64,000 nucleotides of DNA from a virus (taxonomy: Duplodnaviria; Caudoviricetes), in the IMG/VR virus record IMGVR_UViG_3300037471_000583, positions 396 through 64,395 of that record, one strand, 5' to 3'. The position numbers and the translations under genes are program-made. The first letter of the stretch is position 1; each line of letters opens with the position of its first letter. Of this stretch, positions 1-64,000 are shown piece by piece. Under the pieces are notes generated by a model. That model was not told where the DNA came from. It saw only the letters and a program-made list of their open reading frames with translations, and ran no database searches.

Positions 1-974
1 TTGTTGCCACGGCTGCCAAAAACCCGGTCAATTACCGTCCGATCGGCATCACCTTCCACATAGGTTTCCATCAGCAGCCGGCGTGACTTCCATCCGCCGT
101 GATCTGCTGTCGTGGCGGCATCAACTCCGTTGCGGACGATCATCTCCGTAGCAAAGCCATGTCGTCCGAACTCATGGCTGGTGAGCCTGTAAAGCCCCGC
201 CTCCTTGATCACCTTGTCCACGCGTTTCTTCACCGTTGATCGGTTTGCTGCACCAAAGACCAGGTAGGGATTGAGGCTCCGGATATTGGCAAGGTCGATC
301 ACCATCGCCTGTGTCAGGAACACTTTGCGCGGCGTGGTTTTCGTCTTGGTGAGATAGGCGATGCCGTTCTGCAGGTCGACGTCATTCCATAAAAGGCGAC
401 AGGCTTCGGAAACGCGGGTCGCGGTTTCGAACATGAACCGGGCGATTGCAGCCGTCTCAGGCATGTTGAGTTCCTTGGCTTTTGCCTGAAACACCTCCAG
501 CCATTCCTTGTTGCCCGCCGGCCGCGCTGTGTGCTCTTCCTTGAAGCGAGACACCTTGATTTTCTGGAGCCGCTTTGCGTCGGCCGCGTGATTGATGATC
601 GCACGCATGGGCGTGATGACTTGTCGGTTCCATGTTGCCGGCGATGCGCCTGGGTAAAGCACTTTAGCCGCGGCGCGTATCGTCGGTCCGCTAATGTCCT
701 TGATTTTCGTCTTCTTGAAATAATCAAGCAATTTGACGGTGAACCGCGTGTCCTTCCCATCATCGCTGTAGAGCTTCAGCGCGTCGGCGAACGTCAAGAC
801 CGCTTCCGGCCCGTGAACGGCAGCACTACGGACCGAGTTTTCTTTTTTGATGGCGATGTCTTCCGCAAGCCGTTTATCAGTTGTTTTCGAAGATCTTCGA
901 TATCGCTGTCCGTCAACGGTAAATTCAAATTGCCAGATGTCCCCGCTTCGCTTACGTTTGTAGAGGGTGGGCAT
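1..974 (-). CDS. int: Tyrosine integrase (3' end runs off the window)
   Basis: Hand-translated, absent from the ORF track because it has no stop in the window. MPTLYKRKRSGDIWQFEFTVDGQRYRRS arm-binding N-terminus; catalytic motifs FETATRVSEA (R), TKTK (K), HEFGRHGFAT (H..R), HGGW, METY (Y). Confidence 0.93.
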   Translation of the reverse strand, partial: MPTLYKRKRSGDIWQFEFTVDGQRYRRSSKTTDKRLAEDIAIKKENSVRSAAVHGPEAVLTFADALKLYSDDGKDTRFTVKLLDYFKKTKIKDISGPTIRAAAKVLYPGASPATWNRQVITPMRAIINHAADAKRLQKIKVSRFKEEHTARPAGNKEWLEVFQAKAKELNMPETAAIARFMFETATRVSEACRLLWNDVDLQNGIAYLTKTKTTPRKVFLTQAMVIDLANIRSLNPYLVFGAANRSTVKKRVDKVIKEAGLYRLTSHEFGRHGFATEMIVRNGVDAATTADHGGWKSRRLLMETYVEGDADRTVIDRVFGSRGN

Positions 975-1171
975 TGCTTCGGCTCCAGTCTGGCGGCATT
1001 GAATATCCTGTCAATGTCCTCGGGCAATAGGAACATCGTTTTGCCGATGACACGGCAAGCTCCCAATTGTCTGGCACGCTCACGCAATGTCCGCTCTGAG
1101 ACGATAATTCCGTTTTCGGCCAGTTTGGCAACTGCGGCGGCTGGGGATATTGGGGATTCGAGCGCTGTCAC
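794..1171 (-). CDS. Excisionase-like helix-turn-helix protein
   Basis: Small basic HTH-like protein (VSERTLRERARQLGACRVIGKTMFLLPEDIDRIF) directly upstream of int and overlapping it. Confidence 0.65.
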   Translation of the reverse strand: MTALESPISPAAAVAKLAENGIIVSERTLRERARQLGACRVIGKTMFLLPEDIDRIFNAARLEPKQCPPSTNVSEAGTSGNLNLPLTDSDIEDLRKQLINGLRKTSPSKKKTRSVVLPFTGRKRS

Positions 1172-1479
1172 GTCTCCCCTCCCAAAGCAGAGAGAGCGTC
1201 ACGGCCGGCGCGGAGACGCTGTATCTCAGCTATGGCCTCGTCCAGAAGATGCGCGTCCTCTTGGCGCCACACCCACCCTTGCTGAATTATCTGGCCTTTG
1301 CGGTAACTGAGGCGATAAAGAATATCGTGTGCGGGGGCATCTCGGTCGACATTGGAAAAGTTGCAGCCGTGAAATCCGGTACCCAAAAGCCAAGCTAATA
1401 GTCTGCCGATATAGCCAACCGGCTTGAGGCAATATGGGCATTCGCCTGGAAACGGATGATGCTTGAGAGGCAGATTCAT
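1168..1479 (-). CDS. Hypothetical phage protein
   Basis: ORF with 4-bp overlaps to neighbours; contains CPYC. Confidence 0.6.
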   Translation of the reverse strand: MNLPLKHHPFPGECPYCLKPVGYIGRLLAWLLGTGFHGCNFSNVDRDAPAHDILYRLSYRKGQIIQQGWVWRQEDAHLLDEAIAEIQRLRAGRDALSALGGET

Positions 1480-1703
1480 TTCTCATCTCCACTGGACTGG
1501 AGGGCGGAACGGCCGGTTCGCTTCTCCCAAGACGGCCTGACCAGATCCGTAGACGTAAACCACAATGCGGTTTCGGTGCTGTCCTCGTGATGGAAAATCA
1601 GGAACCAAGTATTTCGCCCCATGCGCTCCAAATGCGCGCCGCAGCTGGATACGATTTCGTCCAGCGTTCCTTTGCCGGTGAATGTGACGCGATCAGAGTT
1701 CAC
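1476..1703 (-). CDS. Hypothetical phage protein
   Basis: Translationally coupled (ATGA overlap) in the leftward operon. Confidence 0.6.
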   Translation of the reverse strand: MNSDRVTFTGKGTLDEIVSSCGAHLERMGRNTWFLIFHHEDSTETALWFTSTDLVRPSWEKRTGRSALQSSGDEK

Positions 1704-2032
1704 GGCTTCACCTCCGTGGATGAGAGAAAACGGATGGCGGCGGCCAAAGACTGCGCCATATGATGCCGGCCTTCGACGTATGAGGTCTGTTCCTTGGCCT
1801 CGCCCATGGCCTTCGCGGCGGCGTCAGCTTTCAACGCACATTCCTCTATCGTAGCTTTCCTGATGGCGTCTCGTTCGGCGCGGAGGCGTTCGAACGCCGC
1901 CGCAGCATCATCAGCAGTCGCCTGCGTTCTCGCATCATACCCGCAAGTGCATTCGTACTGACGCCCTTGGCATCCTCTGGAATGGTCATCGTTCTGGGAA
2001 ATGTCCTTGAGCCGTTCGACAATATCGCTCAT
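1700..2032 (-). CDS. Hypothetical phage protein
   Basis: MSDIVERL N-terminus typical of phage early genes; coupled overlaps. Confidence 0.65.
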   Translation of the reverse strand: MSDIVERLKDISQNDDHSRGCQGRQYECTCGYDARTQATADDAAAAFERLRAERDAIRKATIEECALKADAAAKAMGEAKEQTSYVEGRHHMAQSLAAAIRFLSSTEVKP

Positions 2033-2706
2033 ACCTGCTCTCCCTGTGCTTTGGGAGCGGGAGCGGCGGCAAGCATGGCGCGATAGGCGTGGCCGGTGAG
2101 CGGGCTGACCGCGTAGGCTATCGGGTGCCCGCGCCGGATGCGCGCTTGAATAGCGTCATAGCTCAAGCTGTGAGTTTGGCAGTAGTCGACCAAAGGAATC
2201 CCATCTATCAGGACGGTTCTTCGCGTGTTCCTATTTTGCTCTGCCGCCGTGGCCCACCTGACGTTCCCAGGCTCATAATTGCCGTCGTTATTGGGGTATC
2301 TATCAACTGAATGAGATGGGCTTGGCGCTTCCCCAATGTCGCTAAGGAAAGTCTCGAATGAATCCACCCAAGCATGGTGCATCCCTATCCCTCTGCCACC
2401 ATAGCTGAGGTAGGCTTTGTCATTTGGGTTAGTGCAGCGCCCCTTAATATGCGCCCATGCTCGGTACTCTTTGGTTCTTTTCCCTAGCTTCGTATGTCCG
2501 TGGACAAGAGAGTTAGCTTGACGCTTTATTGACCGAAGGCAACCGCAATTCGTAACATCGCCTCTGTTCAAATTTCCCGTCGTTGCCACGTGTGTTCCTC
2601 CACAGGCACATTGGCATTCCCACGCCAAATATCTTCCTATTCTCGCCTCAGACACGACGATGAGGGCGCCGAATTTCTTTCCGATAAGATTACTTCGCGG
2701 CATCAT
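2029..2706 (-). CDS. HNH-type homing endonuclease
   Basis: WECQCACG, TNCGC, YGGRGI and HSVDRYPNNDGNYEPGNVRWAT..EQNRN motifs. Confidence 0.85.
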   Translation of the reverse strand: MMPRSNLIGKKFGALIVVSEARIGRYLAWECQCACGGTHVATTGNLNRGDVTNCGCLRSIKRQANSLVHGHTKLGKRTKEYRAWAHIKGRCTNPNDKAYLSYGGRGIGMHHAWVDSFETFLSDIGEAPSPSHSVDRYPNNDGNYEPGNVRWATAAEQNRNTRRTVLIDGIPLVDYCQTHSLSYDAIQARIRRGHPIAYAVSPLTGHAYRAMLAAAPAPKAQGEQV

Positions 2707-3214
2707 CGACCTCCATGTTTGGTAACTCTTCTAGCTTCCACCCCTCCGTTGCCTGTGGGGGCGGAGCGGCGAAGAGCGGCGTCAGAGATGCTGTGTTCGG
2801 ATGGCCGGCCCACCCTTTCGCCACCTCGGGATTAGTCGTCGTGTCTATGTGCGCTGGCACCTCAGGATGGATTATCGTTTCAACGCGGAGCCACGCCACC
2901 GGCACAGATGCCGGCGCATCTTGCGAGGCGGCAAGCCTCTGGGCGAGCTTCGTTAATTCTGAACTGCCATATGTTCCAGGCTGCCTCTTCCCGTCCAGAA
3001 TATTATTGATAATCGCGACAGTTGCTTCAACACCTCGGTCGTTTCCCCGCCACCATGCAGGATGCGCACCATCAATAGCGTCCATCTCGGGGTCGTCATG
3101 CGGGGCGGCGAATGCGGCTTCGAGGGCGATGGCCGCTTCAGAACACAATTTGCCGAGCGGCGACTCCGGAGAGCACGCGGTACGCAGGCGTTGGATGAGA
3201 TCGTCATTCAGCAT
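2690..3214 (-). CDS. Ead/Ea22-like early protein, apparently truncated by the HNH insertion
   Basis: Starts MLNDDLIQRLR at ATG 3214; contains PVAW, PLFAAPP and EGWKL, then diverges at the HNH start. Confidence 0.55.
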   Translation of the reverse strand: MLNDDLIQRLRTACSPESPLGKLCSEAAIALEAAFAAPHDDPEMDAIDGAHPAWWRGNDRGVEATVAIINNILDGKRQPGTYGSSELTKLAQRLAASQDAPASVPVAWLRVETIIHPEVPAHIDTTTNPEVAKGWAGHPNTASLTPLFAAPPPQATEGWKLEELPNMEVDDAAK

Positions 3215-3626
3215 GGCCGGTATCCTCTTGGATTGGTGCGTAAAGCCGGCGCCGGGGTAATTCCGCCTTCGGCTGGCGGCGAGCGGTGCGTTCCGATACC
3301 ACGGGCGTGCGCCGTGGGATTTTCTGGACAGGAACGGTCTTGATGCCGAGGCGCGCCTTCTCGTTGCGCTTGGCCTTGGCGATGGCGGCGACATCGTCGG
3401 CTGTCTTTGGTGCGTGACAGCAATCGATGCCCAGGAGCTTGCCATCGGCAGCGGTGAGCTTTCGCTTCTTGTCGAGAATGAGCCCGTCGGCAATCGTGTG
3501 GTCGACGTGGTATTTCTTGCCCTTAATGAACTCGCCGCAGCCCTCGCACCATAGCTGGCCTTTGGCATCCATCGCGCGGCGGACGATCTCAGCATAGACC
3601 ATGGGAGGGAATTCGCGGCGCGCCAC
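3204..3626 (-). CDS. Small HNH endonuclease
   Basis: GTG start at 3626; CEGC, HVDH, CCH..KT..D pattern. Confidence 0.8.
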   Translation of the reverse strand: MARREFPPMVYAEIVRRAMDAKGQLWCEGCGEFIKGKKYHVDHTIADGLILDKKRKLTAADGKLLGIDCCHAPKTADDVAAIAKAKRNEKARLGIKTVPVQKIPRRTPVVSERTARRQPKAELPRRRLYAPIQEDTGHAE

Positions 3627-4252
3627 TATAAGCCCCTCCAATCATATCCATTTTCCAGTCGCCATTTGGCTGCGCCATAATTGGTCCCGGTCCGCTCACA
3701 TGCCTCCGCAAGCGATACTCTCCCTCCGTCGAGGTCGACCATCCGGTTTCTTCGCATATTTCGAGCCTGCTCTTTGGCGGTCGCCCATCGGCAGTTCGAT
3801 GGCTCATAGTCCCCATTTTGGTCAGGGAACCTATCAACTGAATGATCCGCAGACGGGCGCGGACCCATGTCTGACAGGAAATTCCTGAAGTCAGTTTTCC
3901 AGCGATCGCAAACTCTGATCCCGCGACCGCCATAGTATTCCCAACTTTTGTTTGCCGGATTTGTGCAGCGGTTGATCATCGACATCCAAATATTATGCTC
4001 TGCAGTCTCAGACAGACCGTGCTTGAAACGTGCCGTATCTTCTCCCTTCGGCTTGGAGCAGCCGCAATTGGTCGATTTCCCACCAACCAGATGAACGCCG
4101 GAGACCTGTTTCTCGGCGCCGCAAACGCAGCGGCAATTCCAATGGATGCGCGTTGACCGGGTATCGCCGCGTGACAGCACCAGCCAATGCCCGAAGTGTT
4201 GTCCGGTCAGGTCTTTGAACGCTGTTCTGTGAGTTCCGTATCCTTTAGGCAT
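3626..4252 (-). CDS. HNH-type homing endonuclease (paralogue of 2029..2706)
   Basis: Start MPKGYG after GGAGG; WNCRCVCG, YYGGRGI, HSVDRFPDQNGDYEPSNCRWAT. Confidence 0.85.
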   Translation of the reverse strand: MPKGYGTHRTAFKDLTGQHFGHWLVLSRGDTRSTRIHWNCRCVCGAEKQVSGVHLVGGKSTNCGCSKPKGEDTARFKHGLSETAEHNIWMSMINRCTNPANKSWEYYGGRGIRVCDRWKTDFRNFLSDMGPRPSADHSVDRFPDQNGDYEPSNCRWATAKEQARNMRRNRMVDLDGGRVSLAEACERTGTNYGAAKWRLENGYDWRGL

Positions 4253-4391
4253 GTCGGCCTCCAAGCGATAGATCACAATTGCAACGCTGGCCCTCGGCGA
4301 AGTCGAACAGATTTCCAACGGCTTCGCACCGGCGGCCAGATCTGGCGAGAGCAGCCTGCTTCGTCTTGCGGGTGAATTCAAGACGGCTCAT
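4245..4391 (-). pseudogene. N-terminal remnant of a small HNH gene
   Basis: Hand translation MSRLEFTRKTKQAALARSGRRCEAVGNLFDFAEGQRCNCDLSLGGRHA*. Coupled to the upstream stop, but ends before any DH/HNH core, at the start of the next HNH gene. Confidence 0.55.
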
Positions 4392-4837
4392 TCCTGACCT
4401 CCGAAGCTTCGGCCAAGCCGCTCGATATACTCGGCTTCGGACTTTTCACATTCGGCCAGCGTCGCCCGCTCAGCATCGTCCAACTTGTCGATCGCCTTCC
4501 AGAACATGTGGCTGCCGGGCGAACTGACGCTGTCAGCATAGTGGATGTAGGCGTCCCACCGTCGGGCCGACCAAATACCCGTCGATCCGATCTCGCAGAC
4601 CGCGAAGCGGCCTTCGCGCGGGCTGTAGCGGCTATCGCGCCAACCAAGCTCCTTCATGCGCTCTGATGCCGATACCAGCGCCGACAGGGCGGAATAGGTG
4701 TCTGGCATCCGTTCGGAGCGCTCTGCCTGTTTCTGCCTCACTTCGTCCCAAATCCGCTTGGCCTCTTCGGATGACAGTTCGACATGGCTGCCGTCCGCCA
4801 TGGTGATGTGCCCGTGGTATTCGTGATCCTGGGTCAA
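4388..4837 (-). CDS. Hypothetical phage protein
   Basis: TTG start overlapping the stop of the DUF1643 gene. Confidence 0.6.
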   Translation of the reverse strand: MTQDHEYHGHITMADGSHVELSSEEAKRIWDEVRQKQAERSERMPDTYSALSALVSASERMKELGWRDSRYSPREGRFAVCEIGSTGIWSARRWDAYIHYADSVSSPGSHMFWKAIDKLDDAERATLAECEKSEAEYIERLGRSFGGQE

Positions 4838-5394
4838 TGTGCAGCCCTCCAGAGAATTGCCGGCTGGTCGACCGGGATGCGATGCTTGCCGCGCGCCAGA
4901 GGATGCTTTGGCGCGCCGGACGAGGTCGTGCCCCAGCACCAGAGATCGGGCCAAGGTTCCTCGCCGGTCTGGATCTGCTCAACGACATGATCGGCCCAGT
5001 CGCTATCCCAGGCGATGGCGCCCCAGCACACAAACACCTGGTCGGCAGCCTTGGCCACCTTCACGACATGGGGCAGGTTTACCATGTGGAGCGCGTCACG
5101 GACGTCATAGGCGCCGTTCCCGATCGTGTCGGCTATACGCTTGCATTCCTTCGGGCTGGCGGTGACGAACGGATAGAGGTTGACGCCGCGGTACCGGCCG
5201 AAGCCGGCGCGCTGAAACCAGTTGATCCACCAGCGCGATGTCATGTCGTTGCGGTCTGCATTGGCACGCGCTGGATTGCAGCCGATCACACAAGCTGTCG
5301 GGCCGCTGCCCCATTCGCGATAGAGCTCGATGCGGTGGTCGCCGGCGAAGATAGCATTGGAGCGCGGTTCGTTGCCGAGGAGGTCTAGCATCAA
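4834..5394 (-). CDS. DUF1643 domain protein
   Basis: IGCNP, VNLYPF, CWGA and CWGTT..GAPKHPLAR motifs. Confidence 0.8.
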   Translation of the reverse strand: MMLDLLGNEPRSNAIFAGDHRIELYREWGSGPTACVIGCNPARANADRNDMTSRWWINWFQRAGFGRYRGVNLYPFVTASPKECKRIADTIGNGAYDVRDALHMVNLPHVVKVAKAADQVFVCWGAIAWDSDWADHVVEQIQTGEEPWPDLWCWGTTSSGAPKHPLARGKHRIPVDQPAILWRAAH

Positions 5395-5597
5395 GACGTC
5401 CTTCCCGTTTTTACCCAGTTCCTATTATCGCGAGCGTACCGGAATCCTTTGCCAGTCAAGACCATGAGCGGCTTCGTGTCGGTGTACCGGCAATAGCCAT
5501 TGTCGATCAGATAGCGTTCCGCAGCCGGGTCGGCGGGGCAGAACGGCTTGTTGCGATCGGCGGCGTGGAGAATGGCGGCGTGCGCAACCGTGTTCAT
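5391..5597 (-). CDS. Hypothetical protein
   Basis: Coupled small ORF starting MNTVAH. Confidence 0.55.
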   Translation of the reverse strand: MNTVAHAAILHAADRNKPFCPADPAAERYLIDNGYCRYTDTKPLMVLTGKGFRYARDNRNWVKTGRTS

Positions 5598-5791
5598 AGC
5601 AAGCCCTCGCTGCATCCGGCCATCGTCTGCATCCGCACGGCATCCCTACGCGCCTCCACAGCGGCGCGAAGCTGCCGGGTGGTGTCACGGATGTTTTCAT
5701 CGGCGAGCTCGCGTAGGGCCTTGGACAGGCAGGTGCGCGGGTGCTGCTCGGCGATCTTGCGGAGGTGGTCGAGTTTTTGCTCGGCGGTCAT
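5594..5791 (-). CDS. Hypothetical protein
   Basis: Coupled small ORF. Confidence 0.55.
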   Translation of the reverse strand: MTAEQKLDHLRKIAEQHPRTCLSKALRELADENIRDTTRQLRAAVEARRDAVRMQTMAGCSEGLL

Positions 5792-5985
5792 GACGTTGCC
5801 TCGCGGTCTTCGATGTGCATGTGCTGGCGGATGTGGTAGCGACCTGCTGCAATCTGGAATGCGATCTCCTTGACTTCCGGAGATTTGTATTTGTCGGCAA
5901 AGTCGTGGAGGGAATCCAGAAGCCGAGCCGCTTGGAGGTCGAGGCGATCTGCAGCGATCTGTTGGATTGTGCGCTTTCCAGACAT
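5788..5985 (-). CDS. Hypothetical protein
   Basis: Coupled small ORF. Confidence 0.55.
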   Translation of the reverse strand: MSGKRTIQQIAADRLDLQAARLLDSLHDFADKYKSPEVKEIAFQIAAGRYHIRQHMHIEDREATS

Positions 5986-6188
5986 TACGCCATCTCCATC
6001 AACAGTTCATCGGCGCCGTAGACCGCGTTCTCGCCGCAGGCCTCGCATTCGTATTCGCGGGCATCCGGCTCACATCCCTCGGCATCCTCGCCGCAGGCAA
6101 TGCAAAAGCCGGGATTATCGAGAGAGGACATCCGCCGTTCGATGGCATCCTCGATGCGGGACAGGGTGATTGAGGGGTAGATTTTCAT
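5985..6188 (-). CDS. Small zinc-ribbon protein
   Basis: CIACG..GCEPDA..YECEACG. Confidence 0.7.
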   Translation of the reverse strand: MKIYPSITLSRIEDAIERRMSSLDNPGFCIACGEDAEGCEPDAREYECEACGENAVYGADELLMEMA

Positions 6189-6898
6189 GCCGTGCCGCCC
6201 TTTGCTGGCTTAAACCAGCTTGGGCGATCTTCTTCGCACCATTCGGATTGGACCGGACAGCCGCGTTTGCGGCAATTTTCCGAATAGTCCGGGAGGACGG
6301 CGCCGCAGCGCTCGCACCAGTCGTATTCGCCCCAATATGACGAAGCCAGGCGATCGCAGCCCTTCGGCACTTCAAGCCGCAAGTCCTGCGGATCGAGGTA
6401 GCCTTCGAACAAGCGGATAACAGCGCCGGCCTGCTTAGGCGTCAGAGCCTTTTCGCCGAAGGTGATGCCTTCCTGCGAGCGACCGCGCATGACCTCATAG
6501 ATTGTGTCCATGCGGGCGCGGTAGTAGTCGCCAGTCCAGCGAATGACTGGAACTTCTAGGCGTTGCAGGCCGTGCCAGAATGTTTTGGCGTCTTCTGGGC
6601 TGATCATCTCGCCATCCTCAACGGGTTTTTTCGCCCAATCGGCAATGCGATCGTAGAGCCGCTCCACCCATCGATTGTGGTCCTCGACGGTCTGGCAGAG
6701 TATCTTGTCGTCAAGATCGGTCGGTGGCCATCCTCGCCATTCCCAGTGGACGGGATTGTCTTGAAATTGGGTGCGCTCCAGGCGAAGCGTGCGTTCCACC
6801 TCTTCGACGTGTTGGATAATTCTCGCCAGCGTTCCTATCGGCGCTGTGATTGGACCGGATAGACCCCGCGAAAATGAGAAAAAGACATGGAAGCTCAT
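6185..6898 (-). CDS. Hypothetical protein with a C-terminal Cys cluster
   Basis: Start MSFHVFF at the ATGA overlap; CERCG, CRKRGCP. Confidence 0.65.
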   Translation of the reverse strand: MSFHVFFSFSRGLSGPITAPIGTLARIIQHVEEVERTLRLERTQFQDNPVHWEWRGWPPTDLDDKILCQTVEDHNRWVERLYDRIADWAKKPVEDGEMISPEDAKTFWHGLQRLEVPVIRWTGDYYRARMDTIYEVMRGRSQEGITFGEKALTPKQAGAVIRLFEGYLDPQDLRLEVPKGCDRLASSYWGEYDWCERCGAVLPDYSENCRKRGCPVQSEWCEEDRPSWFKPAKGGTA

Positions 6899-7644
6899 GC
6901 CGCCCTCGCGATCTGGTCGATGTTCTGAGGGATGACGCGAAAAGATGTGGCGTATACCCAGGGATTGCTCGCCCACGAGCCGGCGCCGTTGATGCGCTCC
7001 CAAAGCGAGCGATACGCATCGCGCGCGCAAAGCCACCTGAACTCTTCCGGTTCGGTCGGTTCCCAGTGCCACCGGCCAAGGCTTGTTTCATGCAGGCCTT
7101 CCGCCTCAGCATCCTCCTCGCTGATATCCTGCAGCCGCTCGATCTTGACGTCTTCCACGATGAGGGTGAGGCGGGAAGCGCAGCGGGGCATATGCATCGA
7201 TGCACGTAGACGGCCCGGTTTGCTCTGCTGCCAGAGTTCAACGGAATGGTCATCACACTTCTTGTCGGCCTCATAGAACGTGGGGATCGATGGCGTGCCC
7301 CATTCGCTCTCGAACTCGGCACATATTTCCGATAGGGAGTCGGCGTCGAAAGCCTCTTGGGTTCGCCAAGCTTCTTTGACCCAGAGCCGGTCGCCAACCG
7401 CGATCGGCGGCATATAGTGCGGCGTGGCGAGGTGCTTCCCAGCCGCGATTGCAACCGTAACCCCGCCGTGGCCCTTCATCTCGTAGACCGAGCGGCCGGT
7501 TTCCTTGTCGGTCCCTACCTCGACGAATTCGAGGATTTCGCCGCCTGCGCCGCCGATTTTCACCAGCCTGCGGGTTTGGAATTTCCTGCCGGCGAGCAAG
7601 GCAAGGATCATCGGCGCTGAAAACAATATGGGACGGTCGGTCAT
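6895..7644 (-). CDS. Conserved phage protein, ASCH/PUA-like family
   Basis: RPILFSAPM..ALLAGRK.QTRR, GDRLWVKE, SMHMPR.ASR, ERLQDISEEDA.AEG, NPWV motifs. Confidence 0.7.
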   Translation of the reverse strand: MTDRPILFSAPMILALLAGRKFQTRRLVKIGGAGGEILEFVEVGTDKETGRSVYEMKGHGGVTVAIAAGKHLATPHYMPPIAVGDRLWVKEAWRTQEAFDADSLSEICAEFESEWGTPSIPTFYEADKKCDDHSVELWQQSKPGRLRASMHMPRCASRLTLIVEDVKIERLQDISEEDAEAEGLHETSLGRWHWEPTEPEEFRWLCARDAYRSLWERINGAGSWASNPWVYATSFRVIPQNIDQIARAA

Positions 7645-7934
7645 GATGCGTCGCCTTTCTGCTCATCGGCCGGAATGACGACCTCAGGCAGCGCACCGTC
7701 GATCATATCGGCCAGGGCTCGAAGAATGCCAGCGGATTTCCGGGCCTCGTCCTGATGTGCCTTCACTCTGGAGTGAAAGGAGATCGCCGCTACGAAGTCG
7801 ATTTTGGCGCCGACGCCGACACCAAGCTTCCGCCAACCTTCCGAATAGGAACTATGGTGGCCGGCCGCCTGTGCCGCTTCGTCCTCGGTCATCTCCACGA
7901 TGAAGCCGCCAGTGGTTTTGCCGATGATCTTCAT
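7641..7934 (-). CDS. Hypothetical protein
   Basis: Coupled ORF. Confidence 0.6.
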   Translation of the reverse strand: MKIIGKTTGGFIVEMTEDEAAQAAGHHSSYSEGWRKLGVGVGAKIDFVAAISFHSRVKAHQDEARKSAGILRALADMIDGALPEVVIPADEQKGDAS

Positions 7935-8587
7935 GATGCACCTCCGATCTCAGTGGGTGCCGCCGCAGGTTTGCGGTTCGCGCGCGCTTCTGAAATTGGA
8001 AGTGTATCTGGCTCAAACCACGCCCATGACTTTCGTCTAACAACGGCTCGGACTGTTGCCTGATGTACCTTGAATTTTTTGGCGATCAGATCTTCCGATA
8101 AACCAAACCTGCTGAGAGATCGTATCTCACGAACATCGCTTTCGGTGAGTTTGGCATTCCACTGCTTTTCTCCGCGAAGACTGGTGCCATGAGCAATTTT
8201 CTCGGCCTGGTTTTCTGCGGTCGTCGCCCATCGCAAATGACCCTTGGTTACACACCCAAGGTGGCCGTTGCCGCATGAATGGGCGGCCTCATGTTTCGGG
8301 GTAGGTGGCGGACCGTTGAACTCCTCGCAAACCAGACGTATGACACGTTGATTCTTTTGACCAATCCAAAGAGTGCCATATCCCTTTGATGTTTTGGCGT
8401 ATGGCCAAATCAAGCATTCGTCGCCTTGATATTGCAAAACCTTCTCGCGGTAGAACCGGATTGGCTCGCCTTCTTTGGTTTCCCGCCCGCCAAGGACGTC
8501 ACCGTGACGGCGAAAGCGTCGATAATGCAAATTGCACCAGCCGCGACACTCCACAGGCTTGCCACATCCTTCAATCGCACATGTCAT
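7931..8587 (-). CDS. HNH homing endonuclease with N-terminal Zn finger and C-terminal HTH
   Basis: Start MTCAIEGC at the recT stop; CNLHY, HEAAHSCGN..CV...HLRWAT..EN, NAKLTESDVREIR. Confidence 0.85.
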   Translation of the reverse strand: MTCAIEGCGKPVECRGWCNLHYRRFRRHGDVLGGRETKEGEPIRFYREKVLQYQGDECLIWPYAKTSKGYGTLWIGQKNQRVIRLVCEEFNGPPPTPKHEAAHSCGNGHLGCVTKGHLRWATTAENQAEKIAHGTSLRGEKQWNAKLTESDVREIRSLSRFGLSEDLIAKKFKVHQATVRAVVRRKSWAWFEPDTLPISEARANRKPAAAPTEIGGAS

Positions 8588-17224: not shown

Positions 17225-17494
17225 ATGGATATCGAGACGTTAGGCGATGCATGGACCCACGGCGTAAAAGCCAAGATGTCGTGCGCCTTCGGAAATCGTG
17301 AAGGTCTGAAATCGATTCGAGAATGCACGTACCGGCTGGATCTCGACATGGAGACGCTGATCGCGACGCGGGGCAGGGACTTTCCGATGGCTAGGCTGGC
17401 AGAGCGGCTGCGGTGCCCGAGGTGCGGCAGCCGGCAAGTCAGGGTGATGTTCAGCTATCCGTCGCAGGGAGACCGACGGACGAACTTGGTGTAA
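17225..17494 (+). CDS. Small Zn-ribbon protein, SOS-regulated, probably leaderless
   Basis: C..C-type pattern ending RLRCPRCGSRQV; no SD sequence. Confidence 0.75.
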   Translation: MDIETLGDAWTHGVKAKMSCAFGNREGLKSIRECTYRLDLDMETLIATRGRDFPMARLAERLRCPRCGSRQVRVMFSYPSQGDRRTNLV

Positions 17495-17632
17495 CGACGA
17501 CGAACCAAAATATGCGCGTCGACTAGAATATTATTTCACTTAAGGTGATGATTTTGCTTAGAAAATTAACTGTTTGTGGTATGATCTGCCATTCATTATC
17601 GCGCATGTTGGCGCACCTGCGGAGGCAGTCCC

Positions 17633-18394
17633 ATGGCAGAGACTTCAATCGAATGGACCGATGCAACGTGGAACCCGGTGGCTGGATGTACGATCCTGAC
17701 CGCCGGCTGCACGAATTGTTACGCGATGCGTATGGCGGCGCGCCTCGAAGCGATGGGCACTGAAAAATATGCCGGCCTGACCCGCAAGACTGGCGGACGC
17801 GCGAAGTGGACCGGCAAGATATTCCTCGACTGGAAGGCGCTGGATATCCCGGCAAAATGGTCGCGGCCGCGGATGATTTTCGTCAACTCGATGTCCGACC
17901 TATTCCATGCCGACGTGCCGGTCGGCTTCATCGCGGCGGTCTGGGAAACGATGGCCAGGACGCCGCAGCACACCTATCAGATCCTCACCAAGCGCCCCGA
18001 TCGCATGGCGGAAATCCTGCCCGGCCGCCAATTCAGGGTGCTGCCGAACGTCTGGCTTGGTGCGAGCGCCGAAGACGGGCGTGTCCTCCACCGCCTCGAC
18101 GAGTTGCGGCGTGTGCCAGCTGCCATTCGCTTTGTTTCATTCGAGCCGCTGATCGGGTCTGTCGCTGGCGCCGATCTTACCGATATCCATTGGGCGATCG
18201 TCGGCGGTGAGTCGGGGCCAGCAGCGCGTCACATGGACCCGGAATGGGTTCACGAGATCGAAGGGATGTGCCGCCGCGCCGGAACCGCATTTTTCTTCAA
18301 GCAATGGGGCGGCAAGAACAAGAAGGCCGCTGGCCGGGAGATCAACGGCCGGACCTATGACGAGATGCCGGGGACTGCACAAATGACTTTGTGA
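17633..18394 (+). CDS. DUF5131 (phage Gp37/Gp68, three-Cys motif) protein
   Basis: IEWTDATWNPVAGC...GCTNCYA, IFVNSMSDLFH, YQILTKRP, FVSFEPL, WAIVGGESG, FFFKQWGG. Confidence 0.92.
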   Translation: MAETSIEWTDATWNPVAGCTILTAGCTNCYAMRMAARLEAMGTEKYAGLTRKTGGRAKWTGKIFLDWKALDIPAKWSRPRMIFVNSMSDLFHADVPVGFIAAVWETMARTPQHTYQILTKRPDRMAEILPGRQFRVLPNVWLGASAEDGRVLHRLDELRRVPAAIRFVSFEPLIGSVAGADLTDIHWAIVGGESGPAARHMDPEWVHEIEGMCRRAGTAFFFKQWGGKNKKAAGREINGRTYDEMPGTAQMTL

Positions 18395-19271
18395 TGGCAG
18401 TGCCGAAGGAGCGGGCGAGGGAAATTGCCCGCTCGGATGGATTGGATATTGCGCAGAAAAGAGAGAACCTTTGCGGACGGTCTACGGGCGGAAGTGGATA
18501 TGGGTCGAGCACCTCCGGGAATATCGTTCTGAGCCTATCCCTTACGTATCGCTCAAGCCCATTTACGTCAGCGTTTCGCTGACGCGTTTCCTCGATCTCC
18601 ATGCCCTCTAAAAGGCTCGCCACTGGCGGAACCGACGAATATAATTCGCGCTTCCATTCGTCATTACCAAGCATTCGCGTGATTGCGCGCTCTTTAGCGG
18701 TATCGATCTTGCTAGCATCGCGGGCGGCTTGGCGGTATAGGCCCGAAAGAGGGAACAAATACCAGACGTCGATCGCCTGCGTCTCCGCAATCATCCGCAG
18801 GGTATCCCATTCGACTTCCATGCCATACGGGTCAAGAAACATGACCGCGCGAGTGGATTTCCATCCATCCCATTTTATTTCATCGCGGATTAAATCGTTT
18901 GCATTTCCTTGAAGAACCGTGATGTCTCTGCCAGGATTGGATGCTTTCAGAGCTTTCAATGCTGCAACGTGCTTGGGCTTAACGTCCATAAAAACGAGCC
19001 GCTCAAATGCGGGTTGTATTTCAATGGCTATTCTTGCCGAACCCCGACGCTGTTCGACGTATTCTGGCGTCGGCTCGTCGAAAAGATCACCGTCCTTTGC
19101 CTTGACACGTACTGTGCGATTGCCGGTGCCGGCAAAGGCGTCGATATACCAGACCCGATCGCACCAATTGTGCAGAGCAGCTGAATACCGCTTGAGATAA
19201 CTCTCGACAATTGCGAGCTTTATATCCGTGTGTTGTCCGCCAAATTCATGCGCGTCAATCAAGTCGTCCAT
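18342..19271 (-). CDS. tcmP: Three-Cys-motif partner protein (SAM-dependent methyltransferase-like)
   Basis: FGG.HT..KL, YIDAFAGTG, GDAN-like GNAN, FLDPYG; paired with DUF5131. Confidence 0.88.
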   Translation of the reverse strand: MDDLIDAHEFGGQHTDIKLAIVESYLKRYSAALHNWCDRVWYIDAFAGTGNRTVRVKAKDGDLFDEPTPEYVEQRRGSARIAIEIQPAFERLVFMDVKPKHVAALKALKASNPGRDITVLQGNANDLIRDEIKWDGWKSTRAVMFLDPYGMEVEWDTLRMIAETQAIDVWYLFPLSGLYRQAARDASKIDTAKERAITRMLGNDEWKRELYSSVPPVASLLEGMEIEETRQRNADVNGLERYVRDRLRTIFPEVLDPYPLPPVDRPQRFSLFCAISNPSERAISLARSFGTAITKSFVQSPASRHRSGR

Positions 19272-19428
19272 CGCGCGCCTCCGGCCGATGCTCATAGCAA
19301 AACCAGTCGTACTCCCCCTTGCCGCGGGCATAGCCGAACCCACCCCACTTCGTGCAGCCTGGGAACTGGCAATAGTGCTCGTACGGCCTGGTCTGCGGTG
19401 GCTTAGGTGCGGAGGTGTCGTCGCTCAT
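19255..19428 (-). CDS. Small Cys/His protein
   Basis: YEHYCQFPGCTKWGGFG..WFCYEH. Confidence 0.6.
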   Translation of the reverse strand: MSDDTSAPKPPQTRPYEHYCQFPGCTKWGGFGYARGKGEYDWFCYEHRPEARDGRLD

Positions 19429-19868
19429 TGGGGGTGATCCAATTTCGTCCACTGTCCGGTTGCCCCAAGCATGCCGTCCACCTCGACCATCGGCTGAAAT
19501 ACTGCGCCATCCGTTCCTTGAATGCGCATGTAGCAGTAGGACCGCTTGTGAAGCACCGTTGCAGTTTCGTCAGTGCCTTCGTAGTCAACCAATATGCGCA
19601 CATCCACAGGCTGCCATTTGCCGGAAGCAAGATCGGCCAGTTTCTCGTTGAGAGCCAATTGTCTGGCCCCTGCTTTTTTGAACAGCGCGGTTACATCTGC
19701 TGCGGTGAGCACATGCACATCAACAGTGTCCGAAAGGCGCCGGTAGGTTTGCGGCACGGAGAGACGTGATTTGATCGCGATCTCGCAGGCATCAACAAAA
19801 CGAGCCTCATCAGCGGCAATCGCGAATTGCGGTAACAGGACCATTGCCAACGCTAAGGTCAGTTTCAT
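19425..19868 (-). CDS. Secreted/periplasmic protein
   Basis: Signal peptide MKLTLALAMVLLPQFAIA; two Cys. Confidence 0.75.
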   Translation of the reverse strand: MKLTLALAMVLLPQFAIAADEARFVDACEIAIKSRLSVPQTYRRLSDTVDVHVLTAADVTALFKKAGARQLALNEKLADLASGKWQPVDVRILVDYEGTDETATVLHKRSYCYMRIQGTDGAVFQPMVEVDGMLGATGQWTKLDHPQ

Positions 19869-20221
19869 GGCTTCATCACCTTATTGCAGGTGTAGGCGAA
19901 CGCCGCCAACTCCTTGCGGGTCGAAGGGTCCGTCACGCTCTCGATCATTCGCTTGCCATTGGTCATGACTGAGATGAGCACGCCTTCGAACGTTCCTTCG
20001 CACAGAACACCCTTTGCCAGGTTCTTGCAGGGTAAGGTGCGGCTCGGCATCGCCTTCCCGGCTATTCTCCCGGACAGGTAAATCCGGCCCGGCTTCAACA
20101 CGACGCTCCTGACCGAACTCGTGCGCTGGCCGTTGATCATGCCAGCGACAGTCCTGCACTCAGCTGACTGAGCAGCGAGCGGTAGCACGAAGAAAATCAG
20201 GAATGAAACCAAAGCCTTCAA
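19865..20221 (-). CDS. Secreted/periplasmic protein
   Basis: TTG start after GGAGGAG; signal peptide MKALVSFLIFFVLPLAAQS; four Cys. Confidence 0.7.
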   Translation of the reverse strand: MKALVSFLIFFVLPLAAQSAECRTVAGMINGQRTSSVRSVVLKPGRIYLSGRIAGKAMPSRTLPCKNLAKGVLCEGTFEGVLISVMTNGKRMIESVTDPSTRKELAAFAYTCNKVMKP

Positions 20222-20280
20222 CGAATCACTCCTCCGGTTGAATTTTCCGACTCGACTCTCGTTAAGATTCCTGCTTCCAT

Positions 20281-20295
20281 GAACGAAATAAGAAC
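20281..20295 (+). promoter_or_regulatory. LexA (SOS) box
   Basis: GAAC-GAAATAA-GAAC in the intergenic region between divergent genes. Confidence 0.6.
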
Positions 20296-20311
20296 AAACA
20301 GGAGAGAACAA

Positions 20312-20482
20312 ATGCTGCGGAAAGCGGAAAGCAAGTCTATCGTGCCGCCTGCCGACAAGCCCAAAGACGCGCCGGCCGAGATTGAAGAATCGTCGCCTGA
20401 AAATACCGAAAGATGGCTGCTGAACGGCTCGGTGCCGATATTCCGCCGTCTCGATGTCGACTCTCCGCGGCGCATGTCTTGA
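20312..20482 (+). CDS. Small protein convergent with cI
   Basis: GGAG RBS, then MLRKAESK; its stop abuts the cI stop; lies downstream of the LexA box. Confidence 0.5.
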   Translation: MLRKAESKSIVPPADKPKDAPAEIEESSPENTERWLLNGSVPIFRRLDVDSPRRMS

Positions 20483-21268
20483 TCACTTCCTTGAGATATG
20501 GCTGACGATGCGGCCGACGATTGTCAGCCGAGAGAGCTCGACGGTAAACCGCTCAAGGTTCGGGTTGTCAGAGATGATGACGACCTGGGGCGGCTCGCTA
20601 AACGGGATCCTCTGCAGTCGCTTTATCTGCGGCTCGCCGAAACCGTCGCTGATTGCATAGACGGTATCCGTGGTCATTGCGTTCTGCGATAGATCGACAA
20701 TCACCTTGTCGCCGGGCAGGTAGGTCGGCGTCATGCTATCGCCGATTATATCATGAATCAGCGCATGGCTCGGCGATGCGCCGACCACGTTCCTCAGATA
20801 GTCTTCCGGTATCACCCATTCGGCGATCACTCGATGGCCGGTTACCGCGCCGCCGCCGACCGGTAGATTGATGGTCTCGCCGACGATGCCATGCCCGGCG
20901 CCGAGCTTCACGTCGATCTCGGGAATCGCTCCTTGAATGCGAGGCTGCCAGTGTTCCCTGGTGTAGCTGCCGGGCTGAGCTTCGCCCTCTTCCTGCTCAT
21001 CAACAAACTCTTGCTCCGCCGCGTCTGGGTCGAAACTGGACACCAGCCGGATGTCGGGCCGGCGACCTGGTGGCCTGTTCAGCATCAGGTCTTCGGCTGA
21101 GACGTTGAGATATTGAGCCATCTCCTTCGCCCGATCGAGCTTGAGTTTGGAGTGGTCATTCGCGAGTCGATTGATCGTCGCGCGCGACACGTCGAGCTTG
21201 TCCGCAAGGTCTTCCTGCGACTTGATCGGCGACGCTTTGATGAATGGGTCAAGCCAGTTCGTTTCCAT
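20483..21268 (-). CDS. cI: CI-like repressor (HTH + S24 peptidase)
   Basis: SQEDLADKLDVSRATINRLAN HTH; GDSMTP serine and IKRL lysine. Confidence 0.93.
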   Translation of the reverse strand: METNWLDPFIKASPIKSQEDLADKLDVSRATINRLANDHSKLKLDRAKEMAQYLNVSAEDLMLNRPPGRRPDIRLVSSFDPDAAEQEFVDEQEEGEAQPGSYTREHWQPRIQGAIPEIDVKLGAGHGIVGETINLPVGGGAVTGHRVIAEWVIPEDYLRNVVGASPSHALIHDIIGDSMTPTYLPGDKVIVDLSQNAMTTDTVYAISDGFGEPQIKRLQRIPFSEPPQVVIISDNPNLERFTVELSRLTIVGRIVSHISRK

Positions 21269-21364
21269 GGCTCAAATTATGCGACACCCTGCAAAAGCGT
21301 TCTATGCCATAAAATGTTACACTGCCCTTGACGAGCAAGAAAAAATGTAGCAAAACATGCGACA
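21268..21364. promoter_or_regulatory. OR switch region: pRM-like and pR-like promoters with three operators
   Basis: Minus strand TAGAAC-17-CATAAT-7-ATG(cI); plus strand TTGACG-16-GCAAAAC. Operators at 21268-21286, 21303-21321 and 21346-21364 (TGTAGC-N7-GCGACA). Confidence 0.8.
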
Positions 21365-21612
21365 TGACCCTTGAGACCTACATCCACGAGAACACTACCG
21401 TAACCGCTTTTGCTGCGCTGATCGGCAAGAGCAGGGCGCAAGTGCACCGGTACATGCGCGGGGAAAATCTCACGAAAGCGATCATCGACGAGATCGTTGA
21501 CGTCACTGGCGGCCAGGTCACAGCTGCGTCGTTCTTCGATCCGCCGGCTGCTGCCGTGGCATCCCCCACAGACCAGCCATCCGAGCGGGAGAACGCCGGG
21601 AGGGCAGCATGA
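21364..21612 (+). CDS. cro: Cro-like HTH protein
   Basis: Divergent from cI; TVTAFAALIGKSRAQVHRYMRG, IVDVTGGQVT. Confidence 0.85.
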   Translation: MTLETYIHENTTVTAFAALIGKSRAQVHRYMRGENLTKAIIDEIVDVTGGQVTAASFFDPPAAAVASPTDQPSERENAGRAA

Positions 21613-21839
21613 ACTACGACCAGCGGGAAGACGCATACGCGGCCGAGCGGTCGCAAATCAAAATCATCAAGCGCGGGAAGAAGGCGGAAGACAAGATTTA
21701 CCAGGGAACCTGCCGCAATTGCGAGACAGTTATCGAGTTCCCGAGAGGCGCAGCCAAGTTCACCGACGATCAGCGCGATGGTGCCTACCTGTCCGTCACA
21801 TGCCCGGTGTGCAGCCGCTCGATCACGGTGGAGGTGTAG
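21609..21839 (+). CDS. Zn-ribbon protein
   Basis: CRNC...CPVC. Confidence 0.7.
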   Translation: MNYDQREDAYAAERSQIKIIKRGKKAEDKIYQGTCRNCETVIEFPRGAAKFTDDQRDGAYLSVTCPVCSRSITVEV

Positions 21840-22199
21840 ATGACCTCCTCCTCGCTTCTCCGTTCCGCCCGCAAGCTGATATCCGACGAACGCAACTGGA
21901 TAAGCGGCAAGGGCTGGAAAGAAGACACCCGCATGGCGGAAGACAGCCGCGGCCGGGAGATCGACCCACGGCATGAAGCCGCCCGGCGATTCACACTGGA
22001 CGGCGCGCTGCTTCGTTGTGCCGATCTCGGCACGAAAGACGGGCAAGGCGATTACCATCAAGTGGTCCAGCACCTCCGGTCGATGGCAAAGGGCAAGACG
22101 CTCGCCGAGATCAACGATCTGAAATCGCACAAGACGATCCTCGAAATGATGGAGCGGGCGGCGGCGGCGCTGAATGTCGAGCAAAGGATTGCGGCATGA
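21840..22199 (+). CDS. Hypothetical protein (DUF6197-like)
   Basis: ARKLISDERNW, F.LDGAL, EIND..SH..IL pattern. Confidence 0.6.
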   Translation: MTSSSLLRSARKLISDERNWISGKGWKEDTRMAEDSRGREIDPRHEAARRFTLDGALLRCADLGTKDGQGDYHQVVQHLRSMAKGKTLAEINDLKSHKTILEMMERAAAALNVEQRIAA

Positions 22200-22465
22200 G
22201 CTGGAACTTCGATATCGAAGCCATTCCCCGCGATGGCCAGAAACTCTGGATCGAAACCGCCAAGCGCCAAGTCTTGATCAGCTGGTGCGCCAGGAAGTCG
22301 CCGCACAACCGGCGCGGCGGTTTCGTCAATGTCCAGTCCGAGGATGAGATCGTTGCTTGGCAGCCTTACGTCGTGCCGGCCGCCAGCGGCATCGGCCGGC
22401 GGATGCCGGTGACCAAGCACAGTTTTGATTTCATGCCGATCATCGAAGATGTGGGGAGTGTGTGA
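22196..22465 (+). CDS. Hypothetical protein (DUF551-like)
   Basis: WNFDIEAIPRDG, IVAWQPY. Confidence 0.55.
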   Translation: MSWNFDIEAIPRDGQKLWIETAKRQVLISWCARKSPHNRRGGFVNVQSEDEIVAWQPYVVPAASGIGRRMPVTKHSFDFMPIIEDVGSV

Positions 22466-22468
22466 CTG

Positions 22469-22783
22469 ATGAGCGACTGGATCAAAAACGCCAAGCCAGG
22501 CCAGCAAATAGTCTGCATTGACGCTGACGGGTCCTGCGGAACCTTGGAGGAGCGCCGCATCTACACGATCAGCGATGTGGTGGAGACCTACGGCTGCGGC
22601 ACTTCCCGCAACATTTCGCAGTGGACCGATATCGATGTTAGGCTGATTGAGACCTCTCCGCCGGTCGACTTGGATGGCTTCCATCCGCGGCGCTTCCGCC
22701 CGCTCCAGCCGCGCCAGACCGACATCAGCGCATTGACCGCCCTCCTGAACTTCGCTCCGGCGCCAATTGAGGAGGACGCCTGA
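22469..22783 (+). CDS. Hypothetical protein
   Basis: GQQIVCID, RRFRPL, TDISAL. Confidence 0.65.
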   Translation: MSDWIKNAKPGQQIVCIDADGSCGTLEERRIYTISDVVETYGCGTSRNISQWTDIDVRLIETSPPVDLDGFHPRRFRPLQPRQTDISALTALLNFAPAPIEEDA

Positions 22784-23092
22784 ATGCCCGACCTCCGCGC
22801 CCGCGCTATCCAACTCGTCACCAATGAGCCAGACCTCTGCATGGAGATCGCGAAGGTGATCGCCGAGCAGGCACCGGCTGGCCTCACTCCGAAACAACTC
22901 GAACTCTACGAATTCGTGAAGGCCTACAAAGAGACCTTCGATATCCCGCCGACCTTCGGAGAGATGGCACGGGCCGTGGGCCTCCAGAGCAGGTCCGGTG
23001 TGGACAGGTTGATCAGTGGGCTTGAGCGACGAGGCCTTGTCGCCCGCAAGAAGGGCCTGACGCGCGGCCTCCAGATCATTGGGAGCAGGTGA
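22784..23092 (+). CDS. LexA-type DNA-binding domain protein lacking the peptidase domain
   Basis: LTPKQLELYEFV, PPTFGEM, SRSGVDRLISGLERRG align by eye with the alpha-proteobacterial LexA N-terminal domain. Confidence 0.8.
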   Translation: MPDLRARAIQLVTNEPDLCMEIAKVIAEQAPAGLTPKQLELYEFVKAYKETFDIPPTFGEMARAVGLQSRSGVDRLISGLERRGLVARKKGLTRGLQIIGSR

Positions 23093-23093
23093 C

Positions 23094-23201
23094 ATGTGGT
23101 GGCTCATCGTCATCGGTGGCTTCTGGGTTGTGAGCGTAATCGTCGCTGCAGTGTGGGCCAGCCTTTCGGCTCAGCCGGTCAACAGCAAAGAGAAAATATG
23201 A
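23094..23201 (+). CDS. Small membrane peptide (35 aa)
   Basis: MWWLIVIGGFWVVSVIVAAVWASLSAQPVNSKEKI; GAGCAGG upstream. Confidence 0.5.
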   Translation: MWWLIVIGGFWVVSVIVAAVWASLSAQPVNSKEKI

Positions 23202-23283
23202 ATGTGGCGTCGGCCGCCTGATCTTGGCGGATTGCGGCCTTTGCCATTGGACTAAACCGCTGAGCACTCGCTCGGTGGCTGCG

Positions 23284-23322
23284 TGAGGAGGAGAGGCAGG
23301 GCACAGCGTGCTCTCCTCCTCA
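23284..23322 (+). other. Perfect 12-bp inverted repeat / hairpin
   Basis: TGAGGAGGAGAG-N15-CTCTCCTCCTCA in a non-coding interval. Confidence 0.7.
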
Positions 23323-23428
23323 TTCAAAGCCATCCGGTGGCGGGAAACTCAGCAAAGGATTGGGGTCAGGGCTCCTTTCCAAGCCCTCTGTTACTTCGAT
23401 GGGTTCAAGGTAGCAGAGGAAGTTTTGA

Positions 23429-23824
23429 ATGTACGGCAAAAGGATTTCCGAAGGCGGAAAAAGTGTTTCCGAGGGCGACATGAGTACGATTGCGTTAGAC
23501 GAAGCAAAAGAGTGGCACGATGATCTTATGGACGTCATGTACAAAGGGCGCGGAGACAAGGAAAAGGCCGTCCGTGGCCGCCTGTCGGACGCGACTGGCA
23601 TTCCAGAGAGCTATCTCTTCCGGCTTCAATACAAGTTTCGCGAAATGACGGATGTGGCTGGATCAGCTTACCGGGCGCTGATGCTGCTTCATGACGAACT
23701 ATGCACCCGGAACGAGGCGGCAGCCCAGAGGATGCGGGCCGAACGCTTAGAATTGAGGAACGCCCATGAGGCTAATCAAGAGCCTGCTGAACAGGCTGTG
23801 GGAATGGATTCTCCTGAAGATTGA
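23429..23824 (+). CDS. Putative CII-position DNA-binding protein
   Basis: RLSDATGIPESYLFRLQYK HTH-like segment; lies after the structured gap. Confidence 0.55.
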   Translation: MYGKRISEGGKSVSEGDMSTIALDEAKEWHDDLMDVMYKGRGDKEKAVRGRLSDATGIPESYLFRLQYKFREMTDVAGSAYRALMLLHDELCTRNEAAAQRMRAERLELRNAHEANQEPAEQAVGMDSPED

Positions 23825-23853
23825 GCGCGGTAGGCGCCGGAAAGGCAGTGGCA

Positions 23854-24408
23854 ATGGCAGCGATCGGTGACAACAAGACCTTCAGCGCTGATGATAGGCG
23901 AAAGCTATTCGCGCATCACTTCCGAACAGAGATCGCGGAGGAGACGAAGCGGCGGGAGGCTGCGGCGAGGAAGTCCGCAAACCGTAAGTTGGCGAAGGCC
24001 GCCGATCCGTCATTTACGGCTCAGAAGTTCGAACACTATTCCAAGGCCCATTTCGGCGAGGACGATCAGAAGCCGGTCGACAGGCTGAAGTCCGACAGGG
24101 AAAATCTCGAGTGGATGGGATTGATCCCGACAACCACAGGGAAGGATTTGCTCGGTCAAATCGACCGTGTCGACAAGGAAGGTATGATCCGCGCCAAGGG
24201 CTACAAGGCTGGCTTGCTCGGCTTGGAGCGCGTGTCGGGTTATGAAGGCGGCAGCGTGGATGATCGAATGTGGTTGGATTCCTACGATGCCGGCGAAAAG
24301 GAATACAAGGCCGATATCCCAGACATTCTCGCGCGCTGTCAAGCGGCGATGAACAACGAAGCGCCGCAAGATGGCGACGATCCATACGCCGATGACGACG
24401 AGGCGTAA
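23854..24408 (+). CDS. Conserved hypothetical protein
   Basis: MAAIGDNK start after AAAGG. Confidence 0.65.
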   Translation: MAAIGDNKTFSADDRRKLFAHHFRTEIAEETKRREAAARKSANRKLAKAADPSFTAQKFEHYSKAHFGEDDQKPVDRLKSDRENLEWMGLIPTTTGKDLLGQIDRVDKEGMIRAKGYKAGLLGLERVSGYEGGSVDDRMWLDSYDAGEKEYKADIPDILARCQAAMNNEAPQDGDDPYADDDEA

Positions 24409-24474
24409 CCAATCCTCCCAAGGATAGTCCCGACTGCCCGGCGCGAATGCCGGGACTTTCTTCCGGTAGAGCCG

Positions 24475-24807
24475 ATGCTTTCAAGAATTCAGACATTTTG
24501 CTGCCCGAACTGCGGCAACCGTATCGGCGAAGCCCAGCCGGTTGACATTCTCGCCTCTGGCGATCTCAAGCCGCAGCAACGCGTCATTATCAGAGCGATG
24601 CAGGCATCGATTGGTGCGTGGGTTGATGCCGCCGATCTCGCCGCAGCGCTCTGGGGCAGCGCGCAAAAGCTTCATAGCACTCCAGCCAGGCGCAGGCTGT
24701 CCGTCCTGATTGCCGATATGCAAGCCGATCTCGTTCGCTACGGATGGACCATCGCAGGCGACAGGCGCGGGCATTACAAGCTCATACCGATGGAGCGCGG
24801 CGCATGA
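24475..24807 (+). CDS. Winged-helix regulator-like protein
   Basis: CPNCG plus LAAALWG..LSVLIADM..GWTI..RGHYKL. Confidence 0.6.
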   Translation: MLSRIQTFCCPNCGNRIGEAQPVDILASGDLKPQQRVIIRAMQASIGAWVDAADLAAALWGSAQKLHSTPARRRLSVLIADMQADLVRYGWTIAGDRRGHYKLIPMERGA

Positions 24808-25511
24808 CCTGGGAAAAGAAGCGTAAGCCTGTCATCCTCGGTCTCGACATTTCGAAGACGACAGGTTGGGCCATTTTTGAGACGTGGGCCGATCCATCAA
24901 AGATCGCCACCGGGATCATCAGCTTCCCCGAAAAAGCATCCATCGAGTATTGCGCCGACCAGATGCAGGCAAAGCTTGCTGACCTGCTCAAGAATTACAA
25001 GAAAGCGAATCCTGCGACGGCGGAAATGCCAGATGGTGCAGAGATAGACTTCGCTGTTATCGAGACCGCGTTGAAGGCCAGCCCGAAGAAGGACTCATCG
25101 TCAATCGTTTCGTCTTGCATGCTCCATGGCGCGGTGTTGGCTACGCTATCTCGCTTCAAAATACCTTGGGGCACCATAGCCTCCCAGAGTTGGCGATCTC
25201 ACTTTTTCGCGGACGGGTTCAAGCCACCGCAGAAGATGATCATCAACAAAAAGACAGGCAAACCGAGGTTTGAGAACGACTGGAAAACGCCTGTCGTCAA
25301 TGCGTGTGAGCGGGACGGGATTTCGTTACCCCCGCAAACAACCTTGGCGCATAACGCGGCAGAGGCGGCAGCGATTGCGCAGCTCTACTTCCTGAAGGAG
25401 GTGAAGCATCATGCCGGGCGGTACGAGCCGGCTATCAAGGCAATCCGCGAACAGCACCTTACCAAGTCCACACGCAATTCTAACGACCTATTCGCGGAGC
25501 ACGCCGCATGA
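24804..25511 (+). CDS. RuvC-like Holliday junction resolvase
   Basis: ILGLDISKTTGWA, AVIET, NAAEAAAIA. Confidence 0.7.
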   Translation: MTWEKKRKPVILGLDISKTTGWAIFETWADPSKIATGIISFPEKASIEYCADQMQAKLADLLKNYKKANPATAEMPDGAEIDFAVIETALKASPKKDSSSIVSSCMLHGAVLATLSRFKIPWGTIASQSWRSHFFADGFKPPQKMIINKKTGKPRFENDWKTPVVNACERDGISLPPQTTLAHNAAEAAAIAQLYFLKEVKHHAGRYEPAIKAIREQHLTKSTRNSNDLFAEHAA

Positions 25512-26206
25512 CCGATCTCAACGCACTCTCCTATTGGTTTCCGAAGCTCGAGGCCGCCGGCCTGCCGGTACCGAAGACCGCCATCCTGCAGATGCCAGAG
25601 GCTGCCCAGCAGGACCAGTGGGCACTGTTCGACGGGCAGGAGGGACCAGGCGGAATGCCTGCGTTTGTAGAGGAGATCGCCGCCGCCGCCGAGCCGATCG
25701 GCTATCCGTTCTTCCTCCGTACTGATCACACGTCCGGGAAGCATAATTGGGAAAAGACGTGCTTCGTGCCGTCGAAGGAAAAGATCGCCGAGCATGTTTC
25801 GGAAATCGTGCTGTTCTCGGAAATGGCCGACTTCATGGGACTGCCTTGGACCACTTGGGCTGTCCGTGAAATGCTGCCGACCATTCCGCTTGGCACTTGC
25901 CCGCGCTACGGCAATATGCCGATCTGCCGGGAGTTCAGGTTCTTCGTCAAAGAAGGCGAGATCCAGTGCCATCACCCGTATTGGCCGCTGGCCGCGCTAC
26001 AAGACGGCCGTGCACCGGCTGATCTCGACTATGCCGAACTGTGCCGGATGCCTGACCCCGAGGCGCTCATGGACCTTGCAAGGCGGGCCGGCCGCGCGGT
26101 GCCTGGTCATTGGTCGATCGATATCCTCGAAACAAAACGTGGCTGGATGGTCACCGACATGGCCGAAGCTCGCCGCTCATTCCATTTGGAGGGATGCACG
26201 GCATGA
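25508..26206 (+). CDS. ATP-grasp fold protein
   Basis: GLPVPKT, GYPFFLRTDHTSGKH, EFRFFV, WSIDIL, VTDMAE. Confidence 0.7.
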   Translation: MTDLNALSYWFPKLEAAGLPVPKTAILQMPEAAQQDQWALFDGQEGPGGMPAFVEEIAAAAEPIGYPFFLRTDHTSGKHNWEKTCFVPSKEKIAEHVSEIVLFSEMADFMGLPWTTWAVREMLPTIPLGTCPRYGNMPICREFRFFVKEGEIQCHHPYWPLAALQDGRAPADLDYAELCRMPDPEALMDLARRAGRAVPGHWSIDILETKRGWMVTDMAEARRSFHLEGCTA

Positions 26207-26373
26207 CCGACCGTCCCGACCGTCCCGACTACTGCCACCGCTGCAAGCGTCACCTCACCAGGGCAGAGCAAATCGAGCACTGGTGTATATCGTGCAACGC
26301 TGTACCGGCATGCCGCCCACAGGTCGACCGCGGCACTGCTCGTCCCGATGTCGGGCAAGGGGAGACTGCCTGA
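26203..26373 (+). CDS. Small Cys protein
   Basis: CHRC..CISC; coupled. Confidence 0.5.
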   Translation: MTDRPDRPDYCHRCKRHLTRAEQIEHWCISCNAVPACRPQVDRGTARPDVGQGETA

Positions 26374-27051
26374 ATGCCAGCAGCATCCGCACGCGGGCTG
26401 TTCCGCGCCACCGGCAAGAAATCAAAGCCGGTCCACGTCCGTGATCTTGAAGGCAATATCGTTAAGGCCGATGCGCTGCAGCGCGAAGCTGATGAGTTCT
26501 ACCCGACTCCGTTCGAACCGATCCGCGCCTTTATCCACGCTGAGATAGACGAACTTCGCCGATTTCCTCGGATCTGGGGCCCGGCCTGCGGCACTGGTGT
26601 TATCGGACGTGAGCTTCGCGCCGTCGGTATCGAAACGTTCGACAGCGATCTGATTGACCGCGGTTGCGGTGCAGAGATCAAGGATTTCTACGATTACCGC
26701 GCCGCGCCGGCCAAGGCGATAGTCGAGAATCCTCCCTTCGCGGAATGCGGCTGGGGCAATGGCAAAGCTCGCTGGCTCAAGCATGCGCTGCAAACGCTGG
26801 ACGTCGAATACATGGCGCTCCTCATGAATTGGGGATGGCCGGGCGCTGGCGGACTCGGTCCCTTCTATGCGCAGTTCCCGCCCGCCCGCGTCTACCTCAT
26901 GCGGTGGAAGATCGATTTCACCGGGCAAGGTGCGCCTCCGATGCTGAACGGATGGTTCGTCTGGGACCGCAAGTGGCAGGGCGAAACTGTTCTTCGCATG
27001 CTCGATCGCAAGGATGCTCGGCAGGGTGAGTTGTTTGGAGATGCGGCATGA
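26374..27051 (+). CDS. SAM-dependent amino-methyltransferase (probably N6-adenine)
   Basis: DEFYPTP, WGPACGTG, ENPPF, IDFTG.GAP. Confidence 0.8.
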   Translation: MPAASARGLFRATGKKSKPVHVRDLEGNIVKADALQREADEFYPTPFEPIRAFIHAEIDELRRFPRIWGPACGTGVIGRELRAVGIETFDSDLIDRGCGAEIKDFYDYRAAPAKAIVENPPFAECGWGNGKARWLKHALQTLDVEYMALLMNWGWPGAGGLGPFYAQFPPARVYLMRWKIDFTGQGAPPMLNGWFVWDRKWQGETVLRMLDRKDARQGELFGDAA

Positions 27052-28262
27052 CGGTTCGCATCATCAACGGCGACTGCCGTGACGTGCTCAAGACGCTGCC
27101 GAGCGAGAGTGTTCACTGTGTGGTGACGTCGCCTCCGTATTTCGGACTCCGCGACTACGGCGTTGATGGGCAGATCGGGCTTGAGCCTACGCCAGATGAA
27201 TTTGTGGCTGCTATGGTCGACGTCTTCACCGAAGTTAGGCGTGTGCTTCGCGCCGACGGGACGCTGTGGCTCAACCTGGGTGACTCCTATGCTGGTTCCT
27301 GGGGCGCGCAAGGCAGACAAGGCGCGACAGGGCAGATGGCTGATCGTTCTGTTTCTCGGGTTCGTGAAAAGTCAAAGCTCTCGGCTGCACAGATTGCTGC
27401 TCATCCTCAGAAGATGTCGCGGACCGGTTCAATCCGGCAGCCGGGGTTGAAGCCGAAGGATCTGATCGGCATCCCATGGCGTGTTGCTTTCGCCCTGCAA
27501 GCGGACGGATGGTATCTGCGACAGGACATCGTTTGGCATAAGCCAAACCCGATGCCGGAGAGCGTTCAGGATCGCTGCACGAAGGCACATGAATATCTTT
27601 TTCTCCTCAGCAAGAGCGAGCGGTACTTCTACGATGCCGATGCGATTGCGGAGCCTCAAGTTTCTGACCATGTTGCTGGCAATCACTCGCACAAAGGGAC
27701 AGAAGCATACAATGCCGGAGCGACCGAGCATCGGACGAAAGCGGGCCTAGTTGAATTTGCCCAACGCACACGGAAGCAATCCATAAGGGCTTTGGATCTC
27801 GCGAAGCAGCATGGTCTGACCGAGAAGCATATCGCCGCCATTCGCGCAGTCGGCATCACGGACGCTGGCAAAGCTCAAATCACCCAAGATGGATTCGGCA
27901 AGAATGATCCTCATATTCAAGCCCTAGCCGATGAAGCGAAGGCAGCGCTTGGCGGATATTATCGCGAGTTCCTGATTTCTGAGAAGCGCAACAAGCGTTC
28001 CGTTTGGACCGTCGCGACAATGCCTTTCAAGGAGGCTCACTTCGCTACATTCCCGCCCGCGCTGATCGAGCCATGCATTCTCGCTGGTAGCCCGGCGGGC
28101 GGCACTGTCCTAGATCCATTTGGCGGCGCCGGAACAACCGGCCTCGTGGCCGATCGCCTCCAGCGCAACGCGATCCTGATCGAACTGAATCCGGAATACG
28201 CCGACATGGCAGAGCGCCGGATTTTCAATGATGCCCCGCTTTTGGCAGGAGATGCGGCATGA
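27048..28262 (+). CDS. DNA methyltransferase, N6/N4 family (beta arrangement), with an internal insertion
   Basis: VVTSPPY, LWLNLGD, WHKPNPMPES, HFATFP, VLDPFGGAGTT. Confidence 0.9.
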   Translation: MTVRIINGDCRDVLKTLPSESVHCVVTSPPYFGLRDYGVDGQIGLEPTPDEFVAAMVDVFTEVRRVLRADGTLWLNLGDSYAGSWGAQGRQGATGQMADRSVSRVREKSKLSAAQIAAHPQKMSRTGSIRQPGLKPKDLIGIPWRVAFALQADGWYLRQDIVWHKPNPMPESVQDRCTKAHEYLFLLSKSERYFYDADAIAEPQVSDHVAGNHSHKGTEAYNAGATEHRTKAGLVEFAQRTRKQSIRALDLAKQHGLTEKHIAAIRAVGITDAGKAQITQDGFGKNDPHIQALADEAKAALGGYYREFLISEKRNKRSVWTVATMPFKEAHFATFPPALIEPCILAGSPAGGTVLDPFGGAGTTGLVADRLQRNAILIELNPEYADMAERRIFNDAPLLAGDAA

Positions 28263-28335
28263 ACATGGCCCACGACAGACGTATCTCCGCCATGGCTGGA
28301 GCCCGCGATAATCCGTTTCAACGCATAGGTGGCCG

Positions 28336-29835
28336 ATGACCAAAAGAAAGAACGATAGCACACTCTTGGCCGGCGGAGACGAGCCGCCGCCGTTCCGCGA
28401 GTTACCGAACAATATTGAGCTTGAGCAACAACTCATCGGCTCGATCTTGGTCAACAACTCCGCGATTGATCGTGTCCCGAATGTGTTCGGTCCTCAGCAT
28501 TTTCATGAGCCATTGCACCGTCGTATTTTCGAGGTGGCGCGCGACATCATCCGGACAGGCAAGATCGCAAACCCGGTTACGATCAAGACATTCCTCCCGT
28601 CTGATGAAAAGGTCGGCGACATGACGGTGTCGCAATACATGGCCGTGTGCGCCGGATCAGCCGCATCGGTCCTCATGGCCAGAGAATATGCTGAGCAGCT
28701 TATCCTCCTGTCGGTCGGCCGGGACACCATTGGTTTCGGCGAACAGGCAATCGAAGTTGGGTTCAACGTTTCGAGCATGGGCGAGGAGACGACATATCTT
28801 GACCAGGCCGAGGAACTTCGAACCAGACTGGACAACCTCATCATGGTGGCGCGCGGCGAGGAACATCACCGCCGCACGCTCGCCGAGGCCACCGATCAAG
28901 CGCTAGGCCTTACAGCGGATGCAATGTCAGGCAAAGGCGTGGTCGGGATCGATCACGGCTTCGCACCGTTGATGTCATTGATCGGGCCGCTCATTCCCGG
29001 TCATCTCATCGTTGTTGGCGGCGCAACAAAGCAGGGTAAATCAAGTCTCATCGAACAAATCATTGCCGGTGCTGCCATCAATGGCCACCATGTCTGGGTC
29101 TATTCCGGCGAGATGTCCGCCCAAGAGCTTGCAGCTCGTGCACTTTCCCGCCTCACAGACATCCAAGCGTGGCGGCAGGTGCAAGGTCGGATATCGGAGC
29201 CAGAATACGACAAACTGTTCTCAGCGGGCCGCTCTGCCCGAAAGTGGATGGATCACATCCACGTCGAGGATAAGTCGATGACGCTGTCGCAAATCGATCG
29301 CGAGATTGTCCGGTTCAAGAAACGCTATCCTTCCTGCTTGGCGGTGGTCGACCATGTCGGCCTTGTCGAGCGCGACAAGAATTCCTTCCGGATGTCTGAG
29401 GCCGAGTTTGGGCCGGTGGCGACACAGTCATTGAAGATGACCGCCAGGAAATCCGAGGTGCCAATCCTTGCGGCGGCGCAGCTGAAGAAAAACACTTTTG
29501 TCCAAGAGGGCCGTACCACAAAGGACACGTTCTTTCAGGCAATCAGTCGGCGGCCGAAATACACCGACCTTATCGGCGCCTGTGAGAAGGATGCCAACCA
29601 CGTCATCATACCGTTCCGAGCAGAGCCGATCTTGCAGGAGCTTGAGCCCGCGGAAAACAGCGACCTTCACCCGGCGTGGGAAGATGTCATGGATCGGGTG
29701 CGCGGCAAGGCCGAAATCAGACTCGCGCTGTCTCGCCACCGGAACTGGCCGCAGTCGCGCGAAGTGGTCTGGAATGGTCCGCGGACTTCGTTCGAAGAGA
29801 AGGCGCAATCAGATCAGACGAGGATGCCGGTATGA
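28336..29835 (+). CDS. dnaB: DnaB-like replicative helicase
   Basis: LPNNIELEQ.LIG N-domain, GGATKQGKS Walker A, SGEMS, VVDHVGL, AAAQL. Confidence 0.85.
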   Translation: MTKRKNDSTLLAGGDEPPPFRELPNNIELEQQLIGSILVNNSAIDRVPNVFGPQHFHEPLHRRIFEVARDIIRTGKIANPVTIKTFLPSDEKVGDMTVSQYMAVCAGSAASVLMAREYAEQLILLSVGRDTIGFGEQAIEVGFNVSSMGEETTYLDQAEELRTRLDNLIMVARGEEHHRRTLAEATDQALGLTADAMSGKGVVGIDHGFAPLMSLIGPLIPGHLIVVGGATKQGKSSLIEQIIAGAAINGHHVWVYSGEMSAQELAARALSRLTDIQAWRQVQGRISEPEYDKLFSAGRSARKWMDHIHVEDKSMTLSQIDREIVRFKKRYPSCLAVVDHVGLVERDKNSFRMSEAEFGPVATQSLKMTARKSEVPILAAAQLKKNTFVQEGRTTKDTFFQAISRRPKYTDLIGACEKDANHVIIPFRAEPILQELEPAENSDLHPAWEDVMDRVRGKAEIRLALSRHRNWPQSREVVWNGPRTSFEEKAQSDQTRMPV

Positions 29836-29983
29836 CCCACTATCTCGCAAAAAGGACCGCTGTCGTTCCGGTGTTGGTTCGTATCCGGTCGAAGCGGTCC
29901 ATCTCAAAAGGCTCGGTCGGCGAGACTTGGCCCGGCGCGAATCGTAGCACGGTTCGTGGGGCGCGTGAATCGGGGAGGTTGGC

Positions 29984-30430
29984 ATGACCGACGAACCGAT
30001 CGAAGAACAACCGTACATCGGCGGCGTCACTGTGGTGGATATCGGCGATCTCCGTGTCGCTCGAGGAATGACGCGCCGTCCATTCTCATCCTGTCGGCAC
30101 GCCAGCCTAAACTACGATCCGAAAGAACGCCGCATATGGTGCAAGGACTGCGAAAAAGACGTCGAAGCATTCGATGCCTTCACCGCCTTGGTCGAGCAAT
30201 ACGACCGCGCTTACAAGCACATAACCAAGCGCATTCAGGAAGTAGATGAGGCCGCCCGATTCCAATGCCGGCTGATCGCGACGAAGACGATTGAGGAGGC
30301 ATGGAGGTCGAGGAAGATGGTGCCGGCCTGCCCGAGTTGCGGCAACGGACTGTTCCCTGAAGACTTCAAGACACGGCCGACCATGCTTGGCAGGAACTTC
30401 GCAATGGCAAGGCGGGGGAAGGTGAAATGA
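29984..30430 (+). CDS. Conserved Zn-binding hypothetical protein
   Basis: CRH, CKDC, CPSC. Confidence 0.7.
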   Translation: MTDEPIEEQPYIGGVTVVDIGDLRVARGMTRRPFSSCRHASLNYDPKERRIWCKDCEKDVEAFDAFTALVEQYDRAYKHITKRIQEVDEAARFQCRLIATKTIEEAWRSRKMVPACPSCGNGLFPEDFKTRPTMLGRNFAMARRGKVK

Positions 30431-30723
30431 ACGATCGCTACGATTTCGGAGCGTTGCAAATCGAAACTGGCTGGCTGGCCTATTACCAGTTAGCTCATCG
30501 GCCGCAGCGCTACTACGTGACGGACAACGGTGACCGAGTGGTGTTTGCCGTCGAACAGGAGGCCAGAGAAGCCGCTCAGAAGCGGTTTATATCCGCGCTG
30601 AACCGATCCCTCATCGGCGGTGTGATCTCTGTCGTCGCGGCCGACAAGCCAGCAGCAAAGGCAGCGGCCGAGCGGCTGTTCAGGAATGGTCGCATCATTC
30701 CGGTCGAAAGGATATCGGCATGA
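30427..30723 (+). CDS. Hypothetical protein
   Basis: Coupled ORF. Confidence 0.6.
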   Translation: MNDRYDFGALQIETGWLAYYQLAHRPQRYYVTDNGDRVVFAVEQEAREAAQKRFISALNRSLIGGVISVVAADKPAAKAAAERLFRNGRIIPVERISA

Positions 30724-31232
30724 CCAATTTCCCAAAACTCTATCTCGACCTTGATGGCGTCATGGCCGACTTCGATGCGCACTTCCCGGCGACATTCGGA
30801 CTTGATCATCGCTCGCTCGCCGACGACGCCATGTGGGCCACCATCAACGCCCATCCGTCCTATTTCCGCGACATGCCGCCATGCGACGGCGCCAAGGCTT
30901 TTTTCGACAATATCTCGTGGATGGACCCGATCATCCTCACCGCCTGCCCCCGGACCAATTATGCCAACGCGGCGCGGCAGAAGCGGGCATGGGTACGTGA
31001 GCACCTATCTACCTCCTGCATGGTTCTCCCCGTCATGGGCGGCCGCAATAAGCCGCTGTTCATGCATGCGCCTGGCGACATCCTTATCGACGATTTCGAG
31101 CGAAACATTCTGGTCTGGCAGGAGGACGGTGGCCGCGGAATTCTGCACCGCGATTTCGCGACGACGCGGGAGGCGCTGGATAGGCTGTTGAGGCCGGCTC
31201 TTGATGCCGCCGAAGCGAGGGCGATGGCATGA
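30720..31232 (+). CDS. HAD-family 5'(3')-deoxyribonucleotidase-like protein
   Basis: LYLDLDGVMADF, ILTA, ILIDD, GILH. Confidence 0.8.
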   Translation: MTNFPKLYLDLDGVMADFDAHFPATFGLDHRSLADDAMWATINAHPSYFRDMPPCDGAKAFFDNISWMDPIILTACPRTNYANAARQKRAWVREHLSTSCMVLPVMGGRNKPLFMHAPGDILIDDFERNILVWQEDGGRGILHRDFATTREALDRLLRPALDAAEARAMA

Positions 31233-31984
31233 AACTGATGAAGGGAAGCGAACCATCGTTCATGACCGCAGCCGAGGCGGCCCAGCGGAAAGGCTACGCG
31301 GCACAGTCGGAACTCGCGTTGCGCGACGGCCTTGAACTGATCCTGCGCCAGCGGTTGCCAGAGGCGCGTGTCGTCCACGAGCTCGTGATGGGTGCCCGTG
31401 AGGTCCGCGCCGACGTGGTCGCCATCGCCCCGGCCCACATCGCCGCCGTCGAGGTCAAGGGTGCCTATGACAACGTGACCCGGCTCATGCACCAGGTCGG
31501 GATGTTTCAGCTTTGCGTCCCAGAGGTCTGGATATGCTGCGCCAAGGAACACGCCGAAGACGCGCGACTGATCAGGCATCTGCTGCCCAGCGTCGGCCTG
31601 ATCGTCGGCGCCAATCTCGACAAGCATTATCATCGCGGCGAAACGGTCAAGCCGCTCGAGCTCGAAATCGAAGCCGAGCCGCAGCCACGCGCCGTCGTGC
31701 CAGAGATGATGCTCGAAATGCTGTGGGCGGAAGAACTGCGATCGGCATGCCACACGTTGAAAATCTCTGTCACGGCGACAACAACCCGGCCGCGCTGCAT
31801 CGCCGCGCTGCTTGAACTGGCAAAGCCGGAAGAACTGATCGCGGTGACGTGCCAGCAATTGCGGGCCAGAGATGCGCTATGGCGCGCCGATGATCCGATC
31901 CTCCGCGGCAACCGCCAACGCGCCGTGGCCGAACTGGAGGCGAGCCATGGTGGTGAACTGTTCAGCGAAGGAGCGGAGGCATGA
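31229..31984 (+). CDS. PD-(D/E)XK nuclease (MmcB/sce7726-like)
   Basis: VHEL, RADVV, VEVKG..D...RL..Q. Confidence 0.65.
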   Translation: MKLMKGSEPSFMTAAEAAQRKGYAAQSELALRDGLELILRQRLPEARVVHELVMGAREVRADVVAIAPAHIAAVEVKGAYDNVTRLMHQVGMFQLCVPEVWICCAKEHAEDARLIRHLLPSVGLIVGANLDKHYHRGETVKPLELEIEAEPQPRAVVPEMMLEMLWAEELRSACHTLKISVTATTTRPRCIAALLELAKPEELIAVTCQQLRARDALWRADDPILRGNRQRAVAELEASHGGELFSEGAEA

Positions 31985-32259
31985 CCGAGCAGCAAATTAC
32001 CGAAGCCTCGAAGATGTGGAAATCCGGCTATTCTGGACGAGAGATCGCGGCTCATTTCGGCATCGCGCACGGAGCATTCAACTGGCTGGCTAGATCGCGG
32101 CGAGACCAGTTTCCGTTCCGAGCCAAGCGTGGGCCGCAGGTAAAATACGCGATCCGCGAAACACCCTCAGCATATCTTACGATGGTGTGGACGACTGAAT
32201 TCGCCGCCAAGGTCACGTTGCCGGCGATCAGCTTCCTGATGGACAGGGAGGCGGCGTGA
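31981..32259 (+). CDS. HTH-containing protein
   Basis: WKSGYSGREIAAHFG. Confidence 0.6.
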   Translation: MTEQQITEASKMWKSGYSGREIAAHFGIAHGAFNWLARSRRDQFPFRAKRGPQVKYAIRETPSAYLTMVWTTEFAAKVTLPAISFLMDREAA

Positions 32260-32468
32260 TGCAGGTAGATCGTCCTTCACCGGAATACGCATGGCATGAC
32301 TTCCTGAGGCCGCAGGAGCGCAGGGAGGTTGCGGCCCTATCCAAGCGCCGTGACGAGGCGAGGGCCGTGCTGGCGAGCCTCTCTGAGGAACTGACAACTA
32401 TCCGCCAACGGGCCATCATGCGGGTGCGGGGTGTCAAGAGCAAGCGGGAGAGGGCGGCCGGGATATGA
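32256..32468 (+). CDS. Hypothetical helical protein
   Basis: Coupled ORF. Confidence 0.55.
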   Translation: MMQVDRPSPEYAWHDFLRPQERREVAALSKRRDEARAVLASLSEELTTIRQRAIMRVRGVKSKRERAAGI

Positions 32469-33364
32469 TTGACGCGCCCGCAAAGCCGGAATGGGTCGGT
32501 GGCCTTGCAGAATGGACGGATGGAGACACCGCCTATCTGTCGGTCGCGTTCACGTGGAAGCTGGACGATGCATATCAGCGCGCAATCTATTGGAAGGCGC
32601 TTGGCTACAAGGTCCGTGCTGGCGGGCCGGGCATCTTCACGAGAAAGCATTTCCTCGCCGATGTGGCGGAGATTGGCGGCGATATCCCTGACGCAGTCTC
32701 ACGCCACAATCCCTCGGCCACAGTCGCGAGCCGCGGCTGCCCCGTCGGATGCTGGTTCTGCATCGTGCCTAAGATGGAAGGCAAGCAATTTACGCTGCTG
32801 CCTGAATTCCCGGTGCGGCCGATCCTATGCGACAACAACCTTTCCGGTCTTCCGGCGGACTACCAAGACTTCATTGTCAGTCGCTATATCGGCCAGGGCG
32901 TTCAACTGATCGATGCGAATTCGGGATTCGAGCCGAGGACATTTGACGAGGATGTCTTCCATCGCTGGAGCGCGATCAACCGTGGACCTTGGCGCTTCGC
33001 ATACGACGACCAGGAAGAGCGCTCGTATGTCGAGCTGGTCATGAAAATGCTCAAGGATGTCTCGCCGCGCCGGAAACGGGTCTATGTCCTGATCGGCAAC
33101 GAACCGTTCGCATCGTGCATGGATCGTATCCGCGAGGTGATCGCGTGGGGCGGCGAGCCCCACGTTCAGCCCTACGTCAAGCTCAATGCGCTGGAGCGGA
33201 AGCCATATCCTCGCTTTGATTGGAATGAGCAGTTGCTACGCGATGTCGCCCGCTGGGCGAACTCACCCCAGATTTGGCGCAAGACGCCTTTTGAGCGATA
33301 TCGCCGATCGGTGAAAACCTCTCGCGCCGAGCGCTATGACGAACAGCAGGGGCTTTTCCTATGA
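32465..33364 (+). CDS. Radical SAM protein
   Basis: SRGCPVGCWFC (CxxxCxxC), LCDNN, SGFEPR, FAYD, VYVLIG. Confidence 0.88.
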   Translation: MIDAPAKPEWVGGLAEWTDGDTAYLSVAFTWKLDDAYQRAIYWKALGYKVRAGGPGIFTRKHFLADVAEIGGDIPDAVSRHNPSATVASRGCPVGCWFCIVPKMEGKQFTLLPEFPVRPILCDNNLSGLPADYQDFIVSRYIGQGVQLIDANSGFEPRTFDEDVFHRWSAINRGPWRFAYDDQEERSYVELVMKMLKDVSPRRKRVYVLIGNEPFASCMDRIREVIAWGGEPHVQPYVKLNALERKPYPRFDWNEQLLRDVARWANSPQIWRKTPFERYRRSVKTSRAERYDEQQGLFL

Positions 33365-33549
33365 TCACCGACGACAAAATCATCCGCGCCTATCTGCAAG
33401 CCGCCCACGACCGCGGCGGCAGCTTTCAAATGGCCATGGGCATGATGGTGAACCGGATCATGGTGCTTGAGGACCGGCTTACCAGGCGCGGAGTGTCTTT
33501 CGAGCCCGACGAGATCGTGGCGAAGTGGGAGAAGGCGGACGGGATATGA
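33361..33549 (+). CDS. Hypothetical protein
   Basis: Coupled ORF. Confidence 0.5.
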   Translation: MITDDKIIRAYLQAAHDRGGSFQMAMGMMVNRIMVLEDRLTRRGVSFEPDEIVAKWEKADGI

Positions 33550-33752
33550 TCGATATCACGCAGGAAGAAATTGATTTCCTCCGTGCGGCTCACAAGGGAG
33601 CCGAGCGCGTCTTGTGGCTAATTTCCGGACGATCGTCCACAGACCAAATCATGCGCGAATCCGGACTTGGTGTCGATCCGTCTCAAATCCTCGCAAGAGC
33701 ATGGCTGGAAAAGTATTCCACCTTCGTTGCCGAGGGGAAATCGCTACTATGA
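33546..33752 (+). CDS. Hypothetical protein
   Basis: Coupled ORF. Confidence 0.5.
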   Translation: MIDITQEEIDFLRAAHKGAERVLWLISGRSSTDQIMRESGLGVDPSQILARAWLEKYSTFVAEGKSLL

Positions 33753-33961
33753 TCTCCCTCAAGCAACAAGAACTGGACAGGGCATTCCTCGACGGCGCAT
33801 CGGCCGCTAACGACGCCATAAGCCAAGCGCTCCGCGGCGAACTGTCGGCCGGCCAGATAAACCGGGTGTCTCAGGCCATCTATGACATGCTGGTCGACCG
33901 TATCGGCATGGAAAGGCTGGAGGCGTTGGACTTTGAATATGGGAGGAAGGTGCAGGGATGA
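33749..33961 (+). CDS. Hypothetical protein
   Basis: Coupled ORF starting MISLKQQ. Confidence 0.5.
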   Translation: MISLKQQELDRAFLDGASAANDAISQALRGELSAGQINRVSQAIYDMLVDRIGMERLEALDFEYGRKVQG

Positions 33962-34377
33962 GCAAGGGCAGGCTCGACGCGATCCTAGACGGGCTCGGCA
34001 TCAAGTTGGTGCCGATCTACCGTCGCCGCGCGGCCGCCCAAAGCCATGCTCGAGGAACCATGTGGGAAATCCTCAACGAGTATGGATCCGGACATCTCGT
34101 CTTCACCCTGCGCTGCATCAAGCAGACCCGCAATAATCGTGACGAACTCTGGAGCGAGACAATCGGCGCGATCTCGGATATCCTCGCACAGCGCCAAGAT
34201 TGGGCTATGGAACGCGCTGGAGAGGTTCTTACGGCCTTTGATGATATCCCCCTCGGCGTCCTCCGCGGCAAAGCTGTCGCGCGCCGCCCGTGGCCGGTCC
34301 GCCATTCCCTTCGCGTCTTAGTCTATGAAGAACTGGAGAAACGCCTTGATGTGCCTGAGCAGCGCCTTGCGGTTTGA
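33958..34377 (+). CDS. Conserved hypothetical protein
   Basis: Coupled 139-aa ORF. Confidence 0.65.
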   Translation: MSKGRLDAILDGLGIKLVPIYRRRAAAQSHARGTMWEILNEYGSGHLVFTLRCIKQTRNNRDELWSETIGAISDILAQRQDWAMERAGEVLTAFDDIPLGVLRGKAVARRPWPVRHSLRVLVYEELEKRLDVPEQRLAV

Positions 34378-35041
34378 CGAAGATATTACCGAGGAAGCGG
34401 CGTGCATCGCCGATCTCGTGCCAATCGTGCGGGCTCGCTTTGTCGAGGCGGCCGATACGATGTTACATATCGAGGTACGGAACGTCCGGCCTGGCCAGCC
34501 ACGGTCATTCTGGCCCGAAATGCAGCCGGAGCCCATGGACGAAATAGAAATCATCGTCCGTCACCGGCCAGCGGCAACAGCGATTTCCAGGGCTGAGGAA
34601 GTGCTCTATGGTTGGCTGCCGGATGTGCCGAAGGATGGCGACCGCATCTTACTCGGCAAATGGTCGCTCGCCCTTGCCGCGCCGCATATCTTCGGTTCGT
34701 TCCGAGAATACTGCTCGAAAAAGCGCCTCATTCGTAGGACAGCCGAGCGTCACATACTCCGTGAATTCCAGCGTGTCGCCGAGCGCGCAATTAAATTCTC
34801 TCAATCGTTACAAGAGCCTGACTGGTCTAGGGTGTCGCCAATGATGCCGAATTCGGATACTGATTTCGATATTGTCAGGCGTCCTGTCGAAAGGCACGAA
34901 GGCTTCGATCTCATGGTCAAGCCGACATACGACGCCAAGGACCCAGCCGACGTGCGAGAGCGCGCGGAACTCATCAAGCGGCTCGAAAAAGCCAACCGCC
35001 GGCGCGCCCACGGAAAGAAGCGCCAAACGGCAGCAGCATAA
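34349..35041 (+). CDS. Putative late-gene regulator (Q position, DUF6362-like)
   Basis: RFVEAADTM, SFWPE, AISRAEEVLYGWL; last gene before the tRNA and late region. Confidence 0.55.
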   Translation: MCLSSALRFDEDITEEAACIADLVPIVRARFVEAADTMLHIEVRNVRPGQPRSFWPEMQPEPMDEIEIIVRHRPAATAISRAEEVLYGWLPDVPKDGDRILLGKWSLALAAPHIFGSFREYCSKKRLIRRTAERHILREFQRVAERAIKFSQSLQEPDWSRVSPMMPNSDTDFDIVRRPVERHEGFDLMVKPTYDAKDPADVRERAELIKRLEKANRRRAHGKKRQTAAA

Positions 35042-35115
35042 CGCGGGTAAGAGCGCCGGTGCGCTCCTCAGTCTCATAATCTGAACTAGGCCGTTCGACT
35101 CGGCGCCCGCAACCA
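35042..35115 (+). tRNA. Degenerate tRNA-Met(CAT), initiator-like
   Basis: Acceptor CGCGGGT/GCCCGCA with C1:A72 mismatch; D-stem GAGC/GCTC; loop CTCATAA; TTCGACT T-loop; encoded ACCA 3' end. Confidence 0.8.
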
Positions 35116-35388
35116 ATTCCCTGCCGCTGAAACGGGATACGATCCTCGCTTCTCGGATGACCAGCGGTGGGGAAAACGGGTGAAGGCTCGCTCCCCATAG
35201 CAGTCACGACAAGCGGGCGCTAAATCGTGTGCCGAGCGACACCAGAGGCAATGACAGGTGTCACGAAGAGCGGCCGACATAGAGACTTTCTGCTAAAGGC
35301 CGTCTCCATGACGGTAGACGCCCTCGATGGCCATATAGTTCCTGCATCTATTCTTTTCGCCCGTCATCCTCACAGGTGGCGGGCTTTT
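35116..35388 (+). ncRNA. Multi-hairpin non-coding segment ending in a terminator
   Basis: Stems CCGCTG/CAGCGG, TGGGGA/TCCCCA, GACACC/GGTGTC, CGGCC/GGCCG; terminator GCCCGTCA..TGGCGGGC-TTTT at 35359-35388. Confidence 0.4.
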
Positions 35389-35433
35389 CGCATCCGCGCC
35401 CGGCGGTACCGGGCCAATCAAAGGAGAAGACGC

Positions 35434-35646
35434 ATGAGCGTACGAGCAAAGTTTCAATGCAGCGGCAAGGAAGGCAACACGGTTTTCCTGAACACCGTCT
35501 GGTCAGAAGACGTGCAGTCCGAAGATGGCCGGTTCACGAAGGCGACGCCATGGGGCGAGCTTCGAATGACCGTCGACAATCCGAACGCCGCAATCCAGTT
35601 CGAGCCCGGCAAGGCGTATTATCTCGACTTCACGCCAGCCGCATAA
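35434..35646 (+). CDS. Conserved small phage protein
   Basis: MSVRAKFQC..FTKATPWGEL.MTVDNP..QFEPGK.YYLDF; strong RBS. Confidence 0.8.
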   Translation: MSVRAKFQCSGKEGNTVFLNTVWSEDVQSEDGRFTKATPWGELRMTVDNPNAAIQFEPGKAYYLDFTPAA

Positions 35647-35677
35647 TTCAAGGTCGTAATTACGGCCACGCTTCACA

Positions 35678-35704
35678 GCCCGTCGCCACAAGCGGCGGGT
35701 TTTC
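35678..35704 (+). terminator. Rho-independent terminator
   Basis: GCCCGTCGC-CACAA-GCGGCGGGT followed by a short T tract. Confidence 0.55.
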
Positions 35705-35969
35705 CATTTCACTAGCGAGTGACAGCGATGCACGATCCCGACGGCAACGTAACGATGCGCTATGCCTCCCATCTTCACATGTGCAATTTCGTCAACGTCG
35801 CTGAACGCCATTGCCGGATTGTCTATGTGCGCTGGAAACGGCCTGCAGTTGTGCCGAGCATATTCACGCCGCTATGGGCCTCAGCTCTGGCTCATCAATA
35901 TCAGAATTTACGCGTCATCTTGGCTGGCACTGCCGCCGAGCGGATGGTGCCGCCGCACGGTGTGATGCT

Positions 35970-36218
35970 GTGACCCGCCCCATCTGGCTGCCGCCTTTCG
36001 CGCTCGGTGCCGCGCTGATCCTATGCGCATGGCTGAGCGCTGCAAGGGCCGCGGTACACACCGACAATCCAACCATCGCCATTCGGCCAGATCCGGCCAC
36101 CAGCGAGCAGATGCCAAAACCGCGGTGCATGAGGACGCGGCCCACGATCATCTTTCTACGCATGCCCGACGGTCGATTGCTGCTGATGGGTATCGTAGAG
36201 CGGATGGCGCCGTGCTGA
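35970..36218 (+). CDS. Small exported/membrane protein
   Basis: GTG start; hydrophobic N-terminus PFALGAALILCAWLSAARA. Confidence 0.5.
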   Translation: MTRPIWLPPFALGAALILCAWLSAARAAVHTDNPTIAIRPDPATSEQMPKPRCMRTRPTIIFLRMPDGRLLLMGIVERMAPC

Positions 36219-36266
36219 TGTCTAGACCTGGATGGTTCGGGCCGATGTGGGGAAACCCGAGGCCAA

Positions 36267-36542
36267 TCAGAGACCGCACAGACGAACAAGATCAGCATTC
36301 AGTCGAGACTGCCAACCTTCGCCAGAAGCGCGGTAATGGGCAAGGACGCGAGGATCCAGGCGAAGGGTTATCAACTCTTTCGCATGCTCCTTCCGCGGGC
36401 GACCGCCCTTTGATCGGGAAGCGGGCTCCTCGCTGCTGATCTGCGGTGATGGTTCGGGCGTCTTGGCGATTGCCTTTGCCTCTCGCTTCGGTGGGGCAAC
36501 ATTGACTTTCGCACTCGCCTGGAATTGGCGCGCTATGCTCAT
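36267..36542 (-). CDS. brnA: BrnA-family antitoxin (no cognate toxin visible)
   Basis: GGRPRK..KELITLRLDPRVLAHYRASGEGWQSRLNADL. Confidence 0.85.
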   Translation of the reverse strand: MSIARQFQASAKVNVAPPKREAKAIAKTPEPSPQISSEEPASRSKGGRPRKEHAKELITLRLDPRVLAHYRASGEGWQSRLNADLVRLCGL

Positions 36543-36561
36543 GGCCGTCTCTCTAAGTTAA

Positions 36562-36595
36562 CGTAGTACGGAAACTAATATCGTAGTACGGAAAC
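36562..36595. repeat. 14-bp direct repeat over the brnA promoter
   Basis: CGTAGTACGGAAAC at 36562 and 36582, each containing the palindrome CGTA-G-TACG. Minus-strand TTGAAT-17-TATTAG overlaps them. Confidence 0.8.
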
Positions 36596-36684
36596 CTATT
36601 CAATCGCCAAATCTGGAGCAAACCATCACGTCTCTTGGACTTGCCGGTCGGATATGGCCTTCGTCTAAACTAGATGGAAAATAG

Positions 36685-37053
36685 ATGGCGACTGGGAAAA
36701 AGACCGGTGGCCGCGCGAAGGGCACCCCGAACAAGGCCACAGCGCGCCGTGAGAAGGAAATCGCCAAGTCAGGCGTCACACCGCTCGACTACATGTTGAA
36801 GGTCATGAGGGACAGCCGGGCGGACAAATCACGCCGGGATGACATGGCAAAAGCCGCCGCGCCATACGTGCACCCGAAGCTTGCCGCCCACCAGCATACC
36901 GGGGCCAAGGGTGGACCGATACAAACCATTGATCTTACGAACATGAGCCCTGATGACCTCGACCGACTCGAAGCTCTCTTCGGTCCGCTTGCCGGTGGAT
37001 CCGGCGACGATGATGAGGGCGATCCGGGCAGAGAAGGCGAGGCGCGCGGCTGA
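36685..37053 (+). CDS. terS: Terminase small subunit
   Basis: KTGGR.KGTPNK, TPLDYML, AKAAAPYVHPKL; directly before terL. Confidence 0.85.
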   Translation: MATGKKTGGRAKGTPNKATARREKEIAKSGVTPLDYMLKVMRDSRADKSRRDDMAKAAAPYVHPKLAAHQHTGAKGGPIQTIDLTNMSPDDLDRLEALFGPLAGGSGDDDEGDPGREGEARG

Positions 37054-38482
37054 GGCCGAAAGGCAGCGGGTTGCCAAAGATGCCGAGCGCATCAGGGCGC
37101 GGTGCCAGACGCTTGCCGGATTTGTCCGTGAAGCCTGGCACGTGCTGGAGCCGACGGCCAAGTACCGGCACAATTGGCATATCGATGCCATTTGCCAGCA
37201 TCTCGAGGCAGTAACGGACGGCAAGATCAACCGGCTGTTGATCAACGTCCCGCCTGGATCATCGAAGTCATTGCTGGTCTCGGTCATGTGGCAGGCATGG
37301 GAATGGGGACCGCGTGGAAAGCGGTCGACCCGGTACCTGACTACATCGTTCAACGATGGACCGGTCAAGCGCGACACCCGCAAATGCCGCGACCTGATGC
37401 TGTCGGAATGGTATCGGTCGCTGTGGCCCGAGGTGGTGCTGGACCGCACTGGTGAGACATCATTCTCTAACACGTCGACCGGAACTCGCGAGGGCGTGCC
37501 GTTTGGGTCGCTTACGTCACAACGCGGTGACAGGCTGGTAATCGACGATCCGCATTCGACCGAGACCGCAGAGAGTGCGGCCGATCGTCTGGCGACGACC
37601 CGCAAGTTTCGTGAGGGCGCGCAGAACCGCCTCAACGATCAGGAGGCGTCTGCCATCGTCGTCATCATGCAGCGTTTGCATGAGGAAGACGTTTCCGGCG
37701 TCATCGCCAAGGTCGGGATGGAATATGTCCATCTGATGCTGCCGATGGAATTCGAGCCGGAGCGGGCATGTGAGACCGAGATCGGTTTTCGCGACCCGCG
37801 TCAGGCAGAAGGCGAATTGCTGGACCCGATCCGGTTTCCCAGGGATACCGTCGAGAAACTTAAGCGCGACATGGGCACCTATGCCTATGCCGGGCAGTAT
37901 CAGCAGCGGCCGGCACCAAGAGCGGGCGGCATGTTCCAGCGCGGCGATTTCGAGATCGTCGATGCTGTGCCAGCCGGTGGTAAGCGCTGCCGGGCATGGG
38001 ACTTCGCTGCATCAAAAGAAAAGCCGGGCAAGCAGCCGGATTGGACCGTTGGGCTCCGGATGCTCTATGTGGGCGGCGTCTTTTATGTCGAGGCTGTGGA
38101 GCGTGGACGGTGGTCTCCAAGCGAGGTCGAGAAGACGCTGAAGAACACCGCAAGCCAGGATGGCACCGACATCGTCATCCGGATGCCGCAGGATCCAGGT
38201 GCGGCCGGCAAAGCAGATGCTGAAACGAAGATCAAATTGCTCGCCGGCTACAGCCTGAAGGTTGAGACGGTGAGCGGCGAGAAAACACTTCGCGCAACGC
38301 CTGCCGCAGCGCAGGCAGAAGCAGGAAACGTGAAATTGCTACGAGGTAGTTGGAATGATGCATTTCTGGATGAGGTCTGCACATTCCCGAATGGGCAGTT
38401 TGACGACCAGGTCGATGCTTTTGCCGACGCCCTCAACCAGCTCGCCTTGGGCTACACCTACGGAATGCTGAGCGTCGTCTGA
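36953..38482 (+). CDS. terL: Terminase large subunit
   Basis: LINVPPGSSKS Walker A, LVIDDPH Walker B, YAGQYQQRP, RAWDFAA, HDD-like FDDQVDA. The start could be at 37010. Confidence 0.93.
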   Translation: MTSTDSKLSSVRLPVDPATMMRAIRAEKARRAAEAERQRVAKDAERIRARCQTLAGFVREAWHVLEPTAKYRHNWHIDAICQHLEAVTDGKINRLLINVPPGSSKSLLVSVMWQAWEWGPRGKRSTRYLTTSFNDGPVKRDTRKCRDLMLSEWYRSLWPEVVLDRTGETSFSNTSTGTREGVPFGSLTSQRGDRLVIDDPHSTETAESAADRLATTRKFREGAQNRLNDQEASAIVVIMQRLHEEDVSGVIAKVGMEYVHLMLPMEFEPERACETEIGFRDPRQAEGELLDPIRFPRDTVEKLKRDMGTYAYAGQYQQRPAPRAGGMFQRGDFEIVDAVPAGGKRCRAWDFAASKEKPGKQPDWTVGLRMLYVGGVFYVEAVERGRWSPSEVEKTLKNTASQDGTDIVIRMPQDPGAAGKADAETKIKLLAGYSLKVETVSGEKTLRATPAAAQAEAGNVKLLRGSWNDAFLDEVCTFPNGQFDDQVDAFADALNQLALGYTYGMLSVV

Positions 38483-40419
38483 TGTGGCTGTTCGATCGCC
38501 TGCAGAATTTCGTCAGCGGCCTTGGTACCGCAAAAGACAAGACTATCGCGAACGCCTATGGCCTGAACCTGATCACGGCTGCCGAACTGAATGCCATGCA
38601 TCGGTCGGATTGGATGGCACGCAAGATCGTCGACATCATCCCCGACGACATGACACGGGAATGGCGGGAATGGAAAGCCGATGAGGCGGTCGTCAGCCAA
38701 ATCGAGGATGTCGAAAAGGATCCGTTGATCAGCCTGCAAGGCAAGGTCAATGAGGCGATGCAGATGGCTAGGCTCCGGGGCGGTGCAGCACTCTATATCG
38801 GCGTGGATGTTGGTCGTCCGGAAGAGGAACTTGTTCTCGACCGCGTCGTCAAAGGTTCGTTGAAATACATCCACGTGCTGAGCCGCGATGAGATCAGCTA
38901 TACAGAGATCAATCGCGACGTGATCTCACCTTACCGGGGCGAGCCGGTCTCCTATCAGGTCTCAGGCGATGGCAGGACGCTCAATATCCATCCGTCGCGG
39001 ATCGTGCGCTTCATCGGCGCGCCAATCCTTGACCGGTATGTGTCCGCGCTCGATTGCTGGGGGGATTCCATCCTGCAAGTGGTCTACGACGCCGTGCAGA
39101 ACGCGGCATCGTCGCAGCAGCATATCGCCGCCCTTATCCCCGAAACGAAGACGGACGTCATCTACATCCCTGGTCTGTCCAAGTTGTTGCAGAATGAGGA
39201 GACCACGAAGCAGCTGACATCCCGCTTCACCTATGCGAACACGATCAAGTCGATGTTCAATATGATCCTGCTCGAGGGCAACGGCGGTTCCGGCCCAAAC
39301 GCAGTCGGGGAGGCGTGGGAGCAGAAGCAGATCAACCTTTCCCAGTTCCCTGAACTGATGAGGCAGTTCCTGCAAGTCGCAGCCGGTGCCGCTGACATCC
39401 CGCTCACACGGTTCCTTGGCGACGCCCCATCAGGCCTTGGTTCGAACGGCGATCATTCGCTGACCAACTATTACGACAACATCTCAGCTCGCCAGCGCAA
39501 CAGCTTGACGCCAATGCTCAGGCGTCCCGACGAGATCATCATCCGATCGGCCACCGGCTCACGCGACCCGGACATCTGGTACGAATGGGCGCCACTCTAT
39601 TCGCAGACCGAAAAGGAGCGGGCAGAGGTTTTCAAGCTCTATGCAGATGGCGCGAGACAGCTTGTCGGTACGGCGTCGGGGCAAGAGATTATCCCCCGCG
39701 AAGCCGTGTCCGATGCTCTCGTCAACCGACTGATCGAGGACGGCAATCTGCCAGGACTCGAGGCCGCAATCGAGGAATACGGCAAGCTTTCCGAACAGGA
39801 ACCAAGCGAGGAAGAACAAGCAGCCGCGCTCGCCGCACAGCAGGTCGTGGAGACGGGTCAGCAGCAAATTCAGGGCAACCGCCAACAAGCGGCTGATGCC
39901 GCTCCACGGACACTCTATGTCTGCCGCAAGGTGCTAAACGCCGACGAGATCATTCGTTGGGCCAAGAGCCAAGGCTTCACGTCCACGCTGTCAGCGGCAG
40001 ACTTGCACACCACGATAACCTACAGCCGGACGCCGGTCGACTGGTTTGCTATGGGCTCGACGTGGGAAGACGAGGTCAAGATACCTCGGGGTGGTGCCCG
40101 CATGGTGGAAAAGCTTGGCGAGGCAACCGTGCTGCTGTTCGCATCGAACATGCTTACCTGGCGGCATCAGGAAATGGTCGAACTCGGAGCGTCGTGGGAT
40201 CATCCCGAATTCCAACCTCACATTTCGATCAGTTACGAGGGCGCGCCGGCCGATCTATCGAAGGTCGAACCCTACCAAGGTGAAATCCTGCTCGGCCCGG
40301 AGTTGTTCGAAGAGATCAAGGACGATTGGCAGGAGACCATTACGGAGGACGGAGGTGCGCCGATAGGCGGCGCCACCTTTCGAGGACGCAAAGCGAAAGC
40401 GCCACGGCGGCGGAAGTAG
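38482..40419 (+). CDS. DUF1073 portal protein fused to an Acb1-like 2H phosphodiesterase
   Basis: Portal motifs WMARKIVD, GDSILQ, AGAADIP.TR..G, NYYD. The C-terminal domain (~39904-40340) has LYV, LHTTITYSR and PHISISY. Confidence 0.9.
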   Translation: MWLFDRLQNFVSGLGTAKDKTIANAYGLNLITAAELNAMHRSDWMARKIVDIIPDDMTREWREWKADEAVVSQIEDVEKDPLISLQGKVNEAMQMARLRGGAALYIGVDVGRPEEELVLDRVVKGSLKYIHVLSRDEISYTEINRDVISPYRGEPVSYQVSGDGRTLNIHPSRIVRFIGAPILDRYVSALDCWGDSILQVVYDAVQNAASSQQHIAALIPETKTDVIYIPGLSKLLQNEETTKQLTSRFTYANTIKSMFNMILLEGNGGSGPNAVGEAWEQKQINLSQFPELMRQFLQVAAGAADIPLTRFLGDAPSGLGSNGDHSLTNYYDNISARQRNSLTPMLRRPDEIIIRSATGSRDPDIWYEWAPLYSQTEKERAEVFKLYADGARQLVGTASGQEIIPREAVSDALVNRLIEDGNLPGLEAAIEEYGKLSEQEPSEEEQAAALAAQQVVETGQQQIQGNRQQAADAAPRTLYVCRKVLNADEIIRWAKSQGFTSTLSAADLHTTITYSRTPVDWFAMGSTWEDEVKIPRGGARMVEKLGEATVLLFASNMLTWRHQEMVELGASWDHPEFQPHISISYEGAPADLSKVEPYQGEILLGPELFEEIKDDWQETITEDGGAPIGGATFRGRKAKAPRRRK

Positions 40420-40882
40420 CCTTGTCCGGTTCGACCCGAGCAAGCATCCTCGCGGAACGGGTGGGCGGTTCATATCGACGGGCGAGCACCTCCGGAATGC
40501 CGCGGGATTGGCCGGTCAGAACGCAGTAAGGCATGTCGAGTTCGCGGCGGTGCGTCGTCCAGCGGAATTGTCCAAATTGGTCGGCGAAGATGTGCGAGGC
40601 TTCAAGCACGCAGCAAGCAATCAGGCGATGCGGCACGCGTTGAGACAACACGGCGACGTGGCGGCAGAAAAATCGCGGGGTCAAAAAGCTCTGACCGAAG
40701 CGGATTTCCAGCGCCTTCCCGCGGTTGTGAAAAACGGCACCTATCATCCGGCTGAGCAACGACCATTCGGGCCGAGGCGGGTCGAGATTCACGCCTCGGT
40801 CGACGAAGACAGATACGTCTACGTCGGCGAGGTTCGGCGCGGTAAGCGCCGTATCGACATGATCACAATGTGGAAGAGGTAG
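40379..40882 (+). CDS. +1-frame extension of the portal: FDPSKHPR motif + PBECR-like ribonuclease domain
   Basis: Frame open from 40367 with no ATG/GTG/TTG before 40508. Reads FEDAKRKRHGGGSSLVRFDPSKHPRGTGGRF..RHALRQHG..EKSRGQKALTEADFQRLP..YVYVGEVRRG..MITMWKR. Confidence 0.7.
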   Translation, partial: FEDAKRKRHGGGSSLVRFDPSKHPRGTGGRFISTGEHLRNAAGLAGQNAVRHVEFAAVRRPAELSKLVGEDVRGFKHAASNQAMRHALRQHGDVAAEKSRGQKALTEADFQRLPAVVKNGTYHPAEQRPFGPRRVEIHASVDEDRYVYVGEVRRGKRRIDMITMWKR

Positions 40883-40943
40883 CCGCCCTGCCTCATGCCC
40901 TGCTTGCGCAGTCCTTGGGCCAACGTCCGAAACAACGGGCGGC
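40882..40943 (+). ncRNA. Compact hairpin directly after the nuclease stop codon
   Basis: GCCGCCC/GGGCGGC closing stem; inner CTGC-TTGC-GCAG and GCCC/GGGC; ACGTCCGAAAC segment; no U tract. Confidence 0.45.
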
Positions 40944-41015
40944 ATGACATCAATATAGTTGAACTCATCGCTTCAATCAAGGCGATAGCCGCTGAGGTCA
41001 AGAGGATCGGATCTG

Positions 41016-42620
41016 ATGGAAATCACCAATGCTGGCGTCGTCCTCACGACCAACAGCGCCGGCCAAACCGTTGAAGCCCAACCGGTCCTGAACCTCGATA
41101 GTCCGTACGTGCTGTCTGGGATCACCCGCAATGCAAAACGGATGCTGTGGGGTCAGGGTATCAGAGCGCCGCAGCAGGAAATCACGGTCTCAAACGGTGA
41201 GGAATATGAGGTTTCCAGGCATTGGTATCTGAGCCCGCCGTGGTGGACCCGCAATCCTCGTCTCGGCTTCGCCAACTGGTATTTGACCAATTCGACATCG
41301 GCACCCGAGGTCAGTGCCAGCAATTCGCAGTTATATCCGTCGGTCTCCTTTCAGGTCGGTCGTGATGGCACCCCGGCGCAGTTGAAGGTCGGAGGCCAAA
41401 GCTCTTTCACAATCGCCGCCGGTAATGGTGCTGTCACCGACACGCCGGCGAATATCATCATCCCGCCCAACACATGGTGTGCGGTCAGGATATGCCGCTA
41501 CAATGCTGCTGGCGCCAAGCGTGTGATCGACAGTTTTGCTAGGGCGCGCGGCGTCAGCATCGGCGATCGTAGCCAAGTGTCTGCCTCGGACATATCTGCC
41601 TCGGTCATGGATGGGACGGACAGTTCCGACTTCACCGCGAACTCGCAATGGGCACCGGGACCGGCGCTGATCGAGGCAGAGGGATGGGACGGTGTCACGC
41701 CGATCGGCCTGATCTTTGGGACCAGCATTGAATACGGTCAGGGCGAGGCGCCCCGCTATCGCGACAAGTATGGCGAAATGGGACCGGTCGGCCGCGGCTT
41801 TGCCAAGCCAGCCCACAATTCGCCGCGCATCCCGAATGTGAACTGGTCGATCCCGGGCGGCTACGCACAGGCCTTTGCCGCAAACGGCTCAACGCTGGCC
41901 AAGCGCAAGGCACTGATTGACGCCCTCGGTCTGAGTTATCTGCCATTCACCTTCATCTACTGCGGCGGCTGGACGAATGACAGCGCGGCGTTTGTGACCT
42001 GGATCACCTACATCGGCAATGTCCATACGGCACTGAAAACTCTGTGGCCGACGGCGAAACTGATCCAGGCAACGATGTGGCCGCGGACGCAATCGTCAGA
42101 CGGCTTCACGACGGTTGCCGGGCAATCGGCGCAAAGTGCATCGTGGACGCTGCTCACCGGTGACGCCTGGAATGTCCGATCATGGATGCTGAACATCCCG
42201 AACACCTTGCCGAACATGGATGTGTGCTTCGACGTGATGGACGCGGCCGACAAGGTGTTCGCCGGCGGTTCACGCGGCAAGTGGTGGCTTGATCTTTCCG
42301 ATCAGTGGTCATCAACACTGCAGGCCGCATGCAATTCAGGTTCGAAGAACATGGTGTCGGCGCTGCTGTTCAATGCCGTTGCCGGAGAGATCATCGGGTT
42401 TACCGGAGGCGCGCCCGAGGCCAATATCGTTGTGTCGACCAGCGGAACGGCATCACCTTTCAGCGCCACGCTCTACAACAACATGGCCACCACCCACAAC
42501 TCGGCTGAGACGATCAAGAAGGCCATCATTTCGGACGGCACGCATCCGAGTGTCGCGCTCAACGACCGTCTTGCCGACGACCTGTTTATCCCGGCTAAAC
42601 GGGCCGGCATTTTCAACTGA
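41016..42620 (+). CDS. SGNH/GDSL-like esterase domain protein
   Basis: IFGTSI (block I), SIPGG, GGWTND (block III), DGTHP (block V). Confidence 0.8.
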   Translation: MEITNAGVVLTTNSAGQTVEAQPVLNLDSPYVLSGITRNAKRMLWGQGIRAPQQEITVSNGEEYEVSRHWYLSPPWWTRNPRLGFANWYLTNSTSAPEVSASNSQLYPSVSFQVGRDGTPAQLKVGGQSSFTIAAGNGAVTDTPANIIIPPNTWCAVRICRYNAAGAKRVIDSFARARGVSIGDRSQVSASDISASVMDGTDSSDFTANSQWAPGPALIEAEGWDGVTPIGLIFGTSIEYGQGEAPRYRDKYGEMGPVGRGFAKPAHNSPRIPNVNWSIPGGYAQAFAANGSTLAKRKALIDALGLSYLPFTFIYCGGWTNDSAAFVTWITYIGNVHTALKTLWPTAKLIQATMWPRTQSSDGFTTVAGQSAQSASWTLLTGDAWNVRSWMLNIPNTLPNMDVCFDVMDAADKVFAGGSRGKWWLDLSDQWSSTLQAACNSGSKNMVSALLFNAVAGEIIGFTGGAPEANIVVSTSGTASPFSATLYNNMATTHNSAETIKKAIISDGTHPSVALNDRLADDLFIPAKRAGIFN

Positions 42621-42649
42621 CCCCGCCGGCATTCCTTTAAGAGGACACC

Positions 42650-43855
42650 ATGCAATTCGTTGATGCTGTGACTGTCGCGGGAACGCGCCGGCGAGAAGAC
42701 GGCTATCTTGTCGCCGACGCCCGTATCGCCCGAACTGGTGTGCAGGAATACCTGGGATCAGAGGTCGGAAAGCCGGATATGGCGACCGTTCGCGTCTACC
42801 GGCCGGGGTCTGAGGTCTTCGCTGAAGACACGCTGAAATCAGCCGCTCACCAGCCGGTGACCAATGACCACCCGCCCGAGATGGTCAACTCCGAAAACTG
42901 GAGGAAATTTGCTGTCGGCCAGACCGGCGATGAGGTGGCGGGCGAGGGCATCTTCATCCGCGTCCCGCTCATGGTGAGCGATGAGGCGGCCATCAAGGAC
43001 ATTGAGGCCGGCAAGCGGGAATTGAGCGCGGGCTACACTTGCGAGCTCGACTTCACGCCAGGCACCACCGCCACCGGTGACGCCTACGACGCCATTCAGA
43101 AGAATATCCGCCTGAACCACGTGGCCATTGTGTCGCGCGGCCGGGCCGGATCACAGGTCCGCATCGGAGACGGTGCGGTTTCATGGGGCGCGAGCCCTGT
43201 CACCTCCCAGACAGCAGATGAAAGGACAAGCCCCATGGCTGATGCTCTGCGCAAAATGCTGGTTGATGGGCTCCAGGTCGAAACGACCGACGCGGGCGCC
43301 GCAGCCATTGAGAAGCTTCTTGGTGACAAGAAGACCCTCGAAACCAAGCTTTCGGATGCCGAGAAAGCAAACGCGCTCTTGTTCGCCGATACTGAAAAGG
43401 CCCATGCCACGGCGCTCGCCGACAAGGATAAGGTCATCGCCGCCAAGGATGCCGACCTCGCCAAGAAGGACGCCGAGATCGACGCCCTGAAGGGCAAGAT
43501 CGTGGATGGTGCCGCGCTGGACAAACTCGTTGCCGCCCGCGCTGATCTCGTGGCCACCGCGAAGACCATCGCGAAGGACGTGAAGACCGACGGTCTCTCC
43601 GATGCAGACATCCGCAAGGCTGTGGTCATCGCCAAGCGCGGCGATGCCGTGAAGGACAAGGCTCCTGCATACTTCGACGCTGCGTTCGACATCCTGGTCG
43701 AGGATGCGAAGGCAGCGGCCGGCGCGGACCCGTTCGCCAAGGCGGTCGCCGATGGTCTCGTGCCGACCGGCGATGGCAACAAGGTCGTTGTCGACGCCTA
43801 TTCCAAGATGATTGCCGACATGAAGGCCGGCAAGACCACCGAAACCGTCAACTAA
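42650..43855 (+). CDS. DUF2213 prohead protease/scaffold
   Basis: ARTGVQEY, PVTNDHP, ELSAGY, NHVAIV..GRAG, Ala/Asp/Lys-rich tail. Confidence 0.9.
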   Translation: MQFVDAVTVAGTRRREDGYLVADARIARTGVQEYLGSEVGKPDMATVRVYRPGSEVFAEDTLKSAAHQPVTNDHPPEMVNSENWRKFAVGQTGDEVAGEGIFIRVPLMVSDEAAIKDIEAGKRELSAGYTCELDFTPGTTATGDAYDAIQKNIRLNHVAIVSRGRAGSQVRIGDGAVSWGASPVTSQTADERTSPMADALRKMLVDGLQVETTDAGAAAIEKLLGDKKTLETKLSDAEKANALLFADTEKAHATALADKDKVIAAKDADLAKKDAEIDALKGKIVDGAALDKLVAARADLVATAKTIAKDVKTDGLSDADIRKAVVIAKRGDAVKDKAPAYFDAAFDILVEDAKAAAGADPFAKAVADGLVPTGDGNKVVVDAYSKMIADMKAGKTTETVN

Positions 43856-43868
43856 GGAGCGCTCGAAA

Positions 43869-44624
43869 ATGGCGACTTATCAGACTGCTTACACCAACGC
43901 TCCTGCGAAAGGCCTGCCTGGTCAGGTCGCCAACGAGGAGCGCAGCAACCGCATCAGCCGGACCGTCGAATCGTCCGCTGGTATCGAGTTCGGCCAGCCC
44001 GCTTTCCGCGGCACCGGCGATCATGGTGTCATTCTTGGCGGCACGTTTGCCGCAACCGGTGCCGGGTCGGCTGCCGCATCTGGCAACGTCGGCACCGGCG
44101 CCATCACGGCGTCCCCGGCCGTCGCCGCTGGCGCCAAGCAGGGCCGTTACCGTATCGTGCTGACCGCTACCAGCGCTACTGCGCCCTGGCTCATGTACGA
44201 TCCGGACGGCATCCTCGTCGGTCACGGCGCGGTCGCAACTGCTGCCACGATCGACGGTATCGGACCGTTCACCATTGCCAACGCTGGCACCATGACGGCG
44301 GGTGACACCTACTATATCGACGTCACCTACACGGCGAACGCATCGTTCATCGGCCTGGCCATCCTCAACCCGGCTGTGCCACCGGTCGCCACCGGGTCTT
44401 CGCTGATCGATGGCTACCCGCAGTACTTCACCGGCGCCTTCATGACCGAAGGCCAGATGTACGTCACGGCGGGCGCGAGCGTGGCCGATGGCGACAAGGT
44501 CTATTGGAACCCGGCGACCAAGCGGTACACCAACACGGTGACGCATATCCGCATCCCGAACGCCATCTTCGATACCACGGGCGTTGACGGCGGCATCGTC
44601 GAAATCTCCATCCGCAACCGCTGA
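43869..44624 (+). CDS. Capsid decoration/cement protein
   Basis: Lies between scaffold and capsid genes; IEFGQPAF, GQMYVTAG. Confidence 0.7.
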   Translation: MATYQTAYTNAPAKGLPGQVANEERSNRISRTVESSAGIEFGQPAFRGTGDHGVILGGTFAATGAGSAAASGNVGTGAITASPAVAAGAKQGRYRIVLTATSATAPWLMYDPDGILVGHGAVATAATIDGIGPFTIANAGTMTAGDTYYIDVTYTANASFIGLAILNPAVPPVATGSSLIDGYPQYFTGAFMTEGQMYVTAGASVADGDKVYWNPATKRYTNTVTHIRIPNAIFDTTGVDGGIVEISIRNR

Positions 44625-44644
44625 TCCCGAAAGGACGCACAGTC

Positions 44645-45619
44645 ATGAATCAGATCATCACCCGTCCCTTCACGGACGCCCAGGCCGCGTTCCCCTTCGT
44701 GGTGGCGCAGGGTCTCAACATCGAGACCAAAATCTACCAGAAGCGCTATCCGACCTTCAACTACGGCGCCCACGTCCCCGTTGTTACCGCTGGCAATGAA
44801 TGGGCGATCGGCACCATGTTCTTCACGGTCGACGTGGCGGGCGAGGCCAAGTTTATCTCGGGCGCCGCGAACGATATCCCGTTCACCGCGGCGACCCGCG
44901 ATCAGGCCTCGCAGAACTTCGCCATGATCGGCGCCGGCTGGGAATGGAATATGGAGGAGATCAACCAGGCCGCGCTCTATGGCATCCCGATCAGCGATAC
45001 CAAGGCGATGGGGTCGGCCCAGGCGATCGAGCGCTTGCTCAACACGATCGCGATGACCGGGTCGACCGAAAAGAACTGGACCGGCTTCGCGAACAGCGCC
45101 GCCGTGTCTCGCGTCACAGTCGCCGCGGATGGTTCGGCCTCTTCCACCTATTGGAAGGACAAGACCAACGACCAGATCCTCCGCGACATCAACGATCTCA
45201 TCGGGTCGATCCGGACCAATACCAAGGAAGTCGAATGGGCGAACAGCCTGCGTCTTCCGCCGGATGCCTTCCGACTGATCAACAGCCGCCGCCTTGGCGC
45301 CGGCGATGGCGTGCTCAACTTGCTCGACTACCTCCGCAAGAACAACATCTACACTGCGGAGACCGGCCAGCAGCTCGACATCATGCCGCTCCGTGAACTC
45401 GCTACGGCGTCCCAGGCCGGCGGCGGCCGCATGGTCGCCTATCGCAAGGACGAGGAGGTGCTCCGCTTCCACCTCCCGATGCCGCGCCGGGTCCTGCAGC
45501 CTCGCCAGAAGTCCATCATGGCTTACGAGCAGGGTGCCATCGCCCGTACCGGCGGTACTGAAATCCGCCTGCCGGGCGCCATGGCATACGGCGACGAGAT
45601 CACCCCGGTCCCGAGCTGA
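44645..45619 (+). CDS. Major capsid protein (DUF2184 family)
   Basis: GWEWNMEEI, LRFHLPMP, RTGGTEIRLPGAMAYGD. Confidence 0.9.
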   Translation: MNQIITRPFTDAQAAFPFVVAQGLNIETKIYQKRYPTFNYGAHVPVVTAGNEWAIGTMFFTVDVAGEAKFISGAANDIPFTAATRDQASQNFAMIGAGWEWNMEEINQAALYGIPISDTKAMGSAQAIERLLNTIAMTGSTEKNWTGFANSAAVSRVTVAADGSASSTYWKDKTNDQILRDINDLIGSIRTNTKEVEWANSLRLPPDAFRLINSRRLGAGDGVLNLLDYLRKNNIYTAETGQQLDIMPLRELATASQAGGGRMVAYRKDEEVLRFHLPMPRRVLQPRQKSIMAYEQGAIARTGGTEIRLPGAMAYGDEITPVPS

Positions 45620-45631
45620 TAGGAGCCTGAC

Positions 45632-46207
45632 ATGAAAGTCACGAACAACAGCAAGGCGCCGCAGGGCGTTCATACCGTCGGCGGCCTTCAGTGGGTGCCT
45701 CCCGGCGAATCCAGAGAGTTGGCGGTTTCGGCCGCCGACGCTGCCCAGATCGCGAAGCTTGGCTTTCTGGAGATCGACGGCGATCCGGTCGACGACAAAT
45801 CGCTGTTCGCCTTCGCCGCTCCATTGCTGCCGTCGATCGATATCCCCGACAACGAGGTCGATCAACTCCGGCAACAGGTCGACGCGCTCAACACGAGTGT
45901 CACCGACATGGCCGAGGCTCTGCTTGCCAAGGGCCAAGAGATCGAGCGGCTGAACGATCTCCTCACCGAACGGGAGGCCGAGATCGCCGACCTGAAGGCG
46001 AAGGCAGCAGATGACGCCGACCAATCCGGCGCGGTCCCTGCTGGCCCGTACGAGGTCAAGGAGACCTCCGCAGGCTGGTTCGGCATCTTCGGCGCCAACG
46101 GCGAGCAGATCGGCAAGAACATGCGGTCCGGTGACGCCGAGACCTTTAAGTCGATGAGCCCAGAAGATCAGGCCGCGTATCTGTCGCCCACCGGTGACAA
46201 GTCGTAA
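45632..46207 (+). CDS. Head-associated protein with a coiled coil
   Basis: MKVTNNS..PGESREL; follows the capsid gene. Confidence 0.65.
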   Translation: MKVTNNSKAPQGVHTVGGLQWVPPGESRELAVSAADAAQIAKLGFLEIDGDPVDDKSLFAFAAPLLPSIDIPDNEVDQLRQQVDALNTSVTDMAEALLAKGQEIERLNDLLTEREAEIADLKAKAADDADQSGAVPAGPYEVKETSAGWFGIFGANGEQIGKNMRSGDAETFKSMSPEDQAAYLSPTGDKS

Positions 46208-46219
46208 GGAGAACGCATC

Positions 46220-46543
46220 ATGGCACTTTCCGGGCTCCACGTGGTCTGCGGCTCCACCGGCCAGCAGCGAGACCAAGGCGCTACCCAGCCGATCCTTTCC
46301 GTTCCGGAATGGTCTGAAACCTTGGCGTCCGCGGGAACGACCGGTCAGGCGGCGTCGAAAGACGGCAACGTCTTCTACCTGATCGCCTCCGCTGACGCTT
46401 ATGTCGCGTTCGGAGGCGTTCCGGACGCGACCAAGACCGTCTCGACCGATCGCAGCAGCGCCCGCGTTCTGATCCGCGCCACCGACCCGCCGTTCGCCTG
46501 CTATGTCAAGAAGGGCGATAAGGTCGCGTACAACCCCGCCTGA
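46220..46543 (+). CDS. Hypothetical virion-region protein
   Basis: GGAG RBS; late operon. Confidence 0.65.
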   Translation: MALSGLHVVCGSTGQQRDQGATQPILSVPEWSETLASAGTTGQAASKDGNVFYLIASADAYVAFGGVPDATKTVSTDRSSARVLIRATDPPFACYVKKGDKVAYNPA

Positions 46544-46553
46544 GGACTGACAC

Positions 46554-47048
46554 ATGGCCGGCTATGGCGACAATGCGGGGTTTACAGCCTACGCAACTGA
46601 GAACGGCTATGTCATTCCCGATGGCACGGCGGACGCCGCTATCACGGCCGCACGGCAGCGCGGATCGATGGTGATCGATCGGTATGAGCCGAAGTTTCCC
46701 GGCTCGCGCACCGGAGGGTATGCTCAGGAACGGGCATGGCCGCGCACCGGAGCCGCGACCTATAGCGGCGAAGCCATTCCGGCGGATCTCATACCGTCGC
46801 CAATCGTGAACGCGTCGTATGAAGCCGCGTTCTTGGAGTTGACCAACCCTGGCAGTCTCTCGCCGGTGGTGACCGGGTCGGCATCCGTCAAGCGCGAGAA
46901 GATCGGCCCGATTGAGACCGAGTACGCATCGTCTACATCATCAACCCCGGCCGACCTCGTGGCGCTCGCGACGCCGGTCGTGACCGCGATCGAGGGTCTG
47001 CTGTGGCCGTTCCTCGTGCAACTGCTTCCCGGGGTCTTGGTGGTCTGA
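46554..47048 (+). CDS. Head-tail adaptor (DnaT-like family)
   Basis: QERAWPRTG, IP..IVNASYEAA, REKIGPIETEY. Confidence 0.8.
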   Translation: MAGYGDNAGFTAYATENGYVIPDGTADAAITAARQRGSMVIDRYEPKFPGSRTGGYAQERAWPRTGAATYSGEAIPADLIPSPIVNASYEAAFLELTNPGSLSPVVTGSASVKREKIGPIETEYASSTSSTPADLVALATPVVTAIEGLLWPFLVQLLPGVLVV

Positions 47049-47402
47049 ATGGCCAGATTCGATTACGCCCGTGCGCGAGCCACGGCAGAACGGCTGATCG
47101 CCAAGTTCGGGATGGCCGGATCGATCCAGCGACAGACGAATACCGGCCCGGCCTATGATCCGACCGTGATCACTACAGACTATCCCTGCACGCTGGTTGT
47201 ACTCGAATACGAAGATCGGCAAATCGACGGCACGTTGATCCGCAGCACAGACAAGCTGATCTACCTGTCGACCGAGGGCTTGGCGATCACTCCAACCGAG
47301 GCGGACCGGGTGATCGCCAGCGATACCTATTCCATTGTTTCCCTGAAACCTCTCTCCCCGGCCGGAACCGTGCTGATGTGGGAAATCCAAGCGAGGGCAT
47401 GA
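47049..47402 (+). CDS. Head closure protein
   Basis: ARATAERLIAKFG, IDGTLI..D, P.GT..WEIQAR. Confidence 0.75.
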   Translation: MARFDYARARATAERLIAKFGMAGSIQRQTNTGPAYDPTVITTDYPCTLVVLEYEDRQIDGTLIRSTDKLIYLSTEGLAITPTEADRVIASDTYSIVSLKPLSPAGTVLMWEIQARA

Positions 47403-47403
47403 T

Positions 47404-47931
47404 ATGACGATCTCCAGCGCACAACTTTCCATCGGCTTCAAGGCCTCGCAGTCGGGCGGCAATAACGCATTCGGCTCGACCTACTGGAATGGCGAAATGT
47501 CGGTTATTCAGGGCTTTGTTGACGGCACCGTGGCGAACAAGTTTGATCGCCTGTATATGAGCGAGAGAACGGTCAATGCGAGCACGAATGATGACCTGGA
47601 CCTCTCCGGCGTCCTGACCGACATCTTCGGCGCCACGATCGCGGCGGCCGAGCTCGTCGGCATCCTCCTTATCAATGCACCCAAGGCCGGCAGCCCGGCG
47701 AACGTCTCGAACTTGACGCTCGGCGGCGGTTCCAATCCGGTTGTCGGGTTCTTGGGCGGGGCCACCCCCACGGTCGGACCGATCAAGCCGGGCGGCTGCT
47801 TCGTGCTGATGAACCCGGATGCAACCGGTCTGGCGACCATCACGGCCGGTACCGGTGATATCCTGCGCATCGCCAATGGCTCCGGTGGCGCGGCGACGTA
47901 CCAGATTGCTCTCTTGATGAGGAGCAGTTGA
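47404..47931 (+). CDS. Hypothetical structural protein
   Basis: Gly/Thr-rich beta-type sequence in the neck region. Confidence 0.65.
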   Translation: MTISSAQLSIGFKASQSGGNNAFGSTYWNGEMSVIQGFVDGTVANKFDRLYMSERTVNASTNDDLDLSGVLTDIFGATIAAAELVGILLINAPKAGSPANVSNLTLGGGSNPVVGFLGGATPTVGPIKPGGCFVLMNPDATGLATITAGTGDILRIANGSGGAATYQIALLMRSS

Positions 47932-47932
47932 T

Positions 47933-48151
47933 ATGGATCGGCGCGCTTTTCTCACAGGCCTGTTCTCCAGCCCGCTTGCACTCAGCGCTGTCCCGGTTGC
48001 GGCCGAAGACTGCGTTGAGGTCGATGTGGTGGTCAACGTGGACCGCACGGGCGAAATCAAAGCCGCCGTAGTCGAAGAGCTTCGGCGATACGATCAAATG
48101 CTGCCGTCCCGGGTGCACGCCATCAACGCGGGCAGGTATGCGAGAGGCTGA
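47933..48151 (+). CDS. Small protein with a twin-arginine-like N-terminus
   Basis: MDRRAFLTGLFSSPLALSAVPVAA. Confidence 0.6.
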   Translation: MDRRAFLTGLFSSPLALSAVPVAAEDCVEVDVVVNVDRTGEIKAAVVEELRRYDQMLPSRVHAINAGRYARG

Positions 48152-49164
48152 TGCGCCGCAACGTCGATCCGATTGAAGACCTGGTTGCCAAGTGGGAGCC
48201 GCGCCTTCGGGAAGCCTTCCTCAAGGCGATACACGAGATCACGACCCGCGCCAATGTCGCGGCGATCGCGCGGATGCTGCAGAACGGCGATATCGAAGGT
48301 GCCGTAAGGTCTGTAGGTCTTGACCCTATCGACTTCCGCGGCCTTTCGAACGGGATTACCGACGCCTTTGATGATGGCGGCCAAGCGATCGAGGACCAGA
48401 TACCTGTCCGGCGTGACGCAGTTACAAGCTCGGTCATCCAATTTCATTTCGATGTTCGAAACCTGACCGCGGAAGCATGGACTCGAACCCATTCGGCAGA
48501 CCTTGTTACCGGCATCATCGAGGATCAGAAGCTCGCTATCCGACAATTCCTGACCACAGGCTTGATCGAGGGACGCAATCCGACCGCTACCGCTCTGGAC
48601 CTTGTTGGGCGCAAGAACGCTGTCACAGGGCTGCGGGAGGGCGGTGTAATCGGCCTCACGGCCGGGCAGGAGGCTTGGCAGACGAGATACGCAGCAGAAT
48701 TAGCGTCCGCCGATCCGGATGGCCTCCGGAACGCCCTGACGCGCGGCCTACGCGACAAGCGCTATGATACAGCCATTCGCCGGTCGATCGAGAGCGGAAA
48801 GCCGATCCCTGCCGAAACGCGGGCGAAGATGCTGGCGGCCTATCGAAGCCGTTCGCTGAAGTATCGGGCCGACGTCATCAGCCGCAACGAGACCATGCGA
48901 GCGCTCGGCGCCAGCCAGACAGAGACCTATCGGCAGGCCATTGTTGCGGGCCATGTCCAGACAGATGCGATCACGCGGTTCTGGATGACCGCCGGCGACG
49001 AGCGGGTGAGACATACCCATAGACTCATCCCCGGCATGAACAAGGAAGGCCGTGGCTGGGAAGAGCCATTCGACACGCCGACTGGACCAAGCATGCATGC
49101 GCCGCATGATCGTGACATCGGCTGCAGGTGCCGAGAGCGCATCAGGGTCAATTATTTCAGATGA
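48151..49164 (+). CDS. MuF-like minor head (morphogenesis) protein
   Basis: RADVISRNET, RFWMTAGDERVRHTH, HAPH...GCRC. Confidence 0.8.
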   Translation: MRRNVDPIEDLVAKWEPRLREAFLKAIHEITTRANVAAIARMLQNGDIEGAVRSVGLDPIDFRGLSNGITDAFDDGGQAIEDQIPVRRDAVTSSVIQFHFDVRNLTAEAWTRTHSADLVTGIIEDQKLAIRQFLTTGLIEGRNPTATALDLVGRKNAVTGLREGGVIGLTAGQEAWQTRYAAELASADPDGLRNALTRGLRDKRYDTAIRRSIESGKPIPAETRAKMLAAYRSRSLKYRADVISRNETMRALGASQTETYRQAIVAGHVQTDAITRFWMTAGDERVRHTHRLIPGMNKEGRGWEEPFDTPTGPSMHAPHDRDIGCRCRERIRVNYFR

Positions 49165-49176
49165 AAGGACAGGATA

Positions 49177-49473
49177 ATGATTAACCGCCGCACAATGCCG
49201 AGCACTCTAGCCGCGCCGACCAACCTGAAAGGTGCTTTTGATCAGGACCGGGATGAAGTTGACCTGCAGTGGGGTCGCGTGTCCGGGGCCAAACTCTATG
49301 AGACGGAGTCGTCGGTCGGAACCGCGACGAAGCACTATCGGCTTTCCGAACCGCGCCTGACCTTGGAACATGTCGGCATGGACATGACTTGGCGTGTCAG
49401 GGCTATATCATTTGCCGGTGAGGCCGGCCCGTGGTCGGATTATGACACCATCGCGATATCTGAGGCCGCATGA
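49177..49473 (+). CDS. Fibronectin type III-like protein
   Basis: APTNL, VDLQWG.V.GA..Y, WRVRAI..GPWS. Confidence 0.7.
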   Translation: MINRRTMPSTLAAPTNLKGAFDQDRDEVDLQWGRVSGAKLYETESSVGTATKHYRLSEPRLTLEHVGMDMTWRVRAISFAGEAGPWSDYDTIAISEAA

Positions 49474-49838
49474 TGATCAACCGCCGTGGAATGCTCAAGC
49501 TCCTCGGGTTGGCGCCAGTGGCTGCGCCTATGATGGCGGAGGCCGCGCCGATCATCGATCTTCGGCAGCAAGTGGAGCGGCAACGAGCGCCATTGAAGAG
49601 CAGCCTCACCATCACCAATGGGGTCAACGAGTTGGTGGTAACGTCCGACAGGGTCGGGTGGTTCGAGGTCATGTTGCGTGGGCACAAGGAAATGCTGTTG
49701 ATCCTCGGCGATTTCCGTATCCGCCGGGAATTCTCGAAGACGGACACCTTCCGCCTGCGCTGCTTCGACAAGGACCACACCGGTCGGGAGATCATGATCC
49801 CGTTCACCTATGAGTTTCGGAGCGCTGACCATTCATGA
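49470..49838 (+). CDS. Protein with a twin-arginine-like signal
   Basis: NRRGMLKLLGLAPVAAP. Confidence 0.6.
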   Translation: MMINRRGMLKLLGLAPVAAPMMAEAAPIIDLRQQVERQRAPLKSSLTITNGVNELVVTSDRVGWFEVMLRGHKEMLLILGDFRIRREFSKTDTFRLRCFDKDHTGREIMIPFTYEFRSADHS

Positions 49839-49845
49839 ACGGGTC

Positions 49846-50004
49846 ATGCTAACCACCTTGGGAATCATCCTTAACGTCTTCCTGCCGGTAATCTCAGTGT
49901 CTACTGTGGTGATCGGTGGCGGAACCCTTATCAAGGTCATCAGGATGCAAGCTGACCAGCACAGCCATTTCCCATGCGCTCTGGACAGGAGACAATATAA
50001 ATGA
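49846..50004 (+). CDS. Small membrane protein
   Basis: Hydrophobic MLTTLGIILNVFLPVISVSTVVIGGG. Confidence 0.45.
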   Translation: MLTTLGIILNVFLPVISVSTVVIGGGTLIKVIRMQADQHSHFPCALDRRQYK

Positions 50005-50156
50005 GCGATTGGTTGGTTTTGCTGCTCTGTGTCGAGTTCTTCTACGCCGTAGATTTGACAACTCGCTTTATCACCCGACGACCAGAGGAAGAGAAGCTGG
50101 CCAATCACATCGATGTCGCGGCGCCCTATCACCCGGAGTTAACCGCCCATGCCTGA
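50001..50156 (+). CDS. Small membrane protein
   Basis: AGGAG RBS; MSDWLVLLLCVEFFYAVDL; ATGA-coupled. Confidence 0.5.
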   Translation: MSDWLVLLLCVEFFYAVDLTTRFITRRPEEEKLANHIDVAAPYHPELTAHA

Positions 50157-50472
50157 TTACAAGACCATCAAGAACCCAAAGACGCTCAAGGGCACCTCGA
50201 TCGATGCCAAGGACGAAAACTTGTCCGGAGGCGTCGACAGTGCCAGTGGTCTCGACACGCCCGAGGGCAAGCCCGACGCTCAGCTTGATATCCGGTACCG
50301 CGGCGGCAACACCTACGTCAGCCTGGTCGTCGACAACGGCAAGGGCGATCGGTTGCCGCAGGAATATTGGCGCTTTGCCGGCCTGATCTCACCCGAGGAT
50401 TGCCGGGCGAACTGGAAAGCGGCGCAGGAGAAGAGTACGGTGGCGGCTAGACCTGAAGTGAAGGAAGTCTGA
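50149..50472 (+). CDS. Hypothetical protein
   Basis: GGAG RBS; coupled. Confidence 0.6.
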   Translation: MPDYKTIKNPKTLKGTSIDAKDENLSGGVDSASGLDTPEGKPDAQLDIRYRGGNTYVSLVVDNGKGDRLPQEYWRFAGLISPEDCRANWKAAQEKSTVAARPEVKEV

Positions 50473-50861
50473 TGGAAGAACCGTGGCAAAAGTTTGAGCG
50501 CGAGCGGCGCGAAAAGTTGCTTGCCGCGTTGGCGCGCCCGCTGCCGAAGAGCAAAGAAGACGTTGGATGCGAGGAGTTTTTTGATCCTTGGCAATACATC
50601 ATACAAGGTATTGATGGCTCGTATTCCAGCCAGTCCGACGATCTCATGATTGAGGTGATGGAGGCTGTCCGCGACCGAAAGACATTTAACCTGATCGAGA
50701 CGCAAGGTTTTGCCGCCGAGTTCATGCTTTACGTCCTTTCCGGCCATGGGCTGACCGAATATGGGACGTCCCCTCGTGGAGCATGGCCAGATCAGCGCGA
50801 TCTATGGCAATCGCTCATAGATAAGTGGAAGGCTTACCGAGATATCGTGTGGAACGACTGA
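50472..50861 (+). CDS. Hypothetical protein
   Basis: TGATG coupling; GLTEYGTSPRGAW. Confidence 0.65.
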   Translation: MEEPWQKFERERREKLLAALARPLPKSKEDVGCEEFFDPWQYIIQGIDGSYSSQSDDLMIEVMEAVRDRKTFNLIETQGFAAEFMLYVLSGHGLTEYGTSPRGAWPDQRDLWQSLIDKWKAYRDIVWND

Positions 50862-51181
50862 TGACCAACCCCATGATTGAGCGTGTCGTTGCGGCGATTG
50901 CGTTTGAACTTCGCCGTCAATCTGATGAACCAGATATCCAGAGCCCAATGGTCGGTCCAGGGTTGGGCGACGATTTGGCGCTTGAAGGTTATTTCAACCT
51001 GAAAGCAATTACCCGCGCCGCAATCGAAGCCATGCGCGAGCCGACAGAGGCGATGAGGATCGCCGGCTACGAGAACGCCGAGCACACGCTGAAATCCATG
51101 GGCCGAGACCACCCGTCGGGCGAAGAAAGTTGCGGCAACATATTCTCGGCCATGATCGACGCCGCGCTGAAGGAAGACTGA
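50861..51181 (+). CDS. Hypothetical protein (early-gene-like)
   Basis: MIERVVAAI, ARA-like RAAIEAMREPTEAM, AMIDAAL. Confidence 0.65.
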   Translation: MTNPMIERVVAAIAFELRRQSDEPDIQSPMVGPGLGDDLALEGYFNLKAITRAAIEAMREPTEAMRIAGYENAEHTLKSMGRDHPSGEESCGNIFSAMIDAALKED

Positions 51182-51396
51182 TGTCCAAGCCGTTACCAAC
51201 ATTCACGTTGGACATTCAGTGCCAAATGCGAAACCCTGCGCGACCGATTGGCGTCGGCATATTCGACGGGAAAGATTTTGTCGGCGTTGCGACCCTGGAA
51301 GAACTTCGCCGCTGCGTGGCGCGCTTGGATGAACTCCAGGCAGCAGATAGGCCATCAGGAAGCTTCACACCGGAAGCGACGGCCAAGGAAACCTGA
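51181..51396 (+). CDS. Hypothetical protein
   Basis: TGATG coupling. Confidence 0.55.
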   Translation: MSKPLPTFTLDIQCQMRNPARPIGVGIFDGKDFVGVATLEELRRCVARLDELQAADRPSGSFTPEATAKET

Positions 51397-51830
51397 TGGC
51401 AGTCTCCAGCCTTGGATTTGCCGATGCGGTCAAGAACTGGACCGAGAAGACCGAGGCGAAACTGGAGGGCGTCTTCAAGCTCTCGTTCGAGATGACGGTT
51501 GAGGCGGTACAGGACCTGACCCCGATCAAGACGGGGTTCCTTCGGAACAGCCTGACCGTCACCATCGGCGAGATTGCCCATATCGATCCAGCCGCCACAG
51601 GCAAGGGCGGCGCTCGGGTGCCAGTCACCCCGGCTGCCATTGCCAGTGCCCGCCTCGGCGACACGCTGTCAGCGGGCTTTGTAGCTGCCTATGCGCGGCG
51701 CATCGAATACGGCTTCGAGGGCACCGACAGCCTCGGGCGCTCGTACAATCAGAAAGCTAGGGCAATGGTCCGGCTCGGCGTGCAGCGGTTTCCGGAATTC
51801 GTTCAGGCGGCGATCAAGCGCGCGGGGTGA
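51396..51830 (+). CDS. HK97 gp10-like tail completion protein
   Basis: TPIKTGFLRNS, YARRIEYG, QKARAMVR. Confidence 0.85.
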   Translation: MAVSSLGFADAVKNWTEKTEAKLEGVFKLSFEMTVEAVQDLTPIKTGFLRNSLTVTIGEIAHIDPAATGKGGARVPVTPAAIASARLGDTLSAGFVAAYARRIEYGFEGTDSLGRSYNQKARAMVRLGVQRFPEFVQAAIKRAG

Positions 51831-52032
51831 GCGGCGGCGGTTTCACGGGATCATCGGTCCCCATCTCGGATGCCGTCAGCAGTCCCAAGGAAAGCAGCGA
51901 CAGCATTTTCTCACCGGCCCGCAACGCGGTCTCGGCACGGATGGTCTCGCCTTTCTTGCCGGCGAAGAGATCGGCTGCCTGCAAGAGCAAGTCGTGGGCT
52001 TGGTTGTCGCTAAGCGGTGATTTTTCAGACAT
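51814..52032 (-). CDS. Possible antisense small ORF
   Basis: Fills the plus-strand gap between gp10 and the next gene; no RBS. Confidence 0.3.
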   Translation of the reverse strand: MSEKSPLSDNQAHDLLLQAADLFAGKKGETIRAETALRAGEKMLSLLSLGLLTASEMGTDDPVKPPPLTPRA

Positions 52033-52052
52033 CGACAGAAGGAATATCGGCG

Positions 52053-52328
52053 ATGCGGTTTTCTGTAAACAAGGAAGACGCCGGATACCAGAACTATCAG
52101 GCGCTCAGAAGCGCGAAGGTCGTGATTGATGTCCTCGTAGACGGCGCGGAGGTGAAGGACGTTCGAACCGCTGACGACCTCGTGGGGATCGTTGTGCGCG
52201 GTGTGCGTGATGACAAGGGTAACTTCAAGACGATTGCCGGAAACTTCGTCGAGGAGACGATCCGCGGCAAGGTCGAAATCCGCATCTCGCAGCCGAAGCC
52301 GGTAGAGGCCGATGTCGACGGAGAGTGA
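52053..52328 (+). CDS. Hypothetical protein
   Basis: AGAAGGA RBS; MRFSVNKEDAGY. Confidence 0.65.
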   Translation: MRFSVNKEDAGYQNYQALRSAKVVIDVLVDGAEVKDVRTADDLVGIVVRGVRDDKGNFKTIAGNFVEETIRGKVEIRISQPKPVEADVDGE

Positions 52329-52722
52329 CATACTCGCGGCTCTGCTTGAACGCCTTGGCACGCTGACACTCTCGCCCCCATTGCCGATCGCCAATCCGGG
52401 CATCGATTTCGCGGGCGGGCCGAATTACCTGCGGGCCGACATCCTGCTAAACCAGACCCGGCAGATCACCATCGGTGGTGATCCTCAGCAGAAGCGCGGC
52501 ATCCTACAGGTCACTGTCGTGTGGGTGAAGGGGCAGGGGCTCATCAAACCGCTGCAGGCCGCCGGCGCCGTCATCAACCATTTCAAGAACCTGGTCCTCT
52601 GGGCCGGCGACACGCGGATCACCATCGACCGCGAACCGTGGGCGGCAAGCCCGATGCAGGAACCGGACAGGGTCGAAATCCCCGTCTCAATATCGTGGTA
52701 TGCCTTTGAACCGGAGGTTTAG
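52312..52722 (+). CDS. Tail terminator (DUF4128-like)
   Basis: GILQVTVVW.KGQG, PVSISW. Confidence 0.8.
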   Translation: MSTESDILAALLERLGTLTLSPPLPIANPGIDFAGGPNYLRADILLNQTRQITIGGDPQQKRGILQVTVVWVKGQGLIKPLQAAGAVINHFKNLVLWAGDTRITIDREPWAASPMQEPDRVEIPVSISWYAFEPEV

Positions 52723-52724
52723 AA

Positions 52725-53204
52725 ATGAGCAACAAAAGTACGAAAAAAGGGAGCAAAGTTTACGTCTGCTCCACTGCACAGAACGGCGACCTGAACCAAG
52801 CCGGATTCGAAGCCCTCTCCTGGGTGCCGGTTGGCAAGGTTGGCAAGGTTGGTGACTTCGGAGCTACTTCCAACGACGTTACCTACCCCACTTTGGATGA
52901 GGCGGTCACGACCCACCAGAAAGGTGTTGCCGATGCCGGCGCTCCCGATCTTGAAGTCGCATCCGTCTATGACGATGCCGGCCAGATCATCCTTCGTTCC
53001 TTCGGCGACCCGTTGAACCTAAACAATATGGCCATCAAGATCGAGCGGAACGACAAGCCGGCCGGCCTGACAACCAACACCATCATCTACAGCCGTGGCG
53101 TCGTCTCCGGCCCGATGTTTCCGGGCGGCGGCTCGGATGATTTCGATCTGGAGCGTTTCACCGTCCGGCTCAATCAGATCCCGCTGAGGGTGAACCCCAC
53201 CTGA
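52725..53204 (+). CDS. Major tail tube protein
   Basis: GKVGDFG, KGVADAG, DDAGQ.IL, YSRGVVSG. Confidence 0.8.
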   Translation: MSNKSTKKGSKVYVCSTAQNGDLNQAGFEALSWVPVGKVGKVGDFGATSNDVTYPTLDEAVTTHQKGVADAGAPDLEVASVYDDAGQIILRSFGDPLNLNNMAIKIERNDKPAGLTTNTIIYSRGVVSGPMFPGGGSDDFDLERFTVRLNQIPLRVNPT

Positions 53205-53210
53205 GACAAG

Positions 53211-53315
53211 ATGCCAGACGCTCTGTTCTATGCCGCACTCGCCGTCAGCATCGTCTACGCGCTCGCATTCGTCGTTTGCGCCTGGGCTCAGGCTCAGACG
53301 TTTAAAGACATCTGA
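53211..53315 (+). CDS. Small membrane peptide (34 aa)
   Basis: MPDALFYAALAVSIVYALAFVVCAWAQAQTFKDI; weak RBS. Confidence 0.4.
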   Translation: MPDALFYAALAVSIVYALAFVVCAWAQAQTFKDI

Positions 53316-53351
53316 CCGGCGGCATCGGTCAATCCCAAACTGAGGTAACCC

Positions 53352-53726
53352 ATGAACATCCTCGATATCGCCCCGCAGACAATCACGATCGACATCCGGC
53401 ACCCGGCGACGAACGAACCGATCGGCCTATCGGTGGAGTGCCAGAGCCTCGAAAGCGATGCGGTCAAGTCCGTGCAGCGTGCGATCGCAAATAAGGCGCT
53501 GCGCAGCGGCCGCAATACCCAGACAGCTGAGAAGCTGGAGAACAACTCCATCGCCATCCTTGCTGCCACAGTCGTCTCGTGGAAGTGGGCGGACGGTCTC
53601 ACACTCGGCGAACTGAAGAATCCGCCGCTGACAGCAGAGAACAAGGAAAAACTCCTCTCTGTGCCGTGGATCGCACGACAGATCGACGGCCCGCTCGGAG
53701 ACGACACCGCTTTTTTCAAGAAATAG
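53352..53726 (+). CDS. Tail assembly chaperone (gpG-like)
   Basis: Lies between the tube gene and the TMP gene; ends AFFKK with a slippery site. Confidence 0.85.
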   Translation: MNILDIAPQTITIDIRHPATNEPIGLSVECQSLESDAVKSVQRAIANKALRSGRNTQTAEKLENNSIAILAATVVSWKWADGLTLGELKNPPLTAENKEKLLSVPWIARQIDGPLGDDTAFFKK

Positions 53727-54085
53727 GCGCGGCGTTTTCGGACGCCGTTAGCCTATACGTCAAATACAAGACGCCGGACAAAGACGGGGAAACCCGCGAG
53801 GAGCGCAACGAGCGCTTCGATATGGAAGAGGCAACACCGGACCTCGATCCTCCCGACCAGTTCGAATGGTTGTGGATATGGTTCTGGGAGCTTTCCACCA
53901 CCCGCCGACAGGGGCCGAACGGTCCCGATCCAATCACCTACAGCGATATCGAAGTCTGGTCTCGGCTGACCGGCAACATCCTTCTTCGGGAGGAAATCGC
54001 CATCATCCGGCAGATGGACGATGCGTTTCTATCCTCCCTGACTGAAGAATACCGAGAGCAGCGAGAGCGCGAGAAGGAAAGTTGA
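53711..54085 (+). CDS. Tail assembly chaperone -1 frameshift extension (gpT-like)
   Basis: Heptamer T-TTT-TTC at 53711-53717; the -1 frame reads FQEIGAAFSDAV..WFWELS..PITYSDI..IRQMD. Confidence 0.85.
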   Translation, partial: FFQEIGAAFSDAVSLYVKYKTPDKDGETREERNERFDMEEATPDLDPPDQFEWLWIWFWELSTTRRQGPNGPDPITYSDIEVWSRLTGNILLREEIAIIRQMDDAFLSSLTEEYREQREREKES

Positions 54086-54086
54086 A

Positions 54087-57000
54087 ATGACTGATGTCGC
54101 CGCGCTCGGCTTCTCTGTAGATAGTTCGCCGCTGGTTAAGGCGAGCTCGGCCCTTGATGGGTTGAGCAATTCAGCGAAGAGAGCGGAAGCCGCCGCCAAT
54201 GGCGTCATTGAGGCCAACAAAAACGCAGCCACTTCTGCTTCATCCATCACCACCGCGACAAGCAATGCGGCAGCCGCCTTAACCAAGGAAGCGAACGCGG
54301 CACAAAGTGTAGCGCAAGCTCTCAATGTCACTTCAAGCGCCAGCAACAGCGCGGCAAGAGCGTTGGACAACACCTCTGCCGCAGTTATTCGTTTGGCAGC
54401 AAATCAGAACAAGCTTTCTGGCCAAACGGGGAATATTGCTGCGCAGTTTCAGGACATCGGCGTCCAACTCGCAGGAGGTCAATCTCCGTTCCTCATCGCG
54501 TTACAGCAGGGTACCCAGCTTTCAGCGGTGCTCGGCACGGTAGGGGGCGGCGTGCGCGGCGTTGGTGCGGCGTTGGCGGCTGCATTTGGCTCAATCCTCA
54601 GCCCCGTTTCTTTAGCTACAATTGCCATTATCGGCTTGGGCGGGGCGGCGCTTCAGTATTTCACCGGCGTCGATGACGGGTCCGATAAGGCAAACGCCGC
54701 GCTTAAGAAGCACATGGACACGATCGGGCAGATTGCTGAAAAGTGGGGCGCGCAAATCCCCGCCCTTCGTGAATATTACGATCAGCTCAAGCTGGCCCAC
54801 GACCTAGAGGAATTGGGCGCGGGGAGAAAAGCCGTAGAAAATAGTTATTGGGTGGAGGCTACGAAGCAACTTGATGACCTGCAGCCAAAGCTGCTGAATG
54901 CTCAGTCCATATTGGAGAATATCGGGCAAGGTGAGGTCTTCACCAAGACGATCAAGCAGTTCACCGAACTTCAAGCGAAGATCGAAGACCATACTGCGAA
55001 AGCCACGGACGCAACAAACGCAGCGAAGACGTTGACTGACGTCTATGAGACAACAGGTGTTGAGGCGTTTAAGGATGCCGCCACGTTTCTGCGGTCCCTT
55101 TCAAGTGAACTCGATCGTACCACTCAGCGGATGGAAAAATTCAACGACCAGTTCAACAAGGCTGCCGAAATCCAGGAGCGGCTGCAGAACACGATTCAAT
55201 CGTCTGAGTTTGTCGAGTTTGGCAAATTTCGCTCGGTTTCGGACTTTATGCCGACAGGAACCGCTCCAACCCCGTCGTCACGTCCAAGCGATCTCGATAA
55301 TATTAGATCGGAAACGACCGAGAGGGGGTTCCTTGTCACCAGCCTCAAGCAGCAAGCGGATTACGAAGACGCGCTGACTGACACCTATATCAGGGAGCAG
55401 AAGGAGCTCGATGCCCTTTACGCAAAGGGCACTACCACGCGCGGCTTTATGGTCGCGAGCGCTCAGGAACTCAAGAAATACGAAGACGAGTTGACGGACG
55501 CGTATCTGAAACAGGAAAAGGCGGTCGATGACATCTACAAACGCGGGGTCACCTCGCGCGGCTTCATCGTCACCAATAAGGAGCAGATGCTCGAATATGA
55601 AGCAGCTCCCGAAGAAAACGCTAAGCGGATGATCGAGGGAGCAAACGGGAATGCTGACGCCTCGGTAAATAAGTTGTCTGAGGCCTATCGCAAACTTACC
55701 GCTACTCAGCAAGAGCAGGCGCAAAACCTACAACTTGAGGCGAGTTTGATCGGCGCCAGCGTGGCAGAACGGGCGCGCCAGACCGCAGCCTTGCAGGCCG
55801 AACAGCAACTTCGCCAACAGCATATCGACACGCTCTCGCGCGAGGGCCAGGCATACATCGCCAATGCCAAGGCGCTTGCAGACGCAAAAACGCAGATTGA
55901 CCGGCAGCAATCCGCATACACCTCGCTCCAGCAAGCAGAGGGCAGTCTGGTCGACACATTCGTTTCCGGCTTCTCGACAATCGGCGGTTCTTGGAAGGAC
56001 ACGCTAAAAAACATGGCGCAGCAGTTCCTCCAGTGGATCGACACGCTCGCTATCGCAAACCCGATCAAGAATGCGCTCACCGGATCGAACCTTCCGACGC
56101 TCGCTGATCTTTTCAGCGGTAAGCCATCTGTTCCGGGCGCCACCACGACCGGCACGATGACGGTGACCGCCGCCAGCGTTACGGTAAATGGGGGCTTGAC
56201 TGGCGGCGTATTGCCTGCGGCGACTAACAATGGCATCCCGGGAGTATTAAACTCAAACGCGGTGCGTCCGGACCTTACAAACAGCGGCATTGTAAATAAT
56301 CCAATCGCGACCGCCCCCGCCAACGATAACCTGCCGGCCACTGATATTGCTGCCTACATTCGACAAGCCGCCATTCAGCGCGGAATTGATCCCAACGTCG
56401 CCCTCACTGTGGCTCGTTCGGAGGGGGGGCTTAATAGTTGGAACTTGCAATCGCAGGTCTTCAAGAATGGGGTGCAGGAACCGTCATACGGGCCATATCA
56501 ATTGCTTGTCGGAGGGCCAGGAACCGGCTTCCGTCCTGGCCTTGGCAACCAATTCATGTCCCAGACCGGGCTTGATCCAAGCTTGGCGGCAAATGGCCCG
56601 CGCGGCGTCGATTTTGCCCTCGACTATGCATCGAAGAATGGTTGGTCATCTTGGTATGGCGCGCGTAACTCTGGGATCAGCAATTGGCAAGGCATTGGAA
56701 AGATGCCCGGGATCGACACCACGACCACCAATTCCATCAGCCAGTCACTAACCCGGTTGGACAACGTGACCACCACTACCTCCACCAATCTTTCGACGCT
56801 TGGCGACAGTTCGCAAAACCTCAATTCCGGCTTCACGAACCTGTTCAGCACCCTCGGCCAAACGCCAAGCACGACGTCCAGCAGCAGCGGTGGCTTCTTC
56901 TCTTGGCTGGGTGGCCTGTTCGGCGGTGGCCCGTCGGTGGGTGGTGGGATGGCTGGCAACAAGATCGCTGCAGCGCCTCGTCCGAACATTCCGGCTGCGC

Positions 57001-57206
57001 CGCAATCTGTCTCAGGGAGCTCGCAAAAGGTCCGTGTCGAGGTCGTCAACACTGTGGACAAGAGCGGCAACCTGAAGCCGGTAATCAAGAGCATCAGCCA
57101 AGAGACCGTTGACGAGCGCGTGCCCGGTCACATCAAGGCGTATGACAAGGATCATCTGCCGAAGCGGGTTCGCCAAATTTCTGGCGACAAGTGGGCGAGG
57201 GGCTGA
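54087..57206 (+). CDS. Tape measure protein with an internal lysozyme-like domain
   Basis: NIAAQFQDI..L.GGQSP..IALQQG lambda-type motif; AARSEG-like VARSEGG..GPYQL..WSSWYG domain at ~56340-56700. Confidence 0.92.
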   Translation: MTDVAALGFSVDSSPLVKASSALDGLSNSAKRAEAAANGVIEANKNAATSASSITTATSNAAAALTKEANAAQSVAQALNVTSSASNSAARALDNTSAAVIRLAANQNKLSGQTGNIAAQFQDIGVQLAGGQSPFLIALQQGTQLSAVLGTVGGGVRGVGAALAAAFGSILSPVSLATIAIIGLGGAALQYFTGVDDGSDKANAALKKHMDTIGQIAEKWGAQIPALREYYDQLKLAHDLEELGAGRKAVENSYWVEATKQLDDLQPKLLNAQSILENIGQGEVFTKTIKQFTELQAKIEDHTAKATDATNAAKTLTDVYETTGVEAFKDAATFLRSLSSELDRTTQRMEKFNDQFNKAAEIQERLQNTIQSSEFVEFGKFRSVSDFMPTGTAPTPSSRPSDLDNIRSETTERGFLVTSLKQQADYEDALTDTYIREQKELDALYAKGTTTRGFMVASAQELKKYEDELTDAYLKQEKAVDDIYKRGVTSRGFIVTNKEQMLEYEAAPEENAKRMIEGANGNADASVNKLSEAYRKLTATQQEQAQNLQLEASLIGASVAERARQTAALQAEQQLRQQHIDTLSREGQAYIANAKALADAKTQIDRQQSAYTSLQQAEGSLVDTFVSGFSTIGGSWKDTLKNMAQQFLQWIDTLAIANPIKNALTGSNLPTLADLFSGKPSVPGATTTGTMTVTAASVTVNGGLTGGVLPAATNNGIPGVLNSNAVRPDLTNSGIVNNPIATAPANDNLPATDIAAYIRQAAIQRGIDPNVALTVARSEGGLNSWNLQSQVFKNGVQEPSYGPYQLLVGGPGTGFRPGLGNQFMSQTGLDPSLAANGPRGVDFALDYASKNGWSSWYGARNSGISNWQGIGKMPGIDTTTTNSISQSLTRLDNVTTTTSTNLSTLGDSSQNLNSGFTNLFSTLGQTPSTTSSSSGGFFSWLGGLFGGGPSVGGGMAGNKIAAAPRPNIPAAPQSVSGSSQKVRVEVVNTVDKSGNLKPVIKSISQETVDERVPGHIKAYDKDHLPKRVRQISGDKWARG

Positions 57207-57862
57207 TGGCGCTGCTGACATTCCCTCTATCTCTGTCTCAGTTCGCCAATGGGCTGCAGATCGAGAACATCGACATGCACATTGTCCACGGCATCACGCC
57301 GTCTGGGCTGGGCACAGGCAACATGATCATCGCCAACCGCCGCTCTGATTATTGGGTGGCGGATGTCAAGATAAGGCCGCTTTACCACAAAGCGGCCCGC
57401 GCACTCCAAGCGATGATCAACAGCATGGACGGCGGTCTCAACGACTTCCTGCTCTGTGATCCGGTGTGCGCGTATCCGGCCGAGGACCCCGATGGAACGA
57501 TCCTCGGCACCTCTACGATTACCAACAGCTCGGTGAATGCGAACGGTATCCAGATGAACCTCACAGGGTTCCCGGTCGGCTACGTGCTGAGCACGGGCGA
57601 TCGGTTTTCATTCACCTATGGCCCAGGCAACATCTATCGTGCGCTCCACGAGATTGTTGTCGGCGATACCGCCAACGGTTCTGGAACCGTCGGTATTGAG
57701 TTCCGTCCTCGGCTGGACGATCCGGATTTAGCAACCGGCAAGACGATGGATTTAAAGCGGGCCTGCGCTCGCATGAAGATCATCGAGGAATCAATCGAAC
57801 ACGGCAGTCGGCAAGACCTGTTCACTTCCGGGCTTTCGTTCTCCTGCGAGCAAGTCCCCTGA
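57206..57862 (+). CDS. Distal tail (Dit-like) protein
   Basis: Position after the TMP gene; GYVLSTGD, IEFRP.L. Confidence 0.7.
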   Translation: MALLTFPLSLSQFANGLQIENIDMHIVHGITPSGLGTGNMIIANRRSDYWVADVKIRPLYHKAARALQAMINSMDGGLNDFLLCDPVCAYPAEDPDGTILGTSTITNSSVNANGIQMNLTGFPVGYVLSTGDRFSFTYGPGNIYRALHEIVVGDTANGSGTVGIEFRPRLDDPDLATGKTMDLKRACARMKIIEESIEHGSRQDLFTSGLSFSCEQVP

Positions 57863-57863
57863 C

Positions 57864-58538
57864 ATGAAAGACATCGGCGTCAACACCGCCATCGCGCTGC
57901 AGAACGCACCGCGAGACGGCCTGATCATGCGCGATCTCGTGTGGATCACGGCGAAGCATCGCGACGATCCAGACGTCAAGGAAAGCATGGGGCTGTGGAC
58001 CGGGCGGGTGCCGACGACGATCCCGGTCATTGACCCTTCCGACGGATCAACGGTGGATCGCGTCTATCAGCCTCTCGGCCAACTCGACGTCCCGTCGATA
58101 CCGGCCACGATGGACTTGGAAGTCCTGACGATCCGGCTTTCATTTTCCGGGCTATCAACCGCACTGCTGAATGCCATCCGGCTCTATGACGCCAAAATGG
58201 CATCGATCGAAATTCATCGCGGCATTTTCGATACGGCGACCGGACGCATTGTCGATCCAGCGATGTGTCGGTTCTTCGGCTTCATCAATTCCGCACCGAT
58301 CACGACGGCCCCGGAAGGCAGGGCAGGAGGGATCGAGCTCGAATGCGTCTCGTATTCACGCATCCTCACCATGACGAGCGGCAAGCTGTTTTCCGATGAG
58401 ACCATGAAGGAACGAGATGGCGATCGGTTCGCGCAATATACCGACGTGGACGGCGACTGGCGCGTTTGGTGGGGCCAGGAGGAGAAGGTCGTCGGCGAGC
58501 GCAAGGATCGTCCCAAAGGCAGGTTCTTCAAGGTATGA
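57864..58538 (+). CDS. Tail tip protein (gpL/DUF2163-like)
   Basis: GLWTG, IEIHRGIFD, F.GFIN, QKER-like KERDGD.FAQY, WWG. Confidence 0.7.
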   Translation: MKDIGVNTAIALQNAPRDGLIMRDLVWITAKHRDDPDVKESMGLWTGRVPTTIPVIDPSDGSTVDRVYQPLGQLDVPSIPATMDLEVLTIRLSFSGLSTALLNAIRLYDAKMASIEIHRGIFDTATGRIVDPAMCRFFGFINSAPITTAPEGRAGGIELECVSYSRILTMTSGKLFSDETMKERDGDRFAQYTDVDGDWRVWWGQEEKVVGERKDRPKGRFFKV

Positions 58539-58957
58539 TCACGGTCAAGAGACGCAAGGATTGGCGGCCACGGCTGGACGCCTATCTCGAACGCAGTGAG
58601 GGCAAACCATTCAAATGGGGTGAACTCGACTGCGCACTGTTTGCTGCTGACGCTGTACTGGCCATGACGGATGTCGATCTTGCCGCTGAATTCAGAGGCT
58701 CGTATTCGAATGAGGTTGGCGCAGGAGCGGCGATCACCGCAGCGGGCTTCGATGGATACGAGGCACTTGCGGAAAGCCTCCTGCCGGCGCCCACAAACGA
58801 AAACCCCATTGGTATTGGCGACATCGCGATTGTCGACATGCCCGGCTTCGGCTCCTGCCTCGCCATCGTTGGCGGCGCCCATCTCACGGCGATGACATTG
58901 CGCGGCAAGGGGTCGCTCCCACTGTCCCGCGCCACCCGGTTTTTCAAAGTCGGATAG
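58535..58957 (+). CDS. NlpC/P60-like tail protein (DUF6950-like)
   Basis: PFKWGELDCALFAADAV.AMT, GDIA. Confidence 0.8.
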   Translation: MITVKRRKDWRPRLDAYLERSEGKPFKWGELDCALFAADAVLAMTDVDLAAEFRGSYSNEVGAGAAITAAGFDGYEALAESLLPAPTNENPIGIGDIAIVDMPGFGSCLAIVGGAHLTAMTLRGKGSLPLSRATRFFKVG

Positions 58958-58960
58958 TTG

Positions 58961-61900
58961 ATGCTCAAAATCACGAAGTATTGGCGCGTTGCTCTGGCGA
59001 CGGCGACGACGCTTGCCTTCATGGCAGCGCCCGCGCATGCCGGCCCGGTCATCGGGCTGTTGGGCACCGCCATCACATCGATCGGCGCAGGCGCGTCCGC
59101 TGCATCCGTTGCCTATGGCCTCCTCGCCGGCGCCCTGTCGATGGGCGTCAATATGCTTCTCGCCAAGATATTGGCACCGAAAGAGAAGAATATTGGCATC
59201 AAACAGAAGGTCGAGAGCGGCGGCGACAACCCTCTGAGCTTCATCGTCGGCGAATACGCGACGGCCGGCAAGCTCGCCTATGTCAACCAGGGCGGCAACG
59301 ATCTCCTGAATATGCTGACGCTGGTAATTTCGCTCAGCGAACTGCCGGTGTCGTCCTTTTCGACGGATATCTGGATCAACGGCGAGCTCTGCACGATCGA
59401 CACCTCGGTGCAGTCCCCATCACCTGGCGACTTTGACACCGATGCCCCGGGTCCCGGCTTCTTTCGGATCACGGAATACGACAAGCGCGACAAGGACGAC
59501 TACGAGCACCAATATTGCTGGGTTCGCCTTTATGATGGCACTCAGACAGCGGCCGATCCGTATCTGCTCGACACGTTCGGTGCCGACCCTGACAAGCCGT
59601 GGACCGAGGACATGGTCGGCCGTGGCTGCGCCTATGCAATCGTTGTCTGCCGATACTCGAAAGAGGGCATCTGGTCGGGGATTCCCGAGTTCAAGTTCGT
59701 CCTCAAGGGCATCAAGCTCTACGATCCCCGAAAGGATTCGACGGCTGGCGGCTCGGGATCGCAGCGGTGGCGCGATCAGTCCACATGGACGTTCAGCGAG
59801 AACGCTAAAGTCTGGGAATTCAACGCCATCCGCGGCATCTACTATGACGGCAAGTGGGTATGGGGCGGGCAGTCGCAGAAGGTTCCGTCCCTTGCTCCTC
59901 CGAACCTAGACGATCCGGACGCTTTCCGCTTTCCGCTTTCGTCGTGGTTCGCAGCAATGAACCATTGCGACGAGAATGTTGACCTCGCAGGCGATGCCGG
60001 AACGATCAAGCGTTACACGGTCGGCGCCGAGATCACCGTTGATCAGCAGCCGATCGACATCATCAAGGAGACCGACAAGTCCTGCAACGGCTTCACCTAT
60101 GAGTTCGGTGGACTTTTCAAGACGTGGGCCGGGCCATTCGGAACGTCGGTTTTTTCCTTCACCGACAAGAACACTATCATTTCCGAGGATCAGACCGACA
60201 GCCTCTTCCGCCCGCTGCAGGAGACCTATAACGGCGCCCGCGCAACCTATGTGAAGCCGAAAGCCGGCTGGGTAATGAAAGAGGCGCCGCCGCGGATTTT
60301 CGATGATCTGCAGGCCGAAGACGGCGGCTACCAACTCATCGCCGAATTCGAATTGCCGATGGTCACCAACGGCAACCAAGCACAGCGGATCCAGCGCACT
60401 GTGGTGCTCGACAGCCGACGCGAAATCAACCATGTCCTGCAACTGCCGCCCGAGGCCTATATCCTCGAGCCGTTCGACGTCATCACGTGGGCGTCGGATC
60501 GCAATGAGTACGACAACAAGAAGTTTGTCGTCACATCCATTGAAGACCTCCCCAACTGCAATCAGGCGCTTTCCTTCAGGGAACTGAATTCGAACGACTA
60601 TGATTGGGATACCGAGTTCGAACTGCCGGACTCTGTCGGAACGCTCACTCCGGTTCGTCCCGGCGCATTGGCGCTTGATTTCACCGTTTCGCCAGATCAG
60701 GTCGACCGCCCCGGTGGCGGCAAGGATAAGCCGGCCATCAAGGTTGAATGGACTTGGGGTCTCAAAGACGTCGATCTGAAATGGGTGAAGTATGAGGTCC
60801 GCCGATCTATCGCCCAGCCGAAAGTGATCGCGCACGGAACGTTCTTCAACACACAGGATACTGAGCGGACCATCACGAGTTCCGCATTTCGCTTTAAGCA
60901 GTCGTTTCAGGTTCGTCTGTTCGCGCAACCCGAGCGTCCATGGCGCCGCAGCTCGTGGACCGGTTGGAAAGACGTCACCCTTACAGACATTGACGTGCCG
61001 GGCCAGCCGACACTCACGGTCACCAGCGACCTAGCCGATGACGGAACGCAGATCCGCTATCTCGATGTCGATTGGACTGCAGTGGCGGCAGAGGGAACTT
61101 ATCAGGTTCGCGATGCCATCACTGGCGGCAAGACCAGGACCTATCCTGCGCACGAAAACGAATATCGCATCCCGGTCACCTCCAGCACGGAGCACACCGT
61201 CGATGTGAGGTTTATTGCGGCCGACGGTGGCACGCCGGGCGACTGGTCGCTGACCCGCACGATCACGATCCCGAAGAAGGCGGCGAACAGCACACCTCCT
61301 GTCTCGCTAACCGCCACTACCGACAAGTTCGGCAAGATCGTCCTGAAGCTTGGCCGCCCGACTGGGATGAAGGACTTCAAGAAGTTCAACATCTACGTCG
61401 CACCCACGAACGACTTCGCCGGTGCCAGCCTGCTTGACGATTGCTTCGGTACCCGGTTCAGCCACAACGATTTGGGCAATGGCGTCGACCGGTACTATTG
61501 GACAACCACGTCAGACCGCACTGACAACGAATCCAGCAAATACCCGGTTTCGAATACGGCGGGTGTGCATGGCAAGACAGCCTTTGTTGTTGATGGCGAT
61601 ACCGATGCGACCGCACCGCTCGCTCCGACCGTCAGTGCGCTGACGTCCATCTCTGCTGATATCGACGGTGACGGCACGCTCGATACCGGCGTGCAGTTCA
61701 CGATCACGGCGCCAGCGTCCGGCGTCGCCTGCAAGTTCTATGAGGTCGACCTTCAGAAAGCCGCGGCGGTCGGCACGTCCGGCTCGATGACTGGCTACAG
61801 CCAGGTGCGCAAGAAGACTGTTCCGACTGAAGACCCTGCCATCAGTGCCGATACGCTGGTGCAGATGAAGGGCGTGACCTCAAAATTCTACAAGGCGCGC

Positions 61901-64000
61901 GTTCGGGGGGTCAGCTTCCAGGGCAAGAAGGGCGCATGGTCGGCCTATCAGAACCTCGGTTTTCAGCCTGGCGGCTATGCCAACAACATGCCGACCATCG
62001 CATGGCAGGCCAGCAATCCGATTGTTGCCAAGCCGAAGGGGATCTGGCTCCGGTGGGTGAAACCGACTGTCGGGTCGGACAGCAACCCGATCAAGCACGC
62101 CAAAGAGATTGTCATCTTCCGCGGCACGACCAATGTCACTGGGTCGATGACCGAAGTCGGCGCAGTCCCGGCAAATGCCCAAAGCTTCAAGGACGATGAC
62201 GACCTCGTTGCCAATACGGTCTATTACTACGCCCTGAAGGCGAGGGACCGAAACGAAAACGTCTCGACCGCCTTCTCAGCCGTTCAGTCGGTTGCGTGGC
62301 AATTGATCGTCGATGGCGATACTGACCAGACCGCACCAGGCACGCCTTCTGCACCGACGCTTTCGCAGTATACCGCGGACGTCGACGATGATGGTACCAT
62401 CGACACCGGTCTGACCATCGTCATGTCGCTGTCGGCCGGCGTCCCGGTGAAGTTCTTCGAAGCTGAAATCCAGCGTGCCACCAATTTGGCCGGTCCCTAT
62501 TCCACTTTCGGCAAGCGTCACCTGGTCAAGGCTGAGAGCTCGGGCGCCACGACCTTTGACTTCGAAGGCAGCGCGGCGAAGTTCTACAAGGCCCGCTATC
62601 GGGCGATCAGCTTCAATGGCAAGGAAGGCGCCTATTCGCCGCTGAATGCGACTGGCGTTCAGCCGCTCGAATACCTGTCGACGATCCCGACGCCGACGCT
62701 GACGGTCACCCCGAAAGCAAAGGGGATGGCGCTCAAGTGGACGAATTGGCAGAACAACACGATGTTGGAAGCCATTGTCTATCGTGACAGTGTCGAGGTC
62801 CAGCGCATCAAGGGCAATCGGTGGTTCGACGATGATGAGCTGAACATTGGTCAGAGCTACAGCTACACCGTCCAATGGCAGGACAAGCAGAACCGGGTTG
62901 GCGCACTGTCGTCTCCGAACGCGAAACCCTACCGCGCCAATCAGGCATCCGAACTCCCAGCCGGAGACCGGCTGAACATGATCTTCAACCCAGATTGCGA
63001 TGATTTGACAGTCTGGGGCACAAGCAGCGGCTTCACGCTGAACACGGCGGGTGTCTCCGTCAACCAATCGCGCAATGTGTTGTTCATCAACGCGAACGCA
63101 GCGCTGCTGGACATCTTCTCGCGCCCGCAGGATTTGCCCGTCGAGGGCGGCGTCAGCTACTTCGTATCCGCGATATTCGGTCCTAATAACGGGGTCTCCG
63201 CGACCTGCGATATGATCGTCAACTGGTACACGATGGATGCTGCGGGCGTCACCACGTTCCTCAGCAACAACTTCATCGGGACATTCACCGGGTCAACCTA
63301 CCAGAAGATCAAGACCAACGACCCGATCGTCGCGCCGGCAGCCGCACGCCGGGCAATCATCTACGTCAGGAAGAACTCCGGCCCGGCGGCCAGCCTTGTG
63401 TTCATGGCGCCTATCTTCCGCAAGGCAGTCGACAATGATTACCTCGCGCCGGGCTCCGTCTCTGAAGACAGGACGGATCAGACCGCGCCGTCTAATCCGA
63501 CGATCACGCTCAACACCCTCACGGCGGATATCGACGGAGACGGCACGATAGACGCGGGTCTCTCGCTCGCCCTTGTAAACCCGAATACGGGCGTCAGCAT
63601 CAAGCGCTATATCATCGAGGTCCATCGCGACAGCGCAGCCAGCCCTGGCGTGTATACCTTCTGGAAGCGGGACACGATCGAGGCGGAAGACGTCGCCGAC
63701 AGCCTGACCACGACTTACAACTTCAAAGCCAACAAGAACCGGTCGCATAAGTGCAAGGCGCGGTCTGTCGCGTTCGGGGGCAAAAAGGCTGCGGCGTTCA
63801 CAGCGCTCAGCAGCGCCCAGACCCCGACAACCGTCAGCGGCTATAATGGGAAGACGGCCGCATCGCCGTCGCTCTCTCCTGTCGCCAACGCCGTCAAGGT
63901 TACCTGGGCTCTCAACGACAATGGCGGCAATCCGCTCGATCTGACCATCTACAAAAAGACTGAAATCCTCGTCGGAGGCGCGACTGTCGGGACGACCCAT
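58961..64000 (+). CDS. Central tail / host-specificity protein (J-like), truncated by the window
   Basis: Begins MLKITKYW..AHAGPV; in frame at every point checked, including the window end. Contains IPEFKFVLKGIKLYDPRKDST and FN3-like repeats. Confidence 0.9.
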   Translation, partial: MLKITKYWRVALATATTLAFMAAPAHAGPVIGLLGTAITSIGAGASAASVAYGLLAGALSMGVNMLLAKILAPKEKNIGIKQKVESGGDNPLSFIVGEYATAGKLAYVNQGGNDLLNMLTLVISLSELPVSSFSTDIWINGELCTIDTSVQSPSPGDFDTDAPGPGFFRITEYDKRDKDDYEHQYCWVRLYDGTQTAADPYLLDTFGADPDKPWTEDMVGRGCAYAIVVCRYSKEGIWSGIPEFKFVLKGIKLYDPRKDSTAGGSGSQRWRDQSTWTFSENAKVWEFNAIRGIYYDGKWVWGGQSQKVPSLAPPNLDDPDAFRFPLSSWFAAMNHCDENVDLAGDAGTIKRYTVGAEITVDQQPIDIIKETDKSCNGFTYEFGGLFKTWAGPFGTSVFSFTDKNTIISEDQTDSLFRPLQETYNGARATYVKPKAGWVMKEAPPRIFDDLQAEDGGYQLIAEFELPMVTNGNQAQRIQRTVVLDSRREINHVLQLPPEAYILEPFDVITWASDRNEYDNKKFVVTSIEDLPNCNQALSFRELNSNDYDWDTEFELPDSVGTLTPVRPGALALDFTVSPDQVDRPGGGKDKPAIKVEWTWGLKDVDLKWVKYEVRRSIAQPKVIAHGTFFNTQDTERTITSSAFRFKQSFQVRLFAQPERPWRRSSWTGWKDVTLTDIDVPGQPTLTVTSDLADDGTQIRYLDVDWTAVAAEGTYQVRDAITGGKTRTYPAHENEYRIPVTSSTEHTVDVRFIAADGGTPGDWSLTRTITIPKKAANSTPPVSLTATTDKFGKIVLKLGRPTGMKDFKKFNIYVAPTNDFAGASLLDDCFGTRFSHNDLGNGVDRYYWTTTSDRTDNESSKYPVSNTAGVHGKTAFVVDGDTDATAPLAPTVSALTSISADIDGDGTLDTGVQFTITAPASGVACKFYEVDLQKAAAVGTSGSMTGYSQVRKKTVPTEDPAISADTLVQMKGVTSKFYKARVRGVSFQGKKGAWSAYQNLGFQPGGYANNMPTIAWQASNPIVAKPKGIWLRWVKPTVGSDSNPIKHAKEIVIFRGTTNVTGSMTEVGAVPANAQSFKDDDDLVANTVYYYALKARDRNENVSTAFSAVQSVAWQLIVDGDTDQTAPGTPSAPTLSQYTADVDDDGTIDTGLTIVMSLSAGVPVKFFEAEIQRATNLAGPYSTFGKRHLVKAESSGATTFDFEGSAAKFYKARYRAISFNGKEGAYSPLNATGVQPLEYLSTIPTPTLTVTPKAKGMALKWTNWQNNTMLEAIVYRDSVEVQRIKGNRWFDDDELNIGQSYSYTVQWQDKQNRVGALSSPNAKPYRANQASELPAGDRLNMIFNPDCDDLTVWGTSSGFTLNTAGVSVNQSRNVLFINANAALLDIFSRPQDLPVEGGVSYFVSAIFGPNNGVSATCDMIVNWYTMDAAGVTTFLSNNFIGTFTGSTYQKIKTNDPIVAPAAARRAIIYVRKNSGPAASLVFMAPIFRKAVDNDYLAPGSVSEDRTDQTAPSNPTITLNTLTADIDGDGTIDAGLSLALVNPNTGVSIKRYIIEVHRDSAASPGVYTFWKRDTIEAEDVADSLTTTYNFKANKNRSHKCKARSVAFGGKKAAAFTALSSAQTPTTVSGYNGKTAASPSLSPVANAVKVTWALNDNGGNPLDLTIYKKTEILVGGATVGTTH

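Follow-up and report, generated by a model that had tools for sequence, protein, structure and literature searches.

A putative programmed +1 frameshift predicted to append a PBECR3 RNase domain to a phage portal–Acb1 protein

Results

A portal–Acb1 gene overlaps an open +1 frame

The window, by which we mean the whole 64,000-nucleotide stretch of viral DNA analysed here, carries a portal gene at 38482..40419 (plus strand, as are all features described below) whose zero-frame product of 645 aa matches phrog_146 (portal), PF06381 (E 2.8e-98) and PF23474 (E 5.4e-44). The Phage_portal_3 domain (PF06381) occupies residues 35-391 (nt 38584-39654), and an Acb1-type 2H phosphodiesterase follows at residues 476-618 (nt 39907-40335). 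The latter match covers positions 1-143 of the 144 in the PF23474 profile, and both H-x-T/S motifs of Acb1 are visible in the translation of the portal ORF; judged by profile and motifs, the portal-fused domain is a member of the Acb1 anti-CBASS 2H phosphodiesterases. A search of a phage collection returned none but distant matches to the portal. The window phage is a phage of a soil bacterium.

Near its 3′ end the portal frame reads ACC TTT CGA (40375-40383). Translated without a shift, it continues through CGA and 11 further codons to a TAG (40381..40419, stop at 40417-40419), giving the portal a basic C-terminal tail of 12 residues. The +1 frame is open from 40367, directly after a TAG at 40364-40366, to a stop at 40880-40882, and its earliest ATG, GTG or TTG in the window is the TTG at 40508. 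From 40379 to 40882 this frame comprises 167 codons and a stop, encoding a basic linker, an F-D-P-S-K-H-P-R-G..G-R-F motif (40430-40471; the HPR motif) and a domain matching the PBECR3 RNase family (PF18812; 40556-40876). The original prediction had described this arrangement and had proposed that a +1 shift from TTT to TTC yields a protein of 799 aa instead of 645 aa; the three codons, the basic tail with its stop at 40419 and the open frame lacking a start before 40508 are all present, and both lengths agree with ours.

Directly 3′ of the RNase stop lies a conserved structured RNA (40883..40942), with compensatory changes in all six pairs of its closing stem (10 loci). This RNA travels together with the RNase cassette, and Rfam contains no family matching either it or the shift site. 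Between the RNase stop and the next gene at 41016 there is no ORF, i.e. no immunity gene, and the earlier designation of the extension as a polymorphic toxin is therefore not borne out in the strict sense. A profile search of the portal and its extension found no MuF domain.

The window is a metagenome-derived virus record that was compared at the contig level, and an assembly or sequencing indel could in principle produce such an offset between frames. We assign a negligible probability to this explanation: a second, independent assembly (Logan contigs of run X1, which is probably the sample of origin; depth 10.7) is identical to the window and free of indels, and fifteen independent assemblies, one of them an isolate genome, have the same offset and site.

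The extension is predicted to be a BECR-fold RNase domain

The match of the +1 product to Pfam PBECR3 (PF18812) reaches 41.4 bits against a curated cut-off of 30 (E 1.6e-10), and extends over residues 64-170 of the 171-aa +1 translation and over profile positions 7-107 of 115; relatives also have precomputed PF18812 hits. In the AlphaFold model of the extension the pLDDT is 82.7 overall and exceeds 90 across residues 52-167. Foldseek alone found no significant match for this model in the PDB. In a wide structural search, 12 of the first 16 matches listed are RNase toxins that Iyer et al. 2017 (PMC5512222) assign to the BECR fold or that are otherwise known to have it, the Z values being middling. 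The best matches are BrnT, RelE-family, CdiA-CT and colicin D RNases, with Z scores of 7.6 for BrnT, 7.2 for the Salmonella toxin 7vd7, 6.2 and 5.9 for CdiA-CT, 5.3 for RelE and 4.9 for colicin D. By profile and modelled fold, then, the extension is a predicted RNase domain of the BECR fold (PBECR3), as originally proposed. Columns of His, Arg, Glu and Gln are invariant across 9 relatives.

The same offset recurs in diverged loci, and some relatives are fused in frame

Fifteen other loci carry the cassette in the +1 frame, which with the window makes 16 diverged loci (the window, L001, L005-L008, L012-L016, L023, L028, L029, L032 and L033), a count whose members are not fully independent because the loci are related. 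One of them (L028), in which the site reads ACC TTT CGA as it does in the window, is a prophage of the cultured isolate Rhizobium sp. Leaf321, and another lies on an Ancylobacter chromosome; in an order-level scan of 401 genomes, the centre genome was the sole match. The toxins of the +1 loci share 33-89% identity (median 49%) and their portals 21-87% (median 47%), and comparison of the loci indicates that the cassette moves between portals. As far as the sequences can tell, the presence of the same offset and the same tetranucleotide in 15 other loci is an arrangement beyond chance.

The cassette is also found fused to the portal in frame, with Acb1 in P0003, P0005 and P0008 and without Acb1 in P0004, P0006 and P0007. 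Because such in-frame fused relatives exist, the RNase domain is expected to be made as a C-terminal fusion of the portal. It had been conceded at the outset that a set of close relatives consisting entirely of in-frame fusions would speak against frameshifting; in the alignment of homologous loci some relatives are in frame and many are not. The in-frame relatives all read C_CCT_TTY, and in 6 of 7 the -1 frame closes with a stop 0-2 codons further on. GGAGGT lies 19 nt from the Pro-Phe codons in the +1 types and 18 nt from them in the in-frame types, and a shift at T_TTC would therefore restore the homologous protein register. An apparent -1 offset occurs in one locus only (L022), where the portal ends CCT TTC TGA. 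The toxin tree is too poorly resolved to count changes between the in-frame and +1 states.

Formally, the +1 and in-frame states differ by a one-base insertion, and given that the loci are related and that the cassette is evidently mobile between portals, the fusion might have been killed by an ancient frameshift mutation, passed on by descent or by recombination, with the downstream frame left as a decaying remnant. We consider this very improbable, since the +1 frame is uninterrupted for 150-170 codons in all 16 loci, with synonymous sites near saturation, and since a comparison of the +1 frame between the window and L001 gives a pS of 0.74 versus a pN of 0.22. Residues of catalytic type are invariant, and the out-of-frame loci share both the direction and the position of the offset, bar one.

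Coding constraint switches frame at an invariant T_TTC

The proposed shift site, T_TTC (40378..40381), in which the zero-frame TTT (Phe633) overlaps a +1-frame TTC (also Phe), is kept in 16 of 16 +1 loci while nearby synonymous positions vary. In all 16, the homologous Phe is encoded by TTT in the zero frame and the next base is C; on this alignment, T_TTC is a conserved site that allows a P-site tRNA to pair anew in the +1 frame. The zero-frame tail beyond it is not conserved, and its length ranges from 1 to 19 codons across the +1 loci.

Directly 3′ of TTT, 7 loci have CGA, 5 have CGC, 2 have CGT, 1 has CGG and 1 has CAC, such that TTT CGN is present in 15 of the 16; the preceding codon is mostly ACC or NCC. 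The original prediction had invoked a slowly decoded CGA as the trigger. This does not hold in general, given that CGC, CGT, CGG and CAC also occur; no slow A-site codon is conserved among the 16 +1 loci. CGA accounts for 10% of Arg codons across the window; CGC and CGG are frequently used in this genome. Nor is in-frame TTT CGN avoided in the ORFs of the window (8 observed versus 7.2 expected), and by itself this motif therefore has no strong tendency to provoke shifting.

Upstream of T_TTC, entropy at codon positions 1, 2 and 3 is 0.55, 0.78 and 0.93, peaking at the zero-frame third position; downstream, entropy at +1-frame positions 1, 2 and 3 is 0.47, 1.12 and 1.34, peaking at the +1-frame third position. 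Upstream substitutions in Ala, Pro, Gly and Thr codons that leave the zero-frame residue unchanged would, if read in the +1 frame, replace Pro by Arg or Arg by Gln/Leu. Read from these substitution patterns, coding constraint is on the portal frame through TTT and on the +1 frame from TTC on. The +1-frame codon preceding TTC is CCT, GCT or CGT: its amino acid varies and its third-position T is constant, which is the opposite of what coding in the +1 frame only would predict. The conservation of T_TTC in 16 loci and the switch of selection at this site thus bear out the proposed joining of portal to RNase by a shift from TTT to TTC, and they also back the further claim that the HPR linker can be reached by frameshifting only.

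A separate, unfused RNase might instead be started within the +1 frame, either at the GTG in GGAGGTG or at a non-canonical codon, in which case the copy in the window would be truncated (TTG 40508) or dead. Of the first 15 loci tabulated, 11 do have a GTG 8 codons 5′ of TTC, gene callers placed such starts in P0014, P0015 and P0161, and databases contain short stand-alone PBECR3 proteins. We nevertheless regard an independent start as unlikely. No spacer separates the GTG from the SD-like bases, and an SD-like motif at a normal distance is not conserved. In the window, L014 and L029 the frame of the GTG runs into a stop 4 codons 5′ of TTC, and L015 and L006 do not have the GTG. In the window and L015 there is no ATG, GTG or TTG at all from the upstream +1-frame stop to TTC. 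Furthermore, the 8 codons from GTG to TTC evolve as zero-frame coding sequence, and coding in the +1 frame only would leave the invariant third-position T before TTC unexplained. Finally, the window retains an intact and conserved HPR linker ahead of TTG 40508; over the 44 codons preceding the first possible start, the window and L001 differ with a pN of 0.33 and a pS of 0.70, and by this measure the +1-frame segment ahead of any possible start is under purifying selection. On these data the +1 ORF overlaps the portal ORF and is without an initiation site of its own. Termination–reinitiation at the TGA of the loci that read TTT CGC TGA was also considered and rejected, the toxin frame being without a nearby start codon.

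A hairpin ends on the proposed shift site

A GC-rich hairpin (40350..40382; fold in the window -18.9 kcal/mol, z -3.5) carries the SD-like GGAGGT in its 5′ arm, and its 3′ arm ends on ACC and the first two T of TTT. In the predicted structure, the hairpin can pair with the E-site codon and with part of the P-site codon. In the consensus structure of 14 loci, 94% of cells are paired, versus 31-55% with the partner slid; compensatory changes are present at two inner pairs, and in L015, L006 and L032 the inner stems differ yet still pair. Compared with synonymously recoded controls the mean z is -0.95, i.e. an excess stability of about 1 sd, with none in three loci. The in-frame relatives have a hairpin comparable to that of the +1 types, and it may therefore have another purpose. 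On balance, the upstream hairpin may act as a stimulator of the slip, with moderate support. A search of the 90 nt 3′ of the shift site detected no conserved structure.

Two further roles for this region were rejected. The SD-like GGAGGT is 21 nt from TTT, as compared to 3 nt in prfB, which does not suit a prfB-type stimulator, and translational bypassing across the hairpin is at odds with its codons evolving as zero-frame coding sequence.

The hairpin is also relevant to the possibility that RNA polymerase, rather than the ribosome, skips one base at the adjacent pyrimidine tract, leading to the identical fusion by ordinary translation. According to the recoding review PMC5009743, the Roseiflexus IS630 transposase requires a stem-loop of this kind 5′ of T5C5, its transcripts lacking one C, and a GC-rich stem-loop does lie directly 5′ of CC-TTT-C, overlapping it. 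The same review describes the known case as needing a repetitive hybrid of 9-10 nt (U5C4), with T5C5 failing without its context. Here there is T3 only, the flanking bases differ, and the sequence past TTT is non-repetitive at every locus. Thus, of the features of IS630-type transcriptional slippage, the 5′-adjacent stem-loop is present and the long repetitive T5C5-like motif is absent, and we consider slippage by the polymerase quite unlikely.

Discussion

Proposed mechanism

A programmed +1 frameshift, in which tRNA-Phe moves from UUU to UUC to produce a minor 799-aa portal–Acb1–RNase beside the 645-aa portal, is in our judgement the probable explanation of this arrangement. The majority of ribosomes would read ACC UUU CGA and stop 12 codons on, releasing the 645-aa portal–Acb1. 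In a minority, the peptidyl-tRNA-Phe (anticodon GAA) on UUU would exchange its G.U wobble for a G-C pair on the overlapping UUC, and these ribosomes would proceed in the +1 frame to give the 799-aa portal–Acb1–linker–RNase. The hairpin could form again in the wake of the ribosome and, by pairing to the E-site codon, stimulate the slip. We infer that the slip is ribosomal and that its efficiency is such that only a minority of subunits would bear the extension. Since portals are 12-mers, a low shift rate would give about one RNase per capsid, and since the portal C-terminus faces the capsid interior, this RNase would sit beside the packaged DNA. The extended subunits would presumably be incorporated into virions, and the extension may then be released from the portal, be delivered into the cell and act there as an RNase.

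More tentatively, the junction may serve this group of phages as a dedicated recoding node, in which CC-TTT-C and an E-site-invading hairpin set how many of the 12 subunits bear an effector, by +1 shifting in the 16 loci, possibly by -1 shifting in L022 and maybe also by -1 shifting in the in-frame relatives. If this doubtful reading were true, a capsid-internal RNase in an Acb1 anti-CBASS context would be dosed at roughly one copy per virion.

Relation to known systems

‘Polyvalent protein’ fusions of portal with PBECR and of portal with 2H were described by Iyer, Burroughs, Anand, de Souza and Aravind in 2017 (PMC5512222). As in that work, the locus unites a portal, a 2H phosphoesterase (now Acb1) and a PBECR RNase in the head-packaging module, with packaging of the product proposed, and our in-frame relatives are plain members of the same fusion class. 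Unlike those fusions, the RNase here would be reached by recoding only and would be a minor product. The portal–PBECR fusion itself has thus been known since 2017; its recoding was not found in the literature searched, and PMC5512222 mentions frameshifting 0 times.

The proposed slip has a parallel in viruses of eukaryotes. UUU_CGN is reportedly the +1 motif that Firth et al. described in 2012 for influenza A PA-X and amalgaviruses. The assignment of this motif to influenza A PA-X and the amalgaviruses is also given in PMC5052127. As in these viruses, tRNA-Phe would exchange UUU for the overlapping UUC, and CGN is the next codon in 15 of 16 loci. In the eukaryotic viruses rarity of CGN is thought to be the trigger, whereas our loci use each of the four CGN codons and, once, CAC; here CGC and CGG are frequent, and a hairpin lies 5′ of the site. 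The literature that we found on the UUU_CGN motif concerned eukaryotes or their viruses in every case, and none of it bacteria or phages.

Programmed frameshifts that give minor extended forms of phage structural proteins are known for capsid and tail genes, namely T7 capsid 10A/10B and lambda gpG/gpGT (-1 shifts) and the capsid and tail of Listeria phage PSA (+1 shifts). In common with these, the locus would produce mostly a short form together with a smaller amount of a C-terminally extended one, in a ratio set by recoding. Three things set it apart from them: the gene involved encodes the portal, the shift would occur at T_TTC instead of CCC_UGA or a -1 heptamer, and what is appended is an enzyme or toxin carried as cargo, not a chaperone or a structural decoration. 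The word ‘portal’ is absent from the examined part of the recoding review PMC5009743.

Mechanistically, the slip resembles that of E. coli prfB (RF2), a +1 movement of the P-site tRNA onto an overlapping cognate codon. In prfB an SD-antiSD duplex 3 nt upstream acts together with an A-site UGA stop that is slow, whereas here the SD-like bases lie 21 nt upstream within a hairpin arm, and there is no conserved slow A-site codon. With 70S ribosomes in vitro, hairpins positioned adjacent to the E site raise the level of +1 shifting (PMC6321510). These engineered upstream stimulators place a duplex beside the E site or invading it, a geometry that the hairpin described here shares; the effect reported by Huang, Cho and Chang in 2018 required an empty A site and no RF2 (PMC6321510).

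Like the MuF polymorphic toxins of temperate phages (Jamet et al. 2017, PMC5576092), the locus has a toxin domain borne on a carrier inside the head, next to the portal gene. Each SPP1 capsid contains 1-2 copies of gp7 (PMC5576092), which is the kind of dosage that a low-rate frameshift would give. Unlike the MuF toxins, the locus has no MuF domain, the portal itself is the carrier, and a conserved structured RNA follows rather than an immunity gene.

Significance

Our search of the literature on portal-gene frameshifting found no description of it, and in the literature searched there was neither a portal frameshift nor a frameshift attaching an enzyme cargo. To our knowledge, upstream-hairpin stimulation of +1 shifting comes from engineered constructs only, and the locus, if confirmed, would offer a natural test case. 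If the recoding-node reading were true, it would represent, as far as we know, the first natural bacterial 5′-hairpin-stimulated +1 frameshift as well as the first recoded portal. The prediction is directly testable because the Rhizobium sp. Leaf321 carrier is cultured.

Gene callers currently annotate the +1 loci as a short portal and a truncated ‘hypothetical protein’, and portal-borne effectors, including ones beside anti-CBASS domains, are therefore under-counted. If confirmed, the mechanism would extend the +1 slip from UUU to UUC, found in the literature for influenza and plant amalgaviruses, to bacterial ribosomes. It would also mean that an RNase that may harm its own producer is dosed via the coding sequence, with few copies per capsid rather than twelve.

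Results

The window comes from a rhizosphere metagenome virus record. It encodes a 645-aa portal-Acb1 protein (38482-40419), preceded by the large terminase gene (36953-38482) and containing a Phage_portal_3 domain (residues 35-391, E 2.8e-98) and an Acb1 anti-CBASS 2H phosphodiesterase domain (39907-40335; residues 476-618, PF23474, E 5.4e-44). At 40375-40383 this zero frame has the codons ACC TTT CGA, from which a basic tail of 12 residues leads to the stop at 40419. The +1 frame, open from 40367 immediately 3′ of a TAG, extends to 40882 and has TTG 40508 as its first ATG/GTG/TTG; its product matches Pfam PBECR3 with a score above the curated threshold. We thus confirm the two-frame arrangement of the original prediction, including a PBECR-like domain in a frame with no start before 40508. 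As to the assembly indel that it had considered, another assembly, of what is probably the source run, gave an identical sequence.

Fifteen further loci carry the cassette (linker plus PBECR3 RNase domain) one base out of the portal frame, every one +1: viral contigs (L001, L012-L016), public-run assemblies (L005-L008, L029, L032, L033), an Ancylobacter chromosome (L023) and the cultured isolate Rhizobium sp. Leaf321 (L028). In all 16 +1 loci, window included, the portal frame reads [G/D/E]-A-[T/C/S]-F, with Phe encoded by TTT followed by C, and the toxin frame reads x-F-x-D-A, with Phe encoded by the overlapping TTC. This T_TTC is the sole invariant at the junction; past TTT the zero frame runs for 1 to 19 unconserved codons to its end. 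Identity among the 16 loci is 33-89% for the toxin (median 49%) and 21-87% for the portal (median 47%). Acb1 is present in five of them and absent from the rest.

The frame of coding constraint switches at TTT in these loci. Upstream, variability peaks at zero-frame third positions, and the changes (Ala GCC/GCG, Pro CCG/CCA/CCT, Gly GGC/GGT, Thr ACC/ACG) are synonymous in the zero frame and radical if read in the +1 frame; downstream, it peaks at +1-frame third positions. The +1-frame codon preceding TTC is CCT, GCT or CGT, varying in its first two bases and invariant in its third, and the sole sensible reading is that this T is held because it is the first base of the translated zero-frame TTT. 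Between the window and L001 the +1 frame has pN 0.22 and pS 0.74, and the 44 codons before any possible start in the window have pN 0.33 and pS 0.70.

Could the RNase instead be a separate protein started in the +1 frame? A GTG within GGAGGTG lies 8 codons upstream in that frame in 11 of the 15 first-tabulated loci. However, it adjoins the SD-like bases with zero spacer; a stop comes after it in the window, L014 and L029, and L015 and L006 lack it; the window and L015 offer such a protein no start whatever. Independent initiation therefore cannot account for these loci in general.

A search for longer proteins identified relatives in which the same cassette forms the C-terminus of the portal protein. 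P0003 (795 aa), P0005 (768 aa) and P0008 (1086 aa) combine portal, Acb1 and PBECR3, while P0004, P0006 and P0007 combine portal and PBECR3 without Acb1, the P0007 portal belonging to another family (PF04860). The DNA of seven such loci (L002, L003, L004, L010, L011/L021, L024 and L026) is uninterrupted across a conserved G-G-x-P...P-F junction. These relatives indicate that the RNase domain is produced in fusion with the portal; the architecture itself was described in 2017 (PMC5512222). The Acb1-portal fusion of the window also occurs in L002, L003, L028, L029, L032, L033 and P0008. The conserved GGAGGT lies 19 nt from the Pro-Phe codons in +1 types versus 18 nt in in-frame types, and a shift at T_TTC would therefore restore the homologous protein register.

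Two observations concern other frames. All seven in-frame loci carry C_CCT_TTY at the homologous Pro-Phe (2391-2400 in L002, 4839-4848 in L003, 3302-3311 in L004), which has the form of a -1 slippery heptamer and uses a rare Pro codon; the codon before it has C as its last base in the Arg and Leu versions alike, and a -1-frame stop follows after 0-2 codons in six of the seven. This could reflect chance, a recombination hotspot or a route to toxin-free portal. The opposite offset was found only in L022, a Caulobacteraceae MAG (about 2170-2215), where CCT TTC TGA closes the portal frame and the toxin is encoded in the -1 frame. L022 retains the 18-nt spacing of in-frame types and has a five-G run 12 nt upstream; its offset is either a true -1 counterpart at this junction or an indel from what, to judge by the contig name, may be a long-read assembly.

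Taken together, the 16 loci, the invariant T_TTC and the constraint switch argue that the portal is probably fused to the RNase by the predicted +1 frameshift from TTT to TTC. tRNA-Phe (anticodon GAA) on UUU would re-pair one base forward onto UUC, gaining a G-C pair, a slip with the same core as the UUU_CGN motif of influenza PA-X and amalgaviruses (PMC5052127). The slow CGA codon that had been proposed as the trigger does not generalise: the codon after TTT is CGA in seven loci, CGC in five, CGT in two, CGG in one and CAC in one. Of these, CGC and CGG are in common use here, and the window shows no avoidance of in-frame TTT CGN. Nor is any structure conserved 3′ of the site. Transcriptional slippage driven by a hairpin, as in Roseiflexus IS630 (PMC5009743), would yield an identical protein and is less likely, since the tract at the site is only T3.

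A GC-rich hairpin sits immediately 5′ of the proposed shift site. The SD-like GAGGT(G) forms its 5′ arm, and its 3′ arm runs through the E-site codon to end at the second U of UUU. Across 14 loci, 94% of cells are paired, compared to 31-55% in slid controls, and there are compensatory changes at two inner pairs; in L015, L006 and L032 a hairpin is retained, with inner stems that differ. The rare codons NGA-GGT are retained even where Gly becomes Arg. In vitro, an upstream hairpin beside the E site stimulates +1 shifting by 70S ribosomes, the more so when its pairing extends into the E-site codon (PMC6321510). Since synonymously recoded versions fold almost equally well (mean z -0.95; 4/16 loci significant) and in-frame relatives carry a comparable hairpin, we only infer a role for it, as a candidate stimulator of the +1 shift.

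Directly 3′ of the toxin stop is a conserved structured RNA (40883-40942). It follows the cassette in 10 loci, +1 and in-frame types alike, with compensatory changes in all six closing-stem pairs. No immunity ORF is present, and the RNA, which matches no Rfam family, may act as a regulator or antidote or else serve as a signal for processing or termination. Beyond it, a 534-aa gene (41016-42620; phrog_8480, lysophospholipase L1-like esterase, no Pfam hit) is placed between the cassette and the DUF2213 head gene. DUF2213 is the downstream head gene in all eight relatives with called genes listed beyond the cassette, directly next in five and after 1-3 genes in L028, L007 and L032; none of the eight has the esterase gene at this place.

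Discussion

Portal-PBECR and portal-2H fusions are already known. The word 'frameshift' does not occur in their founding paper (PMC5512222), nor 'portal' in the accessible portion of the main recoding review (PMC5009743), and we found no case of recoding at a portal-PBECR junction in the literature searched. Our analysis corrects the original prediction as to the trigger and adds a candidate stimulator on the 5′ side.

In the structure model of the extension, the part from residue 52 on is confident. Its best matches, with middling Z, are BrnT, RelE-family toxins, CdiA-CT tRNases and colicin D, RNases assigned to the BECR fold, in part by Iyer et al. (2017). The linker motif (F/Y)(D/N)P..HPRG..GR(F/W), at 40430-40471, is also found just ahead of the cargo domain in polyvalent proteins of portal and MuF type from unrelated phages (P0008, P0022, P0030, P0032, P0067); it is a candidate processing or targeting signal. 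Portal C-termini point to the capsid interior. In SPP1, each capsid has 1-2 copies of gp7, a head protein bound to the portal (PMC5576092); with 12 subunits per portal, shifting at a few percent would give a similar dose of the RNase.
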